DNA of 64,000 nt from Glaucostegus cemiculus. Taxonomy: Eukaryota. The first letter of the stretch is position 1, and each line of letters opens with the position of its first letter. The notes beneath the pieces were generated by a model. The model saw only the letters and a list, made by a program, of their open reading frames with translations. It was not told the DNA's origin and searched no databases. Shown here piece after piece: positions 1-64,000 of the stretch. The stretch is taken from positions 14,074,001-14,138,000 of the forward strand of contig CDPCPM010000033.1 of the NCBI GenBank assembly GCA_976551045.1. Reading direction: 5' to 3'. A program made the position numbers and the translations under genes.

Positions 1-539
1 AGACATGGAGTATTTTTACCCATGGGAATTATGGCTCTGTGTTTAAATGCATCTCTGAACCAGCCAGCCAAACATGTAGATGACGAAAGCTTTGATCTAT
101 GGAATGATATAATGTTCTACTTTTGATAAAATGTTAACAAATATTTTCAGCATTCGAATTGTACAAAATAATTATTCTATTTAGAGATTCTAATGCCCTA
201 CTTATGTAAAACAACGTGCTCAGTTACATGATACAGAAGCAAATGGAAGCACCTATTTAAAAAACAGTGAAATGTGATTTAATTCACATGTTTAACTTTA
301 AAAAGATGCAGTGGAGTTTTCTGTTGCTGGTGATATGATAACCAAGGCATGTTTTTCAACCGACCTGATTCAGAAATAAAGCAGGTAATATATTTGTGAT
401 TATGTAGTAAACTATAAAAGCATGTCAAAGATTCTTCAGCATTTCTGGCAATAAATTAAAAATGAAACAGCTCAAAGGTGAAAAGCATTGCAGTGCTGTC
501 ACAACTTAATCCTCAGTCTGTATTAAATTACATGATCTT

Positions 540-795
540 GGCTGGGGAAATAGTTGGGGCTCAACAACTGCTTTTAATATCCCTAGGCTAGAGACAGGAA
601 AAGCAGGCAGCAAACTTTCTCTTGATTGTTATTCAATGGAATGTCTGCCATTAAGTACATTAGAAAAAAGCTTGGATGTGATACACATGACCAAATAGCC
701 TGCTGACTTCAGACATGAAGAATTTATCTCAGGTGTTCTGGAGCCTGAGACATTGTATCCCAGTAAATGTTGAGGCCTCAAGAAGAAGAGGGAAA
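540..795 (+). repeat. old interspersed repeat (unclassified), with an inverted relative at ~13200-13510
   Basis: Shares motifs with the reverse complement of 13200-13510 (aatagcctgc/aatagtctgc, atgaaga, tatcccag). Highly decayed; family not identified. Confidence 0.4.
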
Positions 796-1379
796 TGTTA
801 AAAAAAAGTGTGAAATATTGGAAAAAATGGAAACATGGATCATAATTTTATGTAAGGAAACTGTATTGTATTCTGTAAGAAAATATATTGCAGGGTCAGT
901 TTTTCCAAGAGCTGAGCTTATTTATTAAAGTGGATGCCATAAAGTCTGCCTGTATGTATGTATAGTTATAATGACAATCTATTATAATAGGCAGTCTGAA
1001 TCTATGAAGAGACACTGCTTATGAAGCTCTGTTTATTGCTTAGAATGAGACAAGGAAATGCATGTCTCAGAAAACACTATCTGGCCTGATGATTTTGTTT
1101 GAAGAGTCATTCTGTTTTTCTTCTATGCAAGGTGTGTTCTTGGCTTTGGATAATTGTTTACTAATGAAATGTAATGATAAACACATTGTTCCAATGAAAT
1201 CACAGCCATGTCAAGAAAACCTTTTGCAGATTCAAAAGCATGACAGTCTATATTTTGAAAGATTTTTAAAGGTCAATTACATATGGTAATTGTAGCAACT
1301 GCTTTTTTCCAGCTTAGTGCAAAAGGTTTTTTGTGCAAAAGTAGATTAACTATAACAGCATAAGCTTTAGGATTTAGAA

Positions 1380-2010
1380 CAGGCTAAATAAATGGAACAT
1401 TTTGTAATTAAATTTGAAGGGAGGGAGGAACTGAGAAAGACTCCAATAACTAGGGTACTGAGTAAATTGTAGCTGAAGGTTGAAGTTGCCAGGCACTGAC
1501 TGACTTCATCCTTGGGTCTTAAAATAAGTGCTTAGTGATATAGTTGATGTATATGTTTAAATTTTCCAAACTTTCCCTGGATTCAGGGAAGATTCCTTAA
1601 GAAGGAGTTGTGACTCCCATATTTAAATAAGGAGTGAAACAGAATGCAGGAAAATGTAACCAGGTTAAAAAAACACCAGAAAATGCTGGAAATACCCAGC
1701 AGGTTAGGCAGCATCTGCAGAAAGGGAAACCTTTGCCGGTCTTCAATCTGAAATGTTAACTCTGTTTCTCTTTCAAAAGACAAAGATATGGCAGATGAAG
1801 TATAATGTAGAGAAAATGTACAGTTGTCCATTTTGGCAGGAAACTGAAAAAGATACATTTCATCTAAATAGTAAATACAGAGGTCTGAGAGATCTGGGCA
1901 TCCTCGTGCATGATTTGCAAAATCCTAGTGTGCAGGTACAGCAAATAATAAGGAAAGCCAGTAGAATGTTGTCAATTATTGTAAGGGGAATTGAATACAA
2001 AGGTCCTTCA
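1380..2010 (+). mobile_element. degenerate CR1 LINE ORF2 fragment, interrupted by a Penelope-derived piece; continues at ~3190-3650
   Basis: ORF 1753..2055 contains RDLGILVH...QQIIRKASRMLSIIVRGIEYK, a CR1 post-RT motif also seen in the CR1 at 24349..25143. The upstream part resembles the DKSPGPDG..HPRVLKE..IFQ..LDSG region. Confidence 0.7.
1665..1780. mobile_element. Penelope-like element terminal fragment (short dispersed repeat)
   Basis: gaaaatgctggaaatacccagcaggttaggcagcatctg...tgaaatgttaactctgtttctct recurs at 8740, 19470, 27000, 41080, 51810 and 57340. Confidence 0.6.
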
Positions 2011-2035
2011 GTTATCAAGAATTTCAGTAATAATG

Positions 2036-3183
2036 TTGTATTGGTTTATTATTGAAGCATGTACTGAAACACAATGAAAAGCTTTTGTTTGCATGCCATC
2101 CAGACAGATCATTCCAGACATGAGTACATCGAGGTAGTAAAAAGACAAACAGAATGCAGAATATAGTGTCACCATTATAGGGAAAATCCAGTACAGATAA
2201 ACAAATAAAATGTAAGGGCCATGATGAGGTAGATTAGGAGATCAACTGTTCATCTCTAGCATATGAGAGGTCCGTTCAAGAGTCTGTTAACAGTGGGATA
2301 GAAGCTGTCCTTGAGTCTTTTAGTACATGTTCTCAAGCTTCTGTATCTTCTGCCTGATGGGAGTGGGAAGAGGAGAGAATGACCAGGGTGGAGGGGGATC
2401 TTTAATTATGTTGGCTGCTTTCTAGAGGCAGAAAGAAGTGTAGAGGGAGTCATTGGAGGAGAGGCTGGTTTGCCTGATGAACTGGGCTGCCTTCACAACT
2501 CTCTGCAATTTCTTGCAGTCTTGGGCAGAGCAATTGCAATACAAAGCTGTGATGCATCTGAATAGATGCTTTCTATGGTGCATCTGTAAAAATTGGTAAG
2601 CTTTATCAGGACTTGCTGGATTTCCTTGGCCTTCTGTGGAAGTAGAGGCACTGGAGTGCTTTCTTGGTGTGTAGCATCCACATGTCTGGACCAGTGCTAA
2701 TTGTCGGTGCTATTTTTACCTCAGAACTTGAAGCTCTCAACCATCTCCACCTCAGCACGATTGATACAGACCGGGGAGAGTAGTCTACACCGCTTCCTGA
2801 AGTCAGTGACCAGCTCCTTTGTTTTGCTGTCATTGAGGGAAAGGTTGTTGTCTTTACGCCATACCACTAGGCTCTCTGTCTCCTTCCTGTACACCGTTTC
2901 ATCATTGTCTGAGATCCAGCCCACTACAGTATACAATGGTAGGTAACTTGCAATGGGTTGAGGTTACCTGGAAGGCTGGAGTTGATGTGTACCATGACCA
3001 GCCTCTGGAAGCACTTCATGCTGATGGATGTCAGAGCCACGGGTAGTAGTCATTAATGCACGTTACCTTATTTTTCTTGGTTACTGGTATGATAAAGGTT
3101 TCTTAAAGCAGGTGGGAACCTCAGATTGGAATAGGAGAGGTTAAAGATGTCTGCAAAATTCTCCATTCAGCTGGTTCACGCAG
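2036..3183 (-). mobile_element. Rex1/Babar-type LINE, 3' portion
   Basis: Minus ORFs [46 protein letters not shown] and LTNFYRCTIES are the post-RT region typical of this clade. 3' tail aataaaccaatac on the minus strand. Confidence 0.8.
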
Positions 3184-3189
3184 ATGTAT

Positions 3190-3650
3190 ATAGTATTATT
3201 GATGGAAGGATGCTAATGCACCTCGAGTTTTTCAGCAGTATTTACAAGAATGATACGGAGTGGGTGGGTAGACTTCGAAGGAAAGGTTGGTCAGGCTAGG
3301 CTATATCTGCTGGAGTTTAGAAGGGTGAGAGGTATCTTAGTTTAAATATGAATTCCCAAGAGATGTATGTGGAGAGAATGTTTCCTGGGTGACTGTTTAA
3401 AGATAAGGGGTCATCCATTAAGATGGAATTAAGTAGAATTTTTTTCTCTTTCAGTCTTTAGACTCACTTCCTCAAAGTGTGTTCGAAGCATCTTTGAATA
3501 TTTTTTATAATGAGATTCTTGATAAACAAGGGGCTGAAAAATGACTGCAGGTAGATGGGTATGCAGAGCTGAGACTGCAGTCAGATCAGCCATGATCTTA
3601 TCGAATGGTGGAGCAGGCCTTCAGCTCTCATGACCTACTACTCCTAATTT
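3190..3650 (+). mobile_element. CR1 LINE 3' fragment
   Basis: ctggagtttagaagggtgagaggt...aagataaggggt...gatcagccatgatcttatcgaatggtggagcagg, a CR1 3' end; continuation of the 1380-2010 copy. Confidence 0.65.
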
Positions 3651-5795
3651 GTACTTTTTATAAATGTATATTTCCTTATGAGAGAGAAGAAGGTCATTCA
3701 GTTCATCAAGACTGCGCCAGTCCTCAGAGCAATCTCATTCCAGCACTTATTTCCTTAAAATCTATTCTCTATTGATAGGCATTAACTGCTCTCTAATTCT
3801 CCTTCCACCCACCACACAAGTGATGATTTACAGTAGCCAATTAATCTCCCAACCTGCATCCCTTTGGGATGTTAGGGGTGGGGGAGTGGGAGGGGGGGGA
3901 ACTGGAAAACAAAAACAAAATAAGTAAAACTAAATGGTTTAACCTACCTTTTAATCTTAATCTCCAGGCCAAGAATCCCCATTCAAATGGATGGGACCTC
4001 CAAATCTATGCTAGGGTGGGATGGGAAAGTGGGACGTGAAAGGCAGCCCTTGGATTTCAAGAGTTCAGCAATGGAGTGGTGTGACAGGTGCATCAAAGAG
4101 TGCTACCAGTATCCAAATTGACCCTTGTAATTGAAGGTTGTCATTTCCAAAATGCATTTTGTTGATATGATCATACCCTAGGGCTACTGGTCATATCCTA
4201 GGAATACTATTCCAATGTCAGAAAAATCTCATCTAATCTTTTCAGGCAAGCAGATATGCATGCTCCTGGAGATCAATATGGGGAAAGGAAGGAATCCAGA
4301 TGTGCTGTGGAACACAGAGGTCGAAGAGCTGGTGGTCTTTGATGATAGTTACAAGATGCAATCCAGATGTAAAACATATTGACTCCCATGTACCATGTAA
4401 TTGTTTTCTACTACTTGTTTGCCACCATATTGCCATTCTTCAACCGAGGTGGGAAAATACAGAGTGATCCAAGTTACTAATACTGCTCTTGACCCTGTTG
4501 CCAGGAGGCTCACAAGGGTAAATTCTCTCTGAATGCTCCTCTGGTATGGAATGTGTTGTGTTTTCATCAGACCATTGCTGTTGGTGCAATGCCTGAGTCT
4601 GGGAGAGTCTGATGCCTTGCACATGACTTTAAAATGCAGAATATTACACATTTTATCATTAATATTTTATAGCTTCATATTTCACCTAATTGATCAATAC
4701 ATGGAAGTACAACCTGATACAGAATTTTCATGTTTATCTATGAGATGCATTCTGTTGCTCCTTTTAGGCTTTACAGTGAGAGAGTTACATGTATTTCCTC
4801 TGTAAATGGAAGAAAATTCTACTCAGATGTTCATAAGTTTAAACTGAAATAATGAGTGGATAAAATTATCAAAATTAAATATTAGTGAGTGAGAGGTGAC
4901 ACAAACAATGTGCTGCATTGCAGTAATCTAGCTTGGAATCTAGCTTGAAATTTCTTGAAAGATTTTTTTTTGTAAAACCAAATAAAAGCACTTGAAACAG
5001 CAGAAAACAAACATCATAGAAAGTTATGCCTGTGCCCTGAACCAGTCGTGAGAATAGATTCATATTTAATCTGATATATATAAAAGAAATCTCTGCCTGA
5101 TACAGAGGTAACCTGAATTGTATGTCTGCATTCCAATTACTGGCTCTGTATGAAATATTGAAATATTGTTTTTATATTATTATATTAACAAGAACGTGTC
5201 GAGTTCAAACCTGTCATCGCCACAAATATACAACTAATCATATAAATTAACACCTCATTTAAATTGTTGCACATTTTATATTGGGAGTTTTTTTTATCTG
5301 ATGTTTTCTATTCATTGTTGTTGGCTCTTGAAGAGGATTAGAATGTGGAAAGATGTTTAGAGCCACAGGTGTAATGCTTTATATTGTTCTGTATTTCTCC
5401 AGTGTGTTACACACCACTGGATTGAACATATGCACAAAATGATGCTCACCTCCCATAATCTCATCCTTTATAACATCCACCTTATTACTCCAATGTTTGA
5501 CTGATCACCTCATTTCTTGACTGTTAGAAAGTTAAAGAGATCTGTGGAAATATTTGGCTTCTGAGCATTAAAATGTTTTAGAGTCACCTTCAATAGAGCC
5601 ACACACACACATGTGCCATAAACAGCAGATGGAGCCTGCTGCCTCTTCTTTGAATTTCCTTGTGCTGCAAAGTGACAGATCACCCTGTATATGCATTAGC
5701 CCATATATCTGAGGTACAATGGACTGACATGCCCTCAGACCATATGTGTCTCCAGAAACTATCACTGTTGTTATTTGATCTCTTGTGCCTGTATG

Positions 5796-5980
5796 NNNNN
5801 NNNNNNNNNNNNNNNNNNNNNNNNNNNNNNNNNNNNNNNNNNNNNNNNNNNNNNNNNNNNNNNNNNNNNNNNNNNNNNNNNNNNNNNNNNNNNNNNNNNN
5901 NNNNNNNNNNNNNNNNNNNNNNNNNNNNNNNNNNNNNNNNNNNNNNNNNNNNNNNNNNNNNNNNNNNNNNNNNNNNNNNN
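5796..5980. other. assembly gap (185 N)
   Basis: Run of N. Confidence 1.
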
Positions 5981-7011
5981 CCAACACATCATGGTGACAA
6001 GAGAATTAACATTACCAAAATTTGTATTTCTTTTCCTGTCAAATATTTTGAAATATTAAATCATATATCACAAACATTAAGTTTATTTTCATATCTTAAA
6101 TTATTTCAAGTTGTATACCAGTACCATTTTTATACGATTTCATAGTTCTGTCCCTCCACCTGTAGTTGTTGAAGTGAGTTATTTCATATTTAATAACAAG
6201 ATAAAATGATTGATTTAGAAGTTATATTTGGTTTTGCACCAAGCAGGACATGTCTCTGAGAACATGATCCTGTGGTGAGAGAAATACAGTTGGAATTGGT
6301 ATTACAATAGGGATTACATAGTTAATAGAAATAGGTGATATAGAAATAAAACTAGAATCACTGCACATTTTGCTGATTGTTTCAGAAGATATATCAGAAA
6401 GCATCCTTGCATAATGGAAATGTTAGCCTATTTCTCTCTCAATGGACGCTGTGTAATATGCAGAGTATTTCAGTCCAGGCCTGGTCTGAAGTGCAAGCGA
6501 TTAAATAGAATCCTTCTTGAGCTGATCAAGCCAGTAAAGTAAGAAGGAAAATTGTAAACTTTGTGGAACTCACATGAAGTCTCAATTTTCCTGTGCAGTT
6601 ACATAGAACAATACAGCACAGGAACAGACCCTTCTGCTCATGATGTTGTGCCAAACAAATTCTTTCTTTCTTTACGATATTTTTTATTAATTCCCAATAG
6701 AAAATACAAATACATGAAACAAAAGAAAAAAACAAAATGTTACAAAGTACATTGTATTCACACTTGAAATCACAATACCTCATATTGATAAACAGAAATG
6801 ATAACTAATTAATATTAATAAATTGGAATAATTTTATTATAAAAAAATCTAAACCCACTACTAAGACCGAAGCTTTTTGATTTTAAAAAAAGGCCCTGAA
6901 GACATAATAGTATTAGCCAATATCTGTACTTTAAGCACCAGATCAATGGTTTTGAAAGTAGTTCAAAAAAGGACCCATGATTAAACTCCATCTGCCACTT
7001 CTCTGCCCATA

Positions 7012-7523
7012 TGGTCGTCTCACTAAAGGAAGGATGTGGAAGCTGTAGAGAGAGTGCAGAGGAGGTTTACGAGGAGGCTGCCTGGGATGAGGAGCATGCC
7101 TTATGAGAGCAGGTTATGGGAACTCAGCCTTTTCTCCTTGGAGAGAAGGAGGATGAGGGGGGACTTGATTGAGGTGTATAAGATGTTGAGGGGTATGGAT
7201 AGGGTAGGTAGTCGGAAGATTTTCCCCAGGGCTGAAATGGTGGCCACAAGAGGACATAGGTTTAAGGTGCTGGGGGGAAGATATAGGGGAGATGTTAGGG
7301 GTAAGTTTTTTACTCAGAGAGTGGTGAGTGCGTGGAATGGGCTGCCGGAGATGGTGGTGGAGGTGGATATGTTAGGGTCTTTCAAGAGACTGTTGGATAG
7401 ATACATTGGAGGTAAATAAGATAGAAGGCTATGGGTAAACCTAGTAATGTGGGGACATGTTCAGCACAGCTTTGTGGGCCGAAGGGCCTGACTTATGCTG
7501 TAGGTATCTATGTTCTATGTTCT
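7012..7523 (+). mobile_element. CR1 LINE 3' fragment, well preserved
   Basis: ORF 7036..7419 EAVERVQRRFTRRLPGM...LFSLERRRMRGDLIEVYK...FFTQRVVSAWNGLP; ends in a ctatgttctatgttct tail. Confidence 0.92.
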
Positions 7524-8148
7524 TTATCTGCAACTGATCTGCAGTATATCCTGCTGTATCCTTTGGCAATCTTCTACACTATCCACCATACCACCAATCT
7601 CAGATGACTCTTTATTGAAGTTAATTCATGCAGTGTACAAAAACGTTATTCCACATCAACAAATTTCTAGGCCAATGTCTTTAAAATTATATCAATTTTT
7701 TAAATGTGCAACTCTGATGCAAAATCTGTGGTGAATTAGAAGAAAGCTGCTGACAAAGATCCAGTGTACTTTATAATGTGGATTCTCCTTTATCGATAAT
7801 AATTTCATTCTGACATCAGCTTTACAGGATCTCCTGCGTACAGCATCAATGATGTCGTGAAGCAGGGTGAGCAGCTAATCAGATGAGGAATTCTTGCATT
7901 TAGTGAACAAAATGTAAAATAGCTTTAATGTTTGCAAATATTTTAAACACTTTACAGAGAATAAAATTAGTATCAGGCATCTACATTAGATCAAGGTAGA
8001 ATCTGAAATTGCACAATTTTGTTTCAAAGCAATATTTTAAGGTTATTTTAGAAACCACAGAGCTTTGAAATAATTATTCTAAGAGAATCAATACTGCTCC
8101 ATGTGTTAGGTACTTCTGTTGGACAGAGTGGTACTCAATTGAAGTAAT

Positions 8149-8693
8149 TAGTTTATTACTATTACATGTACCAAGATACAGTGAAAAACTTTGTTTTGCC
8201 TGCCGCCCATACAGATCATTTCAAAACATAGATACATTGAGTTAGTAAAGAGGGAAGAGCAATAACAGAATGCAGAATATAGTGTTACAGTTACAGAGAA
8301 AGTGCAGTGGAGGTAGACAATAAGGTGCAAGGCCATAACGAGGTAGATTGTGAGGTCAAGAGTTCTACTTTATCGTACAAAAGGTCCATTCAAGAGGCTT
8401 ATAACAGGGGGGTAGAAGCTGTCCTTGAGCCGGGTGTTGCACGTTTTCAAGCGTTTCTATCTTCTGCCTGGTGGAAAGGGGGAGAAGAAAGAATGACTGG
8501 GCTGGAAAGGGTCTTTAATTATGTAGGCTGCTTTCCCAAAGTAGCGGCAAGTGTAGACAGAGTCTATGGAGGGGAGGTTGGTTTTCATGATGGACTGAGC
8601 TGTGTCCACAACTCTGCAATTTCTTGCAGTCTTGTGCAAAGTAGTTGCCATACCAAGCAGTGATGCATCCGGATAGGATGTTTTTTTATGGTA
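8149..8693 (-). mobile_element. Rex/Babar-type LINE 3' end
   Basis: Homologous to 2036-2580. Minus ORF RVVDTAQSIMKTNLPSIDSVYTCRYFGKAAYIIKDP..P.HSFFSPFPPGRR. Confidence 0.8.
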
Positions 8694-8734
8694 TTAAATA
8701 TTAAATTACATCCCATTCGACAAGGCATAATATT

Positions 8735-8930
8735 TTCAAGGAAAAGCTCAGCAAGTCAGACAGCATCTGTGGAAAGAGCAACAGTTAATGTTTCAGGCCT
8801 GAGACGGTTCTTCAGAACTCTGTAAGGTTAACTGTTTCTCTTTCCACAGATTCTGCCTTACCTGCTGAATTTTTCTGGCATTTTCTGCTTTTATTTCAGA
8901 TTTCAAGCATCTGCAGATATTTTATTTTTC
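8735..8930. mobile_element. palindromic Penelope-derived short element
   Basis: Inverted arms cagcaagtcagacagcatctgtggaaagag...aacagtta and taactgtttctctttccacagattctgccttacctgctg. Confidence 0.65.
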
Positions 8931-8999
8931 ATAATATTCTCAAGAGTTTTTAGCACACGAATGGCATGTAAAAAGTTGAGGTTCTTTTCAATAATTTCC

Positions 9000-9730
9000 A
9001 AACCTGCAACTGGTGGAATAGTGGGGCATCACCAACAGCAGCCTCTGCACTTCCTTGCCTAACCGCATACTTGCAGACTTCAAAAGTTTCACAGTACTTT
9101 AGCAGCAAAGACCAACTACTTACCTATATTACACCCATCCACAATTCCTGGAAATTATTTCAAATTTGATGGCATGAGATATAACTCTGGGAAAAATACT
9201 TTTTGATCCCCCGCTGCAAAAATCACCTGAATCCATTGGTAGGATGAGTGAACCATCATCGGCCTCCTCTCCTAGGCCTGAATCCCCTGCTTCGAGAATC
9301 TGATTACTTACAGTTATCTCTAATGAGTGGACCATATCGTTTGCATGTCTGGCACCAGACACTCAAAACTGGCACTTTACTTTGAGTTTCCTCATGGCAA
9401 TGGATTGCCAGGGCAGAGGAATCATTTCAAGGACATTCTCAAAGCATCCTTGAAAAATATAACATTCTAACTGACCTGTGGGATTCCTTGGCCTTTGACT
9501 GCTAGAAAGGGATATCCAGAATTGCACTAAAGATATCAAACCTTTTTGTTGTGAGCACAGAGGAACCCATTGTAAACAAAGGAGTACAGCATCTTCCTTC
9601 CTACCTACCCAGCCATGCGCCACATAAAGAACCGCCTGCCCAGTCTGTGGCAGAGTGCACAGGCCTCACGTGGGCTTCATCATTCATCCATAAGATCCAC
9701 TGTACTAGAGTGGAAGTAAGGGATTGGTGA
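9000..9730 (+). mobile_element. degenerate RTE-clade LINE 3' end
   Basis: Conceptual translation shows HIVCM.....LPGQR..FKDILKASL and a C-terminal CPVCGR..H zinc-knuckle-like remnant, characteristic of RTE/BovB-like ORF ends. Confidence 0.6.
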
Positions 9731-9834
9731 AGAAGAACATGACTTTCCGTGGTGAAAGGATTATCTGGTTATCGTTAAGGTTTATCACACCTTTTTTTAT
9801 TTTTACTTACAGTAGTAGAATATTTTCTAATATT

Positions 9835-10257
9835 GTTGAAAAACACTATGATGCTGGATGAACTCAACAGGCCAGGCAGCATCCGTGGAGAGAAGCAGGT
9901 GGTTAACGTTTTGGGTCAGGACCCTTCCTCAGGACTGAAGATAGGAAAAGGGGAAGCCCAATATATAGGAGGGGAAAAGCAGAGCAGTGATTGGTGGACA
10001 AAAGAGGAGAGTTGGGGTGGTGATAAGTAGATGCAGGTAAGAGAAAGTGATAGGCAGGTGCAGGGGAGGAGGGGAGAGCAGATCCAACAGGGGATGGGTC
10101 AAAGGTAAGGAGAGAAAGGACAAAAAAGGGGTAGAAAAAAGAGAAATAGGCTAGGAATGGGAAGAAAAGAAGCATGGTTGTGGGGGAGGGGTGTGAGTTC
10201 CTCCAGCCTCATAGTGTTTTTCATCCAGATTCCGGCATCTGCAGTCCTTTGTTTCTC
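9835..10257 (-). mobile_element. Penelope-like terminal element with inverted ends and a 14-bp target-site duplication
   Basis: Inverted repeat 9837-9866 vs 10194-10223 (28/30). tattttctaatatt occurs at both 9821-9834 and 10258-10271. Hammerhead-like motif on the minus strand. Confidence 0.75.
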
Positions 10258-10529
10258 TATTTTCTAATATTTTCTGGTGTGTTTATTGAGCTGAGGTAAA
10301 ACAACCACATTCAAACCTTTAGATAGGATGATGAAATAGCAAAGTTAATGCAGGAATGAGGCAACCTGGACAGCAATTTTTTGACTATTATATTTAAATT
10401 TGTCTGAGCAATTGCTGAATATTGCTGTTCAATTTATACTTTAATATTAGTGAGAACTCATGGTCTCATAATTTTAACTACAACAAAATCCAGCCCATTA
10501 CCTTTAACACTTACTTATCTTTAGGTTGC

Positions 10530-11100
10530 TCCTACAAGTCATGAATAGTTGAGCCCTGAGCAGTGCAGGGCACAAGTCTCACATACTTCCAATTAGAGAA
10601 TGTGCACATTTCTCTACTCTCCATCTCCAGACACTCAGCCAATTTCCTAACCAGGTCAATAATCTGCCTTTAGTTTCATGAGTCTCAGCTTTAGCTAACA
10701 GTCTTTTACAGAGAGACTTGTCAAAAGCCTTCCGGAAATCTAAATAAATAACATCCCTTGATAGTCTCCATTACTTTAGTCAGAAATTCAATAAGGTTCA
10801 TCAAGTATGACCTCCATTTTTTTTAAATCTATGCTGGCCTTCTCTTATCCTCTGACATTTTCAAGGTATTTGGTCACTTCATCATTAATCATAGACTAGA
10901 GTATTTTTCCTAACAACAGTTGTAAGAGTAGTCTGTAGTTTGTCAAAATGCATCTCTCAATTATCTTGTGTAAATTTATCTATGGTATTCCAACCTGTAG
11001 ATTCCTAAATTAAGAGACTTTTGACTGATCATAAGTATAGCCTATACAATTTCCTGGGATGGAAACCATCTGGTCCTGCATATTTATTGCTCTTGCTGTT
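10530..11100 (-). mobile_element. old CR1 LINE RT fragment
   Basis: ttgtcaaaagccttccggaaatctaaataaataacatc translates on the minus strand to DVIYLDFRKAFDK. Confidence 0.7.
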
Positions 11101-11539
11101 ACTTCTGATACTCATGACTGTTAATTTTCTTGAGTAAATTATGGTATTTTCGTGTCATGATTCAGTATTACTTTCTTTCAAAATCCTGCATGCTGTCTTC
11201 TTTCTCTATTGTAAATATTGTTGCAAAGTAATTTTTCAATACTGGCTAATTCCTACAAAACCATCACAATCAGTTTCCATATAACTTCACCATATGACTA
11301 CAGGCGAGCATATTTTTTCTCAATATCATTATAACAAATTCCAATAAATTCATTATCCAAGCTATTATGCACGTTAGCCTTCTCCCTTTACTTTTTCCCT
11401 GTTCTCAATATATTAACGTTTTAAGCATCCTAGCTCATGCAAAAAGACTAAAATTTATAGCACTGTTCACAACCTCCAAGCCCACCATTGCACCTTACAA
11501 CTTCAAAAAAAGTACCTTTAAAGCCTTGTAACAAGCTCT

Positions 11540-11850
11540 CACATGAAATGTGTTAGCAGCCAAATAACCTGCTTTGTTCATTATGTTGATAAAGGAATAA
11601 ACATTGGTTAGGAAACTGAGGACAAACTCACTCTTCAAAAGATAGCCAGGGGACCTTTTATGTCCTCTTGATTAAACAGACAGACTCCAGTTTAATGCGT
11701 CATTTGAAAAAGAGAATCTCAAGGAATGAAGCAAGGTTGGAATGAATTCCGAGAGTATTGCACTGGAATAACAGCTTGGTATTTGTGTTCAGGTTGCTGG
11801 TGTGGAACTTAATTCACAACTACCCGATTCAGAAATAAGAGTGCTACTCA
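11540..11850 (-). mobile_element. Deu-domain SINE-like (SacSINE1/AmnSINE-related) remnant
   Basis: Minus strand reads gtagcactcttatttctgaatcgggtagttgtgaattaagttccacaccag... (tRNA-like head), followed by ...cattaaactggagtctgtctg...aaaggtcccctggctatcttttgaagag, which resembles the Deu domain as I recall it. Confidence 0.55.
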
Positions 11851-14800
11851 CTTTTGATTGTCATTCAACTTGAGGGAATTTGCTTGATGTGGTATAAATG
11901 TGTATAACATTAGGAAAATCGGAACATATGTAGATCAATTAGCTACTTTCTTATACTTTTCAACACGAATGTGACTGATCTGTGACTCAGCTCTAAATAG
12001 GGAATTAACGTTTCTAATATTGGAATAGGTTGCAAACCACCCAGCCCCACGATATGGGCAGGCTGTCTGGGAGGTGGAGGGTCATGGGGAGGGAAGGACA
12101 CTCACAAGCTTTATGGCTGTAGTTTGATGTTTTAACTCCTGAGCATCTGAACGTGACTGATCAACATACCAATCAAATTCAGTGTAAAGCTCTGACAGGC
12201 TGGCAAACAGTGATGGAGGTTCAGGTGACAGGGGGTGATAGGCATCAAAGGAAGATTCACTGGCAAGCAGGCAAATCACGGGAGACTAAGTTGAGATGCT
12301 ATTGTCTGTGGGTCTCTGCATTTTTTTTAATTCCTTGTGGATGGCGTACTTGTCACCTTGCCAGCTGCAGAGCTGGATTTACCAGGAAAACCAATCTAGC
12401 TTTACTGATTATGCAGAGGTAAAAGTGTGGTCAGTGCCCCATTAAACTTTGACCATATTCTTTCATAAGACACTTACTGAATCAGGTGGTCATGTTTTCC
12501 TTGGCTTAACTGGTGTATAAATAGAATCAGAAAGGAACTGTTCCATCCCGTTGAATAGAAAGAGTTCAAATTTCCTTAGTAAATGAATAGAGTTTCCTAT
12601 GTTCATGTATGGCAATGATTTGTTAGACCATGGATGTTACAGACAGTGTCTTAGAGTATAAAAGCCTCTGCTTTAGTGTATAAAGTATATACATAAAGCA
12701 ATAAGTTCTCTGTATCCTAATCAACATCTCTGGAGGGAGAAAGAGAGTTAATGTTTCAGTTCAATGATCTACTTTTTAATACATAATTCAGAATTTGTAT
12801 TTCAGTCTCAAATTGTACAAAGCTTACTGTATATATACTCCCATTTTCATTCAATTGAACTGATTAAGTAAAAAGTAAGAATAATTTAGTCTTCACACAA
12901 TGAATCAAAATAAAATCTTTTCCTGGTTGTTTGATTAATCAGTTTCAAGTATATCTTAAAAGTATACAGAATGCCTGGCAGAATCTGGGCCTCATAGTTA
13001 TTCTTAGGTGCACAAGAGTAATTTTGCAGTTTAAATTAAATTCTGAAAGTGATCTCATAGATCTTCTGGGTGAAGGCTACGGTATGCTAATCATGTGCTT
13101 ATTATGCGCATTACTGATTTCATAGGCTTCAAGCATAACAGAGTAAACCATGGAACTGCAGGGCTTTCTGCAATTACATTAGAATTTTATTTTACTCAGA
13201 TTCATCTTTCTTTCAGCCTCGTGCATGCCTTGACTCCTGCTGGGATATTGTATTACAGTTGGCAGACACCGTGGGTACTTTGCCCAAATGCTGGTCTTCA
13301 TCTGTGAGTCTTATAGTGCGGGCAGACTATTTAAATACAGGAAAACTATTCGACTGTAGCAGCATCAGAACTAAGCCTAGTGTAACTCTCATTAAATAAT
13401 CACCCAAATTTTCCAGCAGGAAGTGAATAAGTGATCTTTTACTTGGGCTCAGGGGTTGTGAGACTATTAATAGATGTTCCAGCTGAGGTCAGCTAATACA
13501 ACACAGACCAAGAAGTAAATGGGGGAGTCACTTTTATCCAAGTGACTTCTATCATTGGAGCTGAGATACCATCTTCTCAACCATATATCAAATAATCACA
13601 AAGTATAATCCTAAAGAATATAATAGAGAGAAAACCCCACTGGCAAACTATTACCTTGTTTCACCATTTTATATATGCTGTACTGCCAAGAAGGTGAATA
13701 TATAACCTGTGGCCCTCAGTGCCCCCCTAGAAATGCCCAGGGGAAGCAGAACTAGGGAAACTTAGCTAATTGTTCCCATTGGCTAGCAATGCTTCAGCTA
13801 GAAGATCAACAAAAAGAAATTTAAAAAAATGCAAAATCTCTCTGAAAGCTTAAGATAAAAGTTAAAATTTCAATTAATTCAGCTGACAGCGGCATTCTTA
13901 TACATCATACATTTCACTTTAATAAGATAATTTAACAAAGAAAGGCATTTATAAAAGCAAAATGTTGATAAATTTCTTTTGCTGTTGAACACTAATACTA
14001 TAAGCTGATGCTCATCTTTTTCCCTACTACAACAGCCCCTTGCCTACTAGAGATTCTGTGGGTCAATGCACACCAAAAGAAGCCTGTACCATTTATTCAG
14101 GTGAAATAATGGCTGAACCCTGGTTGTGATATGGTCGTATTTTTCCCTGAGCTGTTGAAAATATCCCCAGGCAGTGGAACACTGGCATGCCTGGCTGTTT
14201 CAGACATTCCTCCCATGTGATTGCACAGGGAGTCTGAGTCAGACTGGAGCTATTCAGGCAGCAGAAGCTAATGAGCCTTTGTAGAGTGTGCTGCTGTTGT
14301 CATTAAACAATAAAAGCATATGGTGCTAGTATTTCTCTCTGTGCCGGGGAGCATAACGGTTTCAGATCTGAGGAGGTGCCTGTGGTGCTGAATGAATGCA
14401 AGTTACACAAGGTACTGTACATCTCTTATTATGTGGTAAAGCAAATGATGTTACTAAAGACTAGTAAAAGTCACAATGCGGTTTGCTACCTGCAGCAACT
14501 GTTATGCAGTATTGAAGAGTCAAATTGAAGGAAACATTGTGCTTTGCAATTTAGATTTATCTCAGCGCAAACAATGTTATGTTAGCATCAAAATATCCTT
14601 AATTAGGTTGTAGCATTTCTGCACTATTAGTACACTAGAAAGTAGACAATTAGTTTGTACTAGGTATCATGAAAATGATACCATATATTCCACATTCTAT
14701 GCAAGTTTGGCAGTGCATAATGGATCGATAGATTCCCTCACATTTCAAATTCTGTGTGCAATTCTGCTCTTGCAGTGTTTTAGCATCCAAGCCTAGGGGA

Positions 14801-15399
14801 GAATGCTGTGAGTCATTATTTGTACTCATCATAGCATACAGTATGTATGTCTATTTATTTCATTAGCTGTGGACTGATGAGGTGGCATTTTGTCACAGCT
14901 GTCCTGCATTGTAAGAACATTGTTATTACCCTGCCTGATATTACCATTCTCCTGTTTAGAAATCAAAGGCTCACTTCAATTTACTTAACTCCATTATACA
15001 GATTCTACAAACCAGTTATTATTAAAAGACACCATGCAGTTAACTTGGAAACATTTTAAGTATAATGGAAACTGTTGAATCGCTCATTGATTTTCTAAAG
15101 ACTTGCAATTGAAATGTTTTACCATAAATAATGTAAACAAAGGAAATGACCATGAGAGGAGTACATCATAAGACATTTTAAGGATTTTACCCCCGTGTTC
15201 ATGAACTGTGCTTATATTGCCTCAGTCAGAAATACTTTCTTAAAAATAGTGTTTTACACAGATCACAACATTATGTCTAGCCTTTTGATAGCGAAGCGCC
15301 ATGTGACCACATATCTATGCTGTTTATGAGACTGCCCAGTTTCAACTCTGTAACCATTTGACACATTGCTGCATCAGCTTAACCACTGCTGAAATCCTC

Positions 15400-15600
15400 A
15401 CCTCTGCCTTCCTTAGCTCTAAAACTTCTCTATTGCTCTGTTCTCTCTCCCTTTCTTTAAGTGGCTCCTTAAAAACAGTTTCTCCTAATGCACCTTTGCA
15501 TGGTTCAGTGAATGGGTTCGTTTGATAACTACCCTGTGATGTACTTTGGGATAATAAAAGATAATTATCGCAGCTATATAAATAGAAATTGTTGTTGTTT
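15400..15600 (+). mobile_element. L2-type LINE 3' end
   Basis: ctccttaaaaac...cctgtgatgtactttggga...gctatataaatagaaattgttgttgtt tail. Confidence 0.5.
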
Positions 15601-18150
15601 GTCATGTTTTTGAGCTCAGATTTAAAGCAACGATGCTCGTAACTATTGTGTAAATTGAGGGTGAAGAAATCACATATTTGTACTTGGCATCTGAAACACT
15701 GAATGAGTTAAGATCACCAGCTACAGTTCAAGTCCTGTGATGGGAGTATTAAAAAAAATGTATTGATCAGTATTTTTTCAAACTAATAATATTTGAAGTG
15801 TAAAATGCAATTTCATGCAAACTAGCATCCTTAAGTATTTGTTGTGTATTTAAAACTTCCTTATAATTTTCTTTCTGAAATGCAGTGATCAAGATAACCA
15901 GTAATTGTCAGTCATCTTGGGAATAACTTAATGATTATAAAGCAGACCCAAAGGATTCATTCATCTTAATGATCCCATTTTAAAGCAATAGCATGATTGT
16001 AAAAACATAATAATGTGCACTCTTGTCTCTCTAGTGACACTATTTAAATTCTGTTTTTGTGAAAACCAGCCAATTGTGTCTTGTTTCATATTGGCTGAAA
16101 TGATATGCTTGGTAGAGAAGATACAACCATTAATGCCACACAACATGTAATACCTTGGGAACAGAGACCTGGAAGTGGGAAGAACTATATATTTATCGTG
16201 CTCAGACTGCCTGAGATGGCACTGTCTCTTGAGAGAAATCTTCCATTGGTCCTGAAATTGCAGGTTGTCTACCCTGGGCTACAGTGCTTCCTCCAGCATA
16301 GTCCCAGCACAGACTTCCATTGGGAACTGACTCCAAGCACATCAGCAAAGTGCAGAGTGTCACAGAGCCTCTCCCAGCATAAGTGACCAGCATCAGTGAC
16401 AAAAATGTTGACAGCAATGAGGCCCCTGTGCTGGATTTGCCTGCTGCTAGATCTGTTGCCTAAGTGATTTAAAATGTTTTTGAACATTGTTTGCATTAAA
16501 AAATCACTCAGAACTTGTCAAAAGTTAAAAATAATGTTAACATATTAAATTTCTCAAAGGTTCTCAAGTCAAAAGACTGAAAACAAAATAATGAGAAATT
16601 TTAAACCTTCTTATTCAAATTCAATAAAAGGCTTTTCTTCCCTTTCTCCCTGCAGTTGATTTCTTCAATTCACTTCAGTGGCCCTTGTGCTTGCACCAGG
16701 TTAACCAGCCAAGGGCTGAGCAGGTGAATTTCCCAGTCAGATGTTCAGGAGGGCATCTTACTTTGTCCACAATGGACCACTGCTGCAGAGTAGAAGACTG
16801 CACTGCAGCCTCCACTTGGGAAATGCTCAATCATTGGCACATCTGCCAGGAATCTGTCACAGATTTGCCTTCCTTGTCCAATACTCCCTTAGGAACACCT
16901 ACTTGAAAAGATTAATAGATTTTGGACAAGTTATAGGATTAATGGTTAACACCAATAATATCAATTAAGGAATATTATGCTATTAAAATGATTTGCTTTC
17001 AACAATTCGGGCAGCTTGTCACCTTTATGTTGTGAAAATTTTCACCCTTTAAGCTTAACTTCACTGTTTCAAACATCAAAAGAAAATGTGTAGAAAACAA
17101 TTTAATGGGAAGAACTTGTAACCTGATACTTAAAAAGTAGAAATTTGGCCCTTAGGCTGTGTAGTTAATAACATATTTTACAGATATATGGGATTCTTCA
17201 CAGTTAATTGTTCTGCTTGAATATTTCATGGAAAATGCTGCATGGTCATGTTCGGTATCTTACTTTGCACTTATAACTACAACTTGAATTATTTAAATTC
17301 AAAAGTAATGTATGTCCAATGCAAGTCAGCATTTTCTGTGGAAGCAGTACACCCTGGAGTAGCTTGGCTTCATTATAACCTAGTGGTTGTGATATATTTA
17401 AAATTTTACAATAATTGAGCATTTAAAAAAAATCAAATACTGTGCAGCATTTAACTTAATCACTATTTCTGTTTTGGATCCAAACATGGTGTTGGTCCTG
17501 ATGTGGTTTGATGAGGCCTCTGTAACATATGATGACACAGTTATTTCTTCTTTGGTGTGTTCCTTATAACAGCATAGTTGTCATGTATTTCTAGAACCCT
17601 GGCCATATGCATGGATTCCATTGACATGTCTATTAGGTATTTGTTTAGTGATGTGATTGTTGCACACATAATGATCAATCACTGGTGTTATATTATTGCA
17701 AAAATGAACAGTAATCTATATTACTGTAAGTGCAAATATACTAGTTAATCTTATTTTACTGCATCCCACACTATTCTGGACAGGAGACACACATTGTGTC
17801 TCTTGGAGTACATGGCATCTAGTCCGAAAATACAATATTTGATTCTTAAAGTATAATTAAAAACACAGCTCTGGGAACAAAAAGAACTAACATGGTGGGA
17901 ATGGTCTATTGACTAAAATTCCTTGTTATATGAATGATATGAATGCTGAATGTAACTCTTTTAATAAAAGATATCAACATTAATGTTGTTGATTCCACAA
18001 ACTGAGTGTGTGAAAGACTCCAAGAGATGCAGCAAAAAGGGTAATAGCCAACCTACCAAATAGATGAACTCAATTGTGATGAGAGAAAAGTTTTATACAT
18101 GCATAGATGCGAAAGACTTGAATTGAATAATTGAAAGAACCATGACCCAA

Positions 18151-18838
18151 GTGGTATTGGTATTGGTTTATTATTGTCACTTGTTCCGAAGTACAGTGAA
18201 AAGCTTGTCTTACAAACTGATCGTACAGGTCATTCATTACACAGTGCAATTACATAGTACAAAGTGCATTGAAATAGTACAGTAAAAACAGTAACAGTAT
18301 AGAATAAAGTGTCACAGCTACAGAGAAAGTGCAGTGCAATGAGGTGCAAGGTCGCACAATGTAGAATGTGAGGTCACAGACCATCTCATTGTATAAGGGA
18401 ACCATTCAATAGTCTTATTACAGTGGGGAAGAAGCTGTCTTTAAGGTGCGTGCCCTCAGGTACCTGTATCTTCTACCTGATGGCAGAGGAGAGAAGAGAG
18501 AATGTCCCGGATGAGTGGGGTCTTTGATTATGCTGGCTGCTACACCAAGACAACGAGAGGTAAAGACAAGAGTCCAAGAAGGGGAGGTTGGTGTTTGTGA
18601 TGCACTGGGCTGTGTCCACAACTCTCTGCAGCTTCTTGCGGTCCTGGACAAAGCAGTTGCCTTACCAAGCCGTGATACATCCAGATAGGATGCTTTCTGT
18701 GGTGCATTGGTTAAAGCTGGTGAGAGTTGAAGGGGACACAAAAGACTTGAGCTTTCTTGGCTGTGGCATCTACGTGGTTAGACCAGGACATGGTGATGTT
18801 CACACCTAGGAACTTGAAGCTCTCCACCCTCTCGACCT
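18151..18838 (-). mobile_element. Rex/Babar-type LINE 3' end
   Basis: Minus ORF SRCLGVAASIIKDPTHPGHSLFSPLPSGRRYR; (accaat)n tail on the minus strand. Confidence 0.85.
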
Positions 18839-18989
18839 GTCTGTAAGAGATGACACCGGCATTGGCTGTCCAAGATTTCCAGAAAGCCTGATGCCAGAAA
18901 TTAAGATTGGAAAATAAAGCTTAATATGGAATCTTATTTATGATACTTAAAACATCACTTGGATGATAGGTGTTCCTTCTGGCAGAGTA

Positions 18990-19325
18990 AGCCTAGCTGG
19001 GCAGCAGCTAGTAGTACTGCTGTCTCACAGCTCCAGCGATCCAGATTCAGTTCTAACCTCTGATGCTGTCTGTGTGGAGATTGTGCACTCTCCCTGTGAC
19101 TGTGTGGGTTTCCCCCAAGCCCGCTGGTTTCCTTCCACATCCCAAAGATGTGCAGGTTGGTAGGTAATTAACCACTGTAAATTGCCCATGTTGTGTAGGT
19201 GGGTGGTAGAACTTTGGGAGATTTGATGGGAATGCAAGGAGAATAACGCAAGGGAGTAGTGTAAATGGGGGCTTAGGGGGACTCAGTAGGCTGAAAGGTC
19301 TGTTTCTGTGCTGTATGACTCTGTG
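18990..19325 (+). mobile_element. HE1-like V-SINE
   Basis: tRNA-like head (ctcacagctccagcgatccagattcag), V-domain-like ctgtctgtgtggag...ggtttcc...cacatcccaaagatgtgcaggtt, and CR1-like tail ggctgaaaggtctgtttctgtgctgtatgactct. Confidence 0.8.
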
Positions 19326-19439
19326 ACTAATCAATTACATAAAATCTTTCATTAATCACAAGCCAGAACAGATGGAAGCAGAAGGCAGGCAATGAGGACA
19401 AAGGAGAGAGTAAACAATTAAATACTGGGAGTTTTGGAT

Positions 19440-19745
19440 GCAGTTGCTGAAAATGTGAAGTAAAAGACAATGCTGGAAATACCCCACAGGTCAGGCAACA
19501 CCAGTGGAGAGAGAAAAACTAAGTTATAATTTAGTGGTAACTAAGTTTTAGGTTGATGACCTTTCGGCAGAACTGGCCATTCTGATGCAAATTGAAGAGC
19601 CTGGTCGTCTTAAATAGTTGAAATCTATATTGAGTCCTGAAAGTTGTAACTAGCCTACTAAGAAGATCAATGATATTCCTCAAGCTCATGTGGGACCTTG
19701 CTGGAACTTTTTAGATATCCAGCATCTACAATTTTTGTATTTTTC
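19440..19745 (-). mobile_element. Penelope-like element 3' remnant (terminal repeat plus ORF end)
   Basis: Terminal motif as at 1665. The minus strand of 19620-19705 resembles the Penelope ORF end (..KLEE..IF..G.LQ.SGLNI.F). Confidence 0.6.
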
Positions 19746-21734
19746 AATGACTGTTAACCAATGGATATCTACAGGGCAATCCGTCCCATCTTAAAGTTCA
19801 GTATAAAATACCTTTCACAATTTGACATCAGGGACATTATTGGAAAGGCAGATAATTTGCACACCGCAATGTAAAATCAATTCAAAAACTTGCTAGAAAT
19901 AAAAAACAATTGTCCTGGAAATCTCATGACCATAATAATTTCAATAAAGTTTGTGCTTCTGAATTATAGTATGGTGGATTTATCTCATTCTCATAAACTA
20001 TGAGTTAATGGACACATTATTCACCATGTCAAAATACTTGATTGGTATCCAATACCAATCAATACCTCATGATTCCTCTTACAGCCAAAACTCAAACTGC
20101 AAAGTAATAAAATGAGATCAATTAAGCCTACCAAAAATGAATAATATCACAGCAATAAAACACTTAAATTTTACAAAAAATTATGGAGATGAAGAGGTAT
20201 TTATTCTCCATTTACATGTACAATGTTTTGGCAAATACCAGGTGCAAAGTAACTGTACAGTGCAAAGGAGCTGTTGGGTTTGTCTCCTTAGGAACCAAGG
20301 TATTTTTAATTATTGTGGGTTGCATGAATCATATTGAGTTTTAAATTGCAAATTAAGGAATATCTATGATTGCAGTGGATTAGTAGTAATCGGCATTTAG
20401 CTTCATAACCAAGAGGATAATTGATAACATTCAATAATTGACCCAGGAATGTTTCATTTTTTATTAGGTATAACCAACAGAATTATTCTTGCTTCCCCTC
20501 AAATAAAACTCTAGCCCAGTGCCACCTATTCAATCTTCAGTGGTTACAATGTCTCTCTCCACATTGCCAGCCAACATAAGATCAACTAATTTCCTATGGT
20601 CCCAGTATCAGAGCAGATTAACAAGGCTCTGGACAGTGGACAACCTGATATCTGCTGGCAAAAAAGTGGCAACTAAAACATGTAAAAAAGTTTAGGGTCA
20701 CTTTTCATTTGAGAATTAAACTTCCACCATTGCCTGAAGCCTTTCCACCCAGAGATAGTAAATAATTGTTGATTGATGACAAAAACCAGGGAACAAAAAT
20801 TGAAGATGTTGGCTGTGTCAGTAAACTGCAAGTCCCCTGTGGCCAAGTATCACAGGTAAAGTACCTCTTCTCCTCAGGCACTCCTCAAAGTCCAGGGACT
20901 ACACCTGTTGTCATAGATTTGATTTTTAGGGTTATTCAATCTCATCATTGAAGAATTAGGTAAATGTATGAAAAAGTAATAAGGGTAGTAAAATATCCAC
21001 AAAGTGGATTAAAATGCATCATTACAAGGCAAAGCCACCAGTTGTAATATGTGACAATTTAATTATTACTTTTGCACTCAAATCCTTAAGTTCTGAGACC
21101 TTGTCTCAAATACAGTTTATACTAATGGAGATTCGTTTAATGTAGCCCTTATTGTTTACAGCCTAACAATTTACTATTTCAGCAGTTCATTTAATATGTT
21201 AAATATATTTATGTTTTTTCTTAAATCAGAGTAGCTTTAAAGCAGGTGGCAGATTTCTTAATAGTTTGGTGTGGGACAGATTTGGTTAAAAATATCTCAC
21301 AGCATGTGGAATAGCATTGAGCAAGCTTGGTAAAATCTGTGAAGAAATGCAAACGATTATGTTCTGTTTATTATACCTATAATCAATTGCATGCATTAAA
21401 TTTGTTGTTATACAAGTTGGATGTTGTATCATGGTTGAAGGAGAAAATTTAAACATACATTCCCATTGTAGTGGAAGTATATCTTGAAATAGCTCAAATA
21501 ATCAAGTTATTATCCACATATTTCAACAGGTTGTTTAAGTAGCAGGTTTGGTCAATGGAAGTTAATTCTGAAATTGCTGCACATTCAGAACATTCCAAAG
21601 ATGCCACTTGTGGATTTGTGTGATTGCAAACAATAAAGGACATCTGGGAGCTTAAACTAAGCATTTAATCCACATACTTGCTTCCAATAAAGTTTGGATC
21701 AATTTTCATTTTATTTTGCAACTTAGAAGCACGT

Positions 21735-24700
21735 TAGTATCGAGGCTGGAGGAACTTCGGCTCAGAGTTGATGAGCTGGAGTCGCAGCTACAGACACTGC
21801 GCAGCATACGGGAGGGAGAGAGCTTTGTAAATTCCATTCATCAGGAGACGGTCACCCCCCTTAGAGGAGGTACTACTGGAGTCCAGGTGTCAGATAGAAT
21901 GGTAACTGTCAGGGGAGGGAAGAGGAAGAAAAAGTCAGAAAGGCGGACAGAGCAGGGAACCCTGCAGGCTGTTCCCCTCAGTAACAGGTTTTCCACCTTG
22001 GAGGCTGTTGAGGGGGGGTGACCTGCAGGGGCCTAGCTGCAGTAACCAGGTCTCTGACACTGGGACTGGTAATGATGCTCAGGAGGGAAGGGTGGAAAAG
22101 AGACATATAGTGGTGATAGGGGATTCTATAGTCAGGGAGACAGATAGGAGGTTCTGTGGCAGCGAGCATGAATCCCGGATGGTATGTTGCCTCCCGGGTG
22201 CCAGGGTCCAGGATGTCACTGCTCGGGTCCACAGGATTCTTGAGTGGGAGGGTGAGCAGCCAGAAGTTGTGGTGCATGTTGGCACCGACGACATAGGTAG
22301 GAAGGGGGATGAGGTCCTGAAGAGATACTTTATGGAGCTAGGCAGGAGACTGAGGAACAGGACCTCGAGGGTAGTGATCTCGAGATTGCTGCCGGTGCCA
22401 CGCGATAGTGAAGGCAGGAACAGGAGGAGGTGGCAGATAAATGTGTGGCTGAGAAGTTGGTGCAGGAGGGAGGGTTTTAGATTTCTGGATCATTGGGATC
22501 TCTTCTCGGGAAGGTGGGACCTGTACAGACAGGACGGGTTACACCCGAACCAGAAGGGGGCCAATATCCTTGCGGTTAGGTTTGCTAGAGTGGTTGCGGA
22601 GGGTTTAAACTAATTTGTGAGGGGGGATGGGAACCGGAGGAGTAGGGCAGAGGAAGAAAGGGATGGAGAAGAGTTGGATCGAGCAGGTAGAGAGGCTTTG
22701 GGGAAGGAGAGACAGGGTACAGGCTATAAAAGTGGTAAAGTGGATGGACTAAAGTGTGTTTACTTTAATGCGAGGAGTGTCAGGAATAAGGGAGATTAAT
22801 TGAGGGCTTGGATAAGTATGGGGGACTATGATATCGTAGCTATAACTGAGACGTGGCTGTCATCAGGACAGGAGTGGATATTGAACATTCCTGGTTTTCA
22901 GTGTTTTAAAAGGGATAGGGAAGGGGGGAGAAGAGGAGGAGGGGTGGCGATATTGGTCAGAGACGATGTTACGGCTGTGGAAAGGGTGGATTTTGCAGAA
23001 GGATCCTCTCTCGAGTCGGTGTGGGTGGAAGTGAGGAACAGGGAGAGTGCGGTTACGCTGCTGGGGGTATACTATAGGCCCCCCGGTAGCAGTAGAGATA
23101 TAGAGGAGCAGATTGGCAGGCAGTGTTTGGACAGAAGCAAAAATAACAGGGTTGTAATAATGGGGGATTTCAACTTCCCGAATATAGACTGGGACATGCT
23201 CAGTGCCAAAGGTTTAGATGGGAACGAGTTTGTTAAGTGTGTCCAGGATGGATTCCTGATGCAATATGTTGACAGGCCGACTAGAGGGAATGCGGTGTTG
23301 GATCTGGTTTTAGGAAATGAACCGGGACAGGTGAGGGATCTACTGGTGGGTGAGCATTTGGGGGACAGTGATCATTGCTCGATAAGCTTTAGAATTGTCA
23401 TGGACAGGGATAGGTGTAGAGAGGACAGGAAGATATTTAATTGGGGAAGGGCAGACGATGAGGCTATAAGGAGAGAACTTGGGAGTGTAAATTGGGAAGC
23501 CCTTTTTGAGGGGAAGTGTACTGTGGAGATGTGAATGTTGTTGAGGGATGTTTTACAGGATGTTAGGGATAAATATGTCCCAGCAAGACAGAGGAGGAAT
23601 GGTGGGGTGAAGGAACCGTGGGTGACGAGAGAGGTGGAACGTCTGGTTAGGAGGAAGAAGGCGGCTTACATAAGGTGTAAGCGGCAAGGCTCGGACGTGG
23701 CCTGTGAGGAATATAGTATAGTGAGGAAGGAACTTAAGAAGGAGAGCTAGAAGGGGACATGAAAAGATGTTGGCTAGTAGGGTTAAGGAAAATCCCAAGG
23801 CTTTTTTCTCGTATGTGAAGAGCAGAAGGATGGCTAGGGTGAAGGTAGGTCCAATTAAAGACAAAGGTGGGAGGATGTGCCTGGAGGCGGCAGAAGTAGG
23901 GGAGGTACTGAATGAATACTTCTCTTCCGTATTCACCAAGGAGAGGGGTCTGGATGACGCGACAGAGTGTGCTGGTAAGGGTAATGTTCTTGAGTATGTA
24001 GCTATCGAGAGGGAGGAGGTGTTGAAATTGTTAAATAATATCAAGACGGATAAGTCTCCGGGGCCTGACGGAATATTCCGCAGGCTGCTTCGAGAGGCAA
24101 GGGAGGAGATTGTTGATCCGCTGGTGAGGATCTTTGAGTCCTCGCTGTCCACGGGGATGGTGCCGGAGGATTGGCGGGTAGCGGATGTTGTTCCCTTGTT
24201 TAAGAAAGGTAGTAGGGATAGTCCGGGAAATTACAGACTGGTGAGTCTCACGTCTGTGGTGAGTAAGCTGTTAGAAAGGATTCTGAGGGATAGGATCTAT
24301 GAACACCTGGAGAGTCACGGACTGATTAGGGACAGTTAGCATGGCTTTGTGAAGGGAAGATCTTGCCTCACTAGCCTGATAGAATTCTTTAAGGAGGTGA
24401 CTGGGAAGCTTGATGAGGGCAGTGCAGTGGATGTAGTCTATATGGATTTTAGTAAGGCGTTCGATAAGGTTCCTCATGGCAAGCTTCTTCAGAAGGTCAG
24501 AGGTCGAGGCATCCAGGGGAGTTTGGCTGTGTGGATCACGAATTGGCTTGCCTGTAGAAAGCAGAGGGTTGTGGTGGAGGGAGTGCCCTCGGATTGGAGG
24601 GCTGTGACTAGTGGTGTCCCGCAGGGATCAGTTCTGGGACCTCTACTCTTTGTTATATTTATAGATGACATAGATGAAGGAGTGGAAGGATGGGTTGGTA

Positions 24701-25608
24701 AGTTTGCGGATGACACCAAGATCGGCGGTGTGGTAGATAGTGTGGAGGACTGTTGGAGCTTACAGAGGGATATTGATAGGATGCAGAGCTGGGCGGATAG
24801 GTGGCAGATGGAGTTTAATCCGGAGAAGTGTGAGGTGGTGCACTTTGGGAGGATGAACTCCAGTGCAGCGTATGAGGTATATGGTAAGGTACTTGGCAGT
24901 GTAGTGGAGCAGAGGGATCTGGGGGTTCATATCCACAGTTCACTCAAAGTTGCCTCACAGGTGGATAGGGCAGTTAAGAAGGCTTATGGGATGTTAGCTT
25001 TTATAAATCGTGGGATTGAGTTCAAGAGCAGAGAGGTAATGATGCTGCTTTATAAAACTCTAGTTAGGCTGCACTTAGAATATTGTGTTCAGTTCTGGTC
25101 GCTGCATTATAGGAAGGATGTGGAGGCGTTGGAGAGGGTATAGAGGCGATTTACCAGGATGATGCCTGGATTAGAGGGCATGGAATATGAGGAGAGGCTT
25201 AAGGTGCTAGGGCTCTACTCGTTGGAGAGGAGGAGGATGAGAGGGGACTTGATAGAGGTGTATAAGATATTGAGAGGAATAGATAGAGTTGACAGCCAGC
25301 GCCTCTTTCCCAGAGCGCAGATGCACAAGACGAGAGGGCATGGCTTTAAGATATTGGGTGGAAAGTTTAGGGGAGATGTCAGAGGGAAGGTTTTCACCCA
25401 GAGAGTGGTTGGCACATGGAATGCGCTGCCTGGGGTGGTGGTAGAGGCAGATACATTGGACAGGTTCAAGAGATTGTTGGATAGGCACATGGAAGAATGG
25501 AATAGTAGGATATGTGGGAGGAAAGAGCTAGATTGTGAGACGTTTGAAGTTTGGCACAACTTGGTGGGCCGAAAGGCCTCTTTTGTGCTGTATTGTTCTA
25601 TGGTTCTA
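21735..25608 (+). mobile_element. near full-length, 5'-truncated CR1 LINE (ORF1 with SGNH esterase-like domain; ORF2 APE endonuclease + RT), inactivated
   Basis: ORF1: LEELRLRVDELESQL coiled coil, VVIGDSIVR, VHVGTDD, DGLHPN. ORF2: YFNARS, IAITETWL, GVYYRPP, MGDFNFP, LGDSDH, KSPGPDG, DFSKAFDKV, GVPQGSVLGP, FADDTK. Stops at 22797, 23532, 24337 and 25141; frameshifts near 22010 and 23750. 3' tail ...tattgttctatggttcta. Confidence 0.96.
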
Positions 25609-26329
25609 ACTATCTTACTGAGGTCTGGAATGGCTGTTGGTTGAATAGCAAGTTACAATCAAAAGAATAGCTGCAGAAATATTCATTTAATTTTTTGCAC
25701 AACTTGGTACTTTTCCACTTGCAACACTCTGTATGAATAATATGTGTTCATAATATTCACTTACTGACAAGACGTGGGATCAAGTTAAATGTGAATAATT
25801 AAATGAGACCCTCAGTTTTAGGAATTGCAAATATTAATCCTCTTTCATGTAGCAACACAACATATTTTTAAACCCCCTAAAACAATGCCATTCCTAGGAG
25901 TGCATAGAGAAAAACACTAATTTTAAAGAGCTGTAATTTTCTGCACAGGGAATCAAGTGGATGTGTAGCTTTACAATCATACTACTGATCTGTATATTTA
26001 ACTGTTTTTGATCTTGCTGATTGTGGAATCTGAAACTAGAATAACAGATTAAATTCAATGCTACCTTATACTACCATACGCTTGCCTCATTTACACATCT
26101 GAAAAATAGATTGCACCAAAGCAAATCTATTATTTTGAAGACAATCTTGGCTAGGTTATTTATAGGTTGCTGCAGTATTAATTGCTTTTATTGCTGTAGA
26201 TAGCAGTTCGCACATTGCAGTTATTATCTGTGATGGGTTGTGATATTTTGTCTTGTTTAATTCAAAACGAGATATTATTCAACTTACTACGCAATTTGTT
26301 ACAGTTGCTCTAAATAATTTAAAAGCACC

Positions 26330-26477
26330 ATGAGTGGAATTTTGAAGCGCAAGTTTGAAGATGTTGAAGGAACCTCACCATGCTCTTCTGTAAGGGAGTC
26401 AGATGATGAAGTCTCTGGGAGCGAGAGTGCCGAGAGTGGTGACAGTGTCAACCCATCCACTTCCAGCCATTTTACTC
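26330..26477 (+). CDS. CSRNP3: CSRNP3 coding exon 1 (148 nt; probable acceptor ttgttacag at 26304)
   Basis: MSGILKRKFEDVEGTSPCSSVRESDDEVSGSESAESGDSVNPSTSSHFT matches the CSRNP3 N-terminus. Kozak-like gcaccATGa; donor C|gtaagt at 26478, phase 1. Confidence 0.95.
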
Positions 26478-27559
26478 GTAAGTATATTTTTAAATGTTCC
26501 ATGTCAAAACTGCCAGTGTTCTTTGCATCTCATGAGCCAGTAATTAATATTCCAGAATTCGTAGTCAATGATGAACATGCAGTATTTGTGGTTCATTTGA
26601 CTTTCAGTGGTTCATCAGACTGTCTATAGGCCTTTGCACTGGAAAGCAGTTAGTAGATACCTGAAGCAGCGTGGTATACTTCACAGGGAATCCAGAACCT
26701 GTGTGGAAAAAAGCAAACATCATATAATGGGTAAGGATTCTAACTGACTCATGCAGAACCTAAACTAGGAAATGTCAGTTAAAATATTTGATTAAATATA
26801 AGAACCATTGGCCAAAGTGAAATACAGAGAAGGAAGGTGAAATCAAGGAAGAGAGCCAAGGCATAACAAAAAGGAAGACAGTAAAGAAATTATATTTTTT
26901 TCAATGTTTGAAATCACCAATAGTATTTAAAGCTTGAAGAAATGAGACTCTATCCTTTGAAAATGAAATTTAGATGAGAAATGACAATTATAAAACTACA
27001 AATGCTAAAAATTTGAAATAAAAACACAAATCACTAGAAACAATCTACAAATGCTGCCTGAACTTGTTGAAAGGTCTTCATCTTGAAACCTTAGTTTTAT
27101 TTCTCATTCTGCAGATTTGTCTAACTTGCTGGATGTTTCTATTTTTATTTTACTTGATATTAAAAACTAGCATGCTATTAAAGTTTCACTTCCAATGAAA
27201 TGGACAAGCCAAACTCTGATGTAGTTAGTAAATATCTGTGGGTAAATATCATCAATTTACATCCTTCTGTGAGTACTTATGTAATTGTGCAGATGTTGGA
27301 AGTTCCAGTTTGACTTGCTCCGTAATAGCACTGAGAGCTGATAGCAATACCATTTCCTTTGTGCAAAGCTCATGCTATCATTTTCATACCTGAGTGTTCT
27401 GGGATTTCTGAAAGGGTTGAATTTGCTTCTCTTTCCTGCCGCTTTCTGCTCCACCGGTGAACTTCCTTCCAACTTAAGGACAAAAGTGGGAATGTTCCAA
27501 AATGATTAAACAATGTTCACTTCCATTTGCAGCTCTGTGGAAAATGAAGCAATTCACAC

Positions 27560-28090
27560 TTAAACAGAGCGTGACCTAGATAGTAATTAATTATGGACTT
27601 ATAATTGACAAGTAACATTTATATCACACTAGTACCAGGCAATGACTATCTCCAACAAGAAAATGTCTAATTACCTGCTCTTAACATTCAAGGACATTAC
27701 CATCACCAAATCTCTTTCTATCGGTATCCTATGGGTCAACGTTGACCAGAGTTTCAAACGGACCAGTAACACACATGCTGAATTTCCTAGAACAAGCCAG
27801 AGACTAGGCATCCTGCAGCAGATTGCTCATTTCCAGACACCCCAAAATCTTTCCATCCTCTGTGAAGCAGAAGTCAAGAGTGTGATGCAATACTCTCACT
27901 TACCTGGATGCATTCAAGTCCAACAACAGTCAAGGAAATCAACACCATCCAGGACAAAGCTGTCTATCCAAAACCATTACCTTTCACTTTCTCTGCCAGT
28001 GGAGTGTACGGTCTATAACATGCACTGCAGTTACACTAATATCACGTCCCAAACCTGTGACTCTACTACCAAGAAAGACACAGATAATTG
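27560..28090 (+). mobile_element. CR1/L2-group LINE 3' region (degenerate)
   Basis: ORF TISNKK...LTFKDITIT.S.SI.ILWVNVDQ...SQRLGILQQ..VKSVMQYS. Relatives at 30000-30220 (+), 36350-36850 (-) and 61680-61990 (+). Confidence 0.7.
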
Positions 28091-31000
28091 TACTCAATCA
28101 TTATAGTTTGATTCCATACAAACCTCTTGAGTCCTCTGATACTAGGTGAGGGATGGCAAAGCTAACTAAATGTTTTCTTTATTTATGGATTGCAAATTTC
28201 TCTGCCATATGCCACCCCTCGCTGACATCATGCGAAATTACAGCACTAGTTTCCCCACACAGGCTGACAGTAATCAGCTCCAGCTCATCACCACTCTCCA
28301 TTATCCTGGACTATAAAACTGCTTCTTTTTCATCCTGTGATGGATGATCAGAGGTTTCCTGTACAGAAATATTGGGAATATTGAAGCCATTATAATTTGT
28401 GCCCATCTCAAACCATGTTCATCATCGGTAGCTCCCATTTTCTTCATCTCACTGGCATGTCCTGCTGTCTTTGGGGTTAGAAGGTGCACAGGTGGGTGGT
28501 TGGAGTGACCCCAACAATTATGCCCTGAATGTCCACCTCCATTGGCACAACGTAGCATCAGCCATATGAGATGTGTGGTGTCTTTTCCCATCCGTCACCC
28601 ACTGAAAAGCAAACTCACTGTTCGGGAACTGATACTTCAGTGACATTCATAGCTAGTGATCACATTTTAAAGATTGCCCTTTTTGTGTGACTTAGCTTTT
28701 AGTGCAGTTTCTATAAGTAGACAAGCAATATGCAAATGTCGAATTACATTTTGTACACATTAGAAAATGGCTTCCATATAGCCCTAGTTAATCCTTGCCA
28801 GACCCTTGTGCAACATAGTTTTTGTGCACATTTTCCATTAAATGTCTAGGTATTGTATCATTTATACATTTTTTTAGCCATGTATTAAGATTAATTAAAG
28901 TTACCATACCAAATTAAAATAATTATAATAACGTAACCTTTCTGCACCCTTCATCCTGGCTGTCTAGGCCTTGGAATTAAACTAAAGGCATATATTCAAC
29001 CAAATCTGTCAATATTCATTTGAGAGCAGATGAAATTTTACCCTAAAAATCGACTGACCGGCCAGTGAGACATAAGGTTTAGATAATGGGTGTAACTGAG
29101 GTCATATTCACTCAGAATTCATTTTATTAATAGCATTGCTAAATTAATAAAGTTCACTGAATTAAGATTTTCTTTTGAGGGCTACAAATAATTATATCAA
29201 TCAATATATTTGCATGAAATTACATTTTTATTCATTCTTGGTACAATATTCTTAAATAAAATATGTTTATGTGTAGATATCTGATGATGATTTAATGGTA
29301 GTATAGTGCATATTAAATTATGAAATAGGAGCATATGTTATCAGCATTCTGTGCTTGTAGCATAGTGCTGAGTGGATGCTCTCATCACCTATGTTTGGTT
29401 TATTAAACAGTATTAAAAGAAAAATTTTGACCTCTTTCATTTTTAACAGTTCTTTCAACTTAAGATAATTTTATTTTGCTTTTCATTCAGTTTAAATCTT
29501 TCTTGGTGTATTTTCAGTTCTAGTTGTTTTGTTTTAGTTGCAATTATCTTTGTTTAGTCTCTTGCTTTTGAGTGGAGACTTCTGTTCCCTGCCTCACCCC
29601 CACTCTCAGTACTATGGCTGTTGTATGTCCCTGAAATAAGTGATCAGCACCAGAAATATGCACAATTTGGTCTTAACTCATTTGAGCATCCCACATAAAA
29701 ATCAACCGATTATTGGTCAAAGGTCCTGAGACGTTTGACAGATGATCCTTAAAGGCACCAATGGAGGTTTCTGACTAAAGGTTTAGAAGGTTTCCATAAT
29801 TTTTCTTACGGAAGTGCTGCAGGTTGTTCCTAGCTCATGCTCACTGCCCACCCCTACCGCTTTGCCTCTTCCTCCGGTCACAAGTGAGCTGTCCAAAATG
29901 TTTAAGACCACACATTGTTCGTTTACTCTGCTCTCTGATTTCATGTGAATGAAACAACTGACATGTTTCAGTAGGATTTCATGAGGACATGTCTAGGTGG
30001 GAATGCCCTCTCGGTTTCTTTCCAAGTCACAAACCACCTTGACTTAGAAATACATCACCATTCTTTCATCATCATTTGAACTCCCTACTAAACAGCATTA
30101 AAGCAGCACCTTCACCATAAAGACTGTGGCAGTTCAAAAAGGTGACCACCTCAATCTTCAGATCTACATTTAAAGGCAGGAAATAATCATTAGCTTCCCT
30201 AGAAATAGCCGTATCCTGTAAATGGACAAATAAAAGTGGGAGTTGGTAAGAAAAGTATTTTTTTTAAATGTCATGTGAGGGTTTTCAATTGACTTTGAAA
30301 AAGTTCTCTAACACAGGCCTTGTCTGTTTAATATTAAAACTGTAAATCTAGATTTTTTGTTGATTATGGAAAGATTTGAATTTTAACTTGCACATCTTGT
30401 AGTTATTTAAGAAAATTGATTTAGATGAAGTACCAGATATTTTATGAAAGACTAAAAGCCCTTTATGCTTCCATAATTGATGTGATTGCTGATATTGAAA
30501 TATAAAAATGAAGTTTTTGAATGCTTCAGTATATTTTCATAAGCCCATCTGTCATTGCTACATTGCTAATAATTAATTCCTTAGAAATATGCATGAAACA
30601 TAAAGCTCAGAAGAATTAGCCATCAGTATCAAATTATGTAGAACTTGTCAATATTCAAACACCTCTCAGTTCACGTCCTGCTTAGCAATTTATTTGTTCT
30701 ATGATGATCACCATTTTAAGAATAGTTGCTAATTTACCGCAGTTCCCTGCCACACTGCTGGTCCAGAAGGGAAATTAAACCCATTGTTACGAAGCAAACT
30801 AATACCTTTCTAACAGATTGCTTCACTTGTTTTTTTTTGTAAATACTGTCTGTCAGCGTGAAATGGACATATAAAATCTCCAGTTTCTCACACCATTATA
30901 GTTCCAGTGCCTCTGTGGTGAGACGCTGAATTTGAGCATTCCTGAAGCCTTTTTTCATGCAATTCTAAACAGTTGGTTCTCATGGATATTGGCCGAGGTC

Positions 31001-32609
31001 TGACGGCAGGTTACTTAGTCACAGTTGGCATATAACCAACCTTAAATAAAAGACACAAGAACAGGAAGTTGTTGTAAAAACATGAGCTATATCCCACATA
31101 TAAACTAATGTGCTGACCAGCATGCACCTTTGCGTGTTTTGTGGTAGAAGTTTTAAATGATGCCTCACATTGTCTTTCAAGTCTGGAATAATCACTTAAA
31201 AACTGATATAAACCTAATTTTTTCAAGTGATTACCAATACAGTAATTGAAAGATTTTGTAGACCCACAATAATGTGTAGATTACATTGGGAAACTATAAA
31301 ACCCACATTAGTGTTGGATTTTTAACCAGGAATTTCAATAATAGCACCATCTGATATTTGTACTTGTGTTTTCCTTGGTAAATGAGATTGTGGATCTTTG
31401 CTGTAATATCCATGAAATGATTTTTCAACAAGTAATATGGGTGATGAGATACAATTGTCAAATCACTAACTCAATTCTCTTTAGTAAAATCATCACTTGG
31501 TTAGTTAAAGTTATCCCACTAATAGCATCAGGAAAAGCCAGTCCTGAATTCACATTGTGTTTCTCATTAATTTAGCTCAGGATTTACAAAATCCCTGTAA
31601 AATTTGTAACCGTGGAGCACATTTGAAGTATTATCTTTGATGTCTGTCAGCTAGTCTTTTTCTAAGTAAGCAGATGTGTTACACTTGTTTTAACCAAGCT
31701 TTTGGCATGTTCCTTTTTTTTGTGTGGCTGAGGCAATATTAGGAAGTGCTTATGTTTTGGAGGTCAGCCAGAATTCATGCTTGCCAGATGTTAGTTCTTG
31801 AGGACTCCTCCTCCTAGTTTTAAAGATATTTTTATGTCTCCGTAAAGATTTCTACTTCCATTTCTTCAATACATACATAATAGAGAAAGAGAAACAGAAT
31901 GAATCAATATCTTTTTCCACTTTTTATTTTTCAGCCAAATTGCAAAAGCAAAAAGTAACCCAATGTGATAGCTGTGGTTCATACCTTAAGAAATTCAACA
32001 CTGGTCTTAAATTATGAAATAATAAATTATCATAATAGAACATCTTGATATATTTTCACTACATTATTTCACATGTACTGTAATTTTGAATACTGTACAG
32101 GAGAGCTGTTGGAAAGTACGTCAACTAATTTTATGAACCCCAGAATATGTTTGAATGATTGGATATATTACAGGATTTGAGATAAATTGATAGATTGATG
32201 CTGGCATGCAGTTATCAACCATACATGAAGCAGAGTATTCTTCATATATTTAAGTAATTGGTGTGCAGCCACATCACTCAAATTAAACCTACAGTACAGT
32301 TTTAACAAGAAGTGGAAAATTTGGTCATCTTGGACAATTAAATGCTGGCTCAGCCCATGATGCCCACGTGAATACATGAAAAAAACCTGGGATTGAATCT
32401 GGTTGGCAAATTGCAAGAAAATATTGTCTCACTTGTCTAAAGATGACAGCTGGGTTTGCCCAAAGCCTCACCTGACAACAAATCAACAAGTTATTTCAGG
32501 GTCAATAGCAGAAGCTGATTTTAAAATCCAATGTAAACTATCCAAACCACTTTTTTTGTTGAAATTTTTTGTTGTCGATGCAAAAACTAGGAGAATGTAT
32601 GTTTTCATG

Positions 32610-33240
32610 CTTTCTTACAACAGGCAGGTAATAATGCATCTTCAAAGGCTTTGCTGAAATCCATGTAGCAATCTTCTTTGTTATCTCTTCAAAAGAAAAC
32701 CTCAGGTTTATGAGACATGTTTTCCCATACACATTCTGACTATCCCTTATCAGTACTTGCCTTTGCAACTGCTGGTAGTTTCTGTCCCTCAGATCCCCTC
32801 CGGTAACTTTCCCACCACTTGTTCTTGTAGCCCTTCTTAGAGAATGGCACAATATTAATCATCCTCCAGTATCTTTTATCCAGTACCTCATCCATGGCTA
32901 ACAATGATGCAAATATCTCTGGCAGCTTTCCTGCTATTTCTTCCCTAAATTCCCACAATGTCCTAAGGTCAGGTCGCAGGGATTTATCCACCTTTATGTG
33001 GTTTAAGACTGCCAGAACCTCCTTTGTAATGTGAATATGTTCCAATACATCACTACTCATCTCCCTTAATTCCTTTGCTTCCATAACCTTTTCCAGGGTA
33101 AATATGAATGAAAGCTATTCACTTAACACCTCACCCATCTCCTGTGGCTCCACACAAAGATGACCACATTGACCCTTAAGAAGACCTATTCTTTTCCCAG
33201 ATACCCTTTTATACTTAGTATACTTGTTGAATCTCCAGGA
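32610..33240 (-). mobile_element. CR1 LINE ORF2 fragment
   Basis: Minus ORF LEHIHITKEVLAVLNHIKVDKS..PD.RTLWEFREEIAG.L.EIFAS. Confidence 0.85.
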
Positions 33241-33711
33241 TTTTTACAGCAGTCTTGATTAAATGTTTTCAAACTGAAACAGCACTGGAACTTTTTTTTT
33301 GGTATCAATGCTTTCTACACCTCTCCCCACCCCCTTTGAGCCTTCAGGCCAAAGATCATTCCTTTCTGGAATCTCACTCAGTTAAAGCCTTTCCCCATTT
33401 AGTGGTGTCTGTGTGCTAATGCCAGTGGACTCTGAGTCGCTGGAAGAGGAGACTACCTGCTGAAACGAAGGCTGGGGAATTCAGTTCCAGGGTGTGGTGA
33501 GAGATCGACTCTACCTGTGAGTCAACAGTGGGAAGGTTAGCTATTCTGTAATTGGTGAGGGACTCTAAAAATCTGCTCACCCTCTGACATGAAACAATGG
33601 TAAGTAATGACAGTTACAACAGTAACTCCTTTTTGCTGGTTAGACATTCTGGCCTATTAGTTTTAAAGGGTGATGGTTCATTGTGGCTTTATTGCATTGG
33701 TACAGTATGCT

Positions 33712-33850
33712 CATAGACTCACAGAGTTATACAGCATGGAAATAGGCCTTTTGGTCCAACTTGTCCATGCCGACCAAGATGCCTACCTGAACTTTTCTTA
33801 TTTACCTGTGTTTGGTCTAGATCCCTCTAAACCTTTCCTATCCATGTACA
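33712..33850 (-). mobile_element. CR1 3' tail fragment
   Basis: catagactcacagagttatacagcatggaaataggccttttggtccaac is the reverse complement of a CR1/HE1-type tail. Confidence 0.65.
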
Positions 33851-35018
33851 CATACCTTGCCAAAACTCCCCCGTAGATGAAAGTGTGCTGGTTGTATTAT
33901 GGTGTGACCCTTTAAAGGATATTTCAATACTTGCTGAGATTAAAAGCTATGAGAAAAGGTACTATTAACATGGAAAATTCAGCCACTAACCCCTGCTATT
34001 TCTGAAAGTGCCCTTAATGAACTTTACAATTTTCTTCATTAGAACTTTTTAAAATGGTGTTAGGATGACAGTTAATGCTGATTTGAAACTGGCAAAGTAA
34101 GTAAAGGTGAACTTCTAAGCTAATAACTTTAAATCATTCGAAACTGCACTCAAATAAATTAAGCTTATCGAAATATATGGTTGCATTTGCATCTCAATTC
34201 TGGTCACATTTCCAGTAGATTTTGTTGAATACAAAGAGGCAGAAGTGCAGGTATTAAAGTTGTAGAATGCCTGGGGTTATGTATGAACTATTGGACTTGA
34301 GTTAATATGATGAAGGTTTATATCTCAAAAGGTAATTATGCACTGCACCCCAAGTATTTTATAATTTAACCGAAAATTATAGGGGTAACTATAAACATAA
34401 ACTCTTTCCGAAGCTACTTACATAAATGCTCCTGCATTCATAGAACTTTCTTTTTTGCCATCTCAGGAAAAGTGTATAAAGTTATAAAAAAAACAAAATT
34501 CAAACAAAGGTATCATGAACTGCACTTAATGTATACTCACATCTTTTTTGCAAAATAAAAGCCTTGCACCATGAATAGATGCAAGCACAATAGCACAGAA
34601 TAATAAAAGTGCACAGAATTTCAGCCAAAGGAAAGCTAATGCTGTATCTGCTCTTCCACAGTCAACATTACTTTGTATGACTACCTTCCCTTCAAATATA
34701 TAGGAATGTATAAACAGTAAAAGCCATTGTAACCAGTTTCTGTTGACAAAATTGTTGATGGGAATGTTGATACTTTTTTGAGAAATTTATTATATATTTG
34801 ACCCACTAAAGGATCACTGAGCATCCTTATCCTTAAAATGGATATTTTCAACTTCCTTGAACTCTTATTTTTTGGATAGTTCCCAAATGTAATCAGTCTC
34901 CAGGGCCTAATAGAAGCAGCTATTTTTCATTACATATCAACAGACTGTGTCAGCTTGTAAGTAGTGAATTCTAGCTGTGTCTGGCCCCGTCTATTCATGA
35001 TTCTTGTAAAAGAATACA

Positions 35019-35069
35019 TGTGTCAGTTAGACATAGATAATGTGCTGTCCCCCTGGCTAGGAACACTGG
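35019..35069 (-). repeat. intronic inverted copy of CSRNP3 exon 2 core (pairs with 35510-35560)
   Basis: Its reverse complement matches the exon at 42/51 nt with no gaps; it translates as SVPSQGDSTLSMSN*H versus exon SVPSQGGSTLGMSNRH. Confidence 0.9.
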
Positions 35070-35413
35070 GATACCCTACCTCAACTAAGTGGAGTGCTGA
35101 TTGATTTTTTTTACTCCTCTGTAGACTGAGGACACTGTGGAAACGATATTGCCAATTACCCTCCTGACCCATATAGCTAAAAGTACAACAGATAGTACAT
35201 TTCATCCACTAAGTCAGGGAAACATTTATATAGCATTTACCACAGTTTTAGATAATCACCTAAGAGTAGGTGTTGCCAATTTAATAATGTTAAACTTTGC
35301 CCACAAAGAATCATTAACTTGTCTCAGATTTTCAAAACAAGTACCTCTTTCATCTATTGTGGTTAATGTGTGGAAAATAGTGTCTGAACTAATTTACCTT
35401 TGTACACTTCCAG

Positions 35414-35673
35414 CATCATCTATTCTGAAAAGGGAGAAGCGGATGAGGACAAAGAATGTTCGCTTTGACTATGTGACTGTGTATTACTTCACACGGAGAC
35501 AGGGCTTCACCAGTGTTCCCAGCCAGGGGGGCAGCACGCTGGGTATGTCCAACCGACACAAGTGTGTACGACAATACACACTTGGGGAATTTGCACTGGA
35601 ACAAGAGAGACTCCACGGGGAGATGCTGAAAGAGCATCTGAAGGAGGAAAAGTTGAATTCATTAAAACTGAAG
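35414..35673 (+). CDS. CSRNP3: CSRNP3 coding exon 2 (260 nt)
   Basis: Acceptor cttccag|ca, donor aag|gtatga. Encodes PSSILKREKRMRTKNVRFDYVTVYYFTRRQGFTSVPSQGGSTLGM...KEEKLNSLKLK, including SILK and RVxF-like PP1-docking motifs. Frame is continuous with exons 1 and 3. Confidence 0.97.
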
Positions 35674-36349
35674 GTATGACAACTTCCTTATATATTAAAA
35701 CTCAAATAATATGGCATCTGGTTGTTCAGAAATCCTGACAGTCCAGCATCCCAAGCTTATTCATTAGCCAGGGCTCCAGAAAGTAAACCTTGTGTTCAGC
35801 AAGAGCCAGAGATCTGGAGTACTTGGCTGTTTCTCACTTTTAAACTCACCATGTTCACTGGAAAATTTATTATACCACTGTGTGTGCAACATGTTAAAAA
35901 AGTGAAATAAAAGTATGTTTGGATATTAATCGGAACAATGTCCAGACCAAAGCCCCAAAGGTGCCAGATTATCGGAATGTCATTATACATCCCTATTTGA
36001 AATATATGTAGTGGTTGTGAAGTTGTATAGTTTGTGGAGATCACATGTTTAAAACCATGAAGGATTATTTGCAAGTGAATATTGGAGTGGTCTCTTCTTG
36101 CATTTTGCAGAATTTTTAAACTTAAAGTGCAATTCATGGACCCAAATCTACATTAACAGAAAAACCAATACACCTTGATTTAATCAAAAGTCCTGTTACC
36201 AATCTCAAACAACACTGATCTGCAACCAGCTTTGATTTGTCTCACTTGGTTGATCATAGCAGTAACCAACTGAGGAGATGACTTGATTGCTCCTCTTTGG
36301 GTAAATCTTTGGATCAGCATCATAGTGCACACCAGCCCCTCAACTGGTG

Positions 36350-36850
36350 TATTTTTTATTTAATCATTTTTGATATCTTTGCATTGCTGGCAAGGAGAGA
36401 GCTTAATGTCCATCCTAATTACCTTTGAAGGTACTGGTGGGCCATCTTTCCCTGAATGTATTCCCACTAAGCTGTTGGGCAGGGAGTTCCAGGACTTAGA
36501 CAAGTGGACATGTAAGGGCACTGATACATTTCTAATGATGGTGTGCAACTTGGAAGGAATCTGTAACTTGGAAGTGTTCCCAAGCAGCCTTCTGCCCTTG
36601 CTGTTTTTGGTGGTAGACCTCACAGGTTAGGGAAGTGCTGTCGAAGTAGCCTGAGTAACTGCAGTGCATTTTTGTAGATGGTATGCACTACAGCCACTGT
36701 GTGCCAATTATAGAGAAAATGGATGTTTAGGGTGATGAATGGAGTGCTAATCAAGTGGGCTGCTTTGTTGGAGCTGCATTCATCCAGGTAGACCAGCAGA
36801 CAGTATTCCATCATCTCCTGATTAGTGCATTGTAGATGGTGGAAGGGTCT
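36350..36850 (-). mobile_element. CR1/L2-group LINE 3' end (same family as 27560-28090)
   Basis: Minus ORFs SKSWNSLPNSLVG and MEYCLL..LDECSSN. Confidence 0.7.
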
Positions 36851-36894
36851 CCTTTTATTTTGCTTCTGTCATTTGAAATGTAGGTAAAAACCTT

Positions 36895-38520
36895 GAGGAA
36901 GATCTTCTTCAATTTCTTTCACTTTCTCCAAGTCAAAGGTATACCTCTGGAAATTTATATGGGGCCAAGCTATGCTTGTCTTTTAACTGCATACATGCAT
37001 TACCCACCTTTTACTTTAAATACTTCTGATGATCCACCTTCCAACATCCTCGTTTTAGTTCTGTTTATGTTGCTTCCTCCTTTCTCCCTGGCAGTCATGG
37101 AGCACTTTGGCTCTAGTGACCATAATTCTGTTAGTTTTAAGATAGTGATGGAAAAGGATAGGACAGCTCCACCAGAGCAGGGCTCACTTGGGGGAACTAG
37201 GCAGGATTTACAGAGGTCGATTGGGTGAGCCCTCTTGAAGGGAAAGGGATGAATAGTAAGTGGAAGGATTTTAAGAGTGTGATATCAGGAGTCCAGGAAC
37301 AGCATGTTCCTGTTAGGTTGAAGGGTAAACCTGGCAAGTTTAGGGAACCTTGGCTGACGAGATATATAGAGGTTCTGGTTAAGAAAAAGGAAGCATATCT
37401 TAGGTTCAGGAAGTCAGGGACGAGTGAATTTCTTGATGACTATAAGAAGATTAAGAATTAAGAGGGAAATCAAGAGGGTAAAGAGAGGGTATGAGATGGA
37501 TCTGGCAGGTAAGGTTAAGGAAAATTCCAAGAGGTTCTACAGCTATATTAAGAGTAAAAGGGTGGGTCAGGAGAGAGTAGATCCCCTTAGAGATCAGCAG
37601 GGCCACCTATGTCTTGAGCCGCAAGATTTGGGTTGGATTTTTAACAAATATTTCTCCTTGGTGTTTACTGAGTAGAAAATCGTGGTTGCTCAAGAGATAA
37701 GGGAAACAAGTGGAGATATTTTGGAGGACGTTCATATTACTAGGAAGGAGGAATTTTCAGCCTTAGAGTGCATTAAGGTGGAGAAATCCCCAGGGCCTGA
37801 CCGAGTGCATCCTTGGACTTTGCGGAAAACCAGAGGAGAAATTGTGAAGGCCCTTGCGGAGATGTTTGCTTCATCGTTAGACACTGCTGAAGTTCCTGAA
37901 GACTGGAAGGTGGCCCTGCCATTTAATATGATTATAGTTGATTTATGCTGGCCTCAAATCCTCTTCTCCATACCCCTCTATTCCTCGATCTATCAAATAT
38001 TTATCCATCTCCATTTTAAATACTTCTAATGCTCCAGTTTCTACCAGGGGCAGACAATCCCAGGGATATCGAAGAGACTAAATGTAGATTGGATAACTGC
38101 TTTGTAGAACTCATCAGTCCACAAAGACAACCTTGAACTTGAACCTGTTACTTTAATTCTCAGTCTCACTCCCACTTTGACTTCTGGCTTCAACCTTCTA
38201 TGCAGTTCCAAAAATGCCCAATGTAAACATGAAGAAGAATAATCATCTTCTGTCTGGGCACATTGCGGTCCTCAGGACTTAATATTGAATTTAACAAATT
38301 TTCTCTCTTTCCACACATGTAGTTGTACCTTCCTGTTTCAATTTGCATCACTTTTCCTTTTTGTCTCATTTTTTAAAAAGTAATGGTTATCTTAACAACT
38401 TTGCTCTGCACCTTATCTCAGACATTCCTTCTGAACTCCACACCACACCAACTGAAAACACGCCTAATTTCTCACTTATCCAGCTCTAGTCCAGAGCATT
38501 TGACCTAGAATTACCTGACA
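36895..38520 (+). mobile_element. fragmented Penelope-like element (RT and GIY-YIG remnants) with a nested CR1
   Basis: HFLQVKG.....MGPSYACL at 36920-36985 is a Penelope RT motif. atcttctgtctgggcacattgcggtcctcaggacttaatattgaattt (IFCLGTLRSSGLNIEF) at 38245-38290 resembles the ORF end. Confidence 0.65.
37090..37915 (+). mobile_element. CR1 LINE ORF2 internal fragment
   Basis: EHFGSSDHNSVSFKIVMEKD, EPWLTR, KENSKRFYSYIKSKR, KSPGPDRVHP, EVPEDWKVA. Confidence 0.9.
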
Positions 38521-41405
38521 TAATTCGACAGTAAGCAGGGAGCACCATCAGATCACTGCTGACATTAGGAATAGTTTGTCACTTGTTTTGGAATAATTCA
38601 CTCATTGGAAACAGCTGGATGTTGCCAGAACCCTTTCAGATGAGGCAAGAAACAAGTCCCACCCACATCGAGCCCCACTGTCATTCTGTTCCTTATTTTT
38701 GAAGCATAATATTGATAACACTACTGTCTAAATGCACCTCCTCCATTGCATTCACCCTTCATTCCATCAGTATAATTCCTTTCTTTTGATGCTAGCACCA
38801 GTGTCGGTGCCAAATATTGATGCTACCCTTCATTTACAAACTTGGCTCCTTTCAATCTAAGAATCACAAAAAAAAACTGTAATCTGCATTTTCATCTCTT
38901 AGAATTCAATTTGATATTCATCCACCCCATTTTCTGATCATCAACAGATAATGGCCTCTGAACAATGTTGATAAAAGAAACTCTGAACCAAAAACATGCA
39001 GTGAATGTAATTCTGGATGGTCCGATGGTTTTTGCCATCATCATGTTAAAGACCCAGTGTAGATGTTGCCACTCTGTCTACTTGTTTCTGCTTGTCCTTT
39101 GTCCCCAGCAATTTCCACCCTGAATATATCCTTAATTGGATAATGGTCTGTTGAGGTGATTAGCCTCTTTCTGTATCAGCAGTCAACAGGATTATATATA
39201 TACATTGTAGGATGGTTCATTGTTAATGCATTCATTTTGCAATGCTATCATAGCAGCTGCACATTCCATTGATACTGAATGTCACAAGCAATGTATGAAG
39301 TCCAAACACCTGTATATTGTGCATTTAAGGGAATGTGCAGGATTCTCAATTCAGCAGCAAATATAATTAAAATGAAATATTATTGATAATTAAAGACAAA
39401 TCAACACCCAGGTGAGTTTAGTAGCCTGGTAGTTACAGAACTGGTCAGGAATCCAGGAATGGTGATTTTAATTATATTGTTTCTGCACAGTCCATAAAAG
39501 AGCTACTGAGTCCAAATCCCACCTTTGGGCTCTGATTGTATTTGCTAATCAAATCCTCACATTTTAAATGTTAGATGGTTTCTGCCTCCATTGCCTTTTG
39601 GGGAGCAAGTTCTAGAAACTTGTTACTCTTTGGGTGAAAGCATATTTCCTCAACTCTCCTCTAATTTTTTATATTTGTGCCTCCTCTCTGCTGAAGGAAA
39701 TAGATCTTTCCTGTTCTCCCAATCTGGACACCTCATTATCTAAAATTTACCCTATCCTCTCTCCTTTGCTCAACATCCTGCTCTTATATTCTGTGCCCTG
39801 GCCAATGTACTCCTTGCTACCTTCAAGTAACTTATGGTAAAGTAAAAATTCCAAATAACTGAGATTTGGAATCTATGAACATTCTGCTTTTTTAACACTC
39901 TACAGCCGTGATGTTTTTGATAAGCATTGAGCAGATGCAAGGTTCAAAGTAGTAACTACAGTTTTAAATCATTGCAGTTCCAAAGGCAACTAATTGCAGA
40001 TTGTTATGTCATTAGTCTGATATATAAATATGGATTATTTTATTTGACATATTTTAAAAAGCTCTTTGCTACAGTATATTATATTAAAACTTTGCTTTGA
40101 GACCAATACCAAGTCAAAAATATAATTTGTTGATGCATACTTCTCATTGTTGGCAAAACCTGTGCACCTTTTTTTAAATGAAAAGTATTGGGAAGATAAT
40201 TATCAAAGCGAAAATTATTTATTTTTGCTAGCTCCCCCCTCCCTTCCCAGATAATTACTGGTGAACCAAATCATCAAGAGTTCTACAGAATTAACCACAG
40301 GGTAAGGTCAGTGGCATGTCACTCTGAAGCAAGAGACCACACACTGATAGAACCAAGTGCAAGATATGAAATGTGCTTATAATTAAACCTAATTTCTTAT
40401 AGCTTTGAAAAGCATTGTTTGTATTTCCTGCTGTAATTGTCTTTATTCCTGTTAAAAGGCACGTCATGATGATTCATACATCATTCCAGTACTTTCTGAC
40501 CATGAATAGTGTTCCCAGAACACACAGGATGCTGATTTCTTGAGATTGATGATGATATTAAAGATGTACCTGTGTTACTCATGTTAATGTACATTTAACA
40601 CATGTTGGCAGCAGAATAGTCTTCAAGAGAAATATTTGCCAAGCCACTTATTAATTTCTTAGCAATGATGTATTGCAGTAAGATGAGTTCTTAATTACTA
40701 ACAAGTTATCACATAATGAAAACTTATAGATGTAACAACACAAGCAGGCCATTCAGCTCAAACACAGAGACAGTAACCTCATGAGAGAAATGGTCCATGT
40801 TAACATTTATCTTCCAACTGAGCAGATAGATTTCTAATCATAATGATTCAATCAATTCACATATTTTTCTTCATTCACCCACCCAATCTTGAAAGTAGTC
40901 TGCTTCTATTTACCCCATCCAGTCCCTGAATAATTTTTTAAAACTACTATCATAAAATCCAGTTAGATTTTGTTTTTCATTTTTTTCTTTGTTTCCTCAA
41001 TTAAGCAGCAGCCCAGTAAATATACATTGTGCCCTCTTAAAGCTTTAGCAATCTTCCTTCTTTGTGATATCTCCATGGTAGACCCAAAACGTTAAGTTGG
41101 TTTCTCTTTCTAAAGACGCTGGCTAGCCTGTTGTGCATTTCCGCCACTTTCTGTTTTCATTTAAAATTCCACTCATCCCAGTGTTTTGCTTTGATTCTCA
41201 TGATGATGGTTGTGGTTTTACTATTTCAACTGATAGCCTTTACATGAAGACCTATAAAAACGCACTACTTTAGAAATTTCATGCACTGAATAGATGTTAC
41301 TTAAGTTTATATGATTCACTTAACATCAAAAACTATCCCAAGTGAAGTTTTATTGAACAAGGATTGGTTAGATGTCATTAAATCAAATCACCTTTTGCAT
41401 TGCAG

Positions 41406-41702
41406 CTAACAAAAAATGGAACAGTGGAATCTGAAGAGGCCAATACACTCACATTAGATGACATTTCTGATGATGACATTGATCTAGATAACACTGAAGT
41501 AGATGACTATTTCTTCCTACAACCATTGCCAACTAAAAAGAGAAGGGCTTTGTTACGGGCTTCTGGTGTTAAAAAGATCGACGGAGAAGAAAAACATGAG
41601 CTCCGTGCAATTCGAGTATCCAGGGAAGATTGCGGCTGTGATTGTCGAATATATTGCGATCCTGAACTTTGTGCTTGTAGTCAAGCAGGGATTAAATGCC
41701 AG
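41406..41702 (+). CDS. CSRNP3: CSRNP3 coding exon 3 (297 nt)
   Basis: Acceptor ttgcag|cta, donor cag|gtaagc. Encodes [12 protein letters not shown]...[23 protein letters not shown]...[28 protein letters not shown], the cysteine-rich domain. Confidence 0.97.
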
Positions 41703-41944
41703 GTAAGCAGATGGCTTGTTATGTATAAACACACTGGATTTGAAATAGTTGCAAATATATTTTTGAGATTTCCTGTTCATGATACAAACATTTTTGTCAG
41801 GTCACCCAAATCAAATGAACTCTTGTTCCCTCACCCCCCAGTCTGGTTCAGTATACTTCTTATCTGCTGACTTCATAGAGAAAATAATATGTTTTGCCTT
41901 GTACCTTTGTTATGAACATTATTTCACTTTATGAGCTACATGTG

Positions 41945-42215
41945 CAGCACAATGACACTGCTAGTGGAGCTGCTGCCTCACAGATCCAGCGATCTGGGTT
42001 CAATCTTGACCTCTGGTGCTGTCTGTGTGGAATTTGCACGTTCTCCCTGTGACCATGCAGGTTTCCTCCAGGTGTTCCAGTATCCTTGTATGTCCCAAAG
42101 ACATGCAGGTTCATTAGCCTCTGTAAATTGCCCCCAGTGTGTAGGTGAGTGGTAGAATCTCAGGAGAGTTGAAGGGATTCAGGGAGAATAAAATGGAATT
42201 AGTGTAGGATTAGCA
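41945..42215 (+). mobile_element. HE1-like V-SINE
   Basis: gctgctgcctcacagatccagcgatctgggttcaatcttgacctctggtgctgtctgtgtggaatttgcacgttctccctgtgacc; homologous to 18990-19325. Confidence 0.8.
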
Positions 42216-43299
42216 TCCCTTCATGGTTGCAGGGACTTTGGTGTTGAATAACTATGGAGAAGTGGAATTACTGACAGGCCTGTTTTTTGGTAAACAAAAT
42301 AATTTATTGAAAGCACTGCAGGGGCTACTTTTTTATATGTTTTTTTTAATTGGCATATATGTATTGATGAAAAATCCATCAGCCTTTGCTATCATTAAAA
42401 CATGAAATTGACGGGACCTTCAAGACAGATGGAGTTAAACAGAGAAATCCTGAAGATGCTTTCAGCGATTTCCTGCTTTTTCAGAGATGTGCTGGTTTTT
42501 GACCAGCTGCAGAATAATACCCAGAAAACAATCACAATCAACTCAAATGTTTATCTCATTGTAAAATGTTTTGAAAGTGTTATATTTCATTGTATGAGGT
42601 GAGTTTTTAAAATGATGCATAAAATCATTATTGCTTAACAAACAATTCTGCAATTTTAAGAAGTAATTTTATGTATGTGTATTTCAAATATTTCAGAATA
42701 TAGTGAATTTTTTTTCTTTTAAAACATCTACTACTGATAGCTCCCATAACTAAATTTATCTATGTTCCAAATTTTATTTAAAATTCTGTAAAATGTTTAA
42801 TATGTTACTCAAACATTTTGCTTTTCACATCTTTTGTGGCTCTCCAGCCACACTGTTGCTGGATGCCAATGATGCATTTGAACTGAAGACAGACATGAGT
42901 AAAGGTAAAGTCCAAGCCATGGAGATAGTTACCTCCTTGTTGACGGCTTTCTTTAAGGTCATTGGCAAATACAGTTGCTTTGCCTCTGATTGCAAAGGTC
43001 AAGTTATTAACATTACTTAAGGTAAAAAGACAATCTTTATATTTATTATGCTTCCTGTGAAGTTGTTTCTTCCATAACACTGACTTGTTTTTTTCCATTA
43101 AGATAGATGAGAAAAAGCACTTGAGAGTGGGGTTTCATAGCATTCTGTACTAAGCAATGAAACCAGGAAAACACTAAGCATTAGCCACTGTAGAGTACAA
43201 CATGTGCTGTCCCTCAGCACATGAAAACATGTTTTTTTGGTCCTCTGGGATGGAACCTGTAGCCCATGCATAATAATTGATCTATGCCATTTTCCCTAG

Positions 43300-44370
43300 G
43301 TGGACCGTATGTCTTTCCCATGTGGATGCACAAAAGAAGGGTGCAGTAATACTGCAGGCAGGATTGAGTTCAATCCTATAAGGGTACGGACACACTTTTT
43401 GCACACAATAATGAAGCTGGAGTTGGAAAAAAATCAGCAGCAGCTTGGAATAGAGAATGGTTTCTCAGGAGACATGAATGCCCATGCTGGCCATCTGGTG
43501 GCGAGCCAGCAGCCCCATGAATATTCTGTTGCAGAAAGCTTTGATATTGAAAATGAACCAGAAACGGCAGTGATGCACTTACAGTCAGCAGAGGAGCTGG
43601 ACTGGCAAGCAGAAGATGAGGAGGAGGAGGAGGAGGACGACGGGAGCAGTCTGTGTAGTGGCGTCACAGACTCGAGCATTCAGAGCTTGGCAGCCAGCGA
43701 GTCGGACGAAGAGGCAGACGGCAAAGTATTGAGTGCCCCTGTCGTAGCACAAAATGAAGCGGTTTCCCTTCCTTCTGTATTATGTTATGCTGATGGTACT
43801 TCTGTGCATGACAGCTCACCACCAGAAGCTGCCTCTTATTACACTAACTCATCAACATTGTATTATCAGATAGAGTGTAATGCTGCTGCTACGACTACTG
43901 CTACTACCAGCACCACAACTGCTGCTACGGATTGTGGCAATGAGCCTTTCTGTGTAGAAGCCACCTTAACTTCAAACTACACAGAGAGGAGTCAGGAGAC
44001 TGGAGCACTTTCTTTGGTGCCTTATGGCTCAGCTACAGATCAATATATTGAGTACACACAGCAGCCGGAGGGAAACTTTACTAGTGCTCACTATCCCATT
44101 ACAACACCCTCCGTGATAGTTTGTTGTCCCTCAGCACATGAAAACAATGCTCAATGTAACAGTTTATATTCTGAGCAACAACCTAGCCACTCTCGAGCAG
44201 AGCTACAAAGCTATTTAAATAACCACGTGCAAGATGACTATGTTGCAGCTTCAAATGGGGATGTTTATGCACCCAAGCAGGTACTGGAAAATACCATCAT
44301 CCTCCCAGAGGGCAGCGCATTGTTAGAAGAGACTATCAAAACATCAGTAGTGGAAACTGTGTTTGTTTAG
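43300..44370 (+). CDS. CSRNP3: CSRNP3 last coding exon (1071 nt to TAG); total protein 591 aa
   Basis: Acceptor ttttccctag|gtg. Encodes [44 protein letters not shown], an acidic tract, [16 protein letters not shown], and C-terminal [13 protein letters not shown]. Confidence 0.97.
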
Positions 44371-47300
44371 TTTGCTCAGTTGCTGTATGCTTTGTCCCTT
44401 ACTACAGTTTACACCAGTTATTCAGAATGGGAAAGAGTATGACTTAATAGTTTACAATTTTAACAGTCATCACCTTTAGTACGACTGATCAGTAACAGTG
44501 ATTAATAAATACCACTAGGTTTCAGTGGTTTAAAGACTGCAAAATGTAATCGGAAACAAGTTTCATGCATAGCTGTGAAACACTGCATTAAACATTGTGA
44601 TTTAATGTAAGCCATTCAAGTCACTAATAATTTATTTGACTTTCAAAAGCATTTTAACTGTTAAATAACCATCACTGATGAAGGACACCAAGGCATCCAG
44701 ACTGAATATTCCCTCTTGGCTTTTAGTCAATGTGACAATCTCAGAAAATTTAAAAAGGTCCCTGTTTTCAACAAAAACGTGGAAAAAACACTATTTATGT
44801 ACTGTACATGTGAAAATTGTGGAAATAATTTTGTTTCATCTGTGAATTTATTTATGCCAGTTCGTGTGCAATTTTGTGAAGTATATGTTAAATATTTCTC
44901 TTTGATTAATGACAAGGGAAACAGATAATCCAATTCATGGTAACAGCAAAGATTGTTTAAAATGATGTAGGCCTCATTTTCACCTAAGGAGTTATTTTGA
45001 ATTTATTATGTAGACAGTCCTTCCTTTGCTGTGTTTTTATTTAGTACTCTATAGAATTGTAAAGGCAGAACAGCTGGCACAAAAACTAAAGTCTAAGTGT
45101 CTCTTAAGCGTATGGGAACTATCCCAAAACAGAATCTTCCATTTCAGCTTATAGCATGTGCCATTGAGCTGTTGAATGAGAAATCCTGTATTGCCACACA
45201 GCCACTGACCATATTGCACATAAATAACACATTAATAACTTCTGTGAAAACACACAGAAGTGGTAGTGGGGAAAATCTATTCATGTTATCGCTGATCACT
45301 AAAGGAGTACATCACTTCTGTTAAGCAAACTAAAGTGAAATCTTTACTACAGAAGAAAGGTTGTGCTCTTTATATTTACTGTGCTGTTTTTTTCCAGTTA
45401 AGGTTCAATATTTTTTAAGAAAGGGAATCAAGATGTTTTATCAGGCAACATGTTTCTATTTTATGTCACTCCACTGTGATTTATAATTTATTAACAGTGT
45501 AAATAGTACTGCCAGTGTCTTCTAACTGCATGAAACAGTTCACAAAATGGAATAGTGCAGAAAATCAGATTTAGCAAGATAAAATTTCTCAAGAAGCAGC
45601 CCATGCAATGTTTGATCAAGTTGTGGCTTTTCAAACGGCATTCCAGGAAAACACTGTTTACTTTAATTCATAAATTCCCTTGAGGGAGTAATAGTGCTTA
45701 TGAAGTGGGAAGAAAATACTCAGGCAACCCTGGGGAAGGTCATTTGTTATGAGAGCCTCATTTTAACACTCCATTATATGATTCCTGATATCTTTTGACA
45801 GCAATCAGAGGGTGTGAAGTTATGCCCGAGGTGAGGAAAATAAATCCCTTCTTGGTGACAAGTTTATTTCACACAATGCATCTTACTTAAATTTTGCTCC
45901 TATTTAGCCATTACCTTGGTGAATAAGAACTTGGATTTCAGGTTTGTGATTTAACAAAAATACTGAAAGGTTCAAAAAGTTTTACTTTTCAAAATAGTCA
46001 GTCAAACACTTTAAATTCTGTCCAGTTATCAAACATTACAGCTATTAGAGGAATTATAACTAAATACCTAGTCCACTTTAGAAGCCAAATTCTTACCTGC
46101 ACAAGTTGGAGCTTTGTCAATAATCTTGAAATTTATTTCAAGTCTGGCATATAAACAAAATACAATCATAACTGTTCATTATTTGTAGCATGCAACATGC
46201 TCGGATAAGAAGCGAACAACTTGCTATCTCCAGTCAGCTGGAATAAATATTCAGAATTTCAATCAGCAATGCTTAACATTTAAAACCCAAACTCAACTCA
46301 AATCTACTAGTTGTAAATTCCAAATTTGATATTTTAGATAAACTATTGGATTAGCTTATATTTTAAAAAAATCCAAAATTAATGTAACTATTTGAATTGT
46401 CTTTGTTTAAAATACAGCTTTGAGAAGGCAAACCAAATTTAATTTTCAGTATTCTTTATAATGCAACTAAGAAAACAAAAGTACATTACTGGTTAAGCTA
46501 GTCGAGTCTTAGAATCACACATGTTGAAACATGGCTATCAACCTGTTGTATAATTGTGCACCAATTTACTTGCAAAGAGAACTGCAGTTGTACATGCTAT
46601 TGACATGGTTAAATTAAGGTTAATCTTCCTTTGTCCTGAAATTGGTAGTTAGGTGCCTGACCCAGGCTATGCTGTTGGTCTGTGAGTGACATTTTCTTTT
46701 GGGAGTTCGACTCCCAAAACTTCAGCCTAGCCAAAAGGCTGTCTTAGCACAGACATCTGACCGCAGTTCCTGAACAGCTTTGATAGCTGGCGGGGTCTCA
46801 ATTCCACCAATTACCTGCCTGAGTTAAATTAGGGGCCCTGCTACAGGTTTTGCATGGCTTTACATCAACACTCAGCAAAAATTGACTTATAGAATAAAAA
46901 AAAACCTCTTAAAATGTAATTTCCTTTTAGCATTTAACATTACAAACAACCCATTTCCCACCAACTGTTATCTCCTATTCATTTGAATGGAAACTGCTGT
47001 GCATGTGCTGACACAAAACTGACATAGACTCAGCAGACAAATTCCCCATCCCACAAGTTGGGAATCAGGCTGAACTTTGTTCTGCCCCGGTGGACTCACT
47101 GTCACTGCACAGGAAGAGCTGCAGCAGAGCTGAAGATACCAACACATACATGTCGGCATGTCATTGCTGGAAACTTGGAATTCCAGAGGGAAACCTGGGT
47201 AAGGCCAAAAAAATCTGCCCCCCCCCCCACCAATACATCTCCTAGAATTGTAGATAAAATTAGAGATTCAATTCACAGATATTATATCCCATTAGCTTAA

Positions 47301-48800
47301 CATCCAACATATGCAACTAATATTTCAGCATACTTTGATAGAAATTAAAAATTTAAACATTCTTTACCTTTCAAATTGTGTGTACTTTGCATGCACTTCC
47401 TTCGGCAACATCAAGATTGCAGCTTTTTTTTTATATAAACAACTCATTTGATATTCTTCCAGATAAGTACCTATATACTGTAGTATTTACAAAAATTACA
47501 TCATCCTTAGTTCAATAACATTTGAGACATTTTTAAGAAAGTAGAAAAGATTCATTACCAAACTGAATGATTGATTCAATTCCTATAAAAGCACCCTGAT
47601 TAGATGATGTTGCCCTACATAAATAGAGTTTACCCTTTTAAGTTTGCAGTGGACTGTAGGAGTACAGTACATAAACAAGAGCTATTAGTGAATAATTTAA
47701 TTGGTCAGTAGATCCAGGGATACTAGTGATTTCACATAAGATTATTGCAATTAAGTTTTCTTTTTCAAGGCTTTGAATATCAGGAATCACTTAAAGCACT
47801 GGGTCTTAAACTAACAATATTTTGTTCAGTGTACTGAAGCCATTTGAATACTATAAGTGAAAGGTAAGATGTAGAAAAATTCACGTTGTTCCAATTGGTG
47901 GTGATGACACAAACTGTAATCATATATACATCACAAACTGTTTATCCTTTTATCTTTATACGATCAAGAATGAATACAATAATTCAAACAGGAAGAAAAC
48001 TGAGAAAAGATAGTTTCACATATGCTATTAAAAGAAATGATTTTTTTTAGGCCAAAGTGGATGCAAGTTTATACAACAGCTAATACTTTTCAAACAGACT
48101 GCTGTTCCAAGACTAATTTTTGGACACTACTTCATATTTTGCATAATTAAAGGAATTAAAATACCACATGAAATTTTACAACTCAAAATTTGACAGGCAG
48201 TTTAGTTGTTTCATCTAGGATCCTACCATACAGGCAATACTTTGCATTGCTGTTTTAGAAAACTCTGGATATTACAATTTATACAGTCTACCTGTGATCC
48301 CAGTTGTGCCAAAAGAGAAGGTAGGCTACAATATTACACAATCCCAAGAACTGAATTCAAGCTGGGTCTTGTATATTGTAATAAAAAATTTTCACAGTAG
48401 CTGTATACTTGGTAGTATTTATCTGTTCAGTATTTATTATGAATGATAATGCAGACAGTTGATGTATTTATTGTGGTTTGTTGCAACAGTATATTGCAAA
48501 TTCAAATTTTACTGTAATTTTTGTTGCTAGTACATTAGTGCTAATTGTTATGGCTGTACTGTATTATATGAGCTTTAGTTTTCTGATGTCGATTTGTTTG
48601 TATTCCAGCTATTGCAAGGTGCAGGCTTGATATTTGTCCAATTAACTTGCATCTTTGGGACCTGTAAAAATTGGACAATGTATTGTTTCAGAAGTTCGTT
48701 GTCTTCTTTGCACATACAGCTGTTGCTTATAGATGGTCAGAATGTGAAAATTCTATGTTTTAATTATTCTACATTGCTGTAGGAAATGAGGCCAAAATAC
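44371..48800 (+). other. probable long 3' UTR of CSRNP3
   Basis: No recognisable LINE for about 4.5 kb; AU/UGUA-rich; AATAAA at 44504, 45839, 46242, 46893 and 48380. The true end cannot be determined from sequence. Confidence 0.5.
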
Positions 48801-49049
48801 AGTACTGAATGAATTTCCATCATTCCCATCTGGTACTTTTTTTTGCACACATTGTCAGAAATAATCATTTATGGGCAAACATATTCTAGTTGATAATGAA
48901 CACATACCAACATATAAATTATAAGATGTTTTACATATCACAAGTGCAGCTGCCTCTCTTTTTCTACTCCCTCCCACTAATGCAAAAAGTAACATGACAG
49001 GGAAATGATGAACAGGTAATTAAAAGCTTGGTCAAATAGGCAGATTTTA

Positions 49050-49925
49050 AACACAAGAACAGGAAGAGGTCTTTAACCCTTCAATTCCTTCCACCACTCA
49101 ATGATCGAATTTTGTGCCTTATCCCTGACTATCTTTTGATTATCAAAAATCTATCAGTTGCAGTGGTAGCATTGTTCAGAGTGAAGAGTGGAACTCATCA
49201 GCAAATGGCATTAACTTTCACAAGCATTCCTAGTATCATTTGTTCATAGAAGTGTTTCCTCACCTTCCTAGCCTGGTTCTACTGTTTAGGTTAGGTGATT
49301 CAGTCTTAAGCTCACTAATAGAAATGGTTTCTCTTCACCTTCCCAGTTCTCCTTCAGACTGTGAAGAGGTTGATCAATCTTTCACCTTCTAAATTCCAGT
49401 GAGACAATGCTAGCTTCTACAATGATATAAAGATGAGTATTCTATCATCTCCAGTAATATAATGATCTATACATCCCTAATCTTTCATTTCTACCTTTTC
49501 ACTTTTTAATATGCTTTGATCTGTCTTTCTTAGATTCTAAGTGGATGACTTCACAATTATCAGCATTGAAATTCATTTGTGCCATTAGTTATTTGGTCAT
49601 CATTTAAACAATTAATAAATACAATAAATAGTTGAGGCACAAACACAGATCCCAGTAGATCAGTCACATCCCGACAATTAGGGTGCCTTAAGGTTATCTC
49701 TGCTGCACAGCCTATTTCCTAAATTGACCAATAATTTTTTTTCTGTTTGATGGGCTTTAGGCTTGGCTCTCAATATAAGAAGTTTAGTGAATGTTTCCTT
49801 CAAGTCCAGATAAATAACATTAAAAGATTTTGTCCTGTTAATTAAATGAGTTCTTCAAAAATATTAAATCAGTTTGGCCTAATATAATCTACCTTTCGTA
49901 CATCTCTGTTTTCTCTTTCTGATCA
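49050..49925 (-). mobile_element. highly degenerate CR1 fragments
   Basis: tggatgacttcacaattatcagcattgaaattcatttg (minus strand: QMNFNADNCEVIH) and gaatgtttccttcaagtccagataaataacat (VIYLDL.ETF). Confidence 0.55.
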
Positions 49926-49934
49926 GCTGAAAAC

Positions 49935-50148
49935 TTTTTTTTATTCTCTCCACATTCCCATAAAGCCCCCTCCCCCCACCCACCAGATTCTACCTCTCAC
50001 CTACACACCACCTGCATATCTCTGAGACACAGAGGAAACCGGAGCACTTGGAGGAAACACACAGGGAGAACATGCAAACTTGACACAGATAGCACCAGAG
50101 GTCAGGTCTCTGACACAGAGGCAATGGCTCTGCTAGCTGTGCCACACT
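49935..50148 (-). mobile_element. HE1-like V-SINE
   Basis: gaggaaaccggagcacttggaggaaac...gagaacatgcaaact...cacagatagcaccagaggtcagg. Confidence 0.7.
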
Positions 50149-52189
50149 GTAATTTTATGTTTCCTTGGTATGTCCAAAATGTTCTACAATAAATACCAAT
50201 GCAAAATACATCCAATTACATTGCCCAGACTCCGCTCACAGAGTTTGCCTGCCTGCATATCCTATTCTGGATGCCGAGGGCAGAAATGACCCGATCCCCA
50301 TCTAACCAAGATTACCACAAAGCAGAGCAGGCTCAGAGTGACCAGACCTCAGAGGCTCCATTCCACAAAGCCCTTTGGCAAACCCATCACTATCAAAAAT
50401 TCTGAACTGGGTTTAAATGTTTGATAGTCTCAGACATTAAAACTCATTGTTTCATTTAATCTCAAGTATTTACAAAACAACCATGTATACCATAAAATAT
50501 AGAAGAAAAGACCAGTGGTAGAGTCCAGCAGTAGTTAGGTAGATCAGCATCTGATCTTCAGGTCATTTTGAATTTCCATGTTTCACTGTGCACACTTTAA
50601 ATAATTTCCAGAATGAGAGGAACCTGAAGAGCTGACAACCATTCCCTACAAAACTACTGTTAGTCAATCTACTGGAACTAGTAAAGCTATTTTGTTAGTT
50701 TCATTATTATATGTTTTTAAACCCATGTCACTTTTGCTCTCTTTTTCTTAACCCCACCCCCCATGTTAGAAAAATAATATTCTTATTCCTTAATGTGATA
50801 TATAATCATTTTGTGACTAAGTCCTTTTGTGAATAATTCCTACCGAGTCTTTGAGTTACCCTTTAACGATATTCCCAGCTTGTAGTGGCCATTCTGCATC
50901 TCTTCCAATTTTTGGCAATCATCCCTTCATCAAGAATTCTGGTACCTGCATTTCCTTTTCAAATACTGCATTGATCTTGATCATATTTTGATTATCATTA
51001 AATAGATTCGGCTTTCAGGTATATTTAGCTCAGCACTCATCATAAAATCTACTATGCTTTGCTCCACTGGTGGTTTCAATGTACTGTTACAGTTTAATTA
51101 CAAAAAAATTACTCTGGCTAATCCCATCTTCCAGTACTTGTCTGCAGTCATCATGGCCTTGCAATTCAGTATTTTTCATAAATGAGATAATCTGCTTATT
51201 GTAATTTAAAAGTTAAAAGTCCCCCATTGGGGACAAACTCAACTACATCTATATATCCTGCTACTTCACACCCACTGCCAGGGGGCCACACACAATCCCA
51301 CAACATTCAGAATTCCTTTTCCATTTCTTAACTCTCTCAATAGCATTTCCTAGCCAGCTTCTCTCTCATATTTCATTCTGGATTGGAAGAATTGCTTTTC
51401 TCTTTCCACGCTTTTCCCCCATCTTTACCCTAATTTATTAATAAGGTATGCTAATTTCCCAGTGCTGGCCACCTCAGGAATAACTACCATTGTGTACTTT
51501 TAACTTGGATTTGGCAGTAAATGTCAGTTGATTTACATACTGTGCATTTGTATGAGGGACACTTATTTAGAGCCCCTTTGTTGAAAAGAATTAAGGCTTT
51601 TTCAGTTAATCTGATCAAACACTGCTCAATGTATTTTTACCTCATGAAGGAACAAAATGTCCAAAGAAAGAAAATAAAAAAGGATAATAGCTCCAACATT
51701 ATCTAATTCATTCAAGTGCAGTTTGCTTCATTGCAAAAATATCTTGAAAGTCTTTGTTATAACTGTTGTCTACAGCTTCACAAAGACTACCACTTAATGT
51801 GATAACTTACTCTGGGCAGCACACTTACGGAAAGAGAAACAGAATTAATGCTTCACATTGAAGGCACTTCATCCAAACCTGTCAGAACCCTGATGACTTA
51901 GACTTGAAAAGTAATTTTGTTTCTCTTTCCAACGTGTGGCCTGACATGCTGACTGTTACCAGCATTTTACACTTTTGAGCCAGGTGAGTATTTGACTGGA
52001 GAGAAAGGTCAAATACAAGTTTCTGGAACCCGAACACAGTCTTAATCAATGCCCATCCAAATTATTTTATTGTGATCAGCAGCAGCAACTCCTATGTTTT
52101 CCCTCTAATTGCTAATAAGTAATTCACAATTACTGGTAAAACTCAGACACTCATGGTAATGCCAACAACTAAAAAGATTCATTTAGTCT

Positions 52190-52990
52190 ATTTCCATTTC
52201 CCAGTCCCCTGTCCATTGCTATGCAAGTGATGACACTTTGATGTTGAGGTTTACTGTCCAAGTCACCCTTTCAGAAAATGAGTTTCAATTCTCACTACTC
52301 AGTGAAACGAATCTTTCCTCAATCCCTCTCAAATCCTTCTACAAATGGCCTTAAGTTTATGTACCTTAAATTTTGATCTCTTCTCAGGGAATAGGTTCCT
52401 TCCCTGTTCACTCTTTCTTAGCCTCTCAGTTTCATACAGTATAAAATCTGCCCTCGGACTTTGTTCTGAGGATAACAATCTTAGCCAAGCCACTCATAAC
52501 TAAAATATTATCCCTGCCAACATCTTCAGATCTCCTCTGAACCCTCTCTAATGTCATCACATCTTTCCTGTAATGTGGTGACCAGAATTATACACAATGT
52601 TCTAACCTGGGGCCTAATGTTCTATAAAGTTCCAACATGAATTACCTACTCACAACCAACAATAGCAAGTTTGCCAAATGCCATTCCACGTGCCCATTTA
52701 GGAAAATCTCTGGTTTTCCCTTATGCAACACACTCAAGTATTTCTGAAATAGTTCCATTCTTTTTCCCATTAGTCTATCCATGAATTGAATGCTCAGCAT
52801 GAAAGCCTTTACATATTTGAACATTTTTTTTGTTTACCAGTTTGGATTCACGTTACATTGCTTTGCTGTCAAGATACAAATTACGCATATGTTACCAGGT
52901 TATAGCAGTTCTTTCACCATCTCTTCCTCCAAGGTTATTTCTCAAATGCTTAATTTCTTTCTTCATTATTTTGAAACATGAACCTCATTG
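52190..52990 (-). mobile_element. degenerate CR1 fragment
   Basis: cacatctttcctgtaatgtggtgaccagaattatacacaatgttctaac (minus strand: LEHCV*FWSPHYRKDV). Confidence 0.65.
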
Positions 52991-53244
52991 TCAAAGGCAG
53001 TATTTTCCAACCTTAGGTACTCCACGGTGCTTTTTGTGGGGTGTTCCAAGATTCTGACCCAATTATGATCAAGGACTGATGATGTGCTTCCAAGTCAGGA
53101 TGGTGAGCAACTTAGAGGGAATTTGCAAGAGATTCCATGTACCCACTGACTTTGTCCTGACTTGTAATAAAGGTCACAGTTTGGGAATTGCAGTTGGATT
53201 GGTATAGGTAAATAACTGACATGCATTCTACTGACTTTTTACAA

Positions 53245-53575
53245 CAAAGAAGGAAACCATATGGCCCATGTTGGCTTTCTGCAGAGCAATTCCATTCCTG
53301 TATTTCCCTGTAGCCCTGCAACTTATTCTCTCTCACCTGCTTATCAAATCCTCATATTTTTATTTAATTAGCCACTTACCTGCACTAGGGCTAATTTACA
53401 GAAACCAATTAACCTGCCTATCAATGTGTTTCTGGGATGTGAGAGGAAACCACCTCAACTGACATAAACATAGGGAGAATGTTCAAACTCCACACAGACA
53501 GCTGCCAAGGTCAGGATCAAACCTGGATCAGAGGAGTGGAGAGACACCAGTATTAACTGATGTGTCACCTTGCTG
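53245..53575 (-). mobile_element. HE1-like V-SINE
   Basis: gggatgtgagaggaaacc...gggagaatgttcaaactccacacagacagc...ggtcaggatcaaacctgg. Confidence 0.7.
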
Positions 53576-53581
53576 CTGTTT

Positions 53582-53978
53582 CACAAGATCACAAGATAAA
53601 GGAGAAGAAGTAGGCCATTTGGCCCATCAAGTCTGCTCTGCTACTTCACCATGAACTAAACTATTCCTATCTAGCCCCAATTCCCGGCCTTTTCCCCATA
53701 TCCCTTGATACCTCGAGTACTTAGATACCTATCAATCTCCTCCTTAAACACCCCCAATGATAGGGCCTCCGTATGTGGCAAAGAATTCTGTAAGTCCACG
53801 ACCCTCTGGCTAAAGAGATTTCTCCTCATTTCTGTTCTAAATGGGTACCCTCTAATTCTAAGACTGTGCTCTCTAGTCCTGGACTCACCCACCAAGGGAA
53901 ACAACTTTGCCACATCTACTCTGTCCAGTCCTTTCAACATTCAAAATGTTCCTATGAGGTTCCCTTTCATTTTTCTGT
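53582..53978 (-). mobile_element. CR1 LINE 3' end
   Basis: Minus ORF LKGLDRVDVAKLFPLVGESRTREHSLRIRG.PFRTEMRRNLFSQRVV; atcttgtg-repeat tail. Confidence 0.9.
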
Positions 53979-54089
53979 ATGGTACCTACTGCAAGCCCTG
54001 TACATTGGTGGTGGAGTGGATGAACATTTAGGGTGGTGATAATCAGTGCACTGCTTTGTCCTGGATGGTCTTGAGATATTCAGCTCCTG

Positions 54090-54960
54090 CACCATACTCC
54101 TTCATTCAAAAGGATCATGTGATAGCATCATATCCCTTAAATTCTCTGGTATCTGGAAATGTATCAATCTCAGTTTTGAATAAAGAATTCTGAAGGTTCA
54201 CCACCTTTGGCATGAACAAATTTCTCCTCATTTTAGGTGTATCCTTATTTTGAGACTATCATCCCTAGTTGTAGACTCCTTAGTCATGGGAAGCATCCTC
54301 CTGCATATACCTTATTGAGTTATCGAAGAATTTTGTGTTTCAATGAAGTCAAATCACATTTATCCAAACCATAAAGAATAGAGACCAAGCCTTTTCAACC
54401 TAACCAGAGATGACAGGCCTGCTATCTCAGGAACCTGTATGATGAATACTCACTACACTCACACTACAGCAAGATGATCCTTCTTGTTAAGACCAAGGAA
54501 AGTTTACACAATAGTTCACATGCATTCTCAAAGGCCTACGTAATAGTATAGGGCATCTTTACTCTCTTAGACAAATACACTTGCCATAAAAGGCTGTATA
54601 CTATTTAGCTTCCTAATAACTGACTGCATCAGCATGTGTGCTTTCTATGTCTTGTATGCCAGGACACCAAAGTCCCTTTGAACATCAATATTTCACAGTA
54701 ACTCACCACTTAAAAATACCACTTTATGTTTCCTCTACTGAAGTGGAGAGCCTCATATTTTTTCCACTTTGTGCTCTGCCACATCGCTGCCCTGCTTGTT
54801 CATATCTTCTTAAAGCCTATTCACAGTCCCATATAATCTTGCATCATCAACAAACAAGGAAATGTTATAGTAGGTTCCCTCGGCCAAATTGTTGATATAC
54901 ATTGTGATTAGTTAGCCCAAGCACTCCACTACTCAGAGTCCGCCAGCCTAGCGAGGACCT
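54090..54960 (-). mobile_element. old CR1 fragment
   Basis: Decayed versions of the same CR1 3' motifs as 53582-53978, plus aggacaccaaagtccctttgaac (minus strand: VQRDFGVL). Confidence 0.55.
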
Positions 54961-56879
54961 GTTTGCTACTCCTTTTCATTTTCTTTATAATAATCAATTT
55001 GTAAGCCACACTATTATATCTCTCCCTTCCCAACAACCATCTAATTCTGATATCTTGGTCATTTGTAAATTTACTCCATCACTGATGGTTATCCCTTCCT
55101 CTGCCAGAACATTGGGCTCTGGAATTCCCTGCTTAAACTTTTTGGCCTCTTCCTCATGTTTCTGCTTCAAGATAGCCTTTAAAACCTACTCTAAGCAAGC
55201 TTTTGATCATTTACCATGTCTCCTTTGGCTGCACCATATTTTAATTGATGCTCGCTGTTGTACTCCTTTTAATTTTCATCCTTGTCACTTTTATATATTA
55301 TTGCTTAAAGTCCAAATAATGTTTACTTTCACTCAATCGTTAATCTTTGGAAAGCAATAACTTTGCCTTAACTGCTGCTGTGGTTGGAATCAGCTGCGTC
55401 AGCTCAGACTAACAGTTGAACTGCGACATTTCCAGTTGTGGGTTATAACAAATTACTTCATTTTTCCAAGTAGTCACCGGAGAACTGTCTATACTATACT
55501 ACAGGAATGATGCAGTGGTATCAGAGTGGGTGGAGAGAGATTTACATGGATGTTGAAAGCCTCTCTAAACTGGATTATAAATTTCAAAAGGCATGTTCCT
55601 CAAGGTGAAACGTCTGAAGCTTTTTATCATGTAATAAGCAATATAATAATCAGATTGAAACATCAACTAATTCACTCTTTATAGCCACTGCCTAACCTGT
55701 TGAGATTTAGACCTTGTCATAATAATCCACTTGCTTCAGAATCAGTTTTATTGTCACAACCATATACATACATAGTATGCATAGGAGTGAGATACCGTCC
55801 TCCTCAGGTGCTCGTCCTATTAAATAACAACCAACAGAGACACACAGACACACTTAACAGAATAAACATTAAAAAACATTAAACATTAAAAACTACGGAA
55901 GTTAAAATTAAATTAATACACAGATTAAATTAAAAATGGCCAGTAAATAAATAAATTTGCATCATAGCTAGACAATGGAGCTAGAAATTTGAAACTGTTA
56001 CTAAAATAAATATGTAATTTGTAATACTTTAAATAGCTAAATTCAAATATTATTACATATCCATTTTGATCAAAGATCTTGATTGATTACTTTATTTTCC
56101 TATTTCTGCTCCACTGAAACAAAGCTGTTTGGACCTTTAAATGCATATTACACTGGAAAAACAATGTCTTTTAGCTTCTGAAAGTACAACTTCTGAATGA
56201 CAAATTTCATTCACTAGTGTAAATTCAAAATATTGAAATGAGCAGTAGGAATGTTAAAAACAATATGTTAATATCTGAATGACTTAGAACCATTAATTCA
56301 ATGCCAAATCATGCATGGAAAGCAACTTTTTAAAAAAGGACAGAAAGGCAGCATTATGAGAAAAATAAAAGAAAAATTTAAGACAATGAAAATAATTGAA
56401 ATCTGAAGGAATGCTAACTCAATGGTTGTTAAATTCATTCTTAAAGTGGTTATTTTGTAGTAATTGAGATTTCTGCAGTTAAAGTTTACAAATTGGATTG
56501 TGAACACTAACTTATTCAGTTGTATATAAAGACTGTGTATCATGCAAGCAGCACACTTTCATGTGCTTACATGCATTTGTCCCAAAAAGGCATGAACATA
56601 TGCAACAGAAGCAGGTCACTATGCCCTGAGTCTTGTTTACCATTCCATAAGATCAACTGCTATGGTTATTTGTCTCAATTCCACGTCCCTCCAGATCCCT
56701 ATAGCCATCCCTTTCTCTACAAGTTTAAAAAACTCCAAGAATGATTGGACAATTTGGACAGCAACATTCTAACTTCTATGGCTCCAGGTTTTACAAGTCA
56801 GGGCAAAGAGGAGATATATCTGACCTCCTTTGGGGAGGAAAAAAGATATTGCTACTGTGATAATCCAATAACTGCAGAT

Positions 56880-57440
56880 ACCTGCAGCTTCCTGTTGCCT
56901 GCCACTTTAATTCTCCATCCCACTCTGACTCATCTGTCTGTGACCTCCTGTTATATCAAGGTGTTGTGCAAGCTTCTCATCTTCAGTACAAATTGCAGAT
57001 TTCAAGACTCCATATTGAACTCAACAGGTTCCAGTAACTCACCCTCTGTTTCTATCAAGACTGACCAGTTCTGCCACGTGTCATCCATCTGTAAAACTGG
57101 TTCAGTTATTCCTCCCTCCAAGCATGAACATAGCTGACCTACATAGCATTCCTACAGCTCTGTATTTTGAAGCTTTTACATTCCTTCATTTGTGTTATCC
57201 CTCTCTGTGACAGCCCTCATTAATCCAACAACCAGGTTCATTCATCAAAAGCTACCCTGACCTCACCCTATCCCTTTGTCCTATCTGTTCATCCTTCACC
57301 CTCTGCAACTTAAAACTAACTTGCTTTCACTCTTTCCAAGTTCTGATAAAGAGTCTTCAACCTGAAATAGTTACTCTATTTCTCTTTCCACAGATGCTGC
57401 CTGACCTGCTAAGTGTCTCCAGCATTTTCTGTTTCTTTTA
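56880..57440 (+). mobile_element. Penelope-like element 3' end (GIY-YIG remnant, 3' UTR and terminal repeat)
   Basis: cttcctgttgcctgccactttaattctccatcccac (LPVACHFNSPSH); ends with ttctgataaagagtcttcaacctgaaa...cacagatgctgcctgacctgctaagtgtctccagcattttctg. Confidence 0.7.
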
Positions 57441-60125
57441 CAGTGCCAGAATTGTAAATCAGTAAACCTACACAAAGAGAAGACATAATTCATAGTACTT
57501 GGATGTTCAAGGTATCCAAGCATTAGCTACATTTGTCGTTCTTGGTATGACAGCTCAAGGATTTTCCTCGTCATGAGAAGGAATTTGCCGAGTGGTTGTC
57601 AAATGTTTTTTGCAAGGTGCACACTGCAAGCACCCAGTCAGTGTTGAACTGCAGTGAAACCTCAGGGCAATTCACAGCTGTCAATGCAGCAGGCAGCTTT
57701 GTGCTGAATGAGAAAGAATTTTTTTTTACTGTTTCTATAAGCATTGTAAAGCAGAGTCAGAGCTACTTAGACCATTACCCATCTGCCACAGAAAAATCAC
57801 TTCTTTGTCCTTCCATTTTTGAAATTTGTCATTTTCAAATATTTATCCATTGCTTATGCAATAGCATACTATTTTTCTATGTTGAAAATGATACACAAGT
57901 GTATGCTGCCATGGTGAATATTATACATTACAGTACAGCAATGACAAAGCAACAGAATAATGTATAATACGTTCCATTCGCACAGCACATCAAGGTTGAC
58001 GGAGTATATTACTTTTAGAAAAATATTGTCAATAACTGTTCTACTCCTTTTATTGAATTGCTCGATGCATCTTGGTGTATATCTATCAGGTAGCAGATCA
58101 ATTTTGCTCTGGACCTTTTAATCTGTGTTCATAGAACATAGCACAGGAAGAGGCTCTTCAATCCATAAGTCTCTGCTGACTACAGTGTGCAATACTGTGT
58201 GTTGAATATATTGGGTTATCTTCACTATATAATACAATTACAAAATGTTCATTAATTTACAATTATCCTTTTTCATCCATGAAAGGAAGACAGCACAAAC
58301 AAATGAAGTTATTTAACAAAACCTGTACATTTACTGATGGAACAGAGTCTCAATAATTAATGTTACAAAAAGCCTTACTTCAGAACACAGCCTTCATTAA
58401 TTTTCAAATTTAGGTTATTTAAGTGAACGTGCACAAATTATCATCAAATTGACATATAAAACGGCCAGTTTTAACTCAAATGCACCTTTGGATTAACATT
58501 TGTATAATACAGCAGCTTTTAAACAGGACCCTCATTATAATGACATTTAAATATTCCAGCATGCAGATTAACAACACAAATCCAACACATACCTGAAAAA
58601 TACTTCGACATTCTCAGCACACCACATTTTCTTCATATCGTTGTAACAATCTATGGGTTGAAAGTATTGCTTTGCCATATCAAAAGGCCACCTTTAAATT
58701 TTGGTGATCTGCAAAGTAAGGCAAAGGGACAATATTTTACCACACAGCACTTACTTCCCAGCCTTTCCTCAAACTTATATTTCAGACTGCAAAGAACGAC
58801 AAACTAGCCAGTCAGTGGGAAAAGAGCAAAGAGAATCGATGTATCCCCTCAATTTAAACACGTAGCCATCACCTGAGACACTGGCATTTTGTGTAATTGA
58901 AAGATTAGCCCGAGTGGTGGGATAACATGCAGTGATTCACTGGGCATGCATAGTCTGTAGCCAAGCAACAGGGTAAGGATCGTGCAACTTCCAGCTCCCT
59001 GGAACAATAGTAGATGCTCGCAATTTGGGAGGACAGGAGCTCTAAAAGGTAATGCAAGTTCTGCTCGAGAGGAATTGGATGAACTACAGAAGGGTTTTGG
59101 ATACTTAGGATAATTAGGTGCTTAATGCAAATGCAGACTAGCCAGAAGATCAATGAGCGAAGAACATGAGGGAGTCCATCACCAAGTTTATATAGGGCTT
59201 TCACAGAATTGGAGCTTATTCCTTACAACTCAGAAATAGTGGGCAACTTAATGAGCTTATCAGCCCAACCACAAAGCTTGTACCTGGTGTTCCAACTTAC
59301 ATTATAACACACAAACTGGGAAAATTTAGATGCTCTTAGTGCAAACATTGACACCTGTCACACAAGCTCAGATTACTATCATCGTGCCTCTGGATGGTAT
59401 TCTTGGAAGGGAATCCAAGGTGTCACAGTAGTACAGCAACTTATTCTCCAATGTTTTCCCAGGATCACTAGGGCACAAGCTCAGGAAACTGGAAGCACAG
59501 CTCCACAGACTACAATTCTTGTCCTTTCTCAGGATGGCAGTCTGCAAATTCCCATCTCCTCTTCCCCTACCTCCCTGCCCCCCCACAGTATTCTGCAAAA
59601 TAACTAAACTGCACAAACAACATTTATAATTCATAATCACTCATTAGCTTTATAAAACCAGCAAACAAGATAAAGAAGTTTTATTGGCTGGAGCATCTGA
59701 TCCACAGATTGGCAGTTATAAGGGTAACTGCTGGTACCTGCTATCATTTTGGAATAGAAGATAGGGAGCAAGGCTGGAGTCTGCAGTGGGAAGTATCAAG
59801 GGTACAATACAGTTTTGATCTTTAGTCTCATTGGAGGTTGGAAATGGCATTTTTGTGCATATGAAGTGTGTAAAGATTGGCTAGTTTAGTGATTTATACC
59901 CAAGTGCAAGGAGCACAGGGAATAGGCAAATAAGGATACTTGGAAATATAACATTCCAGCTATTAGAAAACGTGATCAAAAGTGACTACTAGCAGTTTAA
60001 CATTACTGCTTACAAGGTTTTCAAATGAGGAGAGGGGATCAAAAATAATCACAGCTGGACAATGCATGTTAGAAGGATCACTAAATATGGCTATATGGGT
60101 TGGATTAAAGAACAAAAAGATAAAT

Positions 60126-60680
60126 GATCAGAATCAGGTTTACTATCACTGACATATGTCATTAAATTTGTTGTTTTGGGGCAGCAGTGCAGCACAGAGC
60201 AAGATGTAAAAATTACTATAAGTTACAAAATAAATAAATAGTGCAAAAAGAGGAATAATGAGGTAGTGTTCATCAAGCATTCAGAAATCTGATGGCAGAG
60301 GGAAAGAAGCTGATTTCGAAACATTGAGTGTAGGTCTTCAGGCTCCTTTAGCTCCTCCCCAATGGTAGTAATGCAAAGAGGGCTTGTCCCAGATGGTGAG
60401 CGTCCTTAGTGATGGATGTCACCTTCTTGAGGCACTGCCTCTTGAAGATGTCCTCAATGGTGGGCGGGGTTGTATCCATGATGGAGCTGGCTGAGTCTAC
60501 AATCCTCTGCACCCTCTTGCGAGCCTCCATACCAGGCAGTGATGCAACCAGGCAGAATGCTCTCCACCATACACCTGTAGGAATTTGCCAGTCTTTGGTG
60601 ACATACCAAATCTCCTCAAACTCCTAATGAAGAGCCGCTGGCATGCCTTCATGATTGCATCAATGTGTTGGACCCAAGAA
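60126..60680 (-). mobile_element. Rex/Babar-type LINE 3' end
   Basis: Minus ORF RKRVQRIVDSASSIMDTTPPTIEDIFKRQCLKK.TSITKDAHH.GQALFALLPLGR; (ctgatt)-type tail. Confidence 0.85.
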
Positions 60681-60703
60681 TGGTCTCCACCACACAGAAA
60701 GGT

Positions 60704-60706
<3 letters not shown>

Positions 60707-60780
<74 letters not shown>
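60707..60780. repeat. (GT)37 microsatellite
   Basis: Perfect GT dinucleotide run of 74 nt. Confidence 0.98.
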
Positions 60781-60782
<2 letters not shown>

Positions 60783-63441
60783 CATTATTACAACAACAGG
60801 AAATAATGACGTGCTGACATTTTGGTTCAGTCAGAGTCAGGAGAGAGGGGAAGAGGGAGATACTGCCTGCTGGCCTCTGTATCGATGGATGAAAAACAAT
60901 AACTGTGTCTGTCACTACAATCCATGTATGGATTTTTGGAATAATCCAGTGGAGTCCACTTTGTCATTAACCTGTAGAAGGAACCAGGTACTTGTGTGGA
61001 CACCCACATCATGAATGCCTTTCAGGGTGGCAGATACTTTGGAACAAAGCATTGGAGGTCATCAGTGACTGAGGTGTCATATGGGTTCCACCGTCAAACA
61101 TTTGGATTTTGTAATTCCTCTCTTTCTCTCTCTACATTTTCTCTTCAGTCAATGGTGGCTTTGCAAAACCCTTTGCTCACATTTCACCTTATAGCTTGCT
61201 GAACTGAACTTTGAGAACTATTCCTGGACTTGGAGTTTGGGAATATGCCACACGCACACTTCGAGTTAAGTTTTTTTGGGGGGTAATGTTTAATATCTAA
61301 CATTTTTACTTTTAACATTCTAACATTTTTACTTTTTTTCCTTATCATAGTAATTATTAATAAAATAGTTTCTAACACTTGTACATGACTTGGTGTGTTT
61401 CTTTTGTTGCTGGTATGTAACACCATGAACTCCAGCAATATCTGTCGCTGTGTACCAAATAGCCGCATATCTTACCAAGATGCCTCTGTGCAACTTTAAC
61501 ACTGCATCTAGGTGACAAAATGGAAAATTGCTAAGGTGGGCATTGTTCACAAAAATCAGAATAATCTAGTGAATTACAGCAACTTCAGCTTCAATTGGCA
61601 AAATGACTGAAGATATCACCAATAATCAAGTCACAATTCAGGATGATCAAACACTCTCTGCTCACTTGGAAGAATACAAATCCAAAATACAAATATCCTG
61701 ACATTATCCAAAGCAGCTTACTTAATTGGCAATCTGTCCATCATCCTAAACATTCACTCCTCTTTCATCATAACTCTGTCCAAGATGTCTATCATCAAGA
61801 TATACTGAAATAAATAATTAACAGAACATCTTTACATCTACAGATTCTACCATGAAGGAAAACAAAGCCTGCAAGTATGCAAGTAACCACTTCTAAATCA
61901 CAAACCATTCTTACTAGGAAATTAATCAGTATTTATTTCCTCATTACTTTGGAAAAATCATTCAGCTCCTTACCCAATGATTTATTTCCTTCACCAATGG
62001 AGTTTAAAGGTAGAGAATGACACAGGAGTAGCGAACAGTCTAATTAGTGCAAAATTAAATTAGGGCTGGGGAGGAAAAGAAAGTCCAGATTTAGAGAGAA
62101 AATAATTATAAAAAGGTTTTAAGTTTTCTTTTTAAGAATTAATTTATAAAATGCTGGAATGAAGAGTGAACAATAGCTTTCTTCAAAGCCAGAGAGTTTA
62201 ATTGGCATTGCATTAACATTTACCACTTTGGTTAAAAGAATACTTATTCCATAATTAATTGCCCTGTGTGCAGCATGTTTAATGAGAAGGTATGCACAAA
62301 AGCAGCTAGTTCTTCAAAATAACAGGGCATTTCAGGGATTGATGCTGTTTTTATGTAGCAAAAGAGAAGTGGTATTTATCAAATCAGCAAGTACACAATT
62401 TGTGCAGCTCTTTCAAAATCCAAAGTCAGTGATATATTTGCCATAAATAAAGACATGTACTGTTGACTCACCATGTCTTTCAGCAAGATTTGGCAAATTT
62501 TACAAATTATATAAAGTTAATAATTGCAGTACTTTGCAAAAAGATATATACCAAGCATATTGAAAAAACATTTTCCTCAATCCATAGAGCTGGATGATCA
62601 TTGTACTAGTGATGCGTTCTATTTGAATTCTGCCCTCTTGGCATTCCTTCATTTACATTTTGAAGAATGTACCAAAACAATATTAAAAATGTTCTCAGCA
62701 AATTGCTCAGGTCCCTTGGTCTTGCACATTTCCACAGCATATCCCAGTCTTTCTGTGATCCTTTATCCTCCAGGCAACTACACCAAAGAGCAGTGTGACA
62801 TATTTAGAAGTATGACATATTCAGTGTTCGCAGAAAATTTAAATCCACTTAACCAGCCTTGAAGGAATAGACTTATCAAGTATCCTGCTGTCATTTTTAA
62901 TTTGTACTCTAATATACTGCACTTAATTCCTATTGGATCACCAGAGTTGGGCACTATTGGAGCACGTGGGATTTGCTGTCCTGAGACTTCATAAGACTTT
63001 ATTAGAAAGTTCCAATTACACTCATTGACTCATTATTCAGTAGGACTATTTAAAACTGTCAAATATAACATTATCTCTGTTCACATTTTAGGAAAATACT
63101 AACTTGATCCAGAATTTCTCAAAGGTTAACAGAAATGGATAGATGCTCTTAAAAACCTTAACTTTGACTGTTCAGTATAACTAAAAGTACTAAATGAATG
63201 CTCCTTTCTGCAGGGAAAGCATGGAATTTCTTTGTAAATTATTAAGAATGCTTGAGACACTGTCAACTTTGAAAACATCTGAACAGTGCCTTAACTCTGG
63301 AAAATACATGCCTTGAATCATAGCTTTTGCTGAAGAAATACATTTAACAGTTCCTGTAAAGTGATGCATAAATGTTGCTTCCTTGTCATCTCCTTACAAG
63401 ATGCAAACCAGTAAATAAAAGATCTCATTTTATTTCTAGGC

Positions 63442-63488
63442 TTAATTTGAACTAAAAGCACCAGCTTTTAATTTGAACTAAAAGCACC
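63442..63488. repeat. 21-bp perfect direct repeat with a 5-bp spacer
   Basis: ttaatttgaactaaaagcacc at 63442-63462 and 63468-63488. Confidence 0.9.
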
Positions 63489-64000
63489 TATTTTTCTTTA
63501 TCTTCTTAGCTCTTCTACTGCATTGTTACTGTCAGTTAATGACATGTAGTTAAAAAATATTAAAACACACAGAAGCAATGAATTGCCTATCTCCCATTAA
63601 AAATTTAACCCTTAATTTTCCAGCATCCCCTCCCCACCCATAACTCTCAAGCACTTCTAAGCAATCTCTGATGATGAGTAAACTTAATTGCTGAGGCTTT
63701 TATTGATCAGGTTATTTGGCAGGCAAAATTAAGCCCCAAAAGAAAGAGCTTTGTGTTTACTTAATAGGAAGCAGAATAATCATGTTCTCCAACTAGTTGA
63801 AACAAAATTTACATCAAGGTTGTATGTGCATTATTCTTCCTTACATAGTGCAAACATATTGGCTCCAGTTTGTAGTTTAATACCTTGACCACATTTTTGG
63901 CAACACCAGATGTGGGAAGGTGGAAAATAAGACAATGAAAACCATTTACATGTCTTCCCTGTAATCCAGAATTCTACTTCCATCCTTTACCAAGACGTGC

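What the first reader, a model, noticed from the sequence alone, without database searches (positions are those of the whole stretch)
35019..35560. Intronic antisense copy of the conserved core of CSRNP3 exon 2: candidate editing-complementary sequence (ECS)
Seen: the reverse complement of intron 35019-35069 aligns without gaps to exon 35510-35560 at 42/51 nt, 440 nt away. In the pre-mRNA, 3 of the 9 differences become G-U pairs, so 45/51 positions pair. The segment 35510-35538/35041-35069 has 28/29 paired and is GC-rich. Four mismatches are intronic A opposite exonic C (35025, 35029, 35040, 35059); two of these are in UAG and one in CAG context. Established: ADAR recoding sites such as GRIA2 Q/R depend on an imperfect exon-intron duplex, and ADARs favour A:C mismatches and UAG context. 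Inference: this is an exon-intron dsRNA element placed on the family's signature motif (GFTSVPSQGGSTLGM). Caveat: the same pattern (including CpG-type changes acg>aca and cga>tga) is expected from a neutrally decaying inverted micro-duplication.
Basis: partly seen in the sequence, partly recalled or inferred. Interest (0 to 1): 0.82.

Follow-up and report, generated by a model that had tools for sequence, protein, structure and literature searches.

The report
Backwards exon copy in CSRNP3 intron
A 54-base piece of a CSRNP3 exon sits copied backwards in the intron just before it in a shark-or-ray genome and is predicted to pair with the exon in the unspliced RNA, but it is most likely an old DNA-repair copying scar of a kind common in this region, not an evolved RNA-editing switch.

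Summary
Intron 35016-35069 is a single-copy inverted match (44/54) to CSRNP3 coding sequence 35510-35563, and folds onto it in silico. It is one of many. In 864 kb around the gene, 14 exclusive short duplications lie within 1 kb of their partner (0.13 expected), 6 of them inverted. Two more have coding donors but are direct copies, which cannot pair; one is in CSRNP3 itself. The differences from the exon look like decay: 3 give G-U, 4 give A·C, and every A·C adenosine is intronic. Three relatives keep the arm, at a rate not distinguishable from its flanks (3/51 against 12-13/159 variable sites), including one pair-breaking change. The 29-nt core shows no change in the rows shown, a weak post hoc hint (P about 0.1). 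RNA runs gave 2 reads, so editing is untested. Best reading: a proximal repair-mediated duplication (Pace 2009) that may be edited incidentally, like human ASNS (Gabay 2022). The scan has noted similar cases on other DNA (PRAG1, HCFC1, Dachsous).

The parts
35016..35069 (-). Intronic arm: inverted, decayed copy of 54 nt of the downstream coding exon (read in the exon's frame it carries a stop codon and four missense changes)
   Evidence: single copy in the genome
35041..35069 (-). Best-paired core of the arm (28/29 paired); no difference in organisms B and D, none shared by C, in the rows shown
   Evidence: P of zero changes 0.09-0.11, window chosen after the fact
35510..35563 (+). Donor segment inside the second coding exon, covering the family's conserved N-terminal motif
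35414..35673 (+). CSRNP3 second coding exon, 260 nt (skipping would shift the frame), AG/GT borders
   Evidence: one RNA read of organism C begins at 35414 and runs on unlike the intron
35070..35509 (+). 440-nt loop of the predicted hairpin; holds the 3' splice site at 35413/35414, which is not inside the duplex
43205..43229 (+). Second exon-derived micro-copy in the same gene, in direct orientation (24/25 to last-exon 44122-44146), with a 7-nt repeat at 43199-43205 and 43226-43232; internal control, cannot pair with its donor
44122..44146 (+). Donor of the second micro-copy, in the last coding exon (43300-44367)

Best explanation
The intron holds a single-copy, 81%-identical backwards copy of 54 bases of the next exon, most likely pasted there long ago when a DNA break was repaired from a nearby template, and likely decaying since without selection. 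Shown: the copy, its uniqueness, its presence in three related species, and many similar local copies nearby in both orientations. Inferred: a repair or template-switch origin (no empty site was seen), and an age several times the split from the relatives (18.5% from its donor against about 5% between species). Predicted: the pre-mRNA folds into a duplex of about 50 bp with a 440-nt loop. ADAR may edit it as a by-product, most likely at the intronic A·C adenosines in UAG context (35059, 35029), with at most weak spill-over onto exon adenosines; I put the chance of some measurable editing at about one half.
For: (1) Base rate: of 55 exclusive short pairs (40 bits or more, up to 250 nt) in 864 kb, 14 lie within 1 kb (0.13 expected if placed evenly) and 18 within 5 kb; 7 of the 18 are inverted; identities run 71-96%, so ours (81%, gap 440) is typical. 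4 of the 6 other inverted pairs were searched genome-wide and each gave only its two copies, which argues against transposon ends, though the tool warns that its DNA search can miss common sequence. (2) Coding donors occur in the orientation that cannot pair: CSRNP3 43205-43229 and a 116-nt direct copy beside a galactosyltransferase reading frame. (3) Spectrum: 9 of 10 differences have G or C in the exon (P 0.07 given 34/54 GC); 2 are CpG transitions; the 7 transitions split 3 pair-tolerant (G-U) to 4 pair-breaking (A·C), as strand-symmetric decay predicts. Their clustering is not significant (P 0.14). (4) Relatives: organism B differs at 2/51 arm sites against 38/764 flank sites (P 1.0); B and D together vary at 3/51 against 12-13/159 (P 0.43-0.48). 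35024 C>A in B and C breaks a C-G pair whose exon partner lies in an Arg codon kept in 118 of 120 homologues. D lost 35005-35018, the outer edge of the repeat. (5) No such arm beside the matching exon of the two paralogues in 37 and 29 kb searched. (6) The class is published, with an inverted intronic exon copy in ACSBG2 (PMC2671141).
Against: The 29-nt core has no change in the rows shown for three relatives (P 0.09-0.11; all 3 arm changes outside it, P 0.07). D's deletion stops exactly at the edge of the 51-nt arm. The duplex stays strong in all three relatives (-79 to -81 against -84 kcal/mol). The relatives are close (about 5%), so the test has little power. Only 40 of 125 difference rows were shown; C-only changes and all exon rows were hidden, and the completeness of B's list up to 35360 is my inference from its order. 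5 of 7 transitions are synonymous in the exon frame (P 0.11), so some changes may be on the exon side. No empty site or junction signature was obtained for this copy.
Confidence: 0.75

Rival explanations
1. A repair-born copy has been co-opted as a selected editing-complementary sequence that recodes CSRNP3 (Asn>Ser at A35552, or Gln>Arg at A35525) in sharks and rays.
For: Strong predicted duplex. Core unchanged in the rows shown. In human ASNS a 50-bp exon-intron duplex with one intronic A·C mismatch gained four further sites near the exonic C (PMC8897444 section 12). A35552>G would give Ser, the residue in 60 of 120 homologues. One paper reports 33% and 20% GRIA2 editing in shark brain (PMC8659423 passages).
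Against: No exon adenosine faces a C: 11 of 12 pair with U, one faces A, none is in UAG context. Six of the recodings would change residues invariant in 120 of 120 homologues (three Ser, Gln, Met, His). Arm conservation is not above the flanks, and a pair-breaking change is present in two species. CSRNP3 is absent from the searched supplement of the human 1517-site atlas (2 files not searched), though the arm need not exist in mammals. The shark paper contradicts itself, concluding that no GRIA2 editing was found in sharks.
Confidence: 0.11
2. The duplex tunes splicing: by pairing with the middle of a 260-nt exon it would mask exon signals or slow splicing, and skipping would shift the frame and likely trigger decay.
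For: The exon is 260 nt, not a multiple of three; the duplex is predicted stable.
Against: Neither splice site is inside the duplex; the acceptor lies in the loop. No excess conservation.
Confidence: 0.07
3. The arm is a fragment of a retrocopy or of a paralogue's mRNA, or a chance match.
For: The copied piece lies wholly inside an exon, and 5 of 10 differences are synonymous.
Against: It matches its own exon better than either paralogue (53.6 bits against 30.1 and 28.3). It lies 440 nt from its donor, in the distance class enriched about 100-fold. Chance is excluded by E 3e-7.
Confidence: 0.05

Closest known systems
Proximal repair-mediated duplications (Pace, Sen, Batzer, Feschotte 2009, PMC2671141; seen: part 1 of 8, 12 passages, section 12)
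   Same: [quoted passage not shown]
   Different: Theirs were found by interruption of a transposon and checked against empty sites; here there is no empty site. Ours is shorter (54 against a mean of 162 bp) and copies part of an exon only. No cartilaginous fish was among their species.
ASNS exon-intron duplex of primates (Gabay et al. 2022, PMC8897444; seen: 12 passages, section 12, term search of supplements)
   Same: Exon paired with an intronic sequence over about 50 bp; intronic G-to-A change gives an A·C mismatch opposite an exonic C.
   Different: ASNS editing is measured and its duplex is otherwise perfect. Here there are 6 mismatches and 3 wobbles in 51 nt and no editing data.
GRIA2 Q/R editing-complementary sequence (features recalled; search listings, passages)
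   Same: Imperfect exon-intron duplex over a conserved coding motif, with a CAG Gln codon inside.
   Different: As recalled, its partner lies in the downstream intron, is conserved far above its flanks and is needed for near-complete recoding. Here the arm is upstream, is a recognisable copy of the exon, and shows no excess conservation.

Membership tests
Proximal repair-mediated duplication | Sequence found at one other place only in the genome | tested here: met
   The arm query found only itself at E<=0.001; its one partner is the exon; paralogues match less well.
Proximal repair-mediated duplication | Donor within 5 kb, length about 50-600 bp | tested here: met
   54 nt, 440 nt apart; definition from PMC2671141.
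Proximal repair-mediated duplication | Empty site in an outgroup, with deletion, filler or microhomology at the junction | not testable with these tools
   All three relatives with cover carry the arm; no more distant DNA was obtained (one search found none).
Proximal repair-mediated duplication | No poly(A) tail or target-site duplication of retrotransposition | tested here: inconclusive
   By eye there is no clear poly(A) tract at either end, but at 18.5% divergence such marks could have eroded.
ADAR editing-complementary sequence | Imperfect duplex with the exon in the pre-mRNA | tested here: met
   Prediction only.
ADAR editing-complementary sequence | A-to-I editing of the paired exon | tested here: inconclusive
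   Three RNA runs of organism C laid 0, 1 and 1 reads.
ADAR editing-complementary sequence | Conservation above the flanking intron, with pair-keeping changes (recalled feature of functional sites) | tested here: inconclusive
   Whole arm 3/51 against 12-13/159, one change pair-breaking; core 0/29, P about 0.1; low power.
ADAR editing-complementary sequence | A favoured exonic target (A opposite C, or UAG); a common but not universal feature | tested here: not met
   0 of 12 exon adenosines face C or lie in UAG; the four A·C adenosines are intronic.
ADAR editing-complementary sequence | Editing is lost when the intronic arm is removed | not testable with these tools
   Needs a minigene.
CSRNP3 (host gene) | CSRNP_N domain, best matches named CSRNP3 | tested here: met
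   PF16019 at 98 bits; 97-100% identity to shark and ray CSRNP3; three paralogues in the genome.

The most novel reading that the evidence does not exclude
A DNA-repair scar has become a working editing guide: the 29-nt core is held by selection and makes ADAR recode the conserved motif of CSRNP3 in sharks and rays, a lineage-specific recoding site born from a micro-duplication, with similar exon-derived inverted copies as a general seedbed for new editing sites in these slowly evolving genomes.
Probability: 0.11. Interest if true: 0.65.

Novelty: new member of a known kind. Interest (0 to 1): 0.2.

Why it matters
As a scar it is ordinary. It does show that exon-intron inverted matches need a base rate before they are called editing guides: about 7 per Mb within 1 kb in this region (6 in 864 kb). 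If editing and selection were shown, it would be a datable case of an editing guide arising from a repair duplication, and a recoding site in a lineage whose editing looks little studied (10 papers held all five terms).

Tried and rejected
Editing test: three raw RNA runs of organism C gave 0, 1 and 1 reads on 34980-35600, so no verdict on editing, splicing or expression. No RNA holder on record was listed. The own-species run X1 had no cover over either arm; a filter may remove such records, so this proves nothing. Transposon origin: no further copies of the arm. Known RNA family: none at E<=1 in 30000-45000. Tandem repeat: none at the site. Paralogous arms: none. Host DNA in metagenome contigs: 0 exact matches to a 23-nt core pattern. 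Antisense 61-codon frame over the arm: no support sought or found; it ends at the CpG-derived stop. Literature: 'CSRNP3' with 'RNA editing' gave 4 papers, none on the topic by title and abstract start; a search for an inverted-duplication origin of editing guides listed 15 of 39 papers, none of the 15 with 'inverted duplication'. These are the only searches behind 'not found in print'. Pfam scan of 73 open frames over the 16 control pairs found one clear coding donor and three sub-threshold hits; small exons without a domain would be missed.

Full report
Observation. The repeat extends to 35016-35069 / 35510-35563 (44/54), with E 3e-7 in a window self-search. The 641-nt region folds with the two arms paired (z -5.47 against 20 shuffles). 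In a 1-kb fold most pairs have probability 0.87-1.0; three are lower, 0.36-0.54. The arm found only itself in the 2.85-Gb genome.

Gene. The exon encodes CSRNP_N. Its peptide is 100% identical to a shark CSRNP3 and 97% to two rays, so the genome is a shark's or ray's. Coding segments map at 26330, 35414-35673, about 41403 and 43300-44367. The genome has three paralogues. The other two have no such arm in 37 and 29 kb around the matching exon, and match the arm at 28-30 bits against 53.6 for its own exon.

Base rate. I compared 864 kb around the gene with itself and kept pairs of 40 bits or more, up to 250 nt, whose arms had no third match in the region (55 pairs). Fourteen lie within 1 kb (0.13 expected), 6 inverted and 8 direct; 18 lie within 5 kb, 7 inverted. 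These counts include our pair. Identities are 71-96%. Four of the six other inverted pairs were searched genome-wide and gave two copies each. One direct pair returned only itself. At least 3 of the 18 have coding donors: ours, a direct 25-nt copy of the last CSRNP3 exon at 43205-43229, and a direct 116-nt copy beside a galactosyltransferase frame. Direct copies cannot pair with their donor, so exon copying here needs no RNA-structure explanation. Pace et al. 2009 describe this class: 824 of 1136 single-partner insertions had the donor within 5 kb, and one whole exon was inserted backwards into an intron of its own gene (PMC2671141).

Pattern of differences. Nine of 10 have G or C in the exon (P 0.07). 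Two are CpG transitions, one making a stop. The seven transitions give 3 G-U and 4 A·C, the even split expected of decay on both strands; selection for pairing should favour G-U (inference). Their clustering in the distal half is not significant (P 0.14). Five of 7 transitions are synonymous (P 0.11), so some may have happened in the exon.

Relatives. Contigs of organisms B, C and D cover the arm (4 runs laid; the own-species run has a hole there). Only 40 of 125 difference rows were shown; I infer that B's list is complete up to 35360, while C-only and exon rows are hidden. B differs at 2/51 arm sites and 38/764 flank sites. D, fully listed apart from 3 differences near the piece's end, has 35037 A>G (a mismatch stays a mismatch) and lacks 35005-35018, which removes the outer pairs and leaves 35019 onward. 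Together the arm varies at 3/51 sites and the flanks at 12-13/159 (P 0.43-0.48). 35024 C>A (B and C) breaks a C-G pair, and 35032 C>T (B) makes a wobble. Compensation is unlikely, since the partners lie in an Arg codon kept in 118 of 120 and a Met codon kept in 120 of 120 homologues. Against my reading: the 29-nt core shows no change (P 0.09-0.11, chosen after the fact), the deletion spares the 51-nt arm, and computed duplex energies stay at -79 to -81 against -84 kcal/mol. With species about 5% apart this test is weak both ways. The arm's 18.5% distance from its donor implies an age several times that of these splits (inference).

Editing. Three raw RNA runs gave two reads in all, which is no test. 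One begins at 35414 and runs on unlike the intron, as a spliced read would. The other covers about 35482-35600 at 99% or more, so that single molecule is not multiply edited. Of 12 exon adenosines in the duplex, 11 pair with U, one faces A, and none is in UAG (neighbour preferences recalled). Six possible recodings hit residues invariant in all 120 homologues. Only A35552 (Asn>Ser) gives a residue that homologues carry (60 of 120). The closest functional analogue is human ASNS, where an intronic G>A in a 50-bp exon-intron duplex was strongly edited and four more sites appeared near the exonic C (PMC8897444). Incidental editing is therefore plausible without selection. CSRNP3 had 0 occurrences in the searched supplements of that atlas (one scanned PDF and one large file not searched, which could bear on this). 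A paper on two sharks reports GRIA2 editing of 33% and 20% in one passage and none in its conclusion (PMC8659423). PMC5625713 (12 passages) says that hyper-editing sits mostly in non-coding inverted repeats and rarely in coding sequence.

Verdict. A real, old, single-copy inverted exon fragment, best read as a proximal repair-mediated duplication (0.75) that forms a pre-mRNA duplex as a by-product. A selected recoding guide is not excluded (0.11). The scan has noted similar cases in other genomes and one repair scar in this genome; these are unchecked notes, not support. I had reached the Pace paper before seeing them. Interest 0.2.

Noticed in passing
window 43199-43232 and 44122-44146: A direct 25-nt copy (24/25) of last-exon coding sequence sits in the preceding intron about 70 nt before the acceptor. 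It has a 7-nt direct repeat at its ends and a perfect 9-bp hairpin (43201-43209 / 43215-43223), as a templated insertion might.
   Followed up: partly
G000:C33:13674001-14538000: Exclusive local duplications are dense: 18 within 5 kb in 864 kb (about 21 per Mb), 12 of them with gaps of 0.3-0.9 kb. Pace et al. give 0.08-0.65 per Mb of transposon DNA by a stricter method, so the figures are not comparable; slow sequence change in these fish may keep such copies visible longer (inference).
   Followed up: partly
L081:1388-1503 and L081:1843-1958: 116 nt of a galactosyltransferase (B3GALT-type) reading frame is copied in direct orientation 339 nt away at 79% identity.
   Followed up: partly
L072:4763-4877, 6082-6273, 6956-7039: Two inverted copies abut (6082-6166 and 6168-6273) with partners on opposite sides, like the chimeric two-donor insertions of Pace et al..
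   Followed up: no
L076:3986-4034 and L076:4718-4766: A young (96%) 49-nt inverted pair, two copies in the genome, that ends in a pyrimidine tract and CAG and may copy a splice acceptor.
   Followed up: partly
L067:9002-9102 and L067:9194-9294: Direct 101-nt pair at 75%, 192 nt start to start; no Pfam match above cut-off; could be a coding repeat or an old tandem duplication.
   Followed up: partly
window 35696-35750 and 35839-35950: High-copy repeat fragments just downstream of the exon (depth hundreds of times above single copy in the relatives' contigs).
   Followed up: no
window 32967-33245 and 37521-37802: Two diverged (65%) repeat copies in opposite orientation flank the exon about 4.3 kb apart and could give a weaker long-range pairing.
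   Followed up: no
window 35559-35584: A small hairpin inside the exon directly after the donor segment (two 10-nt arms); it competes with the outer pairs of the exon-intron duplex.
   Followed up: no
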